A stretch of DNA of 64,000 nt, taken from positions 40,054,001-40,118,000 of the forward strand of contig CM052816.1 in assembly GCA_028534125.1 (NCBI GenBank), given 5' to 3'. The notes under the pieces are model-generated. The model was not told where the DNA came from. It did not search any database and was given only the letters and a program-made list of their open reading frames with translations. This document shows, piece by piece, positions 1 to 64,000 of the stretch; position 1 is the stretch's first letter, and each line of letters starts with the position of its first letter. The position numbers and the translations under genes were made by a program. This stretch comes from Lama glama (taxonomy: Eukaryota).

Positions 1-1380
1 CCCACATAAGTATATTCAACAGATCTTTGACAAAAGAATAAAGGCAACAAAATTTAGAAAACATAGTTGCTCAACAAATGGTGCAGAAACAACTAGACAC
101 ACACATACGAAAAGAAAAGAAAAAAGAATTTAGACATATACCTTACACTTTCTGCAAAAATTAACTCAAAATAGAAAGGAAACCTAAATGTAAATTGGGA
201 AACTGTAAAAGTACTGGAAGATAACACATGAGAAAATCCATCTGTCCGTGGGTTTGATGATGACTGTTTTAGATACAGCATCAAAGGCATGATCAATAGA
301 GGAAATAATGGATAAGCTGGACTTAATCTAAGTTATAAACTTCTATGAATGTCACTGTCAAGAGACAGAAAACAAGCCATAGACTAGAAGAAATATTTGC
401 AAAAGGCATATATGATTAAGGACTGTTATTTAAAATATACAAAAAGCTCTTAAACCCAGAAAAAAAAATGAACAACCTGATTTTAAAATGGACAAAAGAT
501 CCAAACAGACATCTCACCAAAGAAGATATACAGATGGCAGATAAGCATATCATATGTTGTCAGAGAAATGCAAATTAAAACAACAATGAAATAGCACTAC
601 ACACCTATTAGATGGCCAAAAGCTAAAACGCTGAAAAACAACACTGGTGAGGGTGTGGAGGAACACGAACTCTCATTCTTTGCTGGTGGGATGGAAACAG
701 TACACTTGGTAGTCACTTCGGGTTTCTTACAAAGCTAACCATAATCTTACCATCGATCCTATCAGCAACAGCACTCTTTGGTATTTTCCCAGATGAGTTG
801 AGAACATGTCCACACACAAACACAAAAACCTGCACATGTTCAAAACAGCTTTATGATTGCCAAAACTTGGAAGCAACTAAGATGTCCTTTAGTAGGTATT
901 TGGACAAGTAAACTGTGGTAAAGCCAGATAATGTAATATTGTTCAGCATTAAAAAGAAATGAGCTTTCAATCCACGGAAAAAATCTGGAGGTATCTTTAA
1001 AGCATATTACTGAGTAAAACGAGGCAATATGGAAGGGCTGCATACTGTATTATTCCAACTTTATGACTTCTGGAAAAGGCCAGCCTACAGAAGTAGTAAA
1101 AAGATCACTAGTTTCCTGGAACTGACTGGGCTGCGGGGAATGGATAGCCAGAGCACAGAGGACTTTCAGGGCAGCAAAACTACTCTGTACGATGCTATAA
1201 GGGTGGATATCATTGTACATTTGTCAAAGCCCATAGAATATACAGTACCAAGAGTGAACCCTAATGTAAGCTAAGGACTGTGAGTAACAGTGATGCATCA
1301 ATGTACTTTCATCGACTTTAACAAATGCACCACTCTGGTGTGAGACGTTGATAGTCGGGGAGGCTGTGCATGTTTGGAGG
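1..1380 (+). mobile_element. Old LINE-1 (L1MC-like): end of ORF2 plus 3' UTR, degenerate
   Basis: L1 ORF2 3' motifs (agatctttgacaaa, aaacagacatctcaccaaagaagatatacagatggca, aaatgcaaattaaaacaacaatga) followed by an L1MC-type 3' UTR (gtaccaagagtgaaccctaatgtaa, aaatgcaccactctggtg, ggggaggctgtgcatgt). Confidence 0.85.
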
Positions 1381-1881
1381 TGACCACACATGTGGCTGAG
1401 CCGCTCTGACTCTGTTTGTCAGCTCCATCCTCCCCACTCCCCTTCCCTCATGACTGAACTTTAGTCTTTTCACAAGGAATGCATCCAAGCCAGATGAGTT
1501 CCCTATCAACTTTTATCCTTGCCTTCATCTGATAACGAAAACTGGAAGAATGCCTTTTGCTAATGCAGGTAGTTAATGGTCTTGGGCGTCCAGGGGAGGA
1601 AAAAGCCCTGGTCTCAGTCCCTGTAGAAGTGCTTCTTGCTTCATAGTCAGATTCTATTTTTAGCTTTGGCCCCTTTAAATTCTCCTGTACCACCTGTACC
1701 CATGGGTGGTCAGTGCAGCTATGAATACCCCTGGATCATCTGTGTGCCAGATCCTTACTGCCTGTGTGTAAGTTACCCACAATAAACTTCCTCATTGCAC
1801 TTTTGGAATTGCCTGCTTTGTTTTTCGATCTCAAAGTTCCTTCTCAGTTCGGAGGATATTATTCAATATCTTTGCCTCCCA
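1381..1881 (+). mobile_element. Probable solo ERV LTR inserted into the L1 3' UTR
   Basis: About 500 bp beginning TG and ending CA, with AATAAA at 1781. It interrupts the L1MC 3' UTR, which resumes at about 1882. No clean TSD. Confidence 0.6.
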
Positions 1882-1963
1882 AGTGGATATATTGGAAGTC
1901 TGTACTTTCTACTGAACATTACTATCCACCTAAAACTGCCCTAAAAAATAGTCTATTAAAAAA
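1882..1963 (+). mobile_element. Terminal piece of the L1MC-like 3' UTR
   Basis: gatatattggaagtctgtactttc...cctaaaactgccctaaaaaatagtctattaaaaaa resembles the L1MC 3' terminus. Confidence 0.7.
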
Positions 1964-2959
1964 TGTCATGGGCTATTAAAAATTCCACCATGAGATTGCA
2001 AATGTCTATTCATTTCTTTCCAGCTGAAGTTGAGGGCACAGCCAGCAATTAAAACATGATTTACATTAAGTTAAAGGATAAAGTAGCATTTTAAAACCAG
2101 CTGCCATTACTTGCATTATTTATTCATAGGGTACTGTGTAATTGCAGATTTGTGCTGAATAAAGACAAATGTGTTCTCTTTATTGAAGAACTTACAGTCC
2201 AAAGATAGAATGGAAACTTAGGAACAACTTTAATTTTTCAGGATCATCAAAACAGGCATTCTAATGGAGGAAGTTAAGCCCAAAGGACTCTTCTGTGGAT
2301 AAGACTTTTTACCCAACATCTATATTTACAGTTCTTGTACCTAATAGCATATTGAGAAGAACAAGACTGTCCTCAACTTGGCATTAGTGTTGGCCTGTAT
2401 TGTTTTTTTTTTTTTGACTTCGCAAATTGTTATGGATGCATATTTTATGAATCTAATAATATCAAACAAATGACATTAAATTACACTCTCAACACTGAAT
2501 TGTTCATATATGGAAAGGGGAATCTCTTGAGTTTCACTGAACCATTATCTATCATTCAGAAGTGTTCACCTCAGTATGAAAGGTGCTATGCTTAATGAAT
2601 TCAGAAACAGCAGCTTTATATAATTGGAGAGTTAATTTTTTCTTTTCTTGATATTTAAATTTTCTTATATGTTTCCGTAACTAGTTCTTGGTATGCTTTA
2701 GTTTTGTTGTTTGTGGGTTTGTTTTGTTTGGGCCAGGTGAATTGTTTCCCCAAATTTACCTTAAAGCTTAATACATGAATTAAAACCACTATCCTCTTGA
2801 AGCTTTTCATGGTGCAACTTTCCTATCAGAGAAGACAGTTCGACACTGTGGAGCGTTAGATTATTATGATCACACTGAAGACATGTCCCACTACTCTCGC
2901 TTCCCACTTCCTGTTCCAACAGTATTAAACTACTTCCAAGTTCCCCCCAAAGTTCCAGC

Positions 2960-3352
2960 ATTTTATTCCTCTCTGTGTGTACGTACTTTTTCCTCTGCTT
3001 ACAATGTTCCACCCTCCCTCTGCCTGGCTTCGCCCTTCACTTTGCAAACCTCAGTGTATGTGTGCCCTTTCCCAGGAAGCTCACCTTCCCTGCTGCCAAA
3101 GACAAACATTTTATCTGTTTCCATCCAGTAGCTTACCCAGATACAAGGTATATACTTCAAATGCTGCTGTTTAGCTCATGGTGCCGTACTGCAACTTATT
3201 TTTATTTAGTTATTTTTCACAACCTGTCCCTCTCTGAGTGAGTGATCTTTGTGTCTGGTTAGATGCTGTACTTTATTCATCTCTGTGTTCCCATGGCCTT
3301 ACACATTGTCTGGCCCATAGGTGTTGCTTAAAAAGTGTTGGAAGAATTTAAT
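2960..3352 (+). mobile_element. LINE-2 3' end fragment
   Basis: ttcatctctgtgttcccatggccttacacattgtctggcccataggtgttgcttaaaaagtgttggaagaat resembles the L2 3' terminus. Confidence 0.6.
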
Positions 3353-5063
3353 AAAGTGATGCATATTACTCCACAGCAGCAGCAGCAGCGAGTAGCGTTT
3401 TATTTGAAATCCAGAATATGTTTGTTTACTGCTTAAAAATCAAAAGATAACCTAGAGTAGTTAGCATCCTAACCATGCATTGCTGCCCCTCCACTTCCCG
3501 CCCCCACCCCTCCCCGTGGCATCTCAATATCCTTTTAACTTAAATGAGAAGCTGTTTTATTCTTGCTGTTTCTGCTGGTTGAGAAGTCAGTGTGATAGAG
3601 ATGCATTAATGCAAGCGGGATTTGCCTAGACATCAATAAACGCAAAAGGCTCCCGGCGGGCCACTTGTAGTGTCAATAAAGGTTCATAATTACTTGCTCC
3701 TTTGAGCATTTTAGACCCAACCTCCTATTTGCTCTGTTGTAAATAGGAGACTGAAGACTTGAGAGGTTCTTAACTTTTTAAATCTTAGGGGAAGAATGGC
3801 AAACATTGCCAGGGATCGCAGGTTTTTAACCAAAGGTGTTGGCTGTTAGCTGTGTTATTTTAGGCTGTCAAGGGACTAGAAATTAAGAATACCTGCTTTT
3901 GCCCTCCTCCTTCCATGGAGGATTGGTGGTGAGTCTCACCTTTTCTGGGTTTAGGGAGGTGTAAACCCCAGGTACCAAGAGTGGATGACAGCTGGAGACA
4001 CTGCTCAACCTGAAGGAACAAGGAACTGAACTGAGAGAGGCTCTGGGGGAAGGGATGGAGGCGGAGAGCTTGGAACCTGCTCAGATACATGGGGGAGATC
4101 CTGGCTTCCGGACACTGTCTCACGCGAGGGTACCACGGACCCATCTCCAGCAGCCCCGCGGTAAAAGCCAAACCATGGCGTGGTGTAACCAGAGTAGCAA
4201 GCTTCTCTTTGGGTGAGGGTGGGGACCAAAGACGTGGAGAGGTACTCTGACTAAAGACTTGACCCCAAGAATGGAAAAGTGCCCCTGCCACACAATACAG
4301 TAGAAGTGACAAACAAACAAAACAAACAAAAGACAGTAGAGGGGAGGAGAGGGTGAAAATTAGGCTAAATACACATTATTGAGACTTTCAGAGAACTTGC
4401 TCTTCCGTCTTCCTTTCTTCTTCCGTCCTTCGTGTGTGTGTATGTAGGTGCACTTGCGTTTAAACAGCAGTTTCTGCTTTTCTCATAATCCTGTTTCTCC
4501 ACAGCGAAGTTTAAGTGGGATTGGGTTTTCCTTGACTGCTGCGTGAGGAGTTTCCAAATAGCAATGAATAAGAGTCACATAAATATCCATAAAGTTCCTA
4601 GTGACACCTCTGTCATCACTTGCTTCCTGCAAGATTCTGAGTTGGGGTGGTCATCTAGGACCCTCCCTGAGTGGACGATCTGCTGATCCGCTCATGTGTG
4701 TATCTGTACTTTCCAGATTGAGCTGTGCACGGAATATAAAACGTCCTCCGACTCCTTCCCCCTCCCTCCCCCACGCACTCTGCTAGGAAGGCGTGCGTTT
4801 GTGTGTGCGCGTGTGTATATTTAGCAAAGACACTTGGAAGAACCTACCCCTCTTGCTACCCACCCCGAGCTTTATCCGAGCAGGACATATCTCTGATCTG
4901 TCCCCAGCTGAAGTATCCCTTCCACGCTGATGCGGACAGACTATCTCGGTGCTTCCTTGTACACAGAGGTAACGCTTTGGTGTCCCGGGAGGGCGACCAG
5001 ACTTAATCCTAGTGCGCTGCGCTCTTCACACGATGTGCGAGTACTGGTGCGTGCGTGAGTGTT

Positions 5064-5098
<35 letters not shown>

Positions 5099-5101
5099 AT
5101 G
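5064..5101. repeat. (TG)n microsatellite / alternating purine-pyrimidine tract just upstream of the promoter
   Basis: tgcgtgtgtg...gtgtacatg read directly. Confidence 0.95.
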
Positions 5102-5184
5102 ACTGTGATTTTGTGAGCTTCCTCTCCCGGCACTGTGCAGGCAGCGCCGGCGACGTTACTCTCCAGCAACGCAAGGCAACAGCA

Positions 5185-5266
5185 GCCTCCGCCCCCTCAG
5201 TCCCGTGATTGGCTGGTTTTGCTCATCATTTCCCTGCTAGGAAAAGGGAAGGGCCAGTGACGCCCC
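5185..5266 (+). promoter_or_regulatory. ST8SIA4: TATA-less core promoter: GC box (Sp1/KLF), inverted CCAAT (NF-Y), half-CRE
   Basis: CCGCCC at 5189-5194, ATTGG at 5208-5212 (context GTGATTGGCT) and TGACG at 5258-5262. Consistent with the Sp1/NF-Y-driven rodent PST promoter as I recall it. Confidence 0.75.
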
Positions 5267-5269
5267 CGA

Positions 5270-5594
5270 ACCCAGCTGCAGAAGCGGCCGCCACCTCCAG
5301 TGCACAAGGTGTCTCTTCTGAAAAGAAATCTGAGCCCCAGGGAGGCAGCGCGGAGAGACTAGGGCAGGGCTGGCGGGAACCGCGAGGGAGAGCGCTGGGC
5401 AGCGTTGAGAGACCAGCGGGAGCTCGGCCGCAGAGGACCCTCGAGACCTGCTGCTGAAATCCCAGCCCCACGCTCTCCTCGCGCTTTACAGATTACCCCC
5501 CACGTCCACGCGACTACATCTCCCCAAAACGGAGCCTTCACATGAAGAGAAGGTGAGGGAGCTGGGGCAACCAGGACTTTCCCGGGCACCCAAG
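5270..5594 (+). other. ST8SIA4: Probable 5' UTR of ST8SIA4 exon 1 (TSS approximate)
   Basis: GC/CpG-rich sequence between the core promoter elements (5189-5262) and the ATG at 5595. The 5' boundary is inferred, not observed. Confidence 0.6.
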
Positions 5595-5707
5595 ATGCGC
5601 TCCATTAGGAAGAGGTGGACGATCTGCACGATAAGTCTGCTCCTGATCTTTTATAAGACAAAAGAAATAGCAAGAACTGAGGAGCACCAGGAGACGCAAC
5701 TCATCGG
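5595..5707 (+). CDS. ST8SIA4: ST8SIA4 coding exon 1 (cytoplasmic tail, signal anchor/TM, start of stem; codons 1-38)
   Basis: ccaagATG at 5595 translates to [38 protein letters not shown], the ST8SIA4 N-terminus as I recall it. Ends ATC GG|gtaaat (GT at 5708); 113 nt, phase 2. Not in the ORF track because it is short. Confidence 0.97.
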
Positions 5708-6702
5708 GTAAATGCAAAGCTTCATTTTAGGATATGACAAAAAGTCTACCCGTAAATGAAATGTGAATATAGACTATAGAGTGAGGGGATAGTATGTGTG
5801 TTCGTGTCAGCTTGTGTGTGTGTTCCGTCCCAGGAATTAAATAACAAAGGCTGTTGTTGAGGTGTGTGTGCTTCTCTACGGCGTGCTCCCGGTACGAGTT
5901 CAACTTGCACTGTGCGGTGATAGTGACAGTTGTGTTGGCGCCAGGGCTCGCACGCCAAGGAGAAGTCACCGCAGAAGTGTCAACAAAGAACGGGTGCCCT
6001 TGTCCTTTTCATGACAGGTCAGAACTCATCCGAGATGTCTTTATTCACCATCTGGTTGTCCTGCCTTCTTTCTCTGCCCTATCGCTATCCGGAGATTCTA
6101 GAGAAAGCTGGCTTCCTGAAAGGCTGAAGTTAAAGCCCAGAAAGCAGGAAATGTGTCTCCTCTGTTTCTTTACAATTCTTTGGCATTGGATAGGTCTGTG
6201 TATCTTAATTTTAATTAGAAACTCCAGGACAACCAACGATACTTACTTGCTCTCCGTGGGTAAAATGCATGGGCGTCATGGTTACAGTTTTGGAAACCGG
6301 GTATTGTAGCTTCACACAGACTGTATTTCTGCTTTCTTTAGTTTGTCTAGATGAGTGCAGAATCTTCCTCCACCCAGTAAGTTCTCTAAATATCACACTT
6401 CCTTCCTCCCTCCCCCTGGCCTCTGTGTCTTTGAAGTTTACCCAGGAGGTGGCTGCGACTTTGTGTTGCTTACATAGCTTGGAAGCGTTTTCTGAGGATG
6501 TGAACCTGGTTGTCAACTCTGTTCAAAGTCCTGTTTCGGAAATCCTCCCTCATCTGGAGGCGTCCGTTGTTGCTATCGGAAACTCAGAACTAGCAGAGAT
6601 ATCAGCCTGGTTTTTATTTTCCCTGACATTTATGAAAACGAAGCTAGAACCTTTGCCATTGTGTGTGTTGGGGCGGGAGAGGGGCGCACAGGACCGCTAA
6701 AA

Positions 6703-6745
6703 TGTGCGTGCGCGTACACACACACATACACACACACACACGCAC
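6703..6745. repeat. Alternating purine-pyrimidine / (CA)n tract
   Basis: atgtgcgtgcgcgtacacacacacatacacacacacacacgcaca. Confidence 0.9.
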
Positions 6746-6959
6746 AGAAACTTCATGCACTCCATTTCGTAATATTCCTGCTCCCCCCTAAGTAAAGAGA
6801 ATTTAAGTGAGCAAGACTCCGGCTTATCCTTACAGAATAAATTGTTATTTTGTAGCAAATTAAGAAAGAAGTACAATCTAAAAGGACTGAAAGAATGAAA
6901 AAGCATATAAGGGATGGGTTGGATGATTGTTATGCATCAACAAATCTCTAAATGGTCTA

Positions 6960-8050
6960 TTTTATTCGGGGCGGGGGGGGTGCGATGCCGAACTCTATGA
7001 GGCCGTTAACACACGGAGTGGGTGGGTGGAAAATTCAGCCTAGCTCGATTGTCAGAAAAGAAGGGCTCCGGGCGGGGGTGTGGGCATCCTCTGTAGACCT
7101 GCGCTTTCCAGGCAGACAAAGGGGTCTTCAGGAAGGTGGTGAACCGGCGCCTGGGGGAAAGGCGGAGGCTGGGGCGTGGGGGTCGAGGCTCTTTGTTCCC
7201 TTCCGGTCTGGTGGGCTCCGAAGATAAGCTTGAGTCCAGACAAAGCGGCCAAGCCTCGCCAGGACTCTGAGGTTCGGGCCCTTGGCTCGCAACCTCTGGA
7301 GAGCGAGAGTGGGCGGGACGAGTGAGGCGAGAGGAGGCGCCACACGCTGCCAAGGCGCCTTCTCCCGGCCTCCCTAAACTGCCGGCAGGAAGGAGGAGCG
7401 CACCCCAAGTCCCTCTGGGGGAAACAGACTTGGGATGCCCCCACTTCGCGGGCGACCTTCCTCCTGTGGCCTTTGCTGGACGCGGCCGGGCGTGGACGAA
7501 GAGGAGGCGGGCGCAGGCAGGCAGGGACGCGGCGGTCGGGCTAGCCGCGGGGTTTCTCCCGCACCCTTTTCCGGCTGAGCCGACCTTTCCCAGCTCCTCT
7601 GAGATTGCGCGGGGCGGGCGCAGGAGTTAATGAAGCAGGAGGAGAGGTGCGCACAGGGGCCTCCCCTTGCTCCCCGAGGGCTGGCAGCGTGGGTGGAAGA
7701 ATGAGCGAGGAGACGGGGGAAGTTGTTGCAGGAATCAGGCCCCCTTAAAAATAATAATAATAACTTTTACTGCTCAGTCTCCAACCGGGCTCCTCCTCCC
7801 TAATTAATCGCGTAATTACGGCTGTGCGGGGCGAGGCGGAGAGCCGACTGCCGGCGTCGCGCGTGCCCGTGTCCCTCAGCGCCCGCTCCCGCCGCCGCCG
7901 CCGCCGGCTCTTCCCTGAGACCCTGGAGTGGGCGCCGCCGGGGGCAGCGTGAGGACCGCTAGTGCCCCCTGGGTGCCTTTTCCCTCCTCCCTCGGATGAA
8001 TCGTTCAGAGGAAAAGCTTGTGGTACCAGTTGAAGATTTCGTTTCAACTC
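6960..8050. promoter_or_regulatory. Second, denser CpG island in intron 1
   Basis: Very GC-rich with abundant CpG, several GGGCGG/GGCGGG boxes and a (GCC)n run at about 7890-7905. Confidence 0.85.
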
Positions 8051-8408
8051 CTGACTAGTGCAGCTGGTGGAGGAGTTGACTCATCAAACATTCGTCTTTT
8101 TGACTCTTTCCAAGCCACGTGGAGGGGCTTCTTTTGAGATGAGTAAACTAGAGTGGCCGTTTGGCCCCAAAACCCGGGCCAGTAATCAACAGTGAGGTAA
8201 CCGTTAGTCTCTGACCTTTGGGGGGCACTGCGTGCCTTGAGAGTGGGCAGTAGATTCACTTAAGGGCCTTATGTAGTCCTTGTGTCATAGAACATCCTCC
8301 GAGATTCATATTTAGCTTCCCTGCTACCATTTTTGCCATGTTTATTCGACCTCCCTTCCTTTTAACTGGGGGTCCCAACTAGAGTCAGTGCAAGTGTTCT
8401 TGTTCTAT

Positions 8409-8428
8409 TATATATATATATATATATA
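8409..8428. repeat. (TA)n microsatellite
   Basis: Read directly. Confidence 0.9.
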
Positions 8429-9727
8429 AAAATACTGAGCAGTCATTCCACGTGGAAGGAAAAAGAACAGGAGCACAACTTTCCTACCAACCATCCATGT
8501 TGCCGTATCTCCATAGGAATTCTAGCAGCATGTTTTTTATAAGGAATTATTGGAGAATAAGTCAGGTAACTATTAGATATTTAAAAGTATTCATTTCAGA
8601 GCAAATCTCTTCATTGCCTTATGTTGATTAGTTAATAAAGTTTAACTCAAAGGGCATTGGGGGTTGAAATGGTCTATTTTTGATTGATTTTTTTTCTTAA
8701 TAGTAAAACTGGCACTTGCCTCATAATTGACCTATAGTTTTACTAGCTCTGTGTGCTCTTTGGGTATAATTTGAAATGTGTTAACTTAAGGGTCCTATAG
8801 GTAAAAATATGTGGGTATGCTCATTTAATGAGATAATATATATGAAAGTGTAACACTAACTTTAATACCATATAAACATTTGTTTTGATTATTATTCCTT
8901 AAAATTTGCCACATACTCTTTTCCTTGTTGCCCATGAGACTTTAACTTAATTTTCTTATTATCTAGAAATCTTTATAATTAGACTGTGTGCTTTTGGTTA
9001 TCTCACTAAATGATCACCAGTATTAGTTATGAAACTTTCGGTAGAACTGACAGTGGAGATAAGCATTCATACTTAGAGTGTTAATTATTGTCAGCAAAGT
9101 TAGTTCCAGTTTGTTCCAGGGTAGAACACACTTTTGTAACTCAGGAAACCAGAACCTGCATGTTACTTCATATGTTATATTTGGAATTCTACTAAAAGCC
9201 ATGGACAGTAAGTTAAGGTAGTACATCTCATCTTTATTTTTAGTTGTTTTAACACTTAAGTAATGAAAACACAAAACTGCCTGCTATTAGTGTTCAGGTT
9301 TACTCTGATGCAAGTTCCTTTCATTTAAATGATTTAAATTTTTATATTAAGGAGGAAATTTAACCTAAGGGAACCCATTCATTCCAAAGCCAAGTCAAGA
9401 AGAGTTTACGGTGGGGCTGAATGTAGGGCTTTTGGGGACCACATTCATGAAACCAAAATTAATCATATTTGTTGTGTACTGCAGAATTAATAAATTGTAG
9501 TAATGCTGGCAATTCATACTTCGAAGAGAAAAATATTTGTAAAGACTCATAATTATTGATTAGTTTCTGTCACGGGAATCGCATAAGTAACTAAGTGGAT
9601 TTCTCTTAGCTCCATATAAGCAAGAATACTTTATAGTATATATTGCTTTATGTTGGGTTATTTTTTTTGAGGTGTTGAGTGATTATCCCTTTAGAAGTAC
9701 GTTTTGAGTTTTCCTGTATAGAGCCGT

Positions 9728-9761
9728 ATGCAAGAAATGTTTTCATGCAAGAAATGTTTTC
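9728..9761. repeat. Perfect 17-bp tandem duplication
   Basis: atgcaagaaatgttttc occurs twice in tandem. Confidence 0.95.
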
Positions 9762-11339
9762 GGTGCAGCTGTTTAGCAGTCGTGTGTGATCTGGAATGAG
9801 AAACTAGTAGGGGGTGGTAACATCCTTCATGCCTTGCATTCACAGGAAGGAAAAGCCTTTTCTAAGACCAAATACAAGATCACAAGTGAGAAATCCCTTG
9901 GGACTCATTTAACTTTATACAAAGAAATTTTCTCCAGAGCCTCAAATTGTAGGAAGCCTGGCCTTCTCGCACTGAATTCCATTGACTTCAAGGAGAAGTG
10001 TGACTAGTTGTAGCTATTTTCATTCAGAGTTCTTTCCAGTGATAGAAATCTGAAATTTGACTCTGAAAACAATTCAAAGAGCAGAGTAATATGGTAGCAT
10101 TTCATTAATGTAAAACTGATTTAAAGTTTTAAACCACTTTTTTTTTAATCTTAGAAGTTCTGAAAAGGGTCTGCACATTATAAGTCATTCCACCTTATAG
10201 CAATGTATCTATATCTACCTGTCAGTAAAGCAGTCTTCCACAGATATTTTAAAATGCCAGCTTTCTTCTCATATAAAAGCTTGTTGGTGGTGAAAATAAT
10301 TATTATAGCAGTCTGTGATTAGAAAAAGATGGTATTGATACGCCAGTTATTAGCAAGGTGAAGATTGGGAAGACCCTACACCGAGAAATGATGAGAGTTT
10401 GTGTCCATGCTTCTTGAAGGCACATCTCCTAAAGTGTGATGGTTAACTCTTTATATCCAAATTTTCACCCAGATGTAGTTTTATCATTAGAAATGTAATA
10501 TAAAAATTGACTCTGAGCCACTGAGTAGTAATTGCACCCTATGTTTCCTTGCATCGTAAATGACCTCGATACAATGGCTATTATTAGCCATGTATAGGCA
10601 TGCAAGTGTATCATTTTCATCAGTAGGACATTTAAAAATATTAATTTTTATAGAGTTCTTAATTTCACAGGGAGTAGTTGCATTTGATGTTTTGAGTTGC
10701 TTCAAATTGAAACTACATGTTTAAAAAAGAAGGCAAACCAAAATACCAAACTATAAGCCTCCAGTTACAGAATTCATCTAGCAGCTGTTACATAGGCAAT
10801 GTTTCCATTGATAGTAAGGGAGCACTGCCTACATAATAAACACAGATTTAGACTTTGTGCCTGAACAAATAGCCATGTTACTTTTTAACTATGTTTTTGA
10901 GATTCTAAAAAATTAAAAGGTAGCATGTAAAGAAATACATGCAGATATTGATAGGGCTATACCGTAAATAGGTGGCTTTTTAATTCTCTGAGTCTGGGTT
11001 TACAGCTATAAAGTATAAAGAAATAGTCTATTGAAACAATGCATAAGTTTATCTATAAAGATCCTAATGGCATGAATGCGATCATAAGTATTTGTCACCA
11101 TCATCACCACCACCAGAACCCTGCTATGAGCATGCCGAATGATATACTTGCCTGATACTGTTGATTGGTGAGGGTAGCACAGTTGACTTTTTGATATAAT
11201 AAAAGATACCAGTAATAACGGCTACTGAATGGGTTTCCTCTCCATTACAATATCTCCTCACCACCAGCTATCAGGAAGTGTCTCATTGTTGAGATCTTTT
11301 GAGACCAATGCAGTTTTAGAAATTAGCACTTCACTTGTG

Positions 11340-11560
11340 CTTTATAAATTCCTTTCACATACAGAGTCTCAATCCTCATGAAGTCAAAGCATATTAGATA
11401 CTATTTTTGCAATTTTAAAGATAGGCTAAGGCCACAGTAGCTTGGGAAGAGAATATTGTCGAAGGACATACAGCCTAACAAGTGGTAGAATTACAGACAT
11501 GCCCAGATCACCTGATAATCTAAGGTCTCCTTACTTCAGAACAAAAGCTCTTTCCATTAT
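11340..11560 (-). mobile_element. MIR remnant
   Basis: Degenerate reverse MIR core (attttaaagataggctaaggccacag...aaggacatacagcctaacaagtggtagaa). Confidence 0.5.
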
Positions 11561-11960
11561 GTTTCTGTGTCTTCTGTGAAAATAAAATTACAATATTGGG
11601 ATGCAGGAGAACTGGCCAAACATCCTGTCTGTATTGTCTAAACACAGCAGGGAGGGAGGGACTAAAGGGGAACAGAACTTTGATGGGAGTTTTTTTTTTT
11701 TTTCTTGAAATAGCACAAAGATCTTTTCTTTAGATGAAAATATTTTTATTTCAAAAATGGTAAGTGTAAATGATTGTCCTGATAAAGCCATATTCACCTA
11801 ATCTTTATAATGCCTTCCATCATGCTCATACAACTGTTCTAACTTGTAGAAAAAGTTGCATCTATAATTTGTCACCTGTACTCTAAATCAATTATGTATT
11901 ATGCTACGTAAACAAAATGCAGCTTACTTTCACAAAGCTGACATTTTGGTTTTTTTTCAG

Positions 11961-12092
11961 AGATGGTGAACTGTGTTTGAGTCGATCACTTGTCAATAGT
12001 TCTGATAAAATCACTCGAAAGGCTGGCTCTTCAATCTTCCAGCATTCTGTAGAAGGTTGGAAAATCAATTCCTCTTTGGTCCTGGAGATAAG
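11961..12092 (+). CDS. ST8SIA4: ST8SIA4 coding exon 2 (stem, start of polybasic region; codons 38-82)
   Basis: Acceptor ttttttttcag|A and donor AG|gtgagt; 132 nt. Translates (G)[43 protein letters not shown](R), with N-glycosylation sequons at N50 and N74. Confidence 0.97.
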
Positions 12093-15000
12093 GTGAGTTT
12101 CCTTAATAAGGCATAGTAAATTTCACATCATGTTCCAGAACACGCTGGGCTTGGCAAACTTACATTGAATGCTTGATTTATAGTTTAAGTATGAATACTT
12201 TAATAAGAGTGAACCAGCTCTAATGTTGCTCACTGAAGGATGTGAAACCATAAAACTGAAATCATTATACAGTGAGAAATTTAAGGATGAATATGTGAGT
12301 TTTTAATATTACTGTCTTTATACTAATGGAATAGAATATTCAACAGAATCCTAATATTTAACATACTATTCTTTACTCTATTACTCAGGATGGACATATA
12401 TTTTGAGAATTATCTTTAACTTCTCTAAAATCTTCATACTGATCTTGTATTTTCTCACACTGGATAAAAATAGAGCCTATCCAACTCCTCTTTTACTAAC
12501 AATTAGAAATAAATTTGACTTTCTCTGTGAATGGGTATTTCTATGTGAGCTCCTGTAACAAAATTCTCAATAATTATATCCTAAGTAGGTAAAAATCAGC
12601 GAATAAGCTTTCTAGAGTATTGGTTTATTTTTTTTGTAGGATTCTGGCATTTAAAAGCTTAAACAGCTCTTAAAATCAAACTTATTGCCCACACATATCC
12701 ATTATATCTTGTTTTCTTTGATTATAATCCTCTAATAAGAAAGTTAGGGCCAGACCTTCCTAATTATGGAGGAAGCAGGCAGATCATTTTTTCTACAGTA
12801 ACATTGCTGCATTGTTTGGTATGTTTAATCAGAGAATTTTAGTAAATCAGAGCTCTTTTAAAAAGTTCAAGAGAACAACCATTCTTTACATAATACAATC
12901 ATTGCATTTTTCTAGTATTGGCAAAATGCTAGTTATTCAATGATTGGATAGTAACACAGATTTTGTAAGGGTAGGTTAGTGGTTAAGAGGGTAAGCTGCT
13001 GATCTTTGGATTTCTGCCTCCTCACTTCTTGAATCACATCTACGTCTAATATAGATTATAAGCAACTATAACTACTAGAAAGAGTCTGCTGCACTCATCT
13101 TTAGAGTTTGCATAGCAGTTTATAGAATGCATTGCAGCAAAGGCACTCACTGAAATATACTTCAAAGAATGTCTGGGAATTAAAAAGAGATGAGTGCCAG
13201 GGAAATGCAGGCATGGTTAGGCTATTTTGTTTTAAGCATTCAAAGTGACTGGAATGGCAACAGGAATCAAACCACAGCAGTGTCAACTGGTATATGTCTG
13301 TTGCTTTTAGTTCAGAGAGAACTCTGTGTATTTGTAGGCAGAGTACCAGAACAAGGAGATGACTAGAGTCTAATGTAGTGCAACTCTGATACAGTTTATA
13401 AATTGGTGTCTTCTGGGTAGAATATGGTCAGCAAGCAATATTTATTTCAACTGGATAAAAAAAAAACTTAAAGCAGTATTAAAAATTAGGAGATGACTTT
13501 TAAAAGTACAGATGTTCATATACTCTTCAGAAATTGAAAAATGTGACAATTCTGGACCTTTATTTCTCCTGAGAACCTGTTGGCTGAAGCCAACACTAAT
13601 CATAAACTCTAGTTTGACAGTTTTACACCTGGGGCTCCCTTTTCTCACGATACCTACGTAGTATCTTCCCCACTATCTCATACTCCTTTACCCACATTTG
13701 AATTTAGAAATTGTAAGAAATGAGATAATTATGAGGACAAAGCTACAGAAGGTGAGACTAGATGGAGTCATAAATACAGTGGTTGAGTTTAAACAGAGTA
13801 AGGACTTATATTTCTTGGAATTAGATTGAAAAGAAAGAAATATACATGATTTAAAAAGAAAATATTAGATCTATAAGAATGCCTAAAAAGAACCTCCAAG
13901 TTTGAATGATTTGGCAGGGTGTCAATTAGGTAAGGCTCTACAAGTCAGATAAAGGAAGCTAACGGAAGAAGGTAAAGTAAAATAAGAAATTGTAATTGTT
14001 TAATTAATATTATCTAGCTGTGCTAAATAATATATCAGATAAAAGAAAGTCTAATAAAAATTTAAAAAGTAAAAGATAATAGTTTAATTAATGTATCTGA
14101 GCGTGCCTTCAAGCTAAGGGTATTTAACATAAATCCCTTTTGACCCAAGCAATTCATTGTTGCAACTTTATAAATTAATGAGGGTTGTATTTATATCTTT
14201 GAGGGTAATTTATTTTCAGTTATAACAGCTAACAATATGAATGAGATGACAGTGCTCTTTCCATATGGTTCTCCTTCACAGATAAAGAAGTAAACAATAA
14301 AACAGTGAGCAAATACTGAACAACACATGCAAAGTTGCCACTTCCATATAAGGAAATAATAATTTGTGAAACCATTATTGTACAATGTACAAACAGTTCA
14401 TAAAAATTATAATTGCCTGTAACAGTCGTGACTAGTAAATACCAACCAATTTGACACCTGTAATACAAAATTTAGAACATAAAAATGTCTGATTGTTGGC
14501 TTAACTTTTTTTAAGTCATGCTAGAAACATAAGGTATTTTGGATTGTTATTTTCCTTTGCTTCTTCCCCACATCTATAACATTTATGAAGAACCATATTA
14601 CTTTGTGTCTGTGAGTGGATATGGGCATATTTTACAAATGTTTTAAAAATTCTGCTTCGAAGTTTTGGATTAAGACATTACAACTAGTCATTTTTGATCT
14701 TACATGATTGAACTATGCTTACAAATCTTTCTCATTTTTAAAAATCTCATTAAACTTATAATGCTCTTGTGCACATTCTTAATAAATTATCTATTTGCAT
14801 TAAAATGTGAAACAGTCCCTGAAGATAAATTGTTTTTCCCTACACTTGTAGACATGATTTTCTTTGTTATTACTAATTCTTTCAGCCCTATATGCACTCT
14901 GCTGCCTTCACAAGCACATCAAGAATTGATTCATATATATTCATTAAACAACTGTATCTCTGGGAGTTGTCGGAGAGATGGTTCCGTGTATTAGTTCATT

Positions 15001-15569
15001 GTACTCTGAAAATTCATCAAGATTTAGGGAAATTTATGCATTCCACAGCTAATGTCGCAATTAAACTAATTAATTTGGTTAAAGGCTTGGTTTTATTGGT
15101 AGTAGTTTGTTCTTTATTATTGTAAGCGGAGACATGACACATTTATGATACATCGGATATTGTGAGTATCTGTGAACATTGTACTGAGAGATTATTTGGT
15201 TGTGTCCAACACTTGTGACTTGATTTTTTTTTTCCATCTTTGGGTTGTTTCTCTTTTTTCTCATTTTTCATGTGTTGAATAGAAGTCTAGAGATTTCAAT
15301 ACTAGATATGGATATACAGAAATGTATGAGCTCAGCTACTCATCAGGACAGATTAAGCACATTGTAATTAATTAGTCAGTAAAAATATTCTCAACTCAGT
15401 CATCATATATGAAAGTTCTTGAATGGACAGCATTTGCAGGCTGACTAAACATAATTGCAAATTTATATGTACTTTACCCGTCAAAAAGAATTTGCTGTGG
15501 TGTGCATTGATTTACTTTAGAAAAAGATCAGCGCACATTTCTTCCACTCACTTTGTTCAGTAAGTGACC

Positions 15570-15660
15570 AGTAGAGCACATCTTGGGCCACACAACTGGT
15601 TGGTCCCAGAGTCGGGCTGCAAAGCCAGGCCTGTCTGACTGCAGAACCAGAGCTCTTACA
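15570..15660 (-). mobile_element. MIR remnant
   Basis: ggccacacaactggttggtcccagagtcgggctgcaaagccaggcctgtctgactgcagaaccagagctctta resembles the reversed MIR 5' part. Confidence 0.55.
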
Positions 15661-18600
15661 TGAGACAATTTTTTTTGGAAAACTACAATACTAATAATAC
15701 ATACTATTAAAATGTATCTTTGTGAAGTACACAGTGGTTGTGTTTTTTGCTCTAAAATGATCACGTATAAGATAGTACTCACTTAGTATTACCAAATGCT
15801 GGGGGGTGGGCCAAATACCAAATGGCCACCTGAGATGTAAATTAAATCAGAAAAGTGCTTTACTTCAAGCTTTTTGAGGCAATTTTGCCTTTTCATTTGA
15901 TTGTGTTCAGGATTTTTTTCTTTTGATACTAGCAAGAATATCTTTCCTATAATAGCTAGGATCCTAACTAATCTCAGAAGCCCTAACAAGCTACAGGTTA
16001 TTTTTTTTCAGAGTTTTGAGGCACGTTGCGTTGCAGAAATACTCTTTTGAGACAAAAATTATGTTCTCTCTGCTTTTTTGCAGTCATAATGAAACTCTTG
16101 GCATTTCTTAATTTTTTTTTTAATTTTAGTAAACTGTATCAGTAACAGTTGAGTTGATTCAGGGATTTTTGTCTGGAGTCAAAAGTTTGCAAAAACAGAT
16201 TCCTAGTATGTGTATCATTACCTAATTTGTTTCTCAACTTGTGATGCAGTCCAGCTGTAAGATTTGCCTCACAATACTTATTGACGGAGTCAACAGTGTC
16301 ATTTAGATTAAATTTTAGTTGTCGTAGCACGTGTGCCTGTTGTTGACGAAAAACCTACAGAGAAGAAAGAGTGGCACCTGGTGATAGGTTAGCTATATTT
16401 AACATTTCACAAGTGAAAACAATGTTTAGCAAATTAATTCCTCGGGACTCTGCAGCTGCTATTTCAAGCGATGGGTGATGTTTAAAGGGAAGTTCTGCTT
16501 GAAAATTCAGTTGAAAAGTTTCTGTATAGAATCTATTCCTGTCAGTTTAACAGTCTACACCACCCTTTCAGTTTGAGCCAACATTGCCTAACAAAAATAA
16601 TCTTTATGATTAAGTTTTTCAGTCTTACCAAAAGTGCAGCATATATTCAGTTATCTTTACCCTAAAAGAGTTGCTGAACTCAGGTGTTTCCGTTTCTAAT
16701 AGGGCTTCAAAGGTTACATGATGCTTACAGAGTGACAGGTACAGGCCTGTAAAGAACTTTTCTGTTGTTGCTCTTTTGAGTCACATGCAGAAAATGCAAT
16801 CCCGTGCTTTAACTATCTGGTAATAACTTGACCACATATTAGGAAAACTTAGCTGGTACAGCCTACATATTAAACGTTAGCTTTTGTTGATTCATGTTTC
16901 TGTAGAGCCCAGAAGTTGGAGTTTTCTCTCTCTCGCATTCTGGAGTAGTTTTAACCTGCTGTTTTCATTGCTGTCAATTTCCTTTTGAGCAAAGCATATG
17001 TGTTCTTGGTGATACTTTAAAGTGTTACTTCAGTACAGCATAAATACAATAGGTTTTCATTCTCCCAATGACATTTAGTTAATTATATTTAAGCATTAAT
17101 TTTCTTCTTTCTTTCTTTTTTAAAAATACATTTACAGTCTGAACAACGAGTAGACTTAGCAAATCCATAGCACTTTAGTAGTCCATTCCATCTATAATCT
17201 AAAAGATGCCTACAGCCTGCAAGGGAGAGAAAAACGTTACTTTACTGTTTCCAAAAAAAATATTAAACATTGAAGTGACAATATTATTCATTCAAAATAA
17301 TTATTTTCAGTCTTTTTTGCTTCTTACGCCAGGAATCTTAGCTCAGATAAAGCCCTAAAATAGAAACTAAAAGTTTGGTTCAGTGTAAGAAAAAGAGTCA
17401 ACTAGAGACATTCAAGGTTTCCTTTCCCCTCTTTCTTTCAGTTAAAAGAAAGCAAATTCTACACTAACAATTTTTCTGAGTTTTACCTTCTTATATTTTG
17501 ATTAGTCTATATGAATTAGTGTTTTGTATTCTCAGGAAGTGTTTATACTATTTTTACTGCTTCCATTTAAAAAATAAACTACTGTTGAGCCTGTAGGACA
17601 GCATTGGAATAATACATACAATAATATCTGTACTTGATACTTATTTATCTGATTGAACATTATTTTCTTCATGAGCTCACTTTTTATATCAACTTTCCCT
17701 GAGAATGAATAAATTAAAGGTGTTCTATTATAGTCAGGGATTTAGAGGACTTAACGTTTGAAAATATTTTTGCTGCTAGCTTTCTATAATACAGCAAAGG
17801 TGCTATTATTGGAAAGTCCCTCTTGCTCTCAGTTGACAAGCTTTTAAGTGTTAACTTTTTCTTTTTTTAATGAGTAACTGGATTTTCCCTTTTGGATTTC
17901 TAAGCTAAAGAGTCTTCTTTCAAATCTGGACCTCTCTTCTCTTCACGCTTGCAAACATGTCACTACTTGTGAGTTACATGCAACCCTTTAAATTATGTTC
18001 GAAGGAAAATAACACCATCTAGCTTGGTTAATTTGACCACATCCGTGCAGTCTTTATTTTAGATTCAGGCTTGTCATTTTCACAGGAAATGAAAAAAAAT
18101 GTTGAAATACAGTGTCAGTCATTACTAAATTTTTTCACCAAATAAATAGTACTTAATAAATACGTACAAAAGTTGATTGCTGCTCTTGATGCTAGTGGTT
18201 AACTTTTATGAAGAATCATAAGTGCTTAACATAATAAAAGACCTCTTAATTTTCTGCAATCCGTGTATTCTTTGGTTGCTGATTTCACCAGCAATTCTCT
18301 TCTTATATAATCTGCACTTCGTTAAGATGACTGTTACAGGGTCTGACAATTTCTATTAATTTTAAGACTTTATTTGTAAGGCATGTATATAGATTTTTCC
18401 CATACAAATTCCACTCCTTGTGAACCTCATATTCCAAATATTTGAGAAAATTTTTTCAAAAAATATTCTCCTTTTCAGTGAGCTGATGGACATATTTCTT
18501 ATATATAATATCCGGCCAAATAATGTTTTTAATCACCTGGTTTTCTAATTAGACCACAAGTTAAACTGGGACCTATTTAAAGCAAACCAAAATAAAGAAA

Positions 18601-20566
18601 ACAAAAGGAAAGATATGAGTTAGTGATTTTACATCGCTTCTTGCTAGTCATCCTTCTGGCTTATAAGTATGATTTGGGGAATTGCCCTTTTGATGGAGTA
18701 ATAGGAAGAGATCATATTTTCTGCTCAGTGACAAAGTTTACAAAAGTGATGAAACTTTAACAATAATAGCATTAGAGGAAAAATATGTCTGTCATGTTGA
18801 ATGTTATAATAATGACATTGTTTTTAGCACTCTGAAAATACAAGCTTGCAGCAAGAGCACTTCAGTAAATAATAACCAACTTCCAACCCAGAGAGTGCTT
18901 TCTCAGACTGCTTCTAGCTGGTGTATGTTTGGTAGCTTGAGGATCAAGCAGTCCCAGACTTTTGCAGACCAGGGTCACAGTTTTCTTTGTCAATAGGATT
19001 CCCAAAATTCCCTCAAAACTTTTCTAGACTCCTGGGCTATTTCCATGTCATTAGTTCCTGGTATAAGTAACTCCAAAGATTCCTTCTGAACACAGTTCTT
19101 TAGCCTTCTAATTCTCCTCTAATTATTCAGTCCTCTCCCTCCTTTTCCTCAGTGTACTGGCAGCGACTTTTAAGTCCTTTAAATCTGTAGACTCAGGGGA
19201 GAAGGCAGTATCCCTCTTGCTGCTGGGATGGCTCTGATTTGTAGTCTATCTCTTGCTAATTGGGTTATTGGAAACATTTAGGAGGTCCTAGTTACTGGAT
19301 TATCGCACAGTTTAGATTATTGACTGTTGCAGACAGTCTCCTCCATCTGAGCTTCCAACTCAGCTTTTTCATGCCTGGCTTCGCCTCTTTTAGTGCCTTG
19401 CCAAAAGGGGCAACCAACATAAAACAACACTCAAGCGCCTTTTAGCCAGTTCTCCAAGAGCAACAGGCTTATTAGATACAGGACGTGACTCCCAAATTAC
19501 TGTGGACAACGTTTATATCAGATGCTATCCAATATCATGCTAGGGATCACCAGCTTTCCAGCCAGCTCTATTTTATCATTTTTCATCTAACTTAGCATGT
19601 GCATATATGTTTATGTAGCCTTTCACATCTATTGTCAGTTTCCTTATTAGGTATGAGATGAGCTAGACTTCCATAAAAAAGGAGACTTTGAAATACAGTG
19701 GGTCAGACAGGCTGGAAGTTTCTTTCTTTCTCATATAGGGATGCACGTGACCCACTCACATCCTGTTTAAGAAAACTAACTCGCGTAAACAAACCCAGCT
19801 GCACCTGGATTTGGAAACTTGGAAATGTTCTAGCTGAGCATCTCTGTGCCCAAATAAAACAGAGAGGATTCAAATATGGAAAGAAAAGGGAAGAAAGAAC
19901 GATCAGCTATCTCTGCCACACATGGTCCAGTGTTCTATCTGTCTGTCTTTTCCTCTAATATACCATCTTACTTTCTGGATTCTTGAGCTTGGAAGAAAAG
20001 CTTTCATATACCATACAGTGATATACTTTTAACTTTTCTTCAAATAATTGTAATATACCCATGATTTGGATAAATGTTAGTAAGCTTATTGGGAAAGTCA
20101 ATTCTTTTAATAGAGTTAACTAAGGTATAATTCCAAACAGTTTTGAGTTTTTTGTATTCAACTTAATTGGACAACATGAAACAAAAATAGATAACTATAG
20201 ATAATGAATTAACACTAGCAGAATACTATCTAGTTAAGCAAAGTCAAGGCATGACACTTATATTTTACCTAATAAACTAATTTTTCCTTATATTTTGATA
20301 AATGAGGGGGATTTTTTCACTCCACAAATAGATGTGTATACTACATATCTGTTTACAAAATCATTGAAAAACTATGTACCAATGATTTTTTAAAATATTT
20401 TACTTCTTACAGAATCTGCTTAATTGGTTGGTTTAATTACCACCTGAAAATTAAAGAGTAGTGATTTACCAATTTACATTTTATCCTAGGTTACTTTGTA
20501 AATGGTAATACCAGTCCTTGAATATGTTGTCATTAACGAAAAACTTTGTCTGTATTTCAAATATAG

Positions 20567-20824
20567 GAAGAACATTCTTCGTTTCCTAGATGCAGAACGA
20601 GATGTCTCAGTGGTCAAGAGCAGTTTTAAGCCTGGCGATGTCATACACTATGTGCTGGACAGGCGCCGGACGCTGAATATTTCTCGGGATCTGCATAGCC
20701 TCCTACCTGAAGTTTCACCAATGAAAAATCGCAGATTTAAGACCTGTGCAGTTGTTGGAAATTCTGGCATTCTGCTAGATAGTGAATGTGGCAAAGAGAT
20801 CGACAGTCACAATTTTGTAATAAG
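20567..20824 (+). CDS. ST8SIA4: ST8SIA4 coding exon 3 (polybasic region, first part of sialylmotif L; codons 82-168)
   Basis: Acceptor atatag|G and donor AG|gtgagc; 258 nt. Reads [23 protein letters not shown]...[30 protein letters not shown], the GT29 sialylmotif L. Lies inside ORF 20502..20828. Confidence 0.98.
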
Positions 20825-22459
20825 GTGAGCTTTCTTCTGTTCCTAAAGATTGGAATTTCTTCAAAGATGTTTTAGGAGTAGAAAACCGGCAGAAATGTTT
20901 AAATCTAATATGAGTAATCAGTTTATGAAAGCTCAGACAAATACTTATCTATAATATCTTTATCTGTAAAGTATCCAAATTTACATTTACCCTGGGATGT
21001 AAAATTAAAATTATTGTATCATTGAAGGAAAAGTTGATCTTATAGCAATAAGATTCATACCAGGTTTTTTTTCCTTTTTTGGCCACTTGACAGTTTTATT
21101 AAATTCAATACTCACACAGAAAAGCTATTTCATTCACTAACAACAATTAATTATTTCTATTAGTGAATGAATTAATTCACTTAATTATATTCATAATCTT
21201 CTTTATATTCGTTGATTATATTAGTTTACTCATAAAATTATGAGCATTACTATGCAGTGATGTAACAGATACGAATTAATTTTACTTTTTTTAATGACAA
21301 TTATTTAGCAGATCCTAAGAACGTAATTTAAGTTTATATTTGATATCTTGGGCCAAATTGTCTTAATTAGTCTTCATACATGGTATTTATGTATGTTAGT
21401 ATATTTTAGTTTTTGAGTTTTCTCACATAATTAGATAATTCTGTTTGTTTTTCATTGATGGTCAGCATGTATCTGGTGAGCCATGTGTGTGATTCACTTT
21501 TGATTAACTGAAACACAACAGTAGACATAGGATTGTGATGACAACACAAGATATTACTTAGCACAATTAATTCTCAATTCATATACCTGAATAGAATTTT
21601 TGGCTTGTTTTAATTCTTTAGAAAAATTTGCTGAATAAATGAAACATGTATGATGAAATATGAAATACTGCAATATAAAGATAGGTAGGAAAGTATACTG
21701 ATTTGCCATGTTGACAAATAACGTGAAGTCTTGAAGCTATGCTGGAATCCAGCCTATATAGACCTTGAAAAATCTTTTTGAAATATAGCCTTAAAATAAG
21801 TATAATTATATAAGTATTAATCATAGTCAATAATCTTTTATAAATTGATAATAGCCGTGCAAAACCATAATAGAGAACACCCTCAGGGACTATGATTTAT
21901 AACAATGAGTATAATTCATGAACATTTTACCTAACTAGTGTAAGTTTTCTCCATTGGAGGCAGGGTTAGAGATTGATTTGACATCAGCTGAGTCTTCAAA
22001 ATGTAAACTTTTAAATCGATTGAACTGAGAGAAAGACCCTGTCAACATGTAGATATACAAAGAAAATTACATCCAAAGAGGAGGCAAAAACATTTGATGA
22101 GGGAATGACAGTGGAAGTGAAAGTAATGAGCTTCAAACATTGAAGTCTGTGTGAAGTGTGGTTGTGAGGAAAAAGTGAGGCTTCTAGAATTTCTGAAGAG
22201 ACTAAAATCAGAGGGCAAGTAAGATAAAGCAGAAAATATCTTAGAGCATAGTAGAAATTGTTATAATGTAAAGAAGAGAATTTTTGAAGTCAGTTGATCC
22301 TGGAGGAATCTGGGATCCAAATCTGACTGACTCCTTGTTCCTACATCCTTCTAAGCTTTGGGGATCTACGTAACCCATCAGATCCAGACCCACCTCTAAC
22401 TCTGAAATGAAGATTGTAATGTTAGCTCACACCTCAGTCAGTTCACATAATTATCTCTT

Positions 22460-22590
22460 CTTTTTCTGTGGTGACAGTAATTAAGATCTAGTATTTTAGC
22501 AAGTTTGAGGATAATACAGGATGTCTGTAATCACTGTGCTGTGCATTAGCACTCCAGAACTTATTTATCTACTTATTGCAAGTCACTCAC
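22460..22590 (-). mobile_element. Short L1MA-like 3' UTR fragment
   Basis: Similar to 25050-25170 (taagatcta...tagcaa...tgctgtgcattag..ctccagaacttattt). Confidence 0.55.
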
Positions 22591-22970
22591 TGGTGATCAT
22601 TTGTAAGGCGAGTGTTTTTAGGAATAGAACTTCAAGAGTTCTTTATATTTTTCTAAGCTATGATTATTTTTAAAACATATTTAACAAGAACACAATAGTG
22701 ATCAATCCTGTGAATCAGTAGTTGTTTTATGGTCTTATCAAGAAGTATAGAAAAATTAGGATAAGCATCTTATGAAGACATGAAAATCATCGTCATAATT
22801 ATTTTTGTTTTCTGCCTAGTTTTACTGGTTTCCAAAAATAGAAGTTGGAATGTTCTGGATTAAAGTATGTAATAGGGAAGTATAGTCCAAATTGGGTTTC
22901 TGATTTTCCAAGAAAAATTTGGGCAAGGATCCACCTATTATTAGAAGCTAATACTCCCTGCAGAAAATCA

Positions 22971-23158
22971 TTTTTTCTTTTTCTTTTTCTTTTTTTTTCT
23001 TTTTCTTTTTCTTTTTCTTTTTCTTTTTCTTTTTCTTTTTCTTTTCTTTTCTTTTCTTTTCTCCTTCCTTCCTTTCTTTCTTTCTTTCTCTTTCTTTCTC
23101 TTTCTCTCTTTCTTTCTCTCTTTCTTTCTTTCTTTCTCTCTCTCTTTCTTTGTTTCTT

Positions 23159-23219
<61 letters not shown>

Positions 23220-23311
23220 CTCTTTCTCTCTTTCTCTCTTTCTCCCTTTCTCCCTTTCTCCCTTTCTCCCTTTCTCTCTCTCTCTTTCTTTGTTTTTTGT
23301 TTGTTTGTTTT
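22971..23311. repeat. Compound polypyrimidine microsatellite (TTTTTC)n/(TTTC)n/(TC)n/(TTTCTCCC)n/(TTTG)n
   Basis: About 340 bp, nearly all T/C on the + strand. Confidence 0.97.
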
Positions 23312-24189
23312 GTAATAATATCTAGTTGGGGCATTCATTCCTTTGAGTCTTATGGATGCAAGGAACTTCAGTGACATATTATACCAGACCTCCGTCCTTT
23401 CTACAACTCATCTTTCTCATGGCATCTGGCTCATCATGTGTGCACCAAGTATCTTTTCCTTCCCCAAGTATATGTGGCCTTTTGTTGGACGTGTGTCTCT
23501 TCTACTCTAGAACTCAAAGCCCCACTCCTTCAAAGCTTCCTTTCCATATCAAACTGGTTAAAATTGTTATAAATTTTAGTAACGATCTTTAAAGTCTTTC
23601 ATACTTCTCTCCTTTGCAGAGCTCTGTTGTGTGTATGTGTGTCTGTATAGCAACAGCTCGTTTGAGTTGGTCGTTTGCACGTGTAGCCTGTTGTTCCCGG
23701 TTTGTTTGCCTGTTTTCCCGTTTTCCTGTTAGATTAGTAAGTTTGTTGTGAGAGGATCTGTGCCTGATCTACTTGCAGAGGGCGCTGTTAGTTTAGTGAC
23801 CTCCCAAGGATCAGATTCACCCAGGGATTGTGTTCAGGTTGGCCTCTAACTTTATAAAGCAAAGCATTATTTTTAGGTACAAGCTTCATTTAGCATTAGA
23901 GTTTAAATTTCACTGTAATTTTTTCTGAAAGTGCTTTAAAGAAATAAAATGCTGTCTTCTTGGTTTAATGACATACAGAATGCATTATTACATGCAAACA
24001 GGAATCTCTTCCTCCAAACAGTTGTCCTGTTGAGGAGCAGGGCAACCCACAGATTCATGGCATTATTATCCCGTGAAATGTAGTTTTGGAGAATGTTATT
24101 TTTAATATCCCGCAATATTTTTAAATAAGCCTGTGAAAAGCACCCATGTTTTATGTTGCACATATAATGGTAGCTATACACAAATACAG

Positions 24190-24222
24190 GTGCGCGCGCA
24201 CACACACACACACACACACACA
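24190..24222. repeat. (GC)n(CA)n microsatellite
   Basis: gtgcgcgcgcacacaca... read directly. Confidence 0.95.
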
Positions 24223-24893
24223 TTGTCATGTGTTACCTCTCCTAGAAGAGATACTCCCTCAGTGGCTGTTTATGTCATAAAGAAATCAACTAAATGCTGG
24301 GTTCCGTGGGCTCTTACACAAAATAGGAGCCCTGATCAATATCATTACGTGATGCTTAAAGGATAAAAAATGAGGGTAATAAAATCAAGTAAAGCCCAAC
24401 TTTGATTCTGTAATTACTGACTGAATACTGAATTAATTTGTAAAATATAGGTCTCATATGTATGTAAATAACAGAAAATGAACAAAGGGAAATAATTTTA
24501 TTTCTTAAAAATGCCTAAAACTCCCAACTCAAATAATAATGTTATTTCCATTTCATCAGTATTTTTTCTATGTGCAACCCTCAAGACACCCAATCTGTAG
24601 TTCCTCAAGTAGGGAGCGCCACGTTGCAAGGAAGGAGGCCAAGGTAGAGAAACACGGGCAGTCGGTCACTCACCGAGATTGAAAAGATCTTCTCTAGACC
24701 TACAATTCTCTCTGAAAGGGAAAATTCATACAGGATGATAAAGTTCTTGTGAGTCCTTTATCTTGTATTAAAGATCGTGTCATATGGCTCCAGATATGCA
24801 AAAATTTAATTTAGCCTAGCATTGATGTGTCAGTTATAAACCTTCTCTCATCTTCTTGAGAAGAAAAGAAAATGGGGGCCTAAAAGGAAATTC

Positions 24894-25376
24894 TTTATTT
24901 TCCTAGCTTTACTGAGATATAATGGACATAGAACATTGCATACGTTTCAGGTGTACAACGTGTTGATTTGATACACATATATATGCAGTATGATCACCTC
25001 CATAGTGTTAGCTAACACCTCCATCATGTCACATAGTTATCATTTCCTTTTTGTGATAAGAACATTTAAGATCTACTCTCTCAGCAACCTTCAGGTATTT
25101 TATACAGCATTGTTAATTATAATCACCATGCTGTACATCAGATCCCCAGAACTTACTCATCTTCTAAATTAAAGTTTGTACTCTTTGACCAGAATCTCTC
25201 CATTTCCCCCACCGCCCCAGACCCTGGTAATCACCATTCTCCTCTCTGTTTCTACATATTTGGCTACTTTAGATTCCACAAATAAATGTTATTGTATCAC
25301 ATTTATCTTTCTCTGTCTGACTTTTTTCTCTTAGCATAAGGCTTCAAGGTCCATCCATGTTGATACAAATGGCAAG
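24894..25376 (-). mobile_element. L1 3' end (L1MA9/10-like), 5'-truncated
   Basis: ctttactgagatataat...caggtgtacaacgtgttgatttgatacac...ccagaccctggtaatcaccattct...ccatccatgttgatacaaatggcaag. Confidence 0.85.
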
Positions 25377-25775
25377 AGAGGAAATATTATTGTAAGATTA
25401 TTTATTATACCTACTTCTTCAGATATTGGTAGGTGTTTTGAATTCTCTGGGTGTGCTATTTTGAAACTGGAGGAAACAGTGGCTTCCCTTTATGTGCTCC
25501 TGCATCCAGGGAGTAGGCACAGACCAGTATCTATAAAAAAGAATGTTCTGCTTGACGTTTAACTTTATCTCCAATACTATCCTCTTTTTCCTCTCTGGGA
25601 TAAACTCTTCTTATCTTCAGATAACACCTGCATCTGTGCTGTTTTTAAGTAAGTGTGGTTTTAGGTCTGATGAAAGCTTTATTGCATTAATTAATAAAAA
25701 GATATTCCAAATATTTAATTGACTAATGTTACAGTTTTAACATCAATTATAATCATGTTAGACAGAAAAAAGCAG

Positions 25776-25811
25776 ATATATATATATATAGATATATATA
25801 TATATATATAT
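25776..25811. repeat. (TA)n microsatellite with one interruption
   Basis: Read directly. Confidence 0.9.
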
Positions 25812-27279
25812 GATTTTAAAATTGTGAAACACTCCCTGTACCAGTACTTTTAAGACCAGTCAGTTTAGAGGCCTCTGCAAATAATTCCCTAAAATCCTTC
25901 TCGCATTCAGGCGCCACATTATCTACAATTCTAATCTTGAAACGCATTTGTGTGGTATTATTCTTACAGTCATTTTAAATGAAAATAACATGTTAAAAGG
26001 CAAACATCAGGTTATTTTCTCAAAGGTACTAACTTACTATATCAGTTTGTTCATAGGAGAAGCCTTTATGAGTGCCAGCCATGGGCCAGTCATGAGTGGA
26101 GCACAATTAGAGACAGGAGTGTCCCAGTATTCCTCCTAAAGGAGGCCTGGGGCTGTGTGGGGTCCGGAATGATCACTGAAACAAGGTATCTCTGAAGACA
26201 AATGGTAAATTTAAAATATTTGTCTTTGGCCAGATCTATTTCCAATTATGCAGACTAATTTACAAAACTTTTGAGAATAAAAGGTTTGCTTCTAGTACTG
26301 AATGACACTGTTCAAACTCAGAATTTTACCTGAAGTCTTTGAAATATTCCAGGATGTAAAATATGTAAAGTATCACACACAATACATTTTAAGAAGATGT
26401 TACAGAACCTGACGAGGTATTAGTACCACGAACTGTCTGACAGCCTGTCATACACTGACCAGAGCACACCGAACAACTATACACCTTACAGAATGAATGG
26501 GCTAAATCACTGATACTCAGTCACCTTTACATGGTGTGGAGCAATAATTAACACAATCTAAAGAGTATGGTGAGCCCTACTATAGCTAAATTGTAAGATA
26601 GTTGAAACTACATTTAGACTTTACGTGCAGTTTATGGGATGGTCTGAGTAGTACCGTATCTGAGCCAAATTTAACTTAAGTGACTCTTTAATGTCACCTG
26701 AAGATGAATAATGATAACACTAGGAGCATCATCATTAAGTTAATAAAATTGGTAAGCATTAGAGACATTGTGCTATTGATGTTAATTTGTGTATTTTATA
26801 TTTGGGTGTCCTAACTTATGCTAAATATTGGAAAGAGAGAGAGAAGGAATCAGTGCTGTACAAGAAAACCACCTCTTGATAATAGAGTCCAAGAGTCCAG
26901 GCGAAGTTCTTTGCAGGTGACACTGGATGAAGTTATGTGCCTTTCTATGCTACTTCTGTTTCTCTCTTCCTAGAATGTTACAAGTTTACCTACTCAGAGA
27001 ACCCACAGAGTGAAAGCATTGCCTCTATTAAATCTCAGCCCTACATTTACCCCAGGTATAATTACTTACCTAAAGGTACTCTATAAAATTTGAAGAATTT
27101 AGAGTTTAGAAGACAGTATATATCATTTATATACCACTATAGGTGAAAGAAAACATTTATGGTCATTTAAACCCTAACAATTAAAAAGAAAATACAGAAG
27201 TACAGAAATACAATGAGTAGTATAGTGAAATGTCTGAGATATCATGAATCAGAACAGCTGAGTTCCTGACAGTTACTAG

Positions 27280-27359
27280 AATCACTGTGTTGTACACCTG
27301 AAACTAATAAAATGTTGTACATCAACCATAATTCAATAAAAATAAAATAAAAAATAAAA
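27280..27359 (+). mobile_element. Very short L1 3' terminus with A-rich tail
   Basis: aatcactgtgttgtacacctgaaactaataaaatgttgtacatcaaccataattcaataaaaataaaataaaaaataaaa. Confidence 0.75.
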
Positions 27360-29699
27360 GCAGGAAATGTAATATCGGACAAATATCTTATTTTCTGAAC
27401 ATCATTATTTTCACCATCCAGTGATATTAATAATCATCATAATAAGCCTATCATTTCAAAGTAATTTTCTAAGTATCAGGAAATACAGTAAAAAAATGCA
27501 TGAACTGTAAATCCAAACTAATGACGATTGATACTAAAGCACATCTTGCTTGAGTTAAATATTGCAGTTGAAAGTTAAGTGTTACATTTTCTAATAGCCA
27601 TGCCAACTGACTAGAAAGGCCAATTCTCGTTGTCTTCTATAAACAAGAGTACAGCCCTTCCCCAAATTTATCAAATTTATCAAACATGTGTATAGTTGAC
27701 ACTGAATGACATACTAGATAATATAAAATGTGAAGACTCAGGGACTACTCAAATAGACAGAAGTGTCTATGAAATCTGAGTGTATAAAATTAGAAATAAT
27801 TGTAGTGAAGAGATATATTTCTTAAGGAAACTAAAGCATTGAGATAAAAATGTTTTATTTTATGATGATCTAGCTTCCTAAGAGAAGGGAAGAGATGTTT
27901 CACAAAAGAAAAAGATGGAAGAATTGACCCACCTTGACCGATACAATGCATTTTTACAGCTCAATCAATGTTTGATTCTCCACTGGTGGGTAATTTATAG
28001 CAAACCTTAAATCATCCACTTTGCCCTTCCATGAATGCTAACTCTTTTATAGCAAAATAGACTCTTCCGGGAGAGAAAAAATATGCCTACTTTTCTATGT
28101 GTTCACACAGAACAAATGGCGTTATTTTACTGCCCTGCACTCTCACTGGGAATGTTTGTTCTAAACTCAAATGTTTTAACTGCAAACAACCAAGTTCCTG
28201 GTAGGGAGCCTGGTGCAGGGCATTTAAAAGATTTTAAAAAAATTCTTATTGATTAAAATAACCACTTTATATTTTAGAAATAACAGTATCACTTACGTGA
28301 TATTTGCTGCATGTATTTTCTACCTTATTTTTACCTAATATTTCATTCATATTTTTAATCTATGAAATATTGTAGTTTTCAGAAAACTAATTATCTTTGT
28401 GATTTCTGTTGATTGTAACCATGAAATTCATGTTCTGTGTAGAAATCAGAGTTTCTATTTTATTCTGGGTATTTATGATTTTTAAAATTTTACTTAAAAC
28501 TAAATGTGGAACTTTTTATAGATTGTGATGTGAGGTGGGGCTCTAACTTTTTTTCCTCCACTCATGTCACTCCTTGGATAAAAAGATTTTATCTACAAGA
28601 GACACTTTTAAGATTATTTTTGAATGCTGATCTGATTTTCTAAAAATGCAGTGTTGTAAATAAATACAGTTTCTCATCTATCAATCAAACAAGGATATTT
28701 AAAATTCTTAATACTCAGTGGAAAGTTACATTGATATTGGCACTCTTGTGAAATGCTTTTAAAAATGTAAATTGACACATCTTTTCCAAAAGTTAGGTCA
28801 AAAAAGTCCACCAAGCCTTAAAACAAGTGGATTCCTTTATTCGCCATTTCCAGTTCTAGGAATTTACCCAAATGTGAACAATGGTTTAAGATAAAGGTAT
28901 TTTATAACACACAGCAAGAAAGGATTAGTAAATAATTGTACATCTGGATGATTAGTCATGTAACATGTGGAAGAGGAATCTCAGGAAGAGGGAACAGTAA
29001 GCACAAAGGCAGATGCTCTCCATGGTCTTGAGGTAAGACAGAGTTTGGGACTACTTGACTGTTAGGTTCATATTGAGGAACAACGTGGGAGGGGAAATGG
29101 CAAGGTATGTTGGCCTTAAATAATGAAGGACTCTTTCCCCGTGTTAAGGATTTACATGGTATCCTGTAGTCCAAGAGGGGTCCTCACGGTTGGTTGGTTT
29201 GTTGGTTCGTTTGTTCATTCTTAGTAGGGTTTGGTTGTTGTTCCTGCTATTATAAGCAGGAGAAGAATGTAGAGGTATAGAAGAATGAGCGTATTTGCTG
29301 ATGGAAGGGCCACGATAATAAATAAACCAAAGGTAAGAAATAGAAAGAGTGCTCAATAAGCAAGATACTAGAGGAGGCAGATGGGATGAAACCCAAGTCA
29401 TAGGACAGAGTAAGATGACAAGCCAAGCTTTGATGGGAAGTCTTATAAATGTCAAATATTGTAGAGATCATTCTTCTGTGACATCCAATGAGCATTAGCA
29501 AATGGGCAGCTGGTCGTTCCGTAGATTTTCAAAATAAGGCCTCAGTTTGGGATGTTAAGCATTTGTTATTTTTCTGTTAAACTCAACTGTAAGTGGACTT
29601 TGGCCCAAATATGTACTCCAAGGCCAAACACAAAGGAACTTTTCAGTATTGTTTGTTTTCAAGTGATACATAGCAGAGCTTTGATCTGTCTTATAATTT

Positions 29700-30370
29700 A
29701 TTCATTAATTTCTTCACTCCTTTATTCAGCTACTTATCAGGAAGATACAGAAATGAAGAGCAAGCCTTTACTTTTGAGATGATTATAGTCTAGTAAAGGA
29801 AATAAAGTAATGAACTAATAATGTACAAACTGCTTAATTAGAGGCACTCACAGAAAAAGACACTGATAATAAGGCGGAGAGGAGACATCAGCTGGGTGGT
29901 CAAGGATGATTTCCTGAGAGAAGTTCATTTATGATGAAAACTGAGGCGATCAGAAAGGAGAGAAAAGAGAGTGAGATCTGGTTCAAACTGGATCGAGGAT
30001 GTGTCATTGGACTTGGCCATAGGATCCAGTGGCTTTTCTGGGCCTCTGAGTAGTTTCAGTTCACTGGAATAGAAGTTTGTGTGTGTCAGTGGAAGCAGTT
30101 GAGGCTGGAGAGGGAGGCTGACAGACAGGTTGTGCAGGGTCCATTGTATCTTGTTAAGGAGGTTGGACATCATTTAGAAGGCAGTCTGTGGAGCCACTTA
30201 GCAAAGGGATGTCATGATCACATTTAAATTTCAGGAAAATTTCTAGGTGCTAAATTACAGGGGGACAAAGATGGTAATACTGAAAACAGTCTAAAGATGG
30301 AGATAATGAGGGCAAAGTAAGATAGTGACAGTGAGGAGAGACGGTGGAAGCCAATTTAAGAAAATCAAGG
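29700..30370 (-). mobile_element. LINE-2 remnants
   Basis: ttcattaatttcttcactcctttattcagc start, followed by degenerate reverse-L2 motifs (tatagtctagtaaagg, ggatgtcatgatcacatttaaatttcagg). Confidence 0.5.
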
Positions 30371-30904
30371 AATATATGAATTATATAATACATGGAAAGG
30401 GCAAATGATAGTGAATGTGAATGTGCCACGTTTTAAAGTGTAACATTTTTTGGATGACGGAAAATGAATCTTGAATAATACAAATTGGTTCCCTTTGGTT
30501 CCACTGAGGAAGTTAGGCTTAGGTTAACCAACCACATTTTCCCATAGAACAGAGTTTGAGTGGCTTTCCTGAGCGCGCGTAGTAAGTTGGGGAAGGAAGC
30601 ACCAACAGAGCTTTTTTTCTATGATACTCAAAGTATAATACCTTATTTTCAAATGAAGATTGGAAACATTTATCTTTTTCAGTTAGAAGTAACAGTGCTG
30701 CACTAGATTGTAAAGTAATCTGATTATATGTTTACTCTGCAACGTGAAGACCAGTGAGAAATGGTTTTAATTAGGGTACATTTCAAATTTTGGTAACTTA
30801 GCATGAAAGACAGAAGAGTGAATGCCTTTTAATGCCTGACATTTCCACAAGGTACCAGCCATTTTTCAGAGTTTAGGCTAACAAAAAACAAGTTGAACAA
30901 CAAA

Positions 30905-31098
30905 TAAAATCACATACACACAAAGACACAAAATGGTAACTATGTGAATGGTAATTAGGTTGTGTCAGTCATTTCACAATATGTACATATATAAAATGAT
31001 CATGTTGTACACCTTAAACTTACACAAGGTAGTATGTCAATTATATCCCAGTAAAGCTAAGAAAAGCAATAAAAAATCAAATAAATACAAAATAAAAA
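30905..31098 (+). mobile_element. L1 3' end (L1MA-like) with A-rich tail
   Basis: aaatggtaactatgtga...catttcacaatatgtacatat...catgttgtacaccttaaacttacac...tgtcaattatatcccagtaaagct. Confidence 0.8.
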
Positions 31099-31669
31099 CA
31101 CCAGGTTGACTTTATAATGTTCAGCATTTTCCCCAGTTGTGATCAACTGACCATTTTGTGAGAATTCCTTTCTTTTATTAAGCACTTATTGAGTGCCAAA
31201 AATATGTCAAAATTTTCTAAAGACAGGTAAATGAGCAGGATACTCCTGACCTGTTCTCTTATGGAAGCTAACATCTTACAAATAAGATAAAACTTTAAAT
31301 CAGGTAAATCTGGATTCAGGTTCCATCTTTTCCATCTAATACATATTCATTCTTAAATGATTTATTTATTTTTCTAAGCCCCATTTTTTTTACATGTAAT
31401 ATGAGGAAAACAATTTCTGTCTTCCATTTTTGTGAGTATAGAAATAAAATAGCATGTGTGAAATTTTCTGGAATAAATCTAAGTACAAATCAGTTACGTA
31501 TGCAGTAAATGTAAATCTGTCTTCCTTTTGATGATTTAGGACTAACGTATTTGTAGATTCATGGTGTGAAAATTCTGTCTGTGACCCAGGTACACAGAAG
31601 ATGTAAATATTTGCGGTTCAATGGCCATTGTTGCTGGGTAGTACGTACTCTCCCATGAAGTGTAATTGA

Positions 31670-31856
31670 AATAAAACTCAGCAGGCAGTTTAGAAACTTG
31701 GATCCTCTTGCCAGCATTGCCACTAAATATAGCTGTGTGACTTTGAACAAGTAATGTCACCATTTTGAGTTTTAGTTTCCTGATATGCCAGGTGTGGCTG
31801 TTGAACTAAATGGACCCATAAATTCCTTTCTGGCTCTGAAAGTCTATGACTCTATT
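31670..31856 (+). mobile_element. MIR/MIR3 element
   Basis: tgccactaaatatagctgtgtgactttgaacaagtaa...ttagtttcctgatatg matches the MIR core; 3' part is cctttctggctctgaaagtctatga. Confidence 0.7.
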
Positions 31857-32812
31857 TTCTTATGATTCAGTAGACAACTTTGGAATAGATCCTGTCAACT
31901 TGCATTGTTGTCTGAATTTTTTTTTTCCTTCTGGTTGCCATGTTTGATGAATAAATTTCCTTCTCATCAGTCGACTTGTGGAAATAACATTTTCCTCTTA
32001 ATATAATGTCCTTCAATCTGGCTTTTAGTTTCCTTTGGTTCAGGAGTATTGCCTTTCCTCCTGATGTATGCAGGCCAGTGTTAGGTCTTAGAATCATAGA
32101 AAAGGTATCATTTCTTAGCCAAGAAAACCCCAAACTACGTTTTAATGATTAATACGGATTATTGTAAGTGTGATGAGGTCAGGCTTGAGACATCATGTTG
32201 TGTATAAAATTTGTAAGGAAGAACCATTGAATAGTTATTGTCAGATGGGAGAGAAGTTGTTTTACAACAGCGTTGTATAGTATAATTTTGGGGAAAGGAC
32301 CCTAACATCTTTCTAGGAGATAAGACCTCCTTCCCATATCTTCTTCACTAGCAATCCACCGAAATTCTTGGAACCACAATTGGATTTATGCCATTACTGG
32401 AAACTTAAAAAATATATATATTAGAAGTCAATATGGTACCAAGTGTTAATAGTGATTGTCTTTTAGAGGGGGACATACCAGTGTGTTTCATTGGAAAAGT
32501 AGCTTCATTTATGTTTTTGTTAGTGAGTATCAGTGTGTGTGTGCATATTTCCCCATGCAGTGAACACAAATGCTGTTTTGAAAGTGAAAACAGTCTTAGT
32601 TTTGAAGATTATCTTTAAAATCTGGAGTGTAAATGGGAGGAGTAATATACTGGGCATTAGGAGATTTGGGCTTATGTTCCAGCTCCAGCACTGCCTGAGT
32701 GACATTAAGCATGAATTTTTTTTTTAACAAACACATAAAAATTCAACCTACAGAGTTTTGTAGTTCGTAGTTTTCAGTATTCTGTCATTAGTGTCAAGTG
32801 TAGTATGTGTTT

Positions 32813-32870
32813 TGTGTGTGTGTGTGTGAGAGAGAGAGAGAAAGAGAGGGAGGGAGAGGGAGAGAAAGAA
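32813..32870. repeat. (TG)n(AG)n compound microsatellite
   Basis: Read directly. Confidence 0.9.
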
Positions 32871-33409
32871 GGAATTAATATGTATTTTGGATAATCAAAG
32901 CATTTCAACCTGCAGTGTTGTGCAGTAAGTTTTGGATCCATAGTGTTTTAGATTCAAAGTTGGATTTAAATTTCTGCTCTGAAGATTTGTAGACTGAAAC
33001 TTTTTTCCTCACTTATAAAATATAATTACTTATACTTACTTATTTGGATGGTCTTTTAAGTTTGAATAACTTGGATATGTATAGTATCTGACATCAGGGA
33101 GTAGCTGATAGCTCTTGTTATGTTTAGTGAATTATGTAAATGATCAGGCTAAACAACATGATCTTGAGCCAAAAATGTGGTGATCCTGTAAAGAAGTAAG
33201 AGGTATTTTTCTATTGTGATTAAAACTTATTTAGGAAAAAAGTGCAAAATTAGGGTCCTATAATTATTTTTTAAGCATTTGTATCACCTTTGGCAAAATG
33301 TAGGACTCCTCAGTATGATTATTTTAAAAATAAAGAAATACATTTATGTGAAGTTTAGAAATGGAAGCAGTTGCTCCATTAATTTGTCACATTAATGCAA
33401 CAAGTATTT

Positions 33410-33665
33410 CTTCATTCAGCAGCAGTAATCAAGTGGCCACTAGATGCCAAGTTCTGAGGGACTTCAGTAGGTGTTAGGGATATAAGGAGAGATCACTTGG
33501 GCTCTCCTGTTTGGAGTCTGCAGTCTGATGGAGGAGACAGATTTGGAGACAGGGGTCACAAAGCCGTACGGTAACAGTAATGGTAGGGCTAAGAGCAAAG
33601 CACTGCTGCCAGGGAGGCAGAAGGAAGGAATTATAAAAATGAATGAAACTGAGTTTTAAGGCAGC
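33410..33665 (-). mobile_element. LINE-2 3' end remnant
   Basis: ttcattcagcagcagtaatcaagtggccactagatgccaag...ggagtctgcagtctgatggaggagacag. Confidence 0.55.
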
Positions 33666-34989
33666 TCTGTTTGGGACAAGAAAATAATTCCCTTTACCGG
33701 AATGTTGTATTTTTATGGAAATTCTTGCCCTTATTCTTGGCAGTCAATTGTGTGGATGTGCTTTTCATGCTTTTTAGCCTCAATGACTGGGATCGTTAAT
33801 AATAATCCTGCTTACCTTTCAAACGTGATCATACACACGCCTTGCCCTTCACTTTTTTTCAAATTTCCTAGGCATGATCTCCTGTATGTAACTTAAGAAC
33901 ACTATTAATACTTGGAATGCTTAATTTGGTTCCTTCATCACAAAGGTATTTCTGATCTCTTCTTTATTTAGTGAGAAGATTTCTAAGTCTTGGATAATTT
34001 TAATGTATAGTAGATTTTTAAGCATATCTCAATATTTTATGTGATGTTTGACAAAAAAAAACAGAACAGTGTCTTGGTTAAGGGAGAACTGGGAGTTTTA
34101 TTTATATAAAACCACAAACTAAAACTGTTATAAATTGAAGGGGGGAGGAAGCCTACCAATTGGAAGAGTGCTAAACAATGTAGTTTCTTTTTCCACTTAT
34201 TATCCCTATGTACCAACTCTTTTATGGGTAAGTTTTTGCTTATGGGTGTTTTTAAAAATCAGGATGAAAACAATTATCAGCCTTTCTAGTCTTTCTTAAC
34301 TTGTTTTGAATGATGACATTTCTACTCTCGGAAAACATTACTCCCCTGAAATGCCCACATCAGTCGAACACATTGTGTTTCTTGTTTTAATGTAAGTAAT
34401 CCCAACTTAAAAGGATGATTTTTTTCAATTTAGATGTATTTTAGTTAGCACACCTTCTGAGAGAGAAACATTTTAACAGCTACAGTTGAAGTACAGTTTT
34501 CAGATTAACGACCCCCTAGTATCTTTTGTTTTCCTTAACTCACCTCCCAAAACACATTGTATCAGATTTCAAATGAAACATCTTTAACATGTTTAACAGA
34601 ACAAACACGTTAAAGATAAAAATTAAAGTGATTGTACAGGGAATCCGAAGATTTAGTGCAGAACTCACAGATTGTCAGTCAGGGAGCCCAATCCAGGTGG
34701 TAGATTTGTTTCCTTTAGCATTTATCATCACAAGCCCAGGAGAGCCTGTCCCCTTTAAGTGGGGAAATATCCAAGCAAAATTACACATTTTTCAGAGTTA
34801 TGTTAACCTCCAGCCCAAGGGCCTTTGTGTTTTCAGAACTTGATTTAGAGCCTCCGTAGCAGTCGTGGAAGACTGAGATATTAAATATCATTGTAAACAG
34901 GTTCTCAATTCACCCAGAGTACCAGTCATCATTTTTATGGTTAGCTTGACTAATTGCATTAAAGATATCAACCCTGTACAAGCAACTGA

Positions 34990-35900
34990 ATATAATAGAG
35001 TTCCATACAAGGTAGAGTAAAGATATAAGTAAATATTTTAGAACAGTGCAGTAGAAGCAATTAGTTCTGCCAAAGAAATCATGTAAAGCATTGCAATGGA
35101 TATTAGCCTTTGAGTTTTAAGGGGAACAAAGATGCCTTTTTTTAGGTTGGAGGCTAGAGTGTCTTGGAGAGGGAGGGCTTTTCAGGCAGAGACATCACCA
35201 TAAGTAAAGGGTCAGAGATAGAAAAGTACATGGAGCAGTGTGACGCCATTGGGGTCTAAGACAGGCAAATGTGTAGAGAGAAACTTCTGGAAAGTAAGGG
35301 TAGGGAGGGACAAGTTATAAATGCCCTAGACTGATGTCACTGAAGATTTTTGTTTAGGATAGTAACATGATCAAATATTCATATTAATAAGATGATATCA
35401 TCCTTGAAACAGAGAATGACTAAGTTGGAGCCCTTGTGTTAGGGAACTGGTTAGAGCAGTATTTTTTAATGCTGTTTAATAAAGATGTGTGGCAAGAAAT
35501 ACAACTTACATCATGAGAATATTCCTACTGTTGCTTCCCCAGCTGCTGTTACTACACACACACACACACACACACGCACACACACACACACAAATCTGAA
35601 ACAAATTTCCATAAAGTTATGTGCAGTTACATACTGTCATTTTCTACTATAATCCATTGTATTCTTATTCATTCTTTAAAAATTGCTGATCAATGACCCC
35701 AAATTTAGTTCTTGATTCACTAATGGTTCTAGCTAATAGTTTGAAAAATAATTAGGAAATTATTGCAGTGAAAGTTCAAAAAACATGGTGGTGCCTAAGC
35801 TCAGAAAATATCAATAGAAGTAGAGAACAGAGAATATATTCAGGAGAAATTTCGGGACTTTGTAATGAATTAGATATGGAGGATAAAAGAATTATGGAGA
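34990..35900 (-). mobile_element. LINE-2 remnant interrupted by a probable hAT-type MITE (about 35455-35750) carrying a (CA)n at 35554-35592
   Basis: Reverse-L2-like motifs lie on both sides. The internal block ends tgctgatcaatgacccc...ttcactaatggttctagctaatagtttgaaaaa, resembling hAT-Charlie termini. Confidence 0.45.
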
Positions 35901-37021
35901 TCAGGGCCTTTCAGTCAAGTCAAAATGTGACTTTCTGCTAAAATAGAGTATGAGAAAGGTCCACTTAGAATTAAATATGGTGTAATAAATGTGAAGTTGC
36001 ATTGGCCTATCTTGTGATATAAGAAAATAAAACATTCATTTTTATCCATTCATGACATGATACTTTTCTGAATGCTTGATGGGTATCAGAATGCCTAAAT
36101 CAACTGTCTTTCCAGAAACAGGTGTCAGATAAATCATATATATTAAGTTAGAAATCATTATTTATCCTTGGATTATACTTTCAAAAAATGAAAAGAAAAA
36201 CTATAATTTAGAATGACAAAATTTTTTGTTTTCTTAAACAAGAAAATTTCATGTCAATGCAGTGTCACTGTGAGAAGTTTAATGGTGTAATCACTAAAAG
36301 TTAAGAAACTCAGGTATGTTTCCCACAGCCAGTGTAACAACCATATTGTACATAGTTTATTAACACCATGAATGCAAAGAGAAAAAGTTACAGTTGTTCT
36401 GCCTTGGTTTTCTGGCATGGGTGATTAAAGTCTCGGCCATAGTATTTCCTGAATGCCATTTCCTTCCTTTTAATGCACAGCATAATTTTTAAGAACATAA
36501 ATTCCTTGCTGAATCAGTTCTTCCCTCTGTAAAACAACAGTAACTGCTCAGCAGCCACCGATCAGTGGAGTTGTGCTGTTCCCTGATAAGGACAAGAGTA
36601 CTTGGAAATACATTTTAAGAATCTTGCTTGGTTTCCCACCCTTTTGTCTTGGCTATCACAATAATGAATTTTTACCCAAGACAGTGAACAGCTGCCAGAA
36701 TTTTCTCTTCACACCCCCTTCAGAAAATTTAAAATGATCTTTCTTTTTTAATTACAAAGGAAAAATTTAGAAGGTATGCTTAATATTCATTTTATATGTG
36801 TTTTCAAGAAACTTGACATTTATAACAATTCAAATAAATATTAGTCTTGCTACTGTCTATGTTCACTTCTGTAAAACTTTTGCACAAACATGCAAGTTCT
36901 TAATTGTGATGAAGAGTGAAATGAATAGATCATATTTAAATAACTTTGAAAATTCATGTAGTATAACAACAAGTGTGGGGTTTTTTTTCAGAGATGACTT
37001 GTTATTGACCACCTCTCTCTC

Positions 37022-37135
37022 TTTTTTTTTGGTGGGGGGTAATTAGGATTTTTAAAAAATTATTTATTTATTTAATGGAGGTACTAGGGATTGAATGCTA
37101 AGCATGAGCTCTGTCACTGAGCTGTACCCTCCCCC
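37022..37135 (-). mobile_element. tRNA-derived SINE (Vic-1-like), internally deleted
   Basis: Reverse complement reads GGGGGAGGGTACAGCTCAGTGACAGAGCTCATGCTTAGCA-TTCAATCCCTAGTACCTCC...CCTAATTACCCCCCACC(A)9, homologous to the copy at 48943. Confidence 0.8.
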
Positions 37136-37917
37136 TGTAAGTTTTTAACAATGCTCATAAAATTTATGAACTTCTATAAATATATTAAGTCCCAGGTGGA
37201 GAACAGCAGTTAAAGCTCTTACCTTCATGTAGCTTAGTGTACACAACCATTCATTGACAACCAGAAAGTGTGAGATTTTATTTTTAAGTGAGGAAAATAA
37301 CATATGCAAATCACTGTCCTTCTGACGTCTTACTTTTTACCTCTTACTACCACTATTATTCCCCTTCCTCTATTTTTTCATCTTTTCTCAAAAAATAGAT
37401 GACTTGTAATATAGCCACTGAAAATTAAGTAGGCTCCAAGAAGAAGGATGATGAATGCTAAGTTTGAGCTTGATTAAAAATGTAGAATTACAATGAAAAA
37501 CTCTTCCTGATTTCCATGATGCTAGAATTAATCATGTGAGATGCAGTCTAACATACTTCTTGGTATTCAGATCTTCGTCTTCTAGAATGAGTTTAATTTT
37601 TTTTTCATTCTGCAATTTCCCTATAAATAATATGACACTGTTCTTCCCACCTTTGCCAGTGATGTAAACAAATCTGGGTTTGTGAAAAAAATTTCTCTTC
37701 TGTTTAGTCACTTAGTTATTTTCCTGATATGTGTCATTTGCGTTTATTTCTATCCACTTGAAGATTTTATTGTCAGCAAGCATAAAATGTGATATGTGTG
37801 TGATTGTATATTTTTGTGTCCATTTACTATACTGAAAGTACAAATCTTCAATATGCTTCGTTTCTGTTCCTTATGCTTTGTTTACTACATAATGGTATAC
37901 TACATATAAATCAACTG

Positions 37918-38223
37918 TTTTTTTTTTCTTTTTGCGTTGAAGCGTAGTCAGTTTACAGTGTTCTGTAAATTTCTGGTGTACGGCATAGTGATTCAGTTAT
38001 ACATAAATTCTTTTCATATTCTTTTTCATTATAGGCTAGCTCAAGGTACTTAATATAGTTCCCTGGACTATACATATAGCAGGACCTTGTTAGTCTATTT
38101 TATATATAGTAAAAATCTGTGTCTGCAAATCCCAAACTTTGAACTTACCCCTCCACCTACCCCTTTCCCACCCTGGTAACCATAAGTTTGTTTTCCATGT
38201 CTGTGAGTCTGTTTCTGTTTTGT
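37918..38223 (-). mobile_element. L1 3' end (artiodactyl-type), 5'-truncated
   Basis: Poly(T) then ttgaagcgtagtcagtttacagtgtt...tttctggtgtac...ataagtttgttttccatgtctgtgagtctgtttctgttttgt. Same family as 54771-55310. Possible short TSD tcaact. Confidence 0.85.
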
Positions 38224-41200
38224 TCAACTATTAACCCTATGCTTCATGTTTCAAAAAGTCACATAGATTAAATATTTAATCATTTTACCAGTATTTTGAA
38301 AATCCTTTTCCTCAAGAGATCTGAGGTGAAAGTATTATTTTTATGTTTCAGATACTTAAAGTCCTTTGTTTAATAACTGCTCAGAATTTGGGAAATGTCA
38401 TGACTGAGTGGCCTTGTATATTATGCTTATGACCAAATGGTAAGGCATTCTTTCTTCTATAGGGAGGTTGGGGCAAAATATGAACTTAAAGACATTTTCT
38501 TTGATTCTGAAAGAAATCCATGTGTAAATAGTGTCAGTTAAAACTCCTGTCCTGAAGTCATTCTAGAATAGGTGTGCTTTTCTTTTATATGCACTGTGTC
38601 CTCAGACATGTTTCTCAGTTACTTTGACCTAGTTCCTCACCTCTACAGTGGAGGTAGTTCCTTACCTCAAAGTATTGCAAAATTGTTGGTTTCAGGTCTG
38701 TTTGGGGCCTGCTGTCCTCACCTCAAGAAAGTCAGAGAGACCGATAGGGTACGCGTTTCAGCTTCCCCTAGCCACTTTGAGAGAGTAACCACAAAGCCCC
38801 AAACAAAACCAGGTATTAGAGATTCTCTGTTCTCTTGACTCTTTAAGCTCAAAAACAGGATGGAAGCAGACAGGAACCATCAGCTTCCTCTGAGGGCAGA
38901 GGAGAGGAGAGGTTATCCCCCATTTCATGCTCAGTTGACAAATGTGATTCCATTGGTAATGCCAGTTTGGGCTGAGGGATTTCAGCGTCAGTACAGAGAA
39001 ATACAGAGTGAGCTTGGCCAACCAAAGGAAAAAAAATGTGTTTGGAAAATCATGTGTTTGGAACTCCTCTGAACATTAATGATGAGAAAGAATAGAGGTT
39101 AGTCTGTGATCCACTCTTGTTTCCTTCTCATTTAATCTTTGTCATATGTGTAAAGACTGAATTAACAAATTCCCGTATCACAGTACGTGCTGTTTTACCT
39201 CAGTGCCTCACATGGCTAGTCCTGTGGGGAGCCCAAGGTGTCACATGCGCCGTGGATGCATCACCACGTGGCTAGCTGAATGAGCATCATCCTATTGCTG
39301 TTACTAGTAATAACTGTCGAGATTTTATTTTGACCAGATGCTATCATTGTAAAATAGCATGAATAGTAAGATAGCTGTGGAAAAAGAATTCTGAGCACTT
39401 AGTGAAGCATCTGCACAATGAACTCTCAAGGTGTATCTGTTGAGCTCTTGAAAGATGGACCTCCTGGTTGCTTAGACCGTTAAGCCATAACTTAAGGGAG
39501 AGGAAGAGAATATGGACAAGTCTCAGAGATCTGTCTAACTAAGGAACTCAGTGATCTTGAGGTATTACACATGAAGTAAACACTTCTTTCCTTAAAAAAT
39601 TGAATGAATTAAAGCATTTTTATAGGTGTGAAATGAGTGAAAGTACCTTTCATTCTGCATAAAAGAAATGTTGAGAGGCAGTACATCTAGTGTGCGATCA
39701 CAGAAGTTTCAGAGGTCTAGACTACAAGTGGAGCTAGCTGTATTCCCAAAGGTTTTCAATCAATGACGGAGGGAAGAAAAACAAATTGAAAAGTGGGCAG
39801 CTGAGAGTAAACAGGGAGTTTGGCCAACATAACTAGCTCTATATGTATGTTTTCATGTTTTTGAGATGTCGAAATATTTGGACAGTACAAAACATTTAAT
39901 TTGGCTGAAGAAGCAGAACCTGAGTGTATTAACTATTCTTAGGCACTCAGTAGTTTTGACTCACAAAAATCCATCATTTCAAAATTGGGCACTCTTCAGT
40001 TTTATGAGATTAAGAGTAACATGTAAAGTAAATAAATAAATGCTTGCTAATGCATTCCGGCTACTTTTGAATATTATCATCCCCAAGATTTTTTTAAAAG
40101 GAAGATGAAGAATGCGTGATTGCAAATCTATTCATGATCCTGCTCAATCAGCAGTATTGCTACTAGTAACGCTATAAAGTTCACAACAAGTCTCCTGAGT
40201 CGCTGGATTGCAACACAGCTGGTTGGTTATTTTGGCTTCCTTAGTGTTCGCCCTGATTATGTGACATTTGGCTAACTATATTACTAAATATCTAACTCAT
40301 CCACAGAGAAGTTAATTTACTGGCCACATGTGGACATGATGTTAATCTTTCCTTCCAGTGAAAAATTAAACATAGTCACTCCAAAGAAAATGAGCAAGCA
40401 GGCTTATAGAGCCAGCATGCTTTACATTTTACGATGTGTCCTTCTGTCATGCTATTTATTTTCAGTACCTCTGTTTCCATCCCTTACAAAGCCTGGTCGG
40501 GCTATGCTTGGATCTTAAAACATTTACAGTAAAGCTCAGGTGGTTTGATTATGCTTTGATCTCCTGGTGCTCGTTCAGTTCACACCACATCCATTTAGCA
40601 TTCTTTGATTGCATGGAGTACATTGGCTCCTCTCCTGGATCAACCCTATTCTCCAGAAATAGTGTTACTCTGTTAGTTTCCCTTCACTTCTGAGGTGGAA
40701 AGTCCCTGTCTTTCAGCACTCAACTTAATTGACGACTGTCTTATTAGTCCTTAAATAGCACATGGCCAGACAGTCCTGTTTCAGAAACACACTGAGTCAG
40801 TCCTAAAAGAGTGTGTTTTGCAAACATGAGTGTGGGAGGGCTTTTAAATATGTGATGAGAAAAAGTTATGAAAAGCAGAAAGAAATTAAGTGATTTTTTT
40901 TTCCTGAAAAGATAATTCAGTAGAATGTTATTTTGGCTCTCTGTAAGGGGACTGGCTCTGATTATTTTTACAATCATAGAGAAAATCAAGTATAGATATT
41001 ATTTTTCTATGGTGGAAATTCCCTGAAAAGAGTTGCTTGAGGAACTGTTACAGCAGAAAGATCTGTCTGAAGCCATCTTCCCTGAGAGGAACCGTTAACT
41101 GTCGTGTTAACAAGTGTTGTCTATTTTTTACCTAAGGAAGGAGAGGTGTGTGTACTAATGTTCAGAATGCATTTACTCATAGTGTCCAAATTCATCTTAT

Positions 41201-43006
41201 AATTGGGTTGGTTGGGATTTTAGACTATTTTTAAAACTGGTGTGGAGCATGTTTTAGGACTTTAAAACTGGTCATATTCTCCTTCTTCCATGAGTTCCAC
41301 TGTAAGATGCTCACTTAGTTTCTTTTCACATGTCATTGTCCCTTTTCAGGGCAGTCCCATTTCTGATATTCTTACTGTAAGGGGCATGAATGATCACTCG
41401 TCTCCAGTAGTGCTGGATCACGGATGGAGACAAAATACGTACTCTGTCATATAATATAGTGGGTGTAATTAAAGTCATATAACTTGAAAAGATTATTTAT
41501 TTCTAAATAATATGACATGTTAATTTTTATTTGTTTTCTCTCTGAGCTCACCCTGCATATCGCAGACTTTGTTTAATTGTATAAGGTATATAAGGTAAAA
41601 GATATTTGTTGTGTTAGATAAATGATGTCAGAGATCTAGGAACTAATAAGATGTATTAATTAAAAGAGATAAGGAAAGATATATAAGCCAGTTATTTTGA
41701 TAGCAGAGCACACACTTTACTTTTTAATTAAATAGAAGTTGTTTGAGAAATTAGTTAATGTGGCAAAATGCACTAGGAAGAGAAATGTGAAAAACTTTCC
41801 TAATGCAGTCAAGCCTGCAAAAATGCAGAAAGATACAATTAGGTTATTTTCCCTTTGCTTGAAAGGCTGATATAAGGAACAAAAAAGAAAAAAAAATTAT
41901 GTGTATGTGTTTGTCGTTGTGTAGATTGAATAGGTTCAAATGATTTTTTTTCCAAATTAGCAAACTCTTGCTTGTTAAAAATATAATTTTTCACTTGTCA
42001 ACTAATAAAAATATGCCTTTTTCAGCAAGTTGAACTATTATAAAGTAAAAAGGTGTTTTTTTAAGTCAAGTATCCAAAGATCTATGTGACAAAATTATGA
42101 AGCATCACAAACTGGTTAAACACAAAATTCAAGGTGCTTTCCAAAGCTTTCTTGTAATATGTGGATGAAATCAGATACTTAGTGAGACCCTGGAGCTTCA
42201 GCTGCAAGAACAGGACAGCAGATTCTGTCCCTCCTTCACAGAGGGCACATGGCCTATTAGTAGGGGAAACAGGTATTTTGACGATGTCCTCAAAAGGAAC
42301 AGAAAGATATTTGATCCTATAGTAAGGACTTTTCTGCATTATTTAACATCTCAAAAAGACATTTGAAATGTGATAACTCTATTTTTCTTACTTTTCTTTC
42401 CCATTTAGGCCTATAGAAGGCAATTACAAATATGTTTGTGGAAAATGCTATAAGGAATTGTACTTTTCCCTCAACCTCAGGGTACAGAAAAGACATCTTC
42501 AGTGGCTTATGTTTATAAAGTTGTTGAAATGACTTAAGCTTGACAAGTGGTGCAGATTGGAGTATGAGGTCTACTGTGTTTTCCTCACGTACAGACTAGC
42601 ATGTGGTTTACACTGTCTGCTGCCTGGCGTCAGAGCCCTTGCAAACTGACCATCATAAGTTCACCTGTTAGGAATTCATATCGTGTTTTTATGAAGATAA
42701 CAGTAATAAGACTTTTTAGACAATAGATCGAATTAATATAAATGACAATTTGAACCTCATACTAAGAGTGCACATCCTTATGGAAGACAGTATTCCTGAA
42801 CGTGTAACAACTTATTAAAAATGTAATTTTACTGAGCAAATTATCTTTTTTTCCCACCTGGGAAGCAAAACAAAACAAAACCGACAACAGAAAAACAAAC
42901 CAAGAAAGACCATGTTCATTCCCCATTCTTCTTTTCGTGCACACCATTTTAGGAGTGAATGTTTCATATTTATTTTTCATTTATCCATTAATTTTTTCCT
43001 CTTCAG

Positions 43007-43300
43007 GTGTAATCTAGCTCCTGTGGTGGAGTTTGCTGCAGATGTGGGAACTAAGTCAGATTTTATTACCATGAATCCATCAGTTGTACAAAGAGCATTT
43101 GGAGGCTTTCGGAATGAGAGTGACAGAGAAAAATTTGTGCATAGACTTTCCATGCTGAATGACAGTGTCCTTTGGATCCCCGCTTTCATGGTCAAAGGAG
43201 GAGAGAAGCACGTGGAGTGGGTTAATGCATTAATCCTTAAGAATAAACTGAAAGTGCGAACTGCCTATCCATCACTGAGACTTATTCATGCTGTCAGAGG
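43007..43300 (+). CDS. ST8SIA4: ST8SIA4 coding exon 4 (end of sialylmotif L, most of the polysialyltransferase domain; codons 168-266)
   Basis: Acceptor ttttttcctcttcag|G and donor GG|gtaagt; 294 nt. Reads [25 protein letters not shown]...[21 protein letters not shown], with sequons at N204 and N219. Lies inside ORF 42912..43304. Exon 5 (YWLTNKV..., sialylmotifs S/VS) is not seen in the window. Confidence 0.98.
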
Positions 43301-43949
43301 GTAAGTGTCTGGAAAGGACCAGTCTGTCCTTGGAACATGTAACTAAATATTTTCCCTAGACAGGGAGGAGCTTCAGTAAAGTCTCCCAGTAGATACATGT
43401 TTCCATTATTTTATAATCGCTACTCTCTTCAGCAACTTGAATTCTGTTAATGCACTGTTTTATTTTAACTCAATCTCTTTCTTTGAAAAAGCAAATATTT
43501 GAACTTGGCACTTCTGTCTGCTCGTGAACAGATTACTGATTTTTATATTTTGCTGTGTTAGAGTAATAAGAATTCATAGTAAAATTGATGAATTTGGGGA
43601 TGAGAAAACTGCCAACAGAACTACAAACAATCAACAGTGCTAAGTAGGTCGTGGACAGTATTGTGGGACCTTAACTGTTATGTGTATTTAAGGAGCAGTT
43701 AAGTCCCCTTTGTAGTTAAGAGGCCTACTAGTGATAGAGAAGGCTGGCTGAGGTAATGTGCCTTAACGCTTCCCCTCAAGAGGCACAGATGGCATTTTTA
43801 TGAATTAAGTCAACATGTCCCTTTTATTAATATAAGCTCAAAAGAAAGACCTACAAAAATTGACTCTTGTTTAAAAGTGGCAAATGACCAAAAGGTCAAA
43901 TTCAGTCATGCAAACATATGAGTGTGTAAAATACATTACACAAATATAA

Positions 43950-44590
43950 ACAGTTATGTGTATTTATTAAGTATCTCCTAAGTGTCGGATACTGTAAATT
44001 CAAAAAGAATGAAGTACTGATCGCTGCTTTAAAGGAATGCATAGGCTTTATGATAGAACCAGAGGCGTGTACAACCCGCTAAGGCATAAACAAATAATAA
44101 GGGGATGTATTGTCCAAAGTGTAGAATTTGCCTCAGGTTAGCAAAGAAGTCTTAAAAATCTAACATTTGAACTAGTCTTTAAAAGCAGAAAACGATTTTT
44201 TTAAATTTTTTAAGTGATTGTCGGGGAAAGAAAGAGATAGAGGAAACCAGGAGGAAATGTTATTGCCTCATTTGAGCAAACTGAGGCAAGGAAATAACTA
44301 AGAACACGGTAAGCTTGTGGGATAATGGAATGTATTGTGGAGCACTGGAAAAATAACTTGTGATCTGGTTGGGAAGAGAATCAATTTTATCCTTTATGGA
44401 GCACAACTAAATATGTGGGTTTAGGAGAATAAACCTTGTAACTGCAGACTCTGTAGTGGCAAAGTGAGATGCTAGAGATACGAAGACCATTTAGGTCTTT
44501 TGATTAATTTACTCATAAGATGATCAAGACATAGGGCAAAATCAGGGGACATGGAAAAGATGGGCAAGTTTAGAGGACCAGTGAAATACA
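43950..44590 (-). mobile_element. LINE-2 remnant
   Basis: tatttattaagtatctcctaagtgtcggatactgta start and further degenerate reverse-L2 motifs. Confidence 0.45.
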
Positions 44591-45019
44591 ATGGCTGGAA
44601 GTCCTAACAGGAAAAGGTTTTCAAACCCAGAGTTATATAAATAGTTTGCTTGGGACTGGGCTAAAGTGTTTTCCTTTTTCTTTTGTTATTGAGATATTTT
44701 CCTTCAAAGACTTACCATTTCCTTGTTTAAGACTTAAGACAGTTTCTTGGATTGTTATTCTGCACACAGTTAAACTGATTTCTTATAATTAGATCATGGT
44801 TAGTCAACATTCATTCTCTTGATGTTTGCCATGAAGTTTCAACAAAGTAAAATAAAATACAAGCATTTGGAGGAATAAGGAATTCTTTAAGTTATAAAGA
44901 TTCCTGGTAGTTCCAGTTTGACAATTAAAAAAAAAAAGACACGTTCTTAACAGAGAGTAACTTCATAATGTGCTGTGCTAGGAACATATCTTAATTATTT
45001 TTCAGTTCTTTATTGAATA

Positions 45020-45985
45020 CATGTATTGCAAATATTTTATCCAAGTCTGTGGTTTGCCTTTTCAATCTCTTAGTGGTGTCTTTCGATGAACATGAGTTTA
45101 AGTTTAACAAAACCCAATTTATCAATATTTTTTCTTCAATTTTAAAAAATTGTGATAAAGAACACATAAGATAAAACCTACCATCTCAGCTGTTTGTGAG
45201 TGTACACTTAAGTAGTATTAAGTTAAGTTCATATTGTGGTATAACCATCACCAGCGTCCACGTCCAGAACTCTTCCTCCTGCAAAACCGAACCTCTATAC
45301 CTGTTGAACAATTTCTCCCCATTCAGCTGCTGACAGTCACCACTCTCCTTCCTTGTCTGTGTGATTTGACTGCTCTAACTACCTCACCCAAGTGGAATCA
45401 TCTTTATTTCACTTAGCATAATGTCATTGTTTCTTACAATGTTTTTTAATTTAAAATTTACTTTGACAGCATAGCCACTTCTTACATTAGTGTCTTTTTT
45501 TTTTTTAGGGTCTTTTGGTGGTGAAATATTTGAATTTCTTGCTTCATTTATGTATATTCTAGAGCTATTTTCTCTGTGGTTGCCAGACAGATTTCATTTA
45601 AAATCCTGAAGTTGTAAAACTTTTATTTGAATTTATACCAGTTTAACTTCAATAACACAAAAAAAGCTCTGTCCCCACCCCTTTTGGTTGTTGATGCCAC
45701 GAAAGTTTATTTTTATACATAGTATGTCCCAAAACATAAACTAATAATTCTTTAAAATGCATTAGTATTCCAAATTTATATAGAAAAGATTTGGAGTTAC
45801 AAGTCAAAGTTACAGTAATACTAGCTTTCACACTAGTAATTTTTTAATGTAGTAATCTCTTAAATCATGTAGAAACATATGAAAAAAGACAGTTACAAAC
45901 CATTGTTACAATAATACTAGCTTTTTGATAATTGCCCATGAATTTAACTTTAGTGAGATCTATATTTCTCCACACATCTTTTTTG
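45020..45985 (-). mobile_element. Cluster of old L1 fragments (ORF2 piece, L1MB-like 3' end at about 45140-45430, further L1M piece)
   Basis: ttgcaaatattttatccaagtctgtggtttgccttttc; ataaccatcaccagcgtccacgtccagaactcttc...; gttacagtaatactagcttt duplicated motif. Confidence 0.7.
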
Positions 45986-46159
45986 ATATGTTAATGTTAA
46001 GTATCATTGATTCATAGAAAAGCGAACAAGTCTCTGTGCCCTGTCTTACACACATACACTCTCCAGTGATAGCTTATTAAGATGAAAAACCAAGTATTTT
46101 GAAGTAAGTACTCTTTGATTATAGGAAATTAATAAGAAAATTTAGTTACTATGAATTAG

Positions 46160-47690
46160 TATTTTTAATAGACTATTTTTAGAGTAGTTCTTTGTTCACA
46201 GAAAAAATTGAGCAGAGAGTACAGAGATTTTCCGTGTACTGCCTGCCCCAGCACGTGAAGAGCCTCCCCTATTGTCACCGTCTTCCACCAGAGACCTACA
46301 TTAGTTAAAATTAGTGAACTTACATTGATACATCATTATCACCAAAGCCCATAGTTTGCTTTTAATTTTTATGTTCCATGGGTTTTGACAGATGTATAAT
46401 GCTATGTGTCTACCATTATAGTATATAGAGTAGTTTATAATCCTACAGTACATGGGGTAGTTCCACTAAAAATCCTTTGTGCTCAGACTGTTCACCTTCT
46501 CTCCCCAGTAACCCATGGCAAGCATTGATCATTTTACTGTCTTCATAGTTTTCCCTTTTCTCAAATGTCATATTGTTGGAGTTATTTGGTATGTAGCCTT
46601 TTCAGATTGATTCCTTTTACTTAGTAATGTGTGTTTAAGTTTCTTCCATGTCTTTTCATGGCTTGATAGCTCATTCCTTTTTAGTGCTGAATAATATTCC
46701 ATTGTCTGGATGTACCGGTTTATTTATTCATTCACCTATAGCTTCCAAGTTTTGGCAATCATGAATAAAACTGCTAAAAACATTTGTGTGCAGGTTTTTG
46801 GATGGACATAGTTTTCAACTCATTTGGGTAAATACTGAGGACTGTGATTGTGGGATCTTCTGAAAAGAGTATGTTTAGGTTTATAAGAAATTGATGAGCT
46901 GTCTCCCAAAGTGGCTGTACCATTTTATGTTCTCACCAGTAATGAATAAGACTTCCTGTTTCTCCACGTGCTCTTGTGTTTTCGGTGTTCTGGATTTTGG
47001 TCATTCTAATAGGTATGTAGTGATATTTCATTGTTGTTTTAATTTGCATTTCTCTAATGACATATGATATGGAGCATCTTTTAATATGCTTTTTTTGCCA
47101 TCTTTATCTCTTCTTTCAGGAGATGTACGTTCAAGTCTTTGGCTCATTTTTTAAGTCGAGTTGTTGGTTTTCTTATTGAGGAGTTCTTTGTATGTTTTAG
47201 ATAACTGTCCTTTATCAGATGCGTCCTTTGCACATATTTTCTCCCAGACTATGGCTTGTTTTTTCTTTCTGTTGACATTGTTTTAGTGAAGCCCAGCTTA
47301 TCAATTATTTCTTTCATTGATCGTACCTTTGGTATTTTACCTAAAAAGTCATCACCAAACCCAAGGTTTTCTAGATTGTCTAACATGTTACCTCCTACAA
47401 GTTTTATAGTTTAGCATTCTTCATGTTAATCTGTGATCTATTTTGAGTTAATGACTATATTCATATGGGTCTATTTCTGGGCTCTTTATCTGTTCCATTT
47501 GATCTGTTTGTCTATTCTTTATCAGCACTGTACTGTGCTGATTACTGTAGCTTTATAGTAAGCCTTGAAGTTGGTTAGTGTCAGTCCTCTGACTTTGTTC
47601 CTCTTCATTAACATTATGTTGACTATTCTGGGTCTTTAGCCTCTCCACATAAACTTTGGAATTATTACCTTTGTTCTCTAGACTCCAGTT
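46160..47690 (-). mobile_element. L1MC-like element (3' UTR plus ORF2 end), antisense
   Basis: Reverse-complement homolog of the element at 1-1963 (gactatttttagagtagtt..., agcctcccctattgtca, gcttccaagttttggcaatcatgaataaaactgct, ttgttgttttaatttgcatttctcta). Confidence 0.88.
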
Positions 47691-48942
47691 TGTATTTCTC
47701 TGTTCACTACCAGCAGCTAAACACTTAATAAGGGCCTGCTTGAAATACACCATTTTCAATAAATTAGAACCCAGATAGAATTACATATGATTAACAGCAG
47801 TAAACTCATATAAGAGATTTTAAATATAAGAGATATATAACCATTTACTAGTTAATTCATCAGTACTCTCATTTTATATTTTATCTTATTTACTTTTCTT
47901 CCATAACCATTATGAATATAAACTACTTAACTCTTTCAAAAGCATTTTATTCCAAAGAACAAGGCCAAACTTCTGACCACTGGAAAGTTAATGATATGCT
48001 TACTTTAGGTTATTTTGACAAGACTTATTTTTGAATTCTCCAGAAAGAACTTAACTTGCTACTTTCCTGCTTAAACATCTACATATTTCCCCTCAGGGTC
48101 AAGTGATTGATTTCTAAACTGTGGCCCAGGATATAAAAAGTAGCTCTAGATTTGCCTTTCAACTTTCAAATACCTTGGAAATTTATACACATGGTATATA
48201 GGAAAGGTAACGGAACTAATGAAATTAACACATTAATGCATGCAAATATGTTTGTACTCTACAAAGGGACTAAAACTCAGAAAAGAAATAAGGAAGTGTG
48301 ATCACTGATGAAACAAGACTTACATGCTAAGAAAGCAAGAGCAAACTCCCCAAAGATCATTCGTTAAGTATCTCTTTTACATGTCTCTGAAACCCTGTGA
48401 TTAATTCCGTTCAGGAAAACAGTTTAGAGTTTCATATGCTCTGTTGATTACTAGAGTTTGTTGTCTCTCATGGAAGGTCTTTCATGCAGGCCATGAGTTT
48501 CAGGATGCACATAATCACAACATTAAAATGTGAGGGCCTTTCTAAGTACTGCAGTTACAAATAGAAAGTTTAAGTGATTTGGAAAGCAAAAACAACCTTG
48601 AACACAGTGAGGATCACTTAGTTTTCATATCATCAGGCTTCATTATTTAAACTTCTTCCTCTCTGAAAACTGTAATGGCTTACCAACCTTAAGCATCCAT
48701 TTAATTGTAGATTTTTTTAAAATCTCTAAAAATATAACCATCAATCACAAAACTCACTTATGTTTTAATGTATGGTCATTCTTAAGTCATGTTAAGTGAA
48801 ACAGGAGGGGGAAATGTTGCTGGATTCTAATTTTAAAACAATCTTACAAAATTATTATTCGAACTTTTATATATAAATCCTTTGCCTCTTGGCAAATATC
48901 ATGAATTATTATTAAAATACTTAAACCAAAAATAAAATACCT

Positions 48943-49062
48943 GGGGGAAGTGTATAGCTCAAGTGGTAGAGCACATTCTCAGCATGCAAGAGTCCCGGGT
49001 TCAATGCCCAGTATCTCCTCTAAGCAGAAATCAATGAATAAACCTGATTACCTCTCCCTCAT
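48943..49062 (+). mobile_element. tRNA-derived SINE (Vic-1-like), full length with TSD
   Basis: GGGGGAAGTGTATAGCTCAAGTGGTAGAGC (A box)...GGGTTCAATGCCCAG (B box). Flanked by aaaaataaaatacct (48928-48942) and aaaaataaaatatct (49063-49077). Confidence 0.88.
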
Positions 49063-50490
49063 AAAAATAAAATATCTGCCTTAATTATTTTATAAATTTT
49101 TATGATCCATTAGTTTTATTTTTTAATTCTACTATAATAAAAATAATGTATTTGCCCTATTTTGTCACCATATTCTAATTATTAATTTGCTTGAATATAA
49201 ATATTCAAGTAATAGGGACTACAATTTAATTAAGTTGATAAGCTGATACTTTGTATTAATCACGATAAATACTTAGATTGAGGATTCACTAGTGATCATT
49301 GAGATTGATAAAAATACTTAATATTCAGTGATAGCACCTTCATAGTTAATAATTCTAAAGTTATCCAACAATTTTGTAAATAGAGGTCGTCACCAAAATG
49401 ATTTTTAAGGGAAAGACGAATTCGGTTCATATAGATTTTTAAGAATTTTATGAGTTCTACTTGTGACTTTTTTCTTTATCTTTTAATCAAAAATACATAT
49501 GCTACCCTTGTATTTGACAAATCTTCCAAATGTGTATTGTTTGAAGGATAATTTAACAACTATAAAAGAAATGTGCAAGTGTGAAATAAGTTGACTATAT
49601 GACTGCTTTAAATTTATTTAGAATTAAGAATTTTTATTTGAAATGCTTGGTAGAACTTTCATGACCTACAACAATGTTTCTCAAATTGGAGTTCACAGGT
49701 GTATTTTGCAGGTTCTGAGAAGATATTCTTATTCTCTTTAAACGTGTTTTTAAATTGATCCAAACTAAGAGCATTGAATTATAGAATTTGCAAGAATTAT
49801 CTGGAGTTTGATGTTCAAGGAAGGTCAAAACAAACTCCTCTTATTCTGACTGTAGACAAGACCATTTATATCCTTGAGTCTCAGATTTGTGTCCTTTAAA
49901 ATGTAGGTATTGACATAAATAACCATTTAGATTCCTTTGGGCTCTGAGTTTAGCTGGTTCCATACTTTAGCTGTTCTTGCTCACATGAATATTCAAAATG
50001 CCACAACAAATATTTGTACTTAATTTTCAGAAACATCCTCAGGAATGTTTTCCTTATAACATAAAGGAGGTTCGTGTAACTATTGAACATCGTGATAAGT
50101 GGAGTGGCTTACTAAAATATCCCTGCTTTAAAGTCATTTGTTTAGGAATTTAAATATTCATATTCTTCAAGGTCATAATTAAGTTAATCCACCCTCATCT
50201 AAATGTTTCCTGTTGATATTAAAAGGTATACACATGCAAACACACACACCTATAAACACACGTGTGTTAATGTTCATATATAAATAGTTATAGAAGAGAC
50301 TAGTATATATGTTTGTTATGGGACCACTTATTCCATTGAATTTATTTTTTCTTTTGATTTCTATGATTATTAAACCTTAAAAAAGCATAGATCTTCCTAT
50401 AAGTACAAATATGAAAAATTATTTCTGGAGTAGTGTTTATATGTTGCATATATGAAAAATAAAAGTAATATGCTATATATTCAAAATACT

Positions 50491-50546
50491 ATATTTAATA
50501 CACTGCTAAGATCTTACAATATTTAATATACTGTTAAGATCTTATA
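50491..50546. repeat. 28-bp imperfect tandem duplication
   Basis: atatttaatacactgctaagatcttaca / atatttaatatactgttaagatcttata. Confidence 0.85.
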
Positions 50547-53500
50547 TATAATTGTAAACATATAATGTATAATACACTGTTATATATAATATATCCTAGT
50601 GATGTATTTTATAAGAACTTATTCTATGCAAGTTGCTTTGCTAGATCTTTTGCATGTTAAACACAGTACCAAGAATACATTTACTTTTCTTATATTGATG
50701 ATACATTGTTGATTTATATTCAACTTGTCCTCATTTGGATTTTCAAAAATTGGTTTTTTTCTTGCTTAATACACAGCAGAAGTCTCCCACTTCACGTTGT
50801 TGGCATTTGCTGTGCTATCTTGAATTTATTTCTAGTAATTGCATCTTGTGTTGGGAGACTAAGTACTCTTTTACACTATTACTGTAAATGACTAACTTTT
50901 CAATTATTTCTTCTTATTCAGATTATAAGATAATATCCTAATTACTCTGCATAATGCATGATCAATATATTCATTTCTTGACTTTTGTCAATAACTAAAA
51001 TTATGTTGAACAGTTGGATATCAATTAATACACCCTAAGTGTCCCATGGTTTTGCTGAATCACTGATGTTTTCTTTTGGCATGTAGCCTGTAAACTGTCT
51101 GAGTACTTCATTCACAATATAGTGTTCAAGGTTATAATTCCTAGCTTGTGGATTTCAATGTAGGAAGGAACAACAAACCTTACAGAAATTGTATCAAGTG
51201 ACATCTCTAGCTCACCTCTTATCTGTGTAGCTGTCAGTCTGTTATAAAATATTTCACTGGTCAAGTATATCTTTCTATTAAAAGAAGAGAAGCACACATT
51301 CGTTGTTTTGTTACACCATATGATTTTTGATACGATTCTTACAAGTAAACAGATTGTATTTTCATACATCTTCCAGCATCAACTTTTTTTCCAGTTTAAA
51401 GATTAACACAAAAATACTGTATCTCAGACTTTAGTTACTAAACTCATCTTTCAGATGTAAAAAGCTCTCAATATTAAATGAATGTAAAGATAAAAGAGTA
51501 CATAAAAAATTAGGGTGATCCTCTGCAGGCTAAATTCATGTGAATGGCCTGTCCTTGCAGAAGTTGAATCAGACTAGGCTCCAAATAGAGTCCCCAGTAT
51601 AGTGTAGGCTGAAATACACTGTTGGTAGCAAAGTTCAGGAAATTTGAGCTCATCTCTGTTATTCAAATAGGTTATTTTGGAGTATTGAATCAACTCAAAG
51701 CCACATAAGGAAATGCAGTCTTATAAGAATAACTTTGAAAATAAAGACATTCACTCTAAATGCTTTCTGAAAATGACTTACTTTTTTTAAATTTAGTCTT
51801 ATGCCAAAAACATTTTCACATGGCTTCTATTTTGACTAATGAGCAACACAGCTGTAATATTTCTTTATAAAACATGTGTCCTTTAATGCTTCTGAGTAGC
51901 AAGATGCTGCATAATAGGTATTTCAAACCTCATGATATTTACGTTATGGAATATTTCTCCCTTTACTGGGGACTCTGATATCCACCCTTCCGCATTGAAG
52001 TGTTTCTTGATATCTTAATCTGGTTACCCTTCAGTCAGTATTATTTTCTAGCAGCTCCCATCGTTCATATTTCATTGTGGAATGTGAAAATATAAATGGC
52101 TTATCTGAGAAGTCATTCACAGGTGTATGGCTCAAATAGGACCCTGTGGGAATCAGAGCTGTCATCCTGCCCTTGGCCAGCATGTTTTCCAGTTCTTAGT
52201 TCTCTCTCATTGAGACTAAAAGCTTTCGCAAAGTATCTAGAGTGTGTTTTGAGGCGTGGGGAAGCCTTCATGCCACTCGGTGACATTGACATATCCTGCA
52301 TTTTCTCCTTGGTGTGCATTTTTTTCTCTTCTCCACCTGGATCATTTCTACTTCTTCAGTTTAAAGGTAAGTTCTGATTAGACACAATTCCTCACTCCTG
52401 TCCCTTTCTCTGAAATTGACATGGGTGTCCTTTCTCTGTATTTTCTTTGCAAAGGCCGTATGCTTCAAATAGAATAGTCATCAGAGTGTATGACTTTATT
52501 TTGTTCTTTTTATATTGTAAATTTCATGAGAGAAAAGGTTATTTATTTATGCCTTTATATACCTAAGAAAAAGTATAGACGCCCAGCATGTTTTCCACTT
52601 CTTGGGTCCCTGTATTTGTTATGGTGGGGGCTGGGGCCCAGGTGCAAGGGGGTAGAGAATGGAGTCATGAAAAAGGGCAAAGTTGTGCTGAAAAAAGACT
52701 TTGAAGTTTGTTTTAGGGTTAGTTCTTTAGAGCAATCCAGGAAGCAGGGCAGCATACAGAATGGAGGAAAGAGTTTTTTAATGTAAATCTGGGTACCACT
52801 GGAAGTCATAGTAACCATTCAGCTTCTGTTGAAGCAGAAGGAAACTATGCCAGTAAGGAATCTCAGATAATGAGGATAGAACGTGGGTAACTTGTCTTTC
52901 CAGCCATTTATTAATTAATCAACTGTTATATATCAATAACCAACGTGTGCCCAGTATCCACAAAACTGTGAAAGCAATGCTTGCTAAACTTTACCTGCCT
53001 AAGGTGTTGTTAGAATGAAAATATAAGAATAAGTTCTGATTAAAAAGTATACAGATCATAATAATGAAGTGTGACACTTCAGAACATCTAGGCTGAACAT
53101 CTATAGATTTATCCTGGCCACCTGAGAAAATTGCCTTAATTCCACAATTTAGTTATCTCTTGATTATTGTCTTTCAAAATCTGTATGTGTATGTATGTGT
53201 GTGTATACATATATTTGGATATTTTGAAAGGTACATATGTAAAGATATATACAGAGAGAGAGAAATTGTTCTATTAATTTTTTAAATAGTGCCTATTTAT
53301 TATGCTTTCTAGAAGAAAATGGTTATTTTAAACTCTTTAGTCAAGGAAAGAAATTTATTTTCATCATTTAAAAAAATTGCAAACTGACTATTAGTATTCT
53401 GAATAAAGGTTGGTTGCTTTATTGCCTTTCTACTCTCAAGATCCAATCTTGTAATGAGTGGTAGAAAGTGCATAAGTAACCTTAGAAATTCCCTTGTTTC

Positions 53501-54770
53501 TCTGACCTTTAAGGAAAAAAGAGGAACACTGATCAATATGCAAAATAAGTCTTGAATTAATCGGGGTAAAACTATTGTAATTTAAATCCAAGTGACCTGG
53601 CAATTACCACATTCAGAGATTCTTATACATTAAAATAATTAGTTGTAAATTTAAAATAAAAGGTAAAAATATAAATTTTTAAATAGTGTGACTAGATACT
53701 GAATATGCTGAGGAAGGTTGTTGAATCAAGTATCCTATAAATCTTTTAGAATTTATAGTTTCTTATCTCAGAATAATTTAGATGTGGTTTAGCTTGAAAA
53801 GAATAATAGTTCAGGTTAGTTTTTTCCCTTTGTTTGATCAAAGTCAATCATCTAACTCTAGCTCCTAATATGATTGATCACATGATCACAGCCTCACACT
53901 ACAGCTTACAAATTATAGCTATAGATATTTGAAATGCCAACTCCAGATAACAATAATATATACAAAGAGAATAAGGCAAAAGGCTTAGGGCTTAACCACT
54001 AAAATTGCCACATACGAAACAAGTTATTGATAGTCTGTTGCATGTTTCAAAGGCCCATGCACCAGCATACCATGATTCCTATTGGTAAGAGCTAAAGGAA
54101 AGAGCCATCTCTTTTTCTCTCTTCTCAGCAGCCTTACCCCCAAATCATTTAAAATTTGAGTAATTAAGGATATTGTAGTAAGTGAGAATACTGAACCAGA
54201 ATAAGGACTTTTGACTATAAAATATTTGCTAAATTCCTTTAACAATTCCTTTATGTCTATATACAAACCAAGAGTTGGAAATCACATTGACCAGGGGCAG
54301 GCTGCAAGCTCTTTTTCCTACAGATCCAGTTGGTGCCAAATACCTGGGATTGACTTCTCAGAAATGATATTTGCACTTTCACACCTCATGGATGAAGTAA
54401 GTGAAGAATATTCTGAGAGACAAGAGAAGAATCAAAATCATAGAACACTAGTAAGACCCAGGATTCAGTGGTAGGAAGGGAAACCATGTTGCAGAGATCT
54501 GAGTCTGGTACCTCTGCCAAGCTTGTCCTCATCAACGCTCATCCCCAAAAGCCAGGGCTATTCTTTGTTCCCCACTAATATGCTGAATGGTGCTCTTTTT
54601 TATGTATTCATAAGCGAATGCACTCCCCCTTCAGGAGAGGGCATTTGTAGTTCAATACGGTTTTCTGAAGAATGTATTTGAACATAAGGTATGTTTGTTG
54701 ATATATTGGGGAAATATTGTTCAATAGTTTATTTGGAGAACCAATCAAGTCACATTATATGAGTTGCAAA

Positions 54771-54884
54771 TTCTTTTTTTTTTTCCTGGTTTTTTTTTTT
54801 TATTGAAGTATAGTTGGTTTACAATGAAGTATAGTTGGTTTAATTTCTGGTGTACAACGTAGTGTTTCAGATATATATAGATAT

Positions 54885-54916
<32 letters not shown>

Positions 54917-55310
54917 TCCTTTTCATATTCTTTTTCACTATAGGTTATTACAAGATATTGATTATAATTCCCTGTGCTATACAGTAGAACCTTGTTGTTT
55001 ATCCATTTTACATGTAGTAGTTAGTATCTCCAAATCCCAAACTCCCAATTTATCCCTCTACTCCTTCTTCCCTGCCAACTCCAGGTAACCATTAGTTTGT
55101 TTTCTATGTCTGTGAGTCTGTTTCTGTTTTGTAAATAAGTTTTTTAGATTAGATTCCACATATGAGTGATATATGATATTTGTTTTTCTCTATATGACTT
55201 ACTTAGTATGATAATCTCTGGGTCCATCCATGTTGCTGCAAATAGCATTGTTTTATTTCTTTTTATGATTGAGTAGTATTCTGTTGTATGTATATACTTA
55301 CATACGTACT
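54771..55310 (-). mobile_element. L1 3' end (artiodactyl-type) with poly(T) tail and TSD
   Basis: Poly(T), ttgaagtatagttggtttacaat..., gggtccatccatgttgctgcaaat. Flanked by atgagttgcaaattctt and ataagttgcaattctt. Confidence 0.9.
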
Positions 55311-58300
55311 GCATAAGTTGCAATTCTTATACTTATTTTCTCAGATCAGGGTTCATTGTCACAACCATTTCTTCTAAATGATATTATGCTGGAGCTCTCA
55401 CCTCATAAGCCTAAGTGAAAATAAAATCCTGAAGTATTTTCTCAGTTCTTAAGAAAGGGTAGTTTTTATCCTATCATAAGAACTTTAGCCTTCTAATACA
55501 CACTTGTTACTACTTGTCGATAAATTAGGTTTCTGTCTATATGGTAGGAGTTTTGTATGTGCTATGAAGGATTCCTCATTCCTCAAAAGACCTTACTTCT
55601 ATATAATTTGAACAGATTTTCATCTTAATGAGAAATAGCCACTTAAACTTCAAATATTCAGGAGAGAGAGAAACTTAGGGAAACGGTGAGGTATACATAA
55701 CTGATAGGTAATTCTTACCTAATGGCAAGTAAGTTGTTGGGATTAAAGGAGAGTGATCGTAAAGACGCAGTGAATATGCAGGGGGGATTTGGAGACTAAG
55801 AGGTGGAAAAGATGTGGGCGCAGCAGTGCTGCCGATTTCCCTGCTCGTGGTGCTCTTACCCTGTGCATCGTTACCCAGCTGGGTCGTGAAGCTGGGTCTC
55901 ACAGTCAAGGTCAGTACCAAAACCTGTAGGTGACAAGTCACTGCTCTGTACTGGGTAAATAAATGCCTACTGCTTTCTTGCTTTTACATGAGTTTTCAAC
56001 ACAAGACCTCATTACCTCAGCAGTGGTATTTTTTAGCTATATTTCCTGATTAAATTTTCCTGGAGAGACTATCAATTGAATGCTACTATACTAGGAACTC
56101 AGTTACAGACGCTCAGTTCTGCCCTGCTTTTACTTTTATCCTCCAAACCATCATCCAATGGCCATGTTGGTGGTCAAATGAAATGTGTGGCAGAGATTGA
56201 GCTGGCAGTTGCTGTCTTATCATTAATTTCTTACCAAAAACGAACAGGTTTTGTTTCAGGCAGTGTACATTTTCATTAGCAACACCAAATTGTTTCCATA
56301 ATGACACTGTGGGTCCTATTGTTTGTCCCATTCTCTAATTGCTCATTTAAAGCACACTTTTGATGAAAATATTGCCCTTTGATGTCACTCTAGAGATAGT
56401 AAAATCCATGGAATAATCCATTCTCCTTCTATTAAAAAAATAAACAAAACATAATAAAGTAATTAGGAATTCTTTGTTACTTAGCTTGTGTAAATTCCAT
56501 TAAATGAATTATATGGACTGAGTTTTCTTGGCCTTTGTAACAATGTCAGAGAAATTTGCCAAAATTAATTAAGCTGTAGCACCAAGCACCTGAGTTCAGA
56601 TTGAGCGCTTCCTTGTCTCAGATATCAAATGACATTTGTGCCAGTTTCACACTTGGATGAAACTATATAGCTAAAACATTCATGTTACATCTGGATGTTC
56701 TTATATAATCTAAAATGCCAGGGAATCTATATTATACCAGTAATACTTTTGCTAATGTAGTCTAATATGATCTAACTTCATTATTTTCCTTTGCTCCAGT
56801 GGATCTTACTTAAAGTAAAATTATTTGCAGGTAAAGTTATGATTTTTGTATTTTATTCCATTGATCATCTTACTTTTCTCAAGGGAATTTTGTAAAATTT
56901 CTGCAGAAATTATTTTATGACCATATGTAAAATTTTCGCAATATGACAATCTGAACTTACATTAAAATACCTGTTTTTCAGTAGTGCTTGAGAAAATTGT
57001 AGAGTCATCATAAATATTCAACAGTACGTATTTTAAAATAATAAAAATTAAAGAAACAATGTTGAGGTGGAATGTAGTCATTTTCCCAGAACTTTCATCT
57101 TCATTTTGGCTTCTTGGTAGTCACCATTAAAAAAAAAGAAATTGATACTCTGTAGAATTCAGCGTTGTAGTCAAATCATCCGTCAGCAGTTCTCCGTCAG
57201 TAAAAGTCACTAGGAAGAATCAGTGCTGCTAAGCACCTTTTGTAGTTTATTCAGCTGGCAAATATTTTTTTTCTTTTTTCCCTGGAACAGATGCCTACAA
57301 CAGAATTGCTGCCAGTATCAAAAATAGTAAGCTGATTATTTTATGGGAAATAATTAACACAGAGTATGTTTTATACAGATATTTGAGTAATGTAGAAAAC
57401 AGAGCATTCCTATCAGACTAGATAAAAAATGAAATACAAAATTTTTAATTTAAAAAATTTATGTTGAAGTGGCAAAATACTTTAAATCACGCAATTCCAC
57501 ACTGGGAAAATCTGAATAGATGAGTTACTTCATGCTTGCTCCTTCAGCACTTAGAGAAGCATCCTGTGCAGGAGCTGGGCTAGGTCTGAAGCTGCAGCGA
57601 AGGTCACAGAAGCGCATCCTTCATAATCCACAGGTTCACATAAGGAAGAGACCAGGCAGTTTGGGAATGCTAGCCCCAGGGACTTGGAAAATGTCTGGAA
57701 TGCTTCCACTGGGATATGTGAGTTGAGCAGAGCCACTGAGCAGAGATGCACAAAAGAGTTTCCAAGCAGGATGAAAGGTTAGCTAAGAGTATAGACCAAG
57801 AACTCACAATAGTGCCTGTTGGCAAGTTGTATCTCAGCTAAATACTGCATAATAGTCCTCTTCTGAAAGAACTAGATAGAATGACTTTAATATTTTATGG
57901 CTTGATTTTTTTTAAAGGAATATTCATCAAAATCCCAATTTGCAAGAAGCTTCAGAATCCAAATAGTGATTCTACATGCTAAAATTTATTTTAGAAAGGA
58001 ATGGAAGGTGATAAAAGGAAACAGTTATACAACGACTGAAATGAATAATCTGTTTAGAAATAATTCAAGGTGACAGAACAAAATTATAGTCGAGTCGATT
58101 TATGAATCTCTCCTCTTTCTCCACCGTGATATATGGTGGGCTTGACATTTCTTTTGCTCTGGTTTCCTCATTGTACTTGGTGTGCACAGGAACTAAGTTC
58201 TTGAACATGTGAGTCACTGAATATGACAATGAGAAAGCCTAGGGGGACTGCATACAGATTAGGTGGAAGGTAGGGATTTACTGGAGAACAGAAGAGGAAG

Positions 58301-59194
58301 AAGCAATTACCAAAAGGAAAAAAAAAAAGTGACCATACTAGACAAACTGTTTTCATTGACGTTATTCATTTGGATCTATGTAACAGGAAACCTTTGGAGA
58401 TTGGTTTTCTTATATACTTCAGAAACCTGGGGACAGGCAAGTTACAAGAGCAAGCAGAGGCTGCCTGGGAAGGAGACTCAAAGGCAAACCAAACTATTCA
58501 AATGTGATGCTGCCCTCACTGGCCAGGGGCTGATGGGGGCATGTGGTTTCCTCTCCAGCAGTTCATGTGCTAGGAAATGACTCTGCATTGCCCCAGCGTT
58601 GTGAGTCATGATGCAGTGAACTGCTTGGGGAATTTGGCATCTCCACTCAACGTTCTGGACCTTTTAACACTTAGGTTTGATTGGGGACTTTCTAAAAAAC
58701 AGGCTGATGGTTGATGATATTAGGGAACATTTTCATAGCTTGTTCTTTATTCCATTATGGTAATACACTGAAAACAAGTTCTGTCGTTTCTTTGAAAGTC
58801 TCCCCTCTTTTACCCTAAAGGAAACTCTGGAATTGCCATGTATTTGTGTGTGTTCATTAAGCAACTGTGTCCTCTGCTTTAGATTTCTTTAAAACCCACA
58901 CTATATTCCTCCCTAAAATAAGCGGAAAATATTTGAAAATGTTGAAAAAGGTGTGAGGAAAGTCATAACTGCTTAGAAAAATTTAACCCACTTGAAAAGC
59001 TGAAGCAAATTTGCATCAGAAAATTTTGCTGTGTCTCACTGATAAAGCCATATATAATGTAATATAAAGTTCAGCATCAGGAATAGTTAAAAAAATATGC
59101 GAGGTGTAGTGGAAATATTTAAATGATGTAATTTAAATATGTTAATATATTATGCATAGCTAATTAGTATATATTTAAGAGACTTTATTGATCC

Positions 59195-59320
59195 TTTGAC
59201 ATAATCAAGCTAAACCCCTCATTTTACAGAGCAGGCTACTGAGGCCCAGAGTCTCATCGAAGAGTAGACATTCAGTTAGTGGCAGAGCTAGAACCGCTGA
59301 TCCCAGCAGCTCACTTTCCA
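59195..59320 (-). mobile_element. MIR remnant
   Basis: cccctcattttacagagcaggctactgaggcccagag...cagttagtggcagagctagaac. Confidence 0.65.
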
Positions 59321-61248
59321 CCAGTATCTCTATGGAAGCATGTAGCTTTATGTTAGGATGACAGCAGTTGTGCCATTTTATCATTCCTTTTGGATGTATG
59401 GTTTTTCAATATAATAAAACCTATTAATTTATGTAGCTTTGTACTTTTTGCCAAAATGATATCCAGAAAGTGAATGCATTCCGTTTTTATAAGTTATCAC
59501 AGATCTTGAGCTGTTTCCTGGCCAGAGATAAGAGAAGATTATTTCTCATAGACAAGGAAAGGAAACAGCTAAATAAACACCCTATCTAGCAAAGGATTTA
59601 TACCCCAAACTTCAGACACAAACCTTTAAGTAAGTCTAAAATAGCATTCCAGTTTTTTTTTTCAACTCTAAAAGAGACAGAACAAATCCCATAACTGTGT
59701 TCTGAAGCATTTAGTTAAATTTCAGTTCATTTATCTACTCAGGCTTTCAGCTGACATCTGCAGAGCAAAATCAAGATCTCTTCTAGAAAACTGATTGATG
59801 GTGTGCCATATTATTTGTAAAGCTCAAACCATCTAAATTTGAGATATCTTATTTTAAATGAAATTTGAAACACAATAAGGAACTTTAAAACTATTTGGCC
59901 ACAGAACTAGTGAAATTTGTATCACAACTAAATATCAGTTCTTACACATTCTAAGTTGGTGAAAGGTTGTAGAAATAAAAATAATCTTCTGTGTTTAGAA
60001 CTAGCTTTTGTCACTATTGTTTAAACAATTTTGCTGGCAGGTTTAATGTGGATGACACAGGGTAAGAACCAAAATATCCTTGTTTCACAACTGGCTGAAA
60101 TTACGTAGTGACCATTTTGTTTTCTATTGTACACGTTTATTATTCCATACAAAGCCAATGCTTATGACAATATACCCAAAAAAGTGCCAGAACATATATT
60201 CTAAGTAGCTGCAATGTTGATGGCTTACACTTCAGTCTCTGGACCTAAGAGTCTTTAAGTTTTTAAGTTCAGATTAAACTAATTGCATTCTTATAGATAA
60301 ATCAGCAAACCACTTGTTACACTGTGACATTTATTGTAGTTTTTACTTTAATGAGTTTTATGCTCTAGTGCTCCCTGTAGTGTTCCAGACATAATCAGCT
60401 ACTGATGTTTGGACTGGAAAGAGAAAAGTATAATTTAGATATTATTTCTGACCAAGACAGATTTTTAAAATACTATTTTCAGTGTCTATTCACCACTCAT
60501 CTCTTTGCTAGTAGTATAAGCATTATAATGTTAGTCTTCATTAAAATACCTGATTTCTTTCATTTCTCTTGTAGAAACACCCTACTGCTAGATTTTCTGT
60601 TCCTCTTCCTGATTGTGGAATAGAGGTACTGAACTGATGACTAACAATTTGATTCCGGGCTCCTGACCTGTTGAACAACACATATATTTAAAAATGAAAC
60701 TTTTTGTTTAAGAACCATAAGCTTTCAAATAAAAATTTTAGGTTTCATTGATTCTTTAAAAAAGCAGAAGATCTGGCGGTGCTGGACCTTCATTTTTGCA
60801 AGATGACTATGAGCTAGAGCTGTGCTCTTCTGTCTTCTGTGTCCTGGCGTTGGTCTCCATCTCTTCACTAGCCACCCACCCCTTCCTCTCCTCCATCCTG
60901 ACAGTCAGCCTGATTGATCCATCCTGGTTTTTTGCTTTATCCAGCTCTTCACCATTAGTTTTATTATTCTACTTCCTAGGCGGCGAAGGAGATATAAACA
61001 TATGTGGTAATTGATTCAGACAGTCTTAGAACTGGAGAAAACTTTGCATATCTAATAAAAAGTCTTATTAAAAATACTGACATTATGGCCTATTTGGGTA
61101 GGTTAAGGGACTCTGTAGACAGTAGATTGGTCTCAAATATCCACCTTTTGACACCAAATGCCATGCTCTTTTCATTATTTTAAGAAACTGGTTGTGAAAT
61201 AGTTGCAGAAAATTACTCAGCGTTTCACCAGTGGAGGTTCTTTTCAGG

Positions 61249-61452
61249 CAGTATGTGCTAATAAATGTTTAATAATCAGCTCCCTGGGAAAACACACAAA
61301 CCTGGATTATAGCACTTGGTGATTTCCATAGTATAAACACTCCCACTATGTCCAATTTCAAGCTACTGATGAGACGTCAGCCAGCTTTAAAAATTCAAGA
61401 AAATGTAACAATGGCTCTGGTAAATCATTAAGAGCCAGCTCCAGCCCACCGA
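61249..61452 (-). mobile_element. hAT-Blackjack MITE (MER63-like)
   Basis: cagtatgtgctaataaatgtttaataatcagctc...aaacactcccactatgtccaatttcaagctac...gagccagctccagcccacc resembles the MER63 consensus as I recall it. Confidence 0.65.
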
Positions 61453-63118
61453 GACAGATGTATGATTCAGGGAGATTCCTGTGTGTACTGCAGACAAATT
61501 CAGGCCATTAACACACAAGCTTATTAAGTGAAATCCTTTCTATCACCCTGGCAACTCAGAAATGCTATCTCACTTATCAGAATGTTTTCTTTCTATTGTA
61601 TTTGTTAGCGTGGTTTAGATCAGCTAACACACATGCACTGACAACACTGATGTATATATGAAAGCAAAATCAATAGCTTTTATATAATCCATCTCTTTGG
61701 TTTTATTATTCTAATCAAATATGAACATGCATAATGAATAATTTATATAATAATCCTGAAAGTGGAGTCTCTCAATATTATTGACTAAAGAAAAATTACT
61801 TGAATTCTATACTCTGCTTTTGAACTTGGCCGGGCTAAATGCTTTCAAATGGCCTTCGATTTTATGATGTTTGTCAGAAATGAATATTTAAACTTATTAT
61901 TACTTACCTACATATTGTTCTTTTTTTCTAAAATGTAAGAACAACTAATCTTATTAATGATAGTTGTGATATGACAAAACTTTAATTTCTCTACTATAAA
62001 TGCTTGAAAGCATTTCGACAGAAGTTAAGATTTTCTATTTTATTCTATAAACTTGATACCTTTGACATTGATTCTCATAGATAAGAAATGTATTTATTTC
62101 CATAATGGGAAAATTTTGATTTTTTGACTATGTAAGCTAAAAACCAAGATGATACTAGTAAGAAGGATAATAACCTATATGAGGAAGTAAAATTATATTG
62201 TCATTTCATTTAGTCATAACTAAAAATAGAGGAAGGGAAAATAATTCTCGTAAAAATGTTTTAAAGAAAACAGAAATGAGTTTTGATATTTGATAATACA
62301 TGATTAAAATCCTGTAACAAATTTATGTATTTGTACATCTGTATATATGTGCATGTTAATGTGCATCCAATTCTGTGTTAGGTATTAGATATTCCAGAAC
62401 TCTAATGCAGTATTCTATTGAACTAATTGTTAATACAGATTAAGATTTGTTTCTAAATAGAAAAAAATATGTATGCAAAGGAGCAGTTCAGATTTAAAGG
62501 GAAAATATTTAATCTGTGTTTTACTATAACTCTCAGTTATCTATTTCAGAGAAGTTATAGGTTAAGAAACTGGAATATTGTTTCTTTCTCATTCCATAAT
62601 AAAAGCATGTCAGCAGAAATAATTAGAACCAAATCTTCTGCAGCAATACCTGAAATCATATGTAGCTGATCATTACTCTTTTTTTTTTGAGCAGTTTTAA
62701 TCTTGTAATTGAAGAGGATGATTTTTTTTTCCAAGGAAAAGAGCTGTACTGGCAAAATAGTACAGTGGATGTTTCATGTAAAACCTCTTAATTCATTCCC
62801 ATGGTCGAATGTCGTTCCAGTGTAACCATTGCATCTACAGTATTTCTTCCCTGGTGCAAGAAGAGGCTTGCCTAGTGCCACAGAACCAGTATGTGTTACA
62901 GGCAGCAAATCTGTGCCATTGCTTTCCATTAATTGTCTTATCTGGGTGAGAGAAGCAATAAGAAACATGCAAATAATAGCATTTGATTTGGGAAAAGCAA
63001 AAAAGAAATGACTTGGAGATGAGCATTTAAATCCCAGTAAAATGTCGTGCTGTGCACAGGACGTGTGAACACCATTTATTTTATTTTGTCTGTGACAAGG
63101 CTGGCAAAATGGAAGAGC

Positions 63119-63119
<1 letters not shown>

Positions 63120-63148
<29 letters not shown>
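63120..63148. repeat. (TG)n microsatellite adjoining a MIR remnant (to about 63270)
   Basis: Read directly. Confidence 0.9.
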
Positions 63149-63149
<1 letters not shown>

Positions 63150-63651
63150 GTGCTGGGAGAATCACTTGGCACAGTTATTGAACTCTGTCTTCTGTTATTT
63201 ATAGTTCTTCACCTGTCACATAAAGGAGATCATCTCTTTTGCCCAATGGTGTGAAGAAGGTTAGGACTTTGAGTTTGGGGTGAGTGATATATGAAAGAAA
63301 AAAAAAAGGGAAAGAAAAAAATAGGACATAGAGGAAAGTAAAATTGCCTGTGAGAATTATCCTTGAGACCGAATTTGGTTATAGAAATGGGGACATAAGA
63401 TTAAGGTATAAATGAGCTTATGATTTTGTTTTATCTGTTTTCCCCAAATTTAAAGAAAATATGAAAAAGGTGCAGAAGTCTATATCTAGCTAGCTATCAT
63501 ATAACTGTCCAGTCTTTTTTTCTTTCTTTCCTTGTAAACCAATTCAACACTGACTCCCCGAAGTAGCTCTGACACTTATGATGACTCAGATTTTACAAGT
63601 GAAAGTAGAGCTAATAATCTAAATGGTCTGTTATTTCTCTCAGGTATATTG

Positions 63652-63653
<2 letters not shown>

Positions 63654-63685
<32 letters not shown>
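63654..63685. repeat. (GT)16 microsatellite
   Basis: Read directly. Confidence 0.95.
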
Positions 63686-63688
<3 letters not shown>

Positions 63689-64000
63689 AGCACTAATGAG
63701 AAAATTCCCTAAACTTCCATTAGAGCTCCTGTGAGTAAACTCAGTAGTGGTAATAACTGACATGGGACTGTTTTCACCTGGAAGTTGGAAAACCAGCCTC
63801 CAAAGTATTCCATTTGAATGTCAGCACAGAACCGTAGCGATTTTCTCTGATGGATTTTATTCTTTTCCAAGTATCAATGTTTTTTCTACCAAATCTAAGT
63901 AGAAATAGAATCCAGAGATGACAAAGTGCTTTTCTAGAAATTTGTTTTCTAATTATGCATAGTTCAAGTTGATTGCTTAAATTATTTTTTATTCCTCAAA

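Follow-up and report, generated by a model that had tools for sequence, protein, structure and literature searches.

ST8SIA4 (ST8Sia IV or PST), a polysialyltransferase of family GT29, puts polysialic acid on NCAM and neuropilin-2. The human enzyme contains four disulfide cysteines and five sequons, and both disulfides and N-glycans are found on it (accessible part of PMC12682141). Short upstream open reading frames (uORFs) in mammalian leaders have in common an AUG and an in-frame stop codon preceding the main ATG, and their effect is governed by start context and reinitiation (accessible part of PMC13631847). In human internal exons with alternative donor pairs the stronger site was found to dominate in 86% of the cases, and the upstream donor was favoured beside long introns (accessible part of PMC9225289). 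Of activated cryptic exonic donors, 86.8% were located within 100 nt (accessible part of PMC12081236).

Here we describe an element in the leader of llama ST8SIA4 that resembles these systems in part. It has the AUG and in-frame stop of the short leader uORFs; it differs from them in that the stop codon is also part of a donor-like site, and its translation is predicted only. As with other competing 5' splice sites there are two donors for one acceptor, and by the trends in the accessible part of PMC9225289 the upstream one should, on paper, have the advantage in both strength and position. Unlike those internal-exon donors, this site is located in a first exon, where its use would remove the start codon and the membrane anchor. 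Its distance of 155 nt from the true donor exceeds that of the majority of activated cryptic sites in exons (accessible part of PMC12081236). The accessible parts of the open-access literature searched, including PMC10225777, PMC12081236, and 10.1101/377770, contained no report of the element, and neither a uORF nor a pseudogene of ST8SIA4 was described in them.

The ST8SIA4 Gene

The window, i.e., the whole stretch of DNA analyzed, comprises 64,000 nucleotides of the Lama glama contig CM052816.1 (positions 40,054,001 to 40,118,000 of the forward strand). ST8SIA4 exons 1 to 4 were found on the + strand of the window, with exon 5 outside it:

5595..5707, + strand: ST8SIA4 exon 1, coding part (cytoplasmic tail, signal anchor, and beginning of the stem)
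11961..12092, + strand: ST8SIA4 exon 2, containing a strong-context, out-of-frame AUG at 11963
20567..20824, + strand: ST8SIA4 exon 3
43007..43300, + strand: ST8SIA4 exon 4
G000:C1:40142729-40143010: ST8SIA4 exon 5, past the window end

The gene is intact, with five exons and a full-length product of 359 aa. The 38 residues of exon 1 were identical to those of the cat, bat, and pig orthologues (38/38), and compared with 18 full-length homologs the whole protein has three substitutions in 359 positions against the majority sequence (I56T, Q122R, and A311P). The homologs suggest a laurasiatherian mammal as the source. The llama gene is an orthologue of ST8SIA4 in which cysteines and sequons are kept; Cys142, 156, 292, and 356 and the sequons at 50, 74, 119, 204, and 219 are all present in the predicted protein. 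The main ATG at 5595 has dA at position -3. The true donor of exon 1, CGG/GTAAAT at 5707/5708, matches the donor consensus at seven of nine positions and is in phase 2.

An Upstream ATG Overlaps a Donor-like Site

Two overlapping features were identified ahead of the main start:

5542..5556, + strand: uORF MKRR-stop, four codons, weak context, with its stop 38 nt ahead of the main ATG
5550..5558, + strand: donor-like 9-mer AAG/GTGAGG, 8/9, phase 2, candidate donor

The ATG at 5542-5544 had been described in the initial annotation as the only one between the promoter and the main start, and this was found to hold for positions 5102-5594. The sequence reads ATG AAG AGA AG/GTGAGG as given there, with AAG/GTGAGG matching the MAG/GTRAGT consensus at eight of nine positions against seven of nine for the true donor, and frame arithmetic placed both donors in phase 2, also as proposed. 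Without splicing, the frame opened by this ATG encodes only MKRR and is closed by the TGA at 5554-5556, and thus has the AUG and the in-frame stop ahead of the main start that define a uORF. The TGA is located within the donor-like site itself, a point absent from the initial annotation. The context of the AUG is weak, with dC at -3 and dA at +4, compared to the dA at -3 of the main ATG.

That the upstream donor is the stronger of the two agrees with predicted U1 pairing energies of -10.1 and -7.6 kcal/mol for the upstream and the true donor, respectively. Among 3343 GT sites, nine equalled or exceeded the upstream site in U1 pairing, while 64 did so for the true donor. Position 5553 therefore qualifies as a candidate donor by both GT consensus (8/9) and U1 complementarity (-10.1 kcal/mol). 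A purine-rich run is located just 5' of the site, and three G-runs are located 3' of it (5557-5559, 5564-5567, and 5584-5586).

We infer that the transcribed ST8SIA4 leader includes position 5542. Promoter boxes are located about 340 nt before the ATG, and orthologous mRNA models reach beyond the position equivalent to 5300.

Frequency of the Arrangement

A donor matching at least eight of nine positions occurred in 3.1% of 5000 dinucleotide shuffles of positions 5300-5594. A donor with an open phase-2 ATG occurred in 0.34% of 5000 such shuffles, a figure qualified by the ATG-plus-donor pattern having been picked post hoc. The arrangement would be uncommon for any one gene, yet tens of cases would be expected per genome. 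Intron 1 contains four further instances of an ATG with an open phase-2 donor of at least 7/9, one of them, at 11734-11759, with stronger U1 pairing. At 11734-11765, 200 nt 5' of exon 2, an ATG is followed by the open phase-2 donor ATG/GTAAGT (8/9, U1 pairing -11.0), which on paper outranks the site at 5553. Within the gene we found 19 GT sites that match at least eight of nine positions. Since only three of the 19 are known donors, consensus match is a poor predictor of donor use.

Predicted RNA Folding and Access of U1

5535..5559, + strand: predicted 7-bp hairpin with 5535-5541 paired with donor positions +1 to +7 (-7.5 kcal/mol)

The loop of this hairpin consists of exactly the 11 nt between the ATG and the donor. 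Its predicted pair probability was dependent on window size and ranged from 0.01 to 0.97 over five folding windows. In the folding model the donor-like site at 5553 is located in GC-rich folded RNA, whereas the true donor at 5708 is open and AU-rich. Opening was predicted to cost 6.5-11.0 kcal/mol at the upstream donor compared to 2.6-3.5 kcal/mol at the true one. With this cost included, the net energy of U1 binding was -3.6 to +0.9 kcal/mol for 5553, compared to -5.0 to -4.1 kcal/mol for 5708, and binding was poorer at 5553 in six of six windows.

With shuffled flanks (300 trials), the donor was closed equally well in 7% and 74% of the cases, so that the predicted masking is not beyond chance. 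The genuine donor of exon 4 has a comparable opening cost (4.6-7.8), and the bases deduced for an older version of the site reduced the opening cost by only about 1.5 kcal/mol. A hairpin selected for masking the donor was considered and found to be unsupported, since the closure did not exceed that obtained with shuffled flanks.

Coding Potential of the Proposed mRNA

When 5552 is joined to 11961, the ST8SIA4 frame gives [13 protein letters not shown], and the mRNA is shortened by 155 nt, in agreement with what had been proposed. The lengths proposed for the products were likewise reproduced, with 325 aa for the joined form and 359 aa for the full form, and the signal anchor is lost upon joining. 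Consistent with this, the hydropathy peak within the first 60 residues is 1.41 in the full form and drops to 0.65 in the joined form.

The open frame into exon 2 is thus compatible with a 325 aa isoform devoid of the anchor. The start context of this frame is poor, and the frame has a stronger competitor. In the spliced mRNA the next AUG is located 13 nt downstream in exon 2, out of frame and with dG at both -3 and +4. From this AUG (11963) an ORF of five codons is read, which ends at 11980. Ribosomes are able to bypass a weak-context AUG by leaky scanning (PMC13631847). With a weak AUG followed by a strong out-of-frame AUG 13 nt further on, little anchor-less protein is therefore predicted. 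Most ribosomes would end up at the strong exon 2 AUG, so the spliced mRNA would mainly represent lost output. Any chain that was made would have no anchor and would miss the ER, and would therefore be without disulfides and glycans (deduced from the accessible part of PMC12682141). A functional nuclear form is unlikely. Altogether, the frame arithmetic and the loss of the anchor given in the initial annotation were retained, while a substantial protein product is disfavoured by the weak AUG, the competing AUG, and the lack of an ER route.

No protein starting with MKRR-DGEL or MRRR-DGEL was found among the 63 listed proteins that contain exon 2 (0/63), a weak negative in that the survey covered 15 proteins each from two large clusters of 373 and 48 members. 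The best match to llama exon 2 among the listed proteins was 98%, and none was exact. Nine of the 63 entries lack the anchor: six result from read-through in the acceptor region of intron 1, two have starts unmatched in the window, and one is a pangolin model. The pig entry P0017 is 325 aa long; the length match was found to be coincidental, as the entry retains exon 1 and has internal gaps.

Distribution of the Site among Mammals

Some gene models are over-extended into the leader, which they translate in the main frame; in this frame the llama sequence reads S-H-E-E-K-V-R. Seventeen leader rows of this kind were compared by codon inference; nine were found to be compatible with the site and five incompatible, while three marsupial rows were different. 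The compatible rows (narwhal, two muntjacs, and six ruminant-like) read Y-E..V-R, which fixes the dG at donor position +5 and, provided that Tyr is encoded by TAT, permits the ATG. With the same Tyr codon, whale and ruminant leaders would likewise have 11 nt between ATG and GT. The incompatible rows (mouse, hamster, macaque twice, and one primate-like) read Y-Q..V-P, which rules out both the ATG and GTGAG. The initial annotation had suggested that the site may be lineage-specific and missing from the human leader, which fits the primate rows compared here. By codon inference this is partly supported, in so far as macaque and rodent leaders cannot carry the ATG or GTGAG; the site does not look species-specific, since whale and ruminant leaders can. 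The leader comparison suggests that the site is clade-wide and old. In mouse, hamster, and macaque the RefSeq models begin at the equivalent of 5300, and the mRNAs of these species therefore span the site.

A scan of metagenomes for orthologous DNA gave a single match, which was a chance similarity to unrelated sequence. In protein searches the outcome was 0 of 502 candidates scored with the leader frame and 6 of 62 with the narwhal leader.

The GTG at 5300-5302 of the window is an ATG in the mouse, hamster, macaque, and muntjac models, which results in an in-frame extension of 86-95 residues. The llama lineage appears to have lost this upstream AUG, and upstream AUGs may come and go within the ST8SIA4 leader. 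The marsupial models (P0033, P0037, and P0041) have an in-frame start 18 codons upstream, which is roughly as far from the main start as the out-of-frame ATG of the llama.

A Partial Duplicate and the Promoter

A second copy of the promoter, exon 1, and exon 2 was found on the same strand 484 kb upstream (G000:C1:39573955-39579363, matches L002, L008, and L012). It is 77% identical to the gene over 1585 ungapped columns, and 87% identical in exon 1. Exon 1 of the duplicate is frameshifted and exon 2 is split by the insertion of a repeat, which we take to be L1-like. Searches with exons 4 and 5 gave no second copy on that contig. The CpG island of the duplicate is kept, with an observed/expected ratio of 0.67 compared to 0.71 in the gene, which hints that its promoter is still unmethylated.

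The duplicate retains CAT and GGTGA and is without the ATG and the dG at +5. GGTGA is common to both copies, so that the donor core must date back to the duplication or beyond. Exon 1 of the gene is still conserved at 38 of 38 residues, so the true donor must have stayed in substantial use beside the upstream site. The concern that the ATG or GT bases could result from an assembly error finds little support: CAT and GGTGA are shared with the duplicate, and the Glu, Lys, and Arg codons of relatives back the other bases. On these two lines of evidence such an error is unlikely.

Two boxes of a likely core promoter were found by motif scan:

5189..5195, + strand: GC box (Sp1-type), likely core promoter
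5207..5212, + strand: inverted CCAAT box (NF-Y type), also present in the duplicate

The mouse promoter reportedly contains a GC box and an inverted CCAAT box, with transcription starting about 333 nt before the ATG. We take the llama boxes at 5189 and 5207 to match these elements. Further upstream, positions 4700-4780 of the window, with a TATAAA at 4735, are strongly conserved in the duplicate and could be a distal promoter or enhancer. A GT microsatellite at 5047-5096, some 100 nt 5' of these two boxes of the core promoter, is missing from the duplicate.

Interpretation of the Element

The element is most likely an ordinary uORF over a cryptic donor. In its specific form, a weak-context uORF encoding MKRR over a mostly silent cryptic donor with normal splicing at 5707 dominant, we find this reading somewhat probable. 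Most ribosomes would scan past the weak AUG at 5542, and the minority diverted by it would slightly lower ST8SIA4 output. U1 would bind preferentially to the true donor, which is open and AU-rich, rather than to the upstream site in its folded, GC-rich surroundings, and the upstream donor would be used in less than about 2% of transcripts. Against a mostly silent donor are its stronger U1 pairing, the purine run, the three G-runs, the strength and position trends in the accessible part of PMC9225289, and a masking no better than in shuffles. The U1 pairing, the runs, and these trends, together with the cap-proximal position, argue for a real minor donor used in roughly 2-20% of transcripts. 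This we hold to be plausible, with appreciably less confidence. The spliced mRNA would be unproductive, and ST8SIA4 output would suffer a constant leak: the weak AUG would be skipped by most ribosomes in favour of the strong exon 2 AUG 13 nt on, with its five codons, and any anchor-less protein would be cytosolic, unglycosylated, and degraded, consistent with the disulfides and N-glycans of the enzyme (accessible part of PMC12682141). The lower net accessibility of 5553 speaks against such a leak, as does the finding that none of the 63 listed proteins shows such an isoform; moreover, the exons in the accessible part of PMC9225289 are internal and already alternative, not first exons.

That splicing here is a regulated switch, perhaps controlled through the hairpin, by which polysialylation is shut down or a 325-aa isoform with a function in the cytosol or nucleus is made, is improbable. 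The fit of frame and phase (0.34% of shuffles), the 11-nt spacing that whale and ruminant leaders may share if Tyr is TAT, the hairpin loop that matches those 11 nt exactly, and the anchor-less pangolin and turtle models that exist via other routes are all compatible with it. It is opposed by the weak AUG with its stronger competitor, by the absence of the site in rodents and macaque, by a hairpin not beyond chance, by deduced older bases that lower the opening cost by only about 1.5 kcal/mol, and by the ER folding steps that an unanchored chain would miss. If true, a regulated splice removing start and anchor would be a form of post-transcriptional control not found in the literature searched and a difference between mammalian groups. 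We attach equally little credence to an 11-nt dual-use element of the hoofed-mammal and whale clade, acting as a damping uORF when unspliced and as a micro first exon when spliced, with the balance set by the hairpin; if true, it would be a splice-level dial on polysialylation that is absent from rodents and primates. That the site is outside the mRNA, with transcription starting downstream of 5544, or that its bases are an assembly error is very unlikely. The promoter boxes some 340 nt before the ATG and the orthologous mRNA models that pass the 5300-equivalent speak against the former, and the CAT and GGTGA of the duplicate and the Glu, Lys, and Arg codons of relatives speak against the latter.

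Other Routes to an Anchor-less Form

The donor at 5552 is used in none of the annotated mouse, pangolin, and turtle isoforms. Mouse isoform 3 (NP_001407932.1) skips exon 3 and retains the anchor, whereas the pangolin XP_036867857.1 and the turtle XP_075788191.1 are both without the exon 1 anchor, as is the form proposed here. The turtle isoform X2 (P0027) starts at the Met of exon 2. The pangolin form is a single automated model and uses a join from the position equivalent to 7646 to exon 2, for which the window has a counterpart in intron 1:

7630..7646, + strand: ATG in the CpG island of intron 1, with a weak phase-2 donor (6/9); candidate alternative first exon end (MKQEER-DGEL)

By this join an anchor-less form, of 327 aa, could arise in a second way that is independent of the donor at 5552; the U1 pairing is just -5.4.
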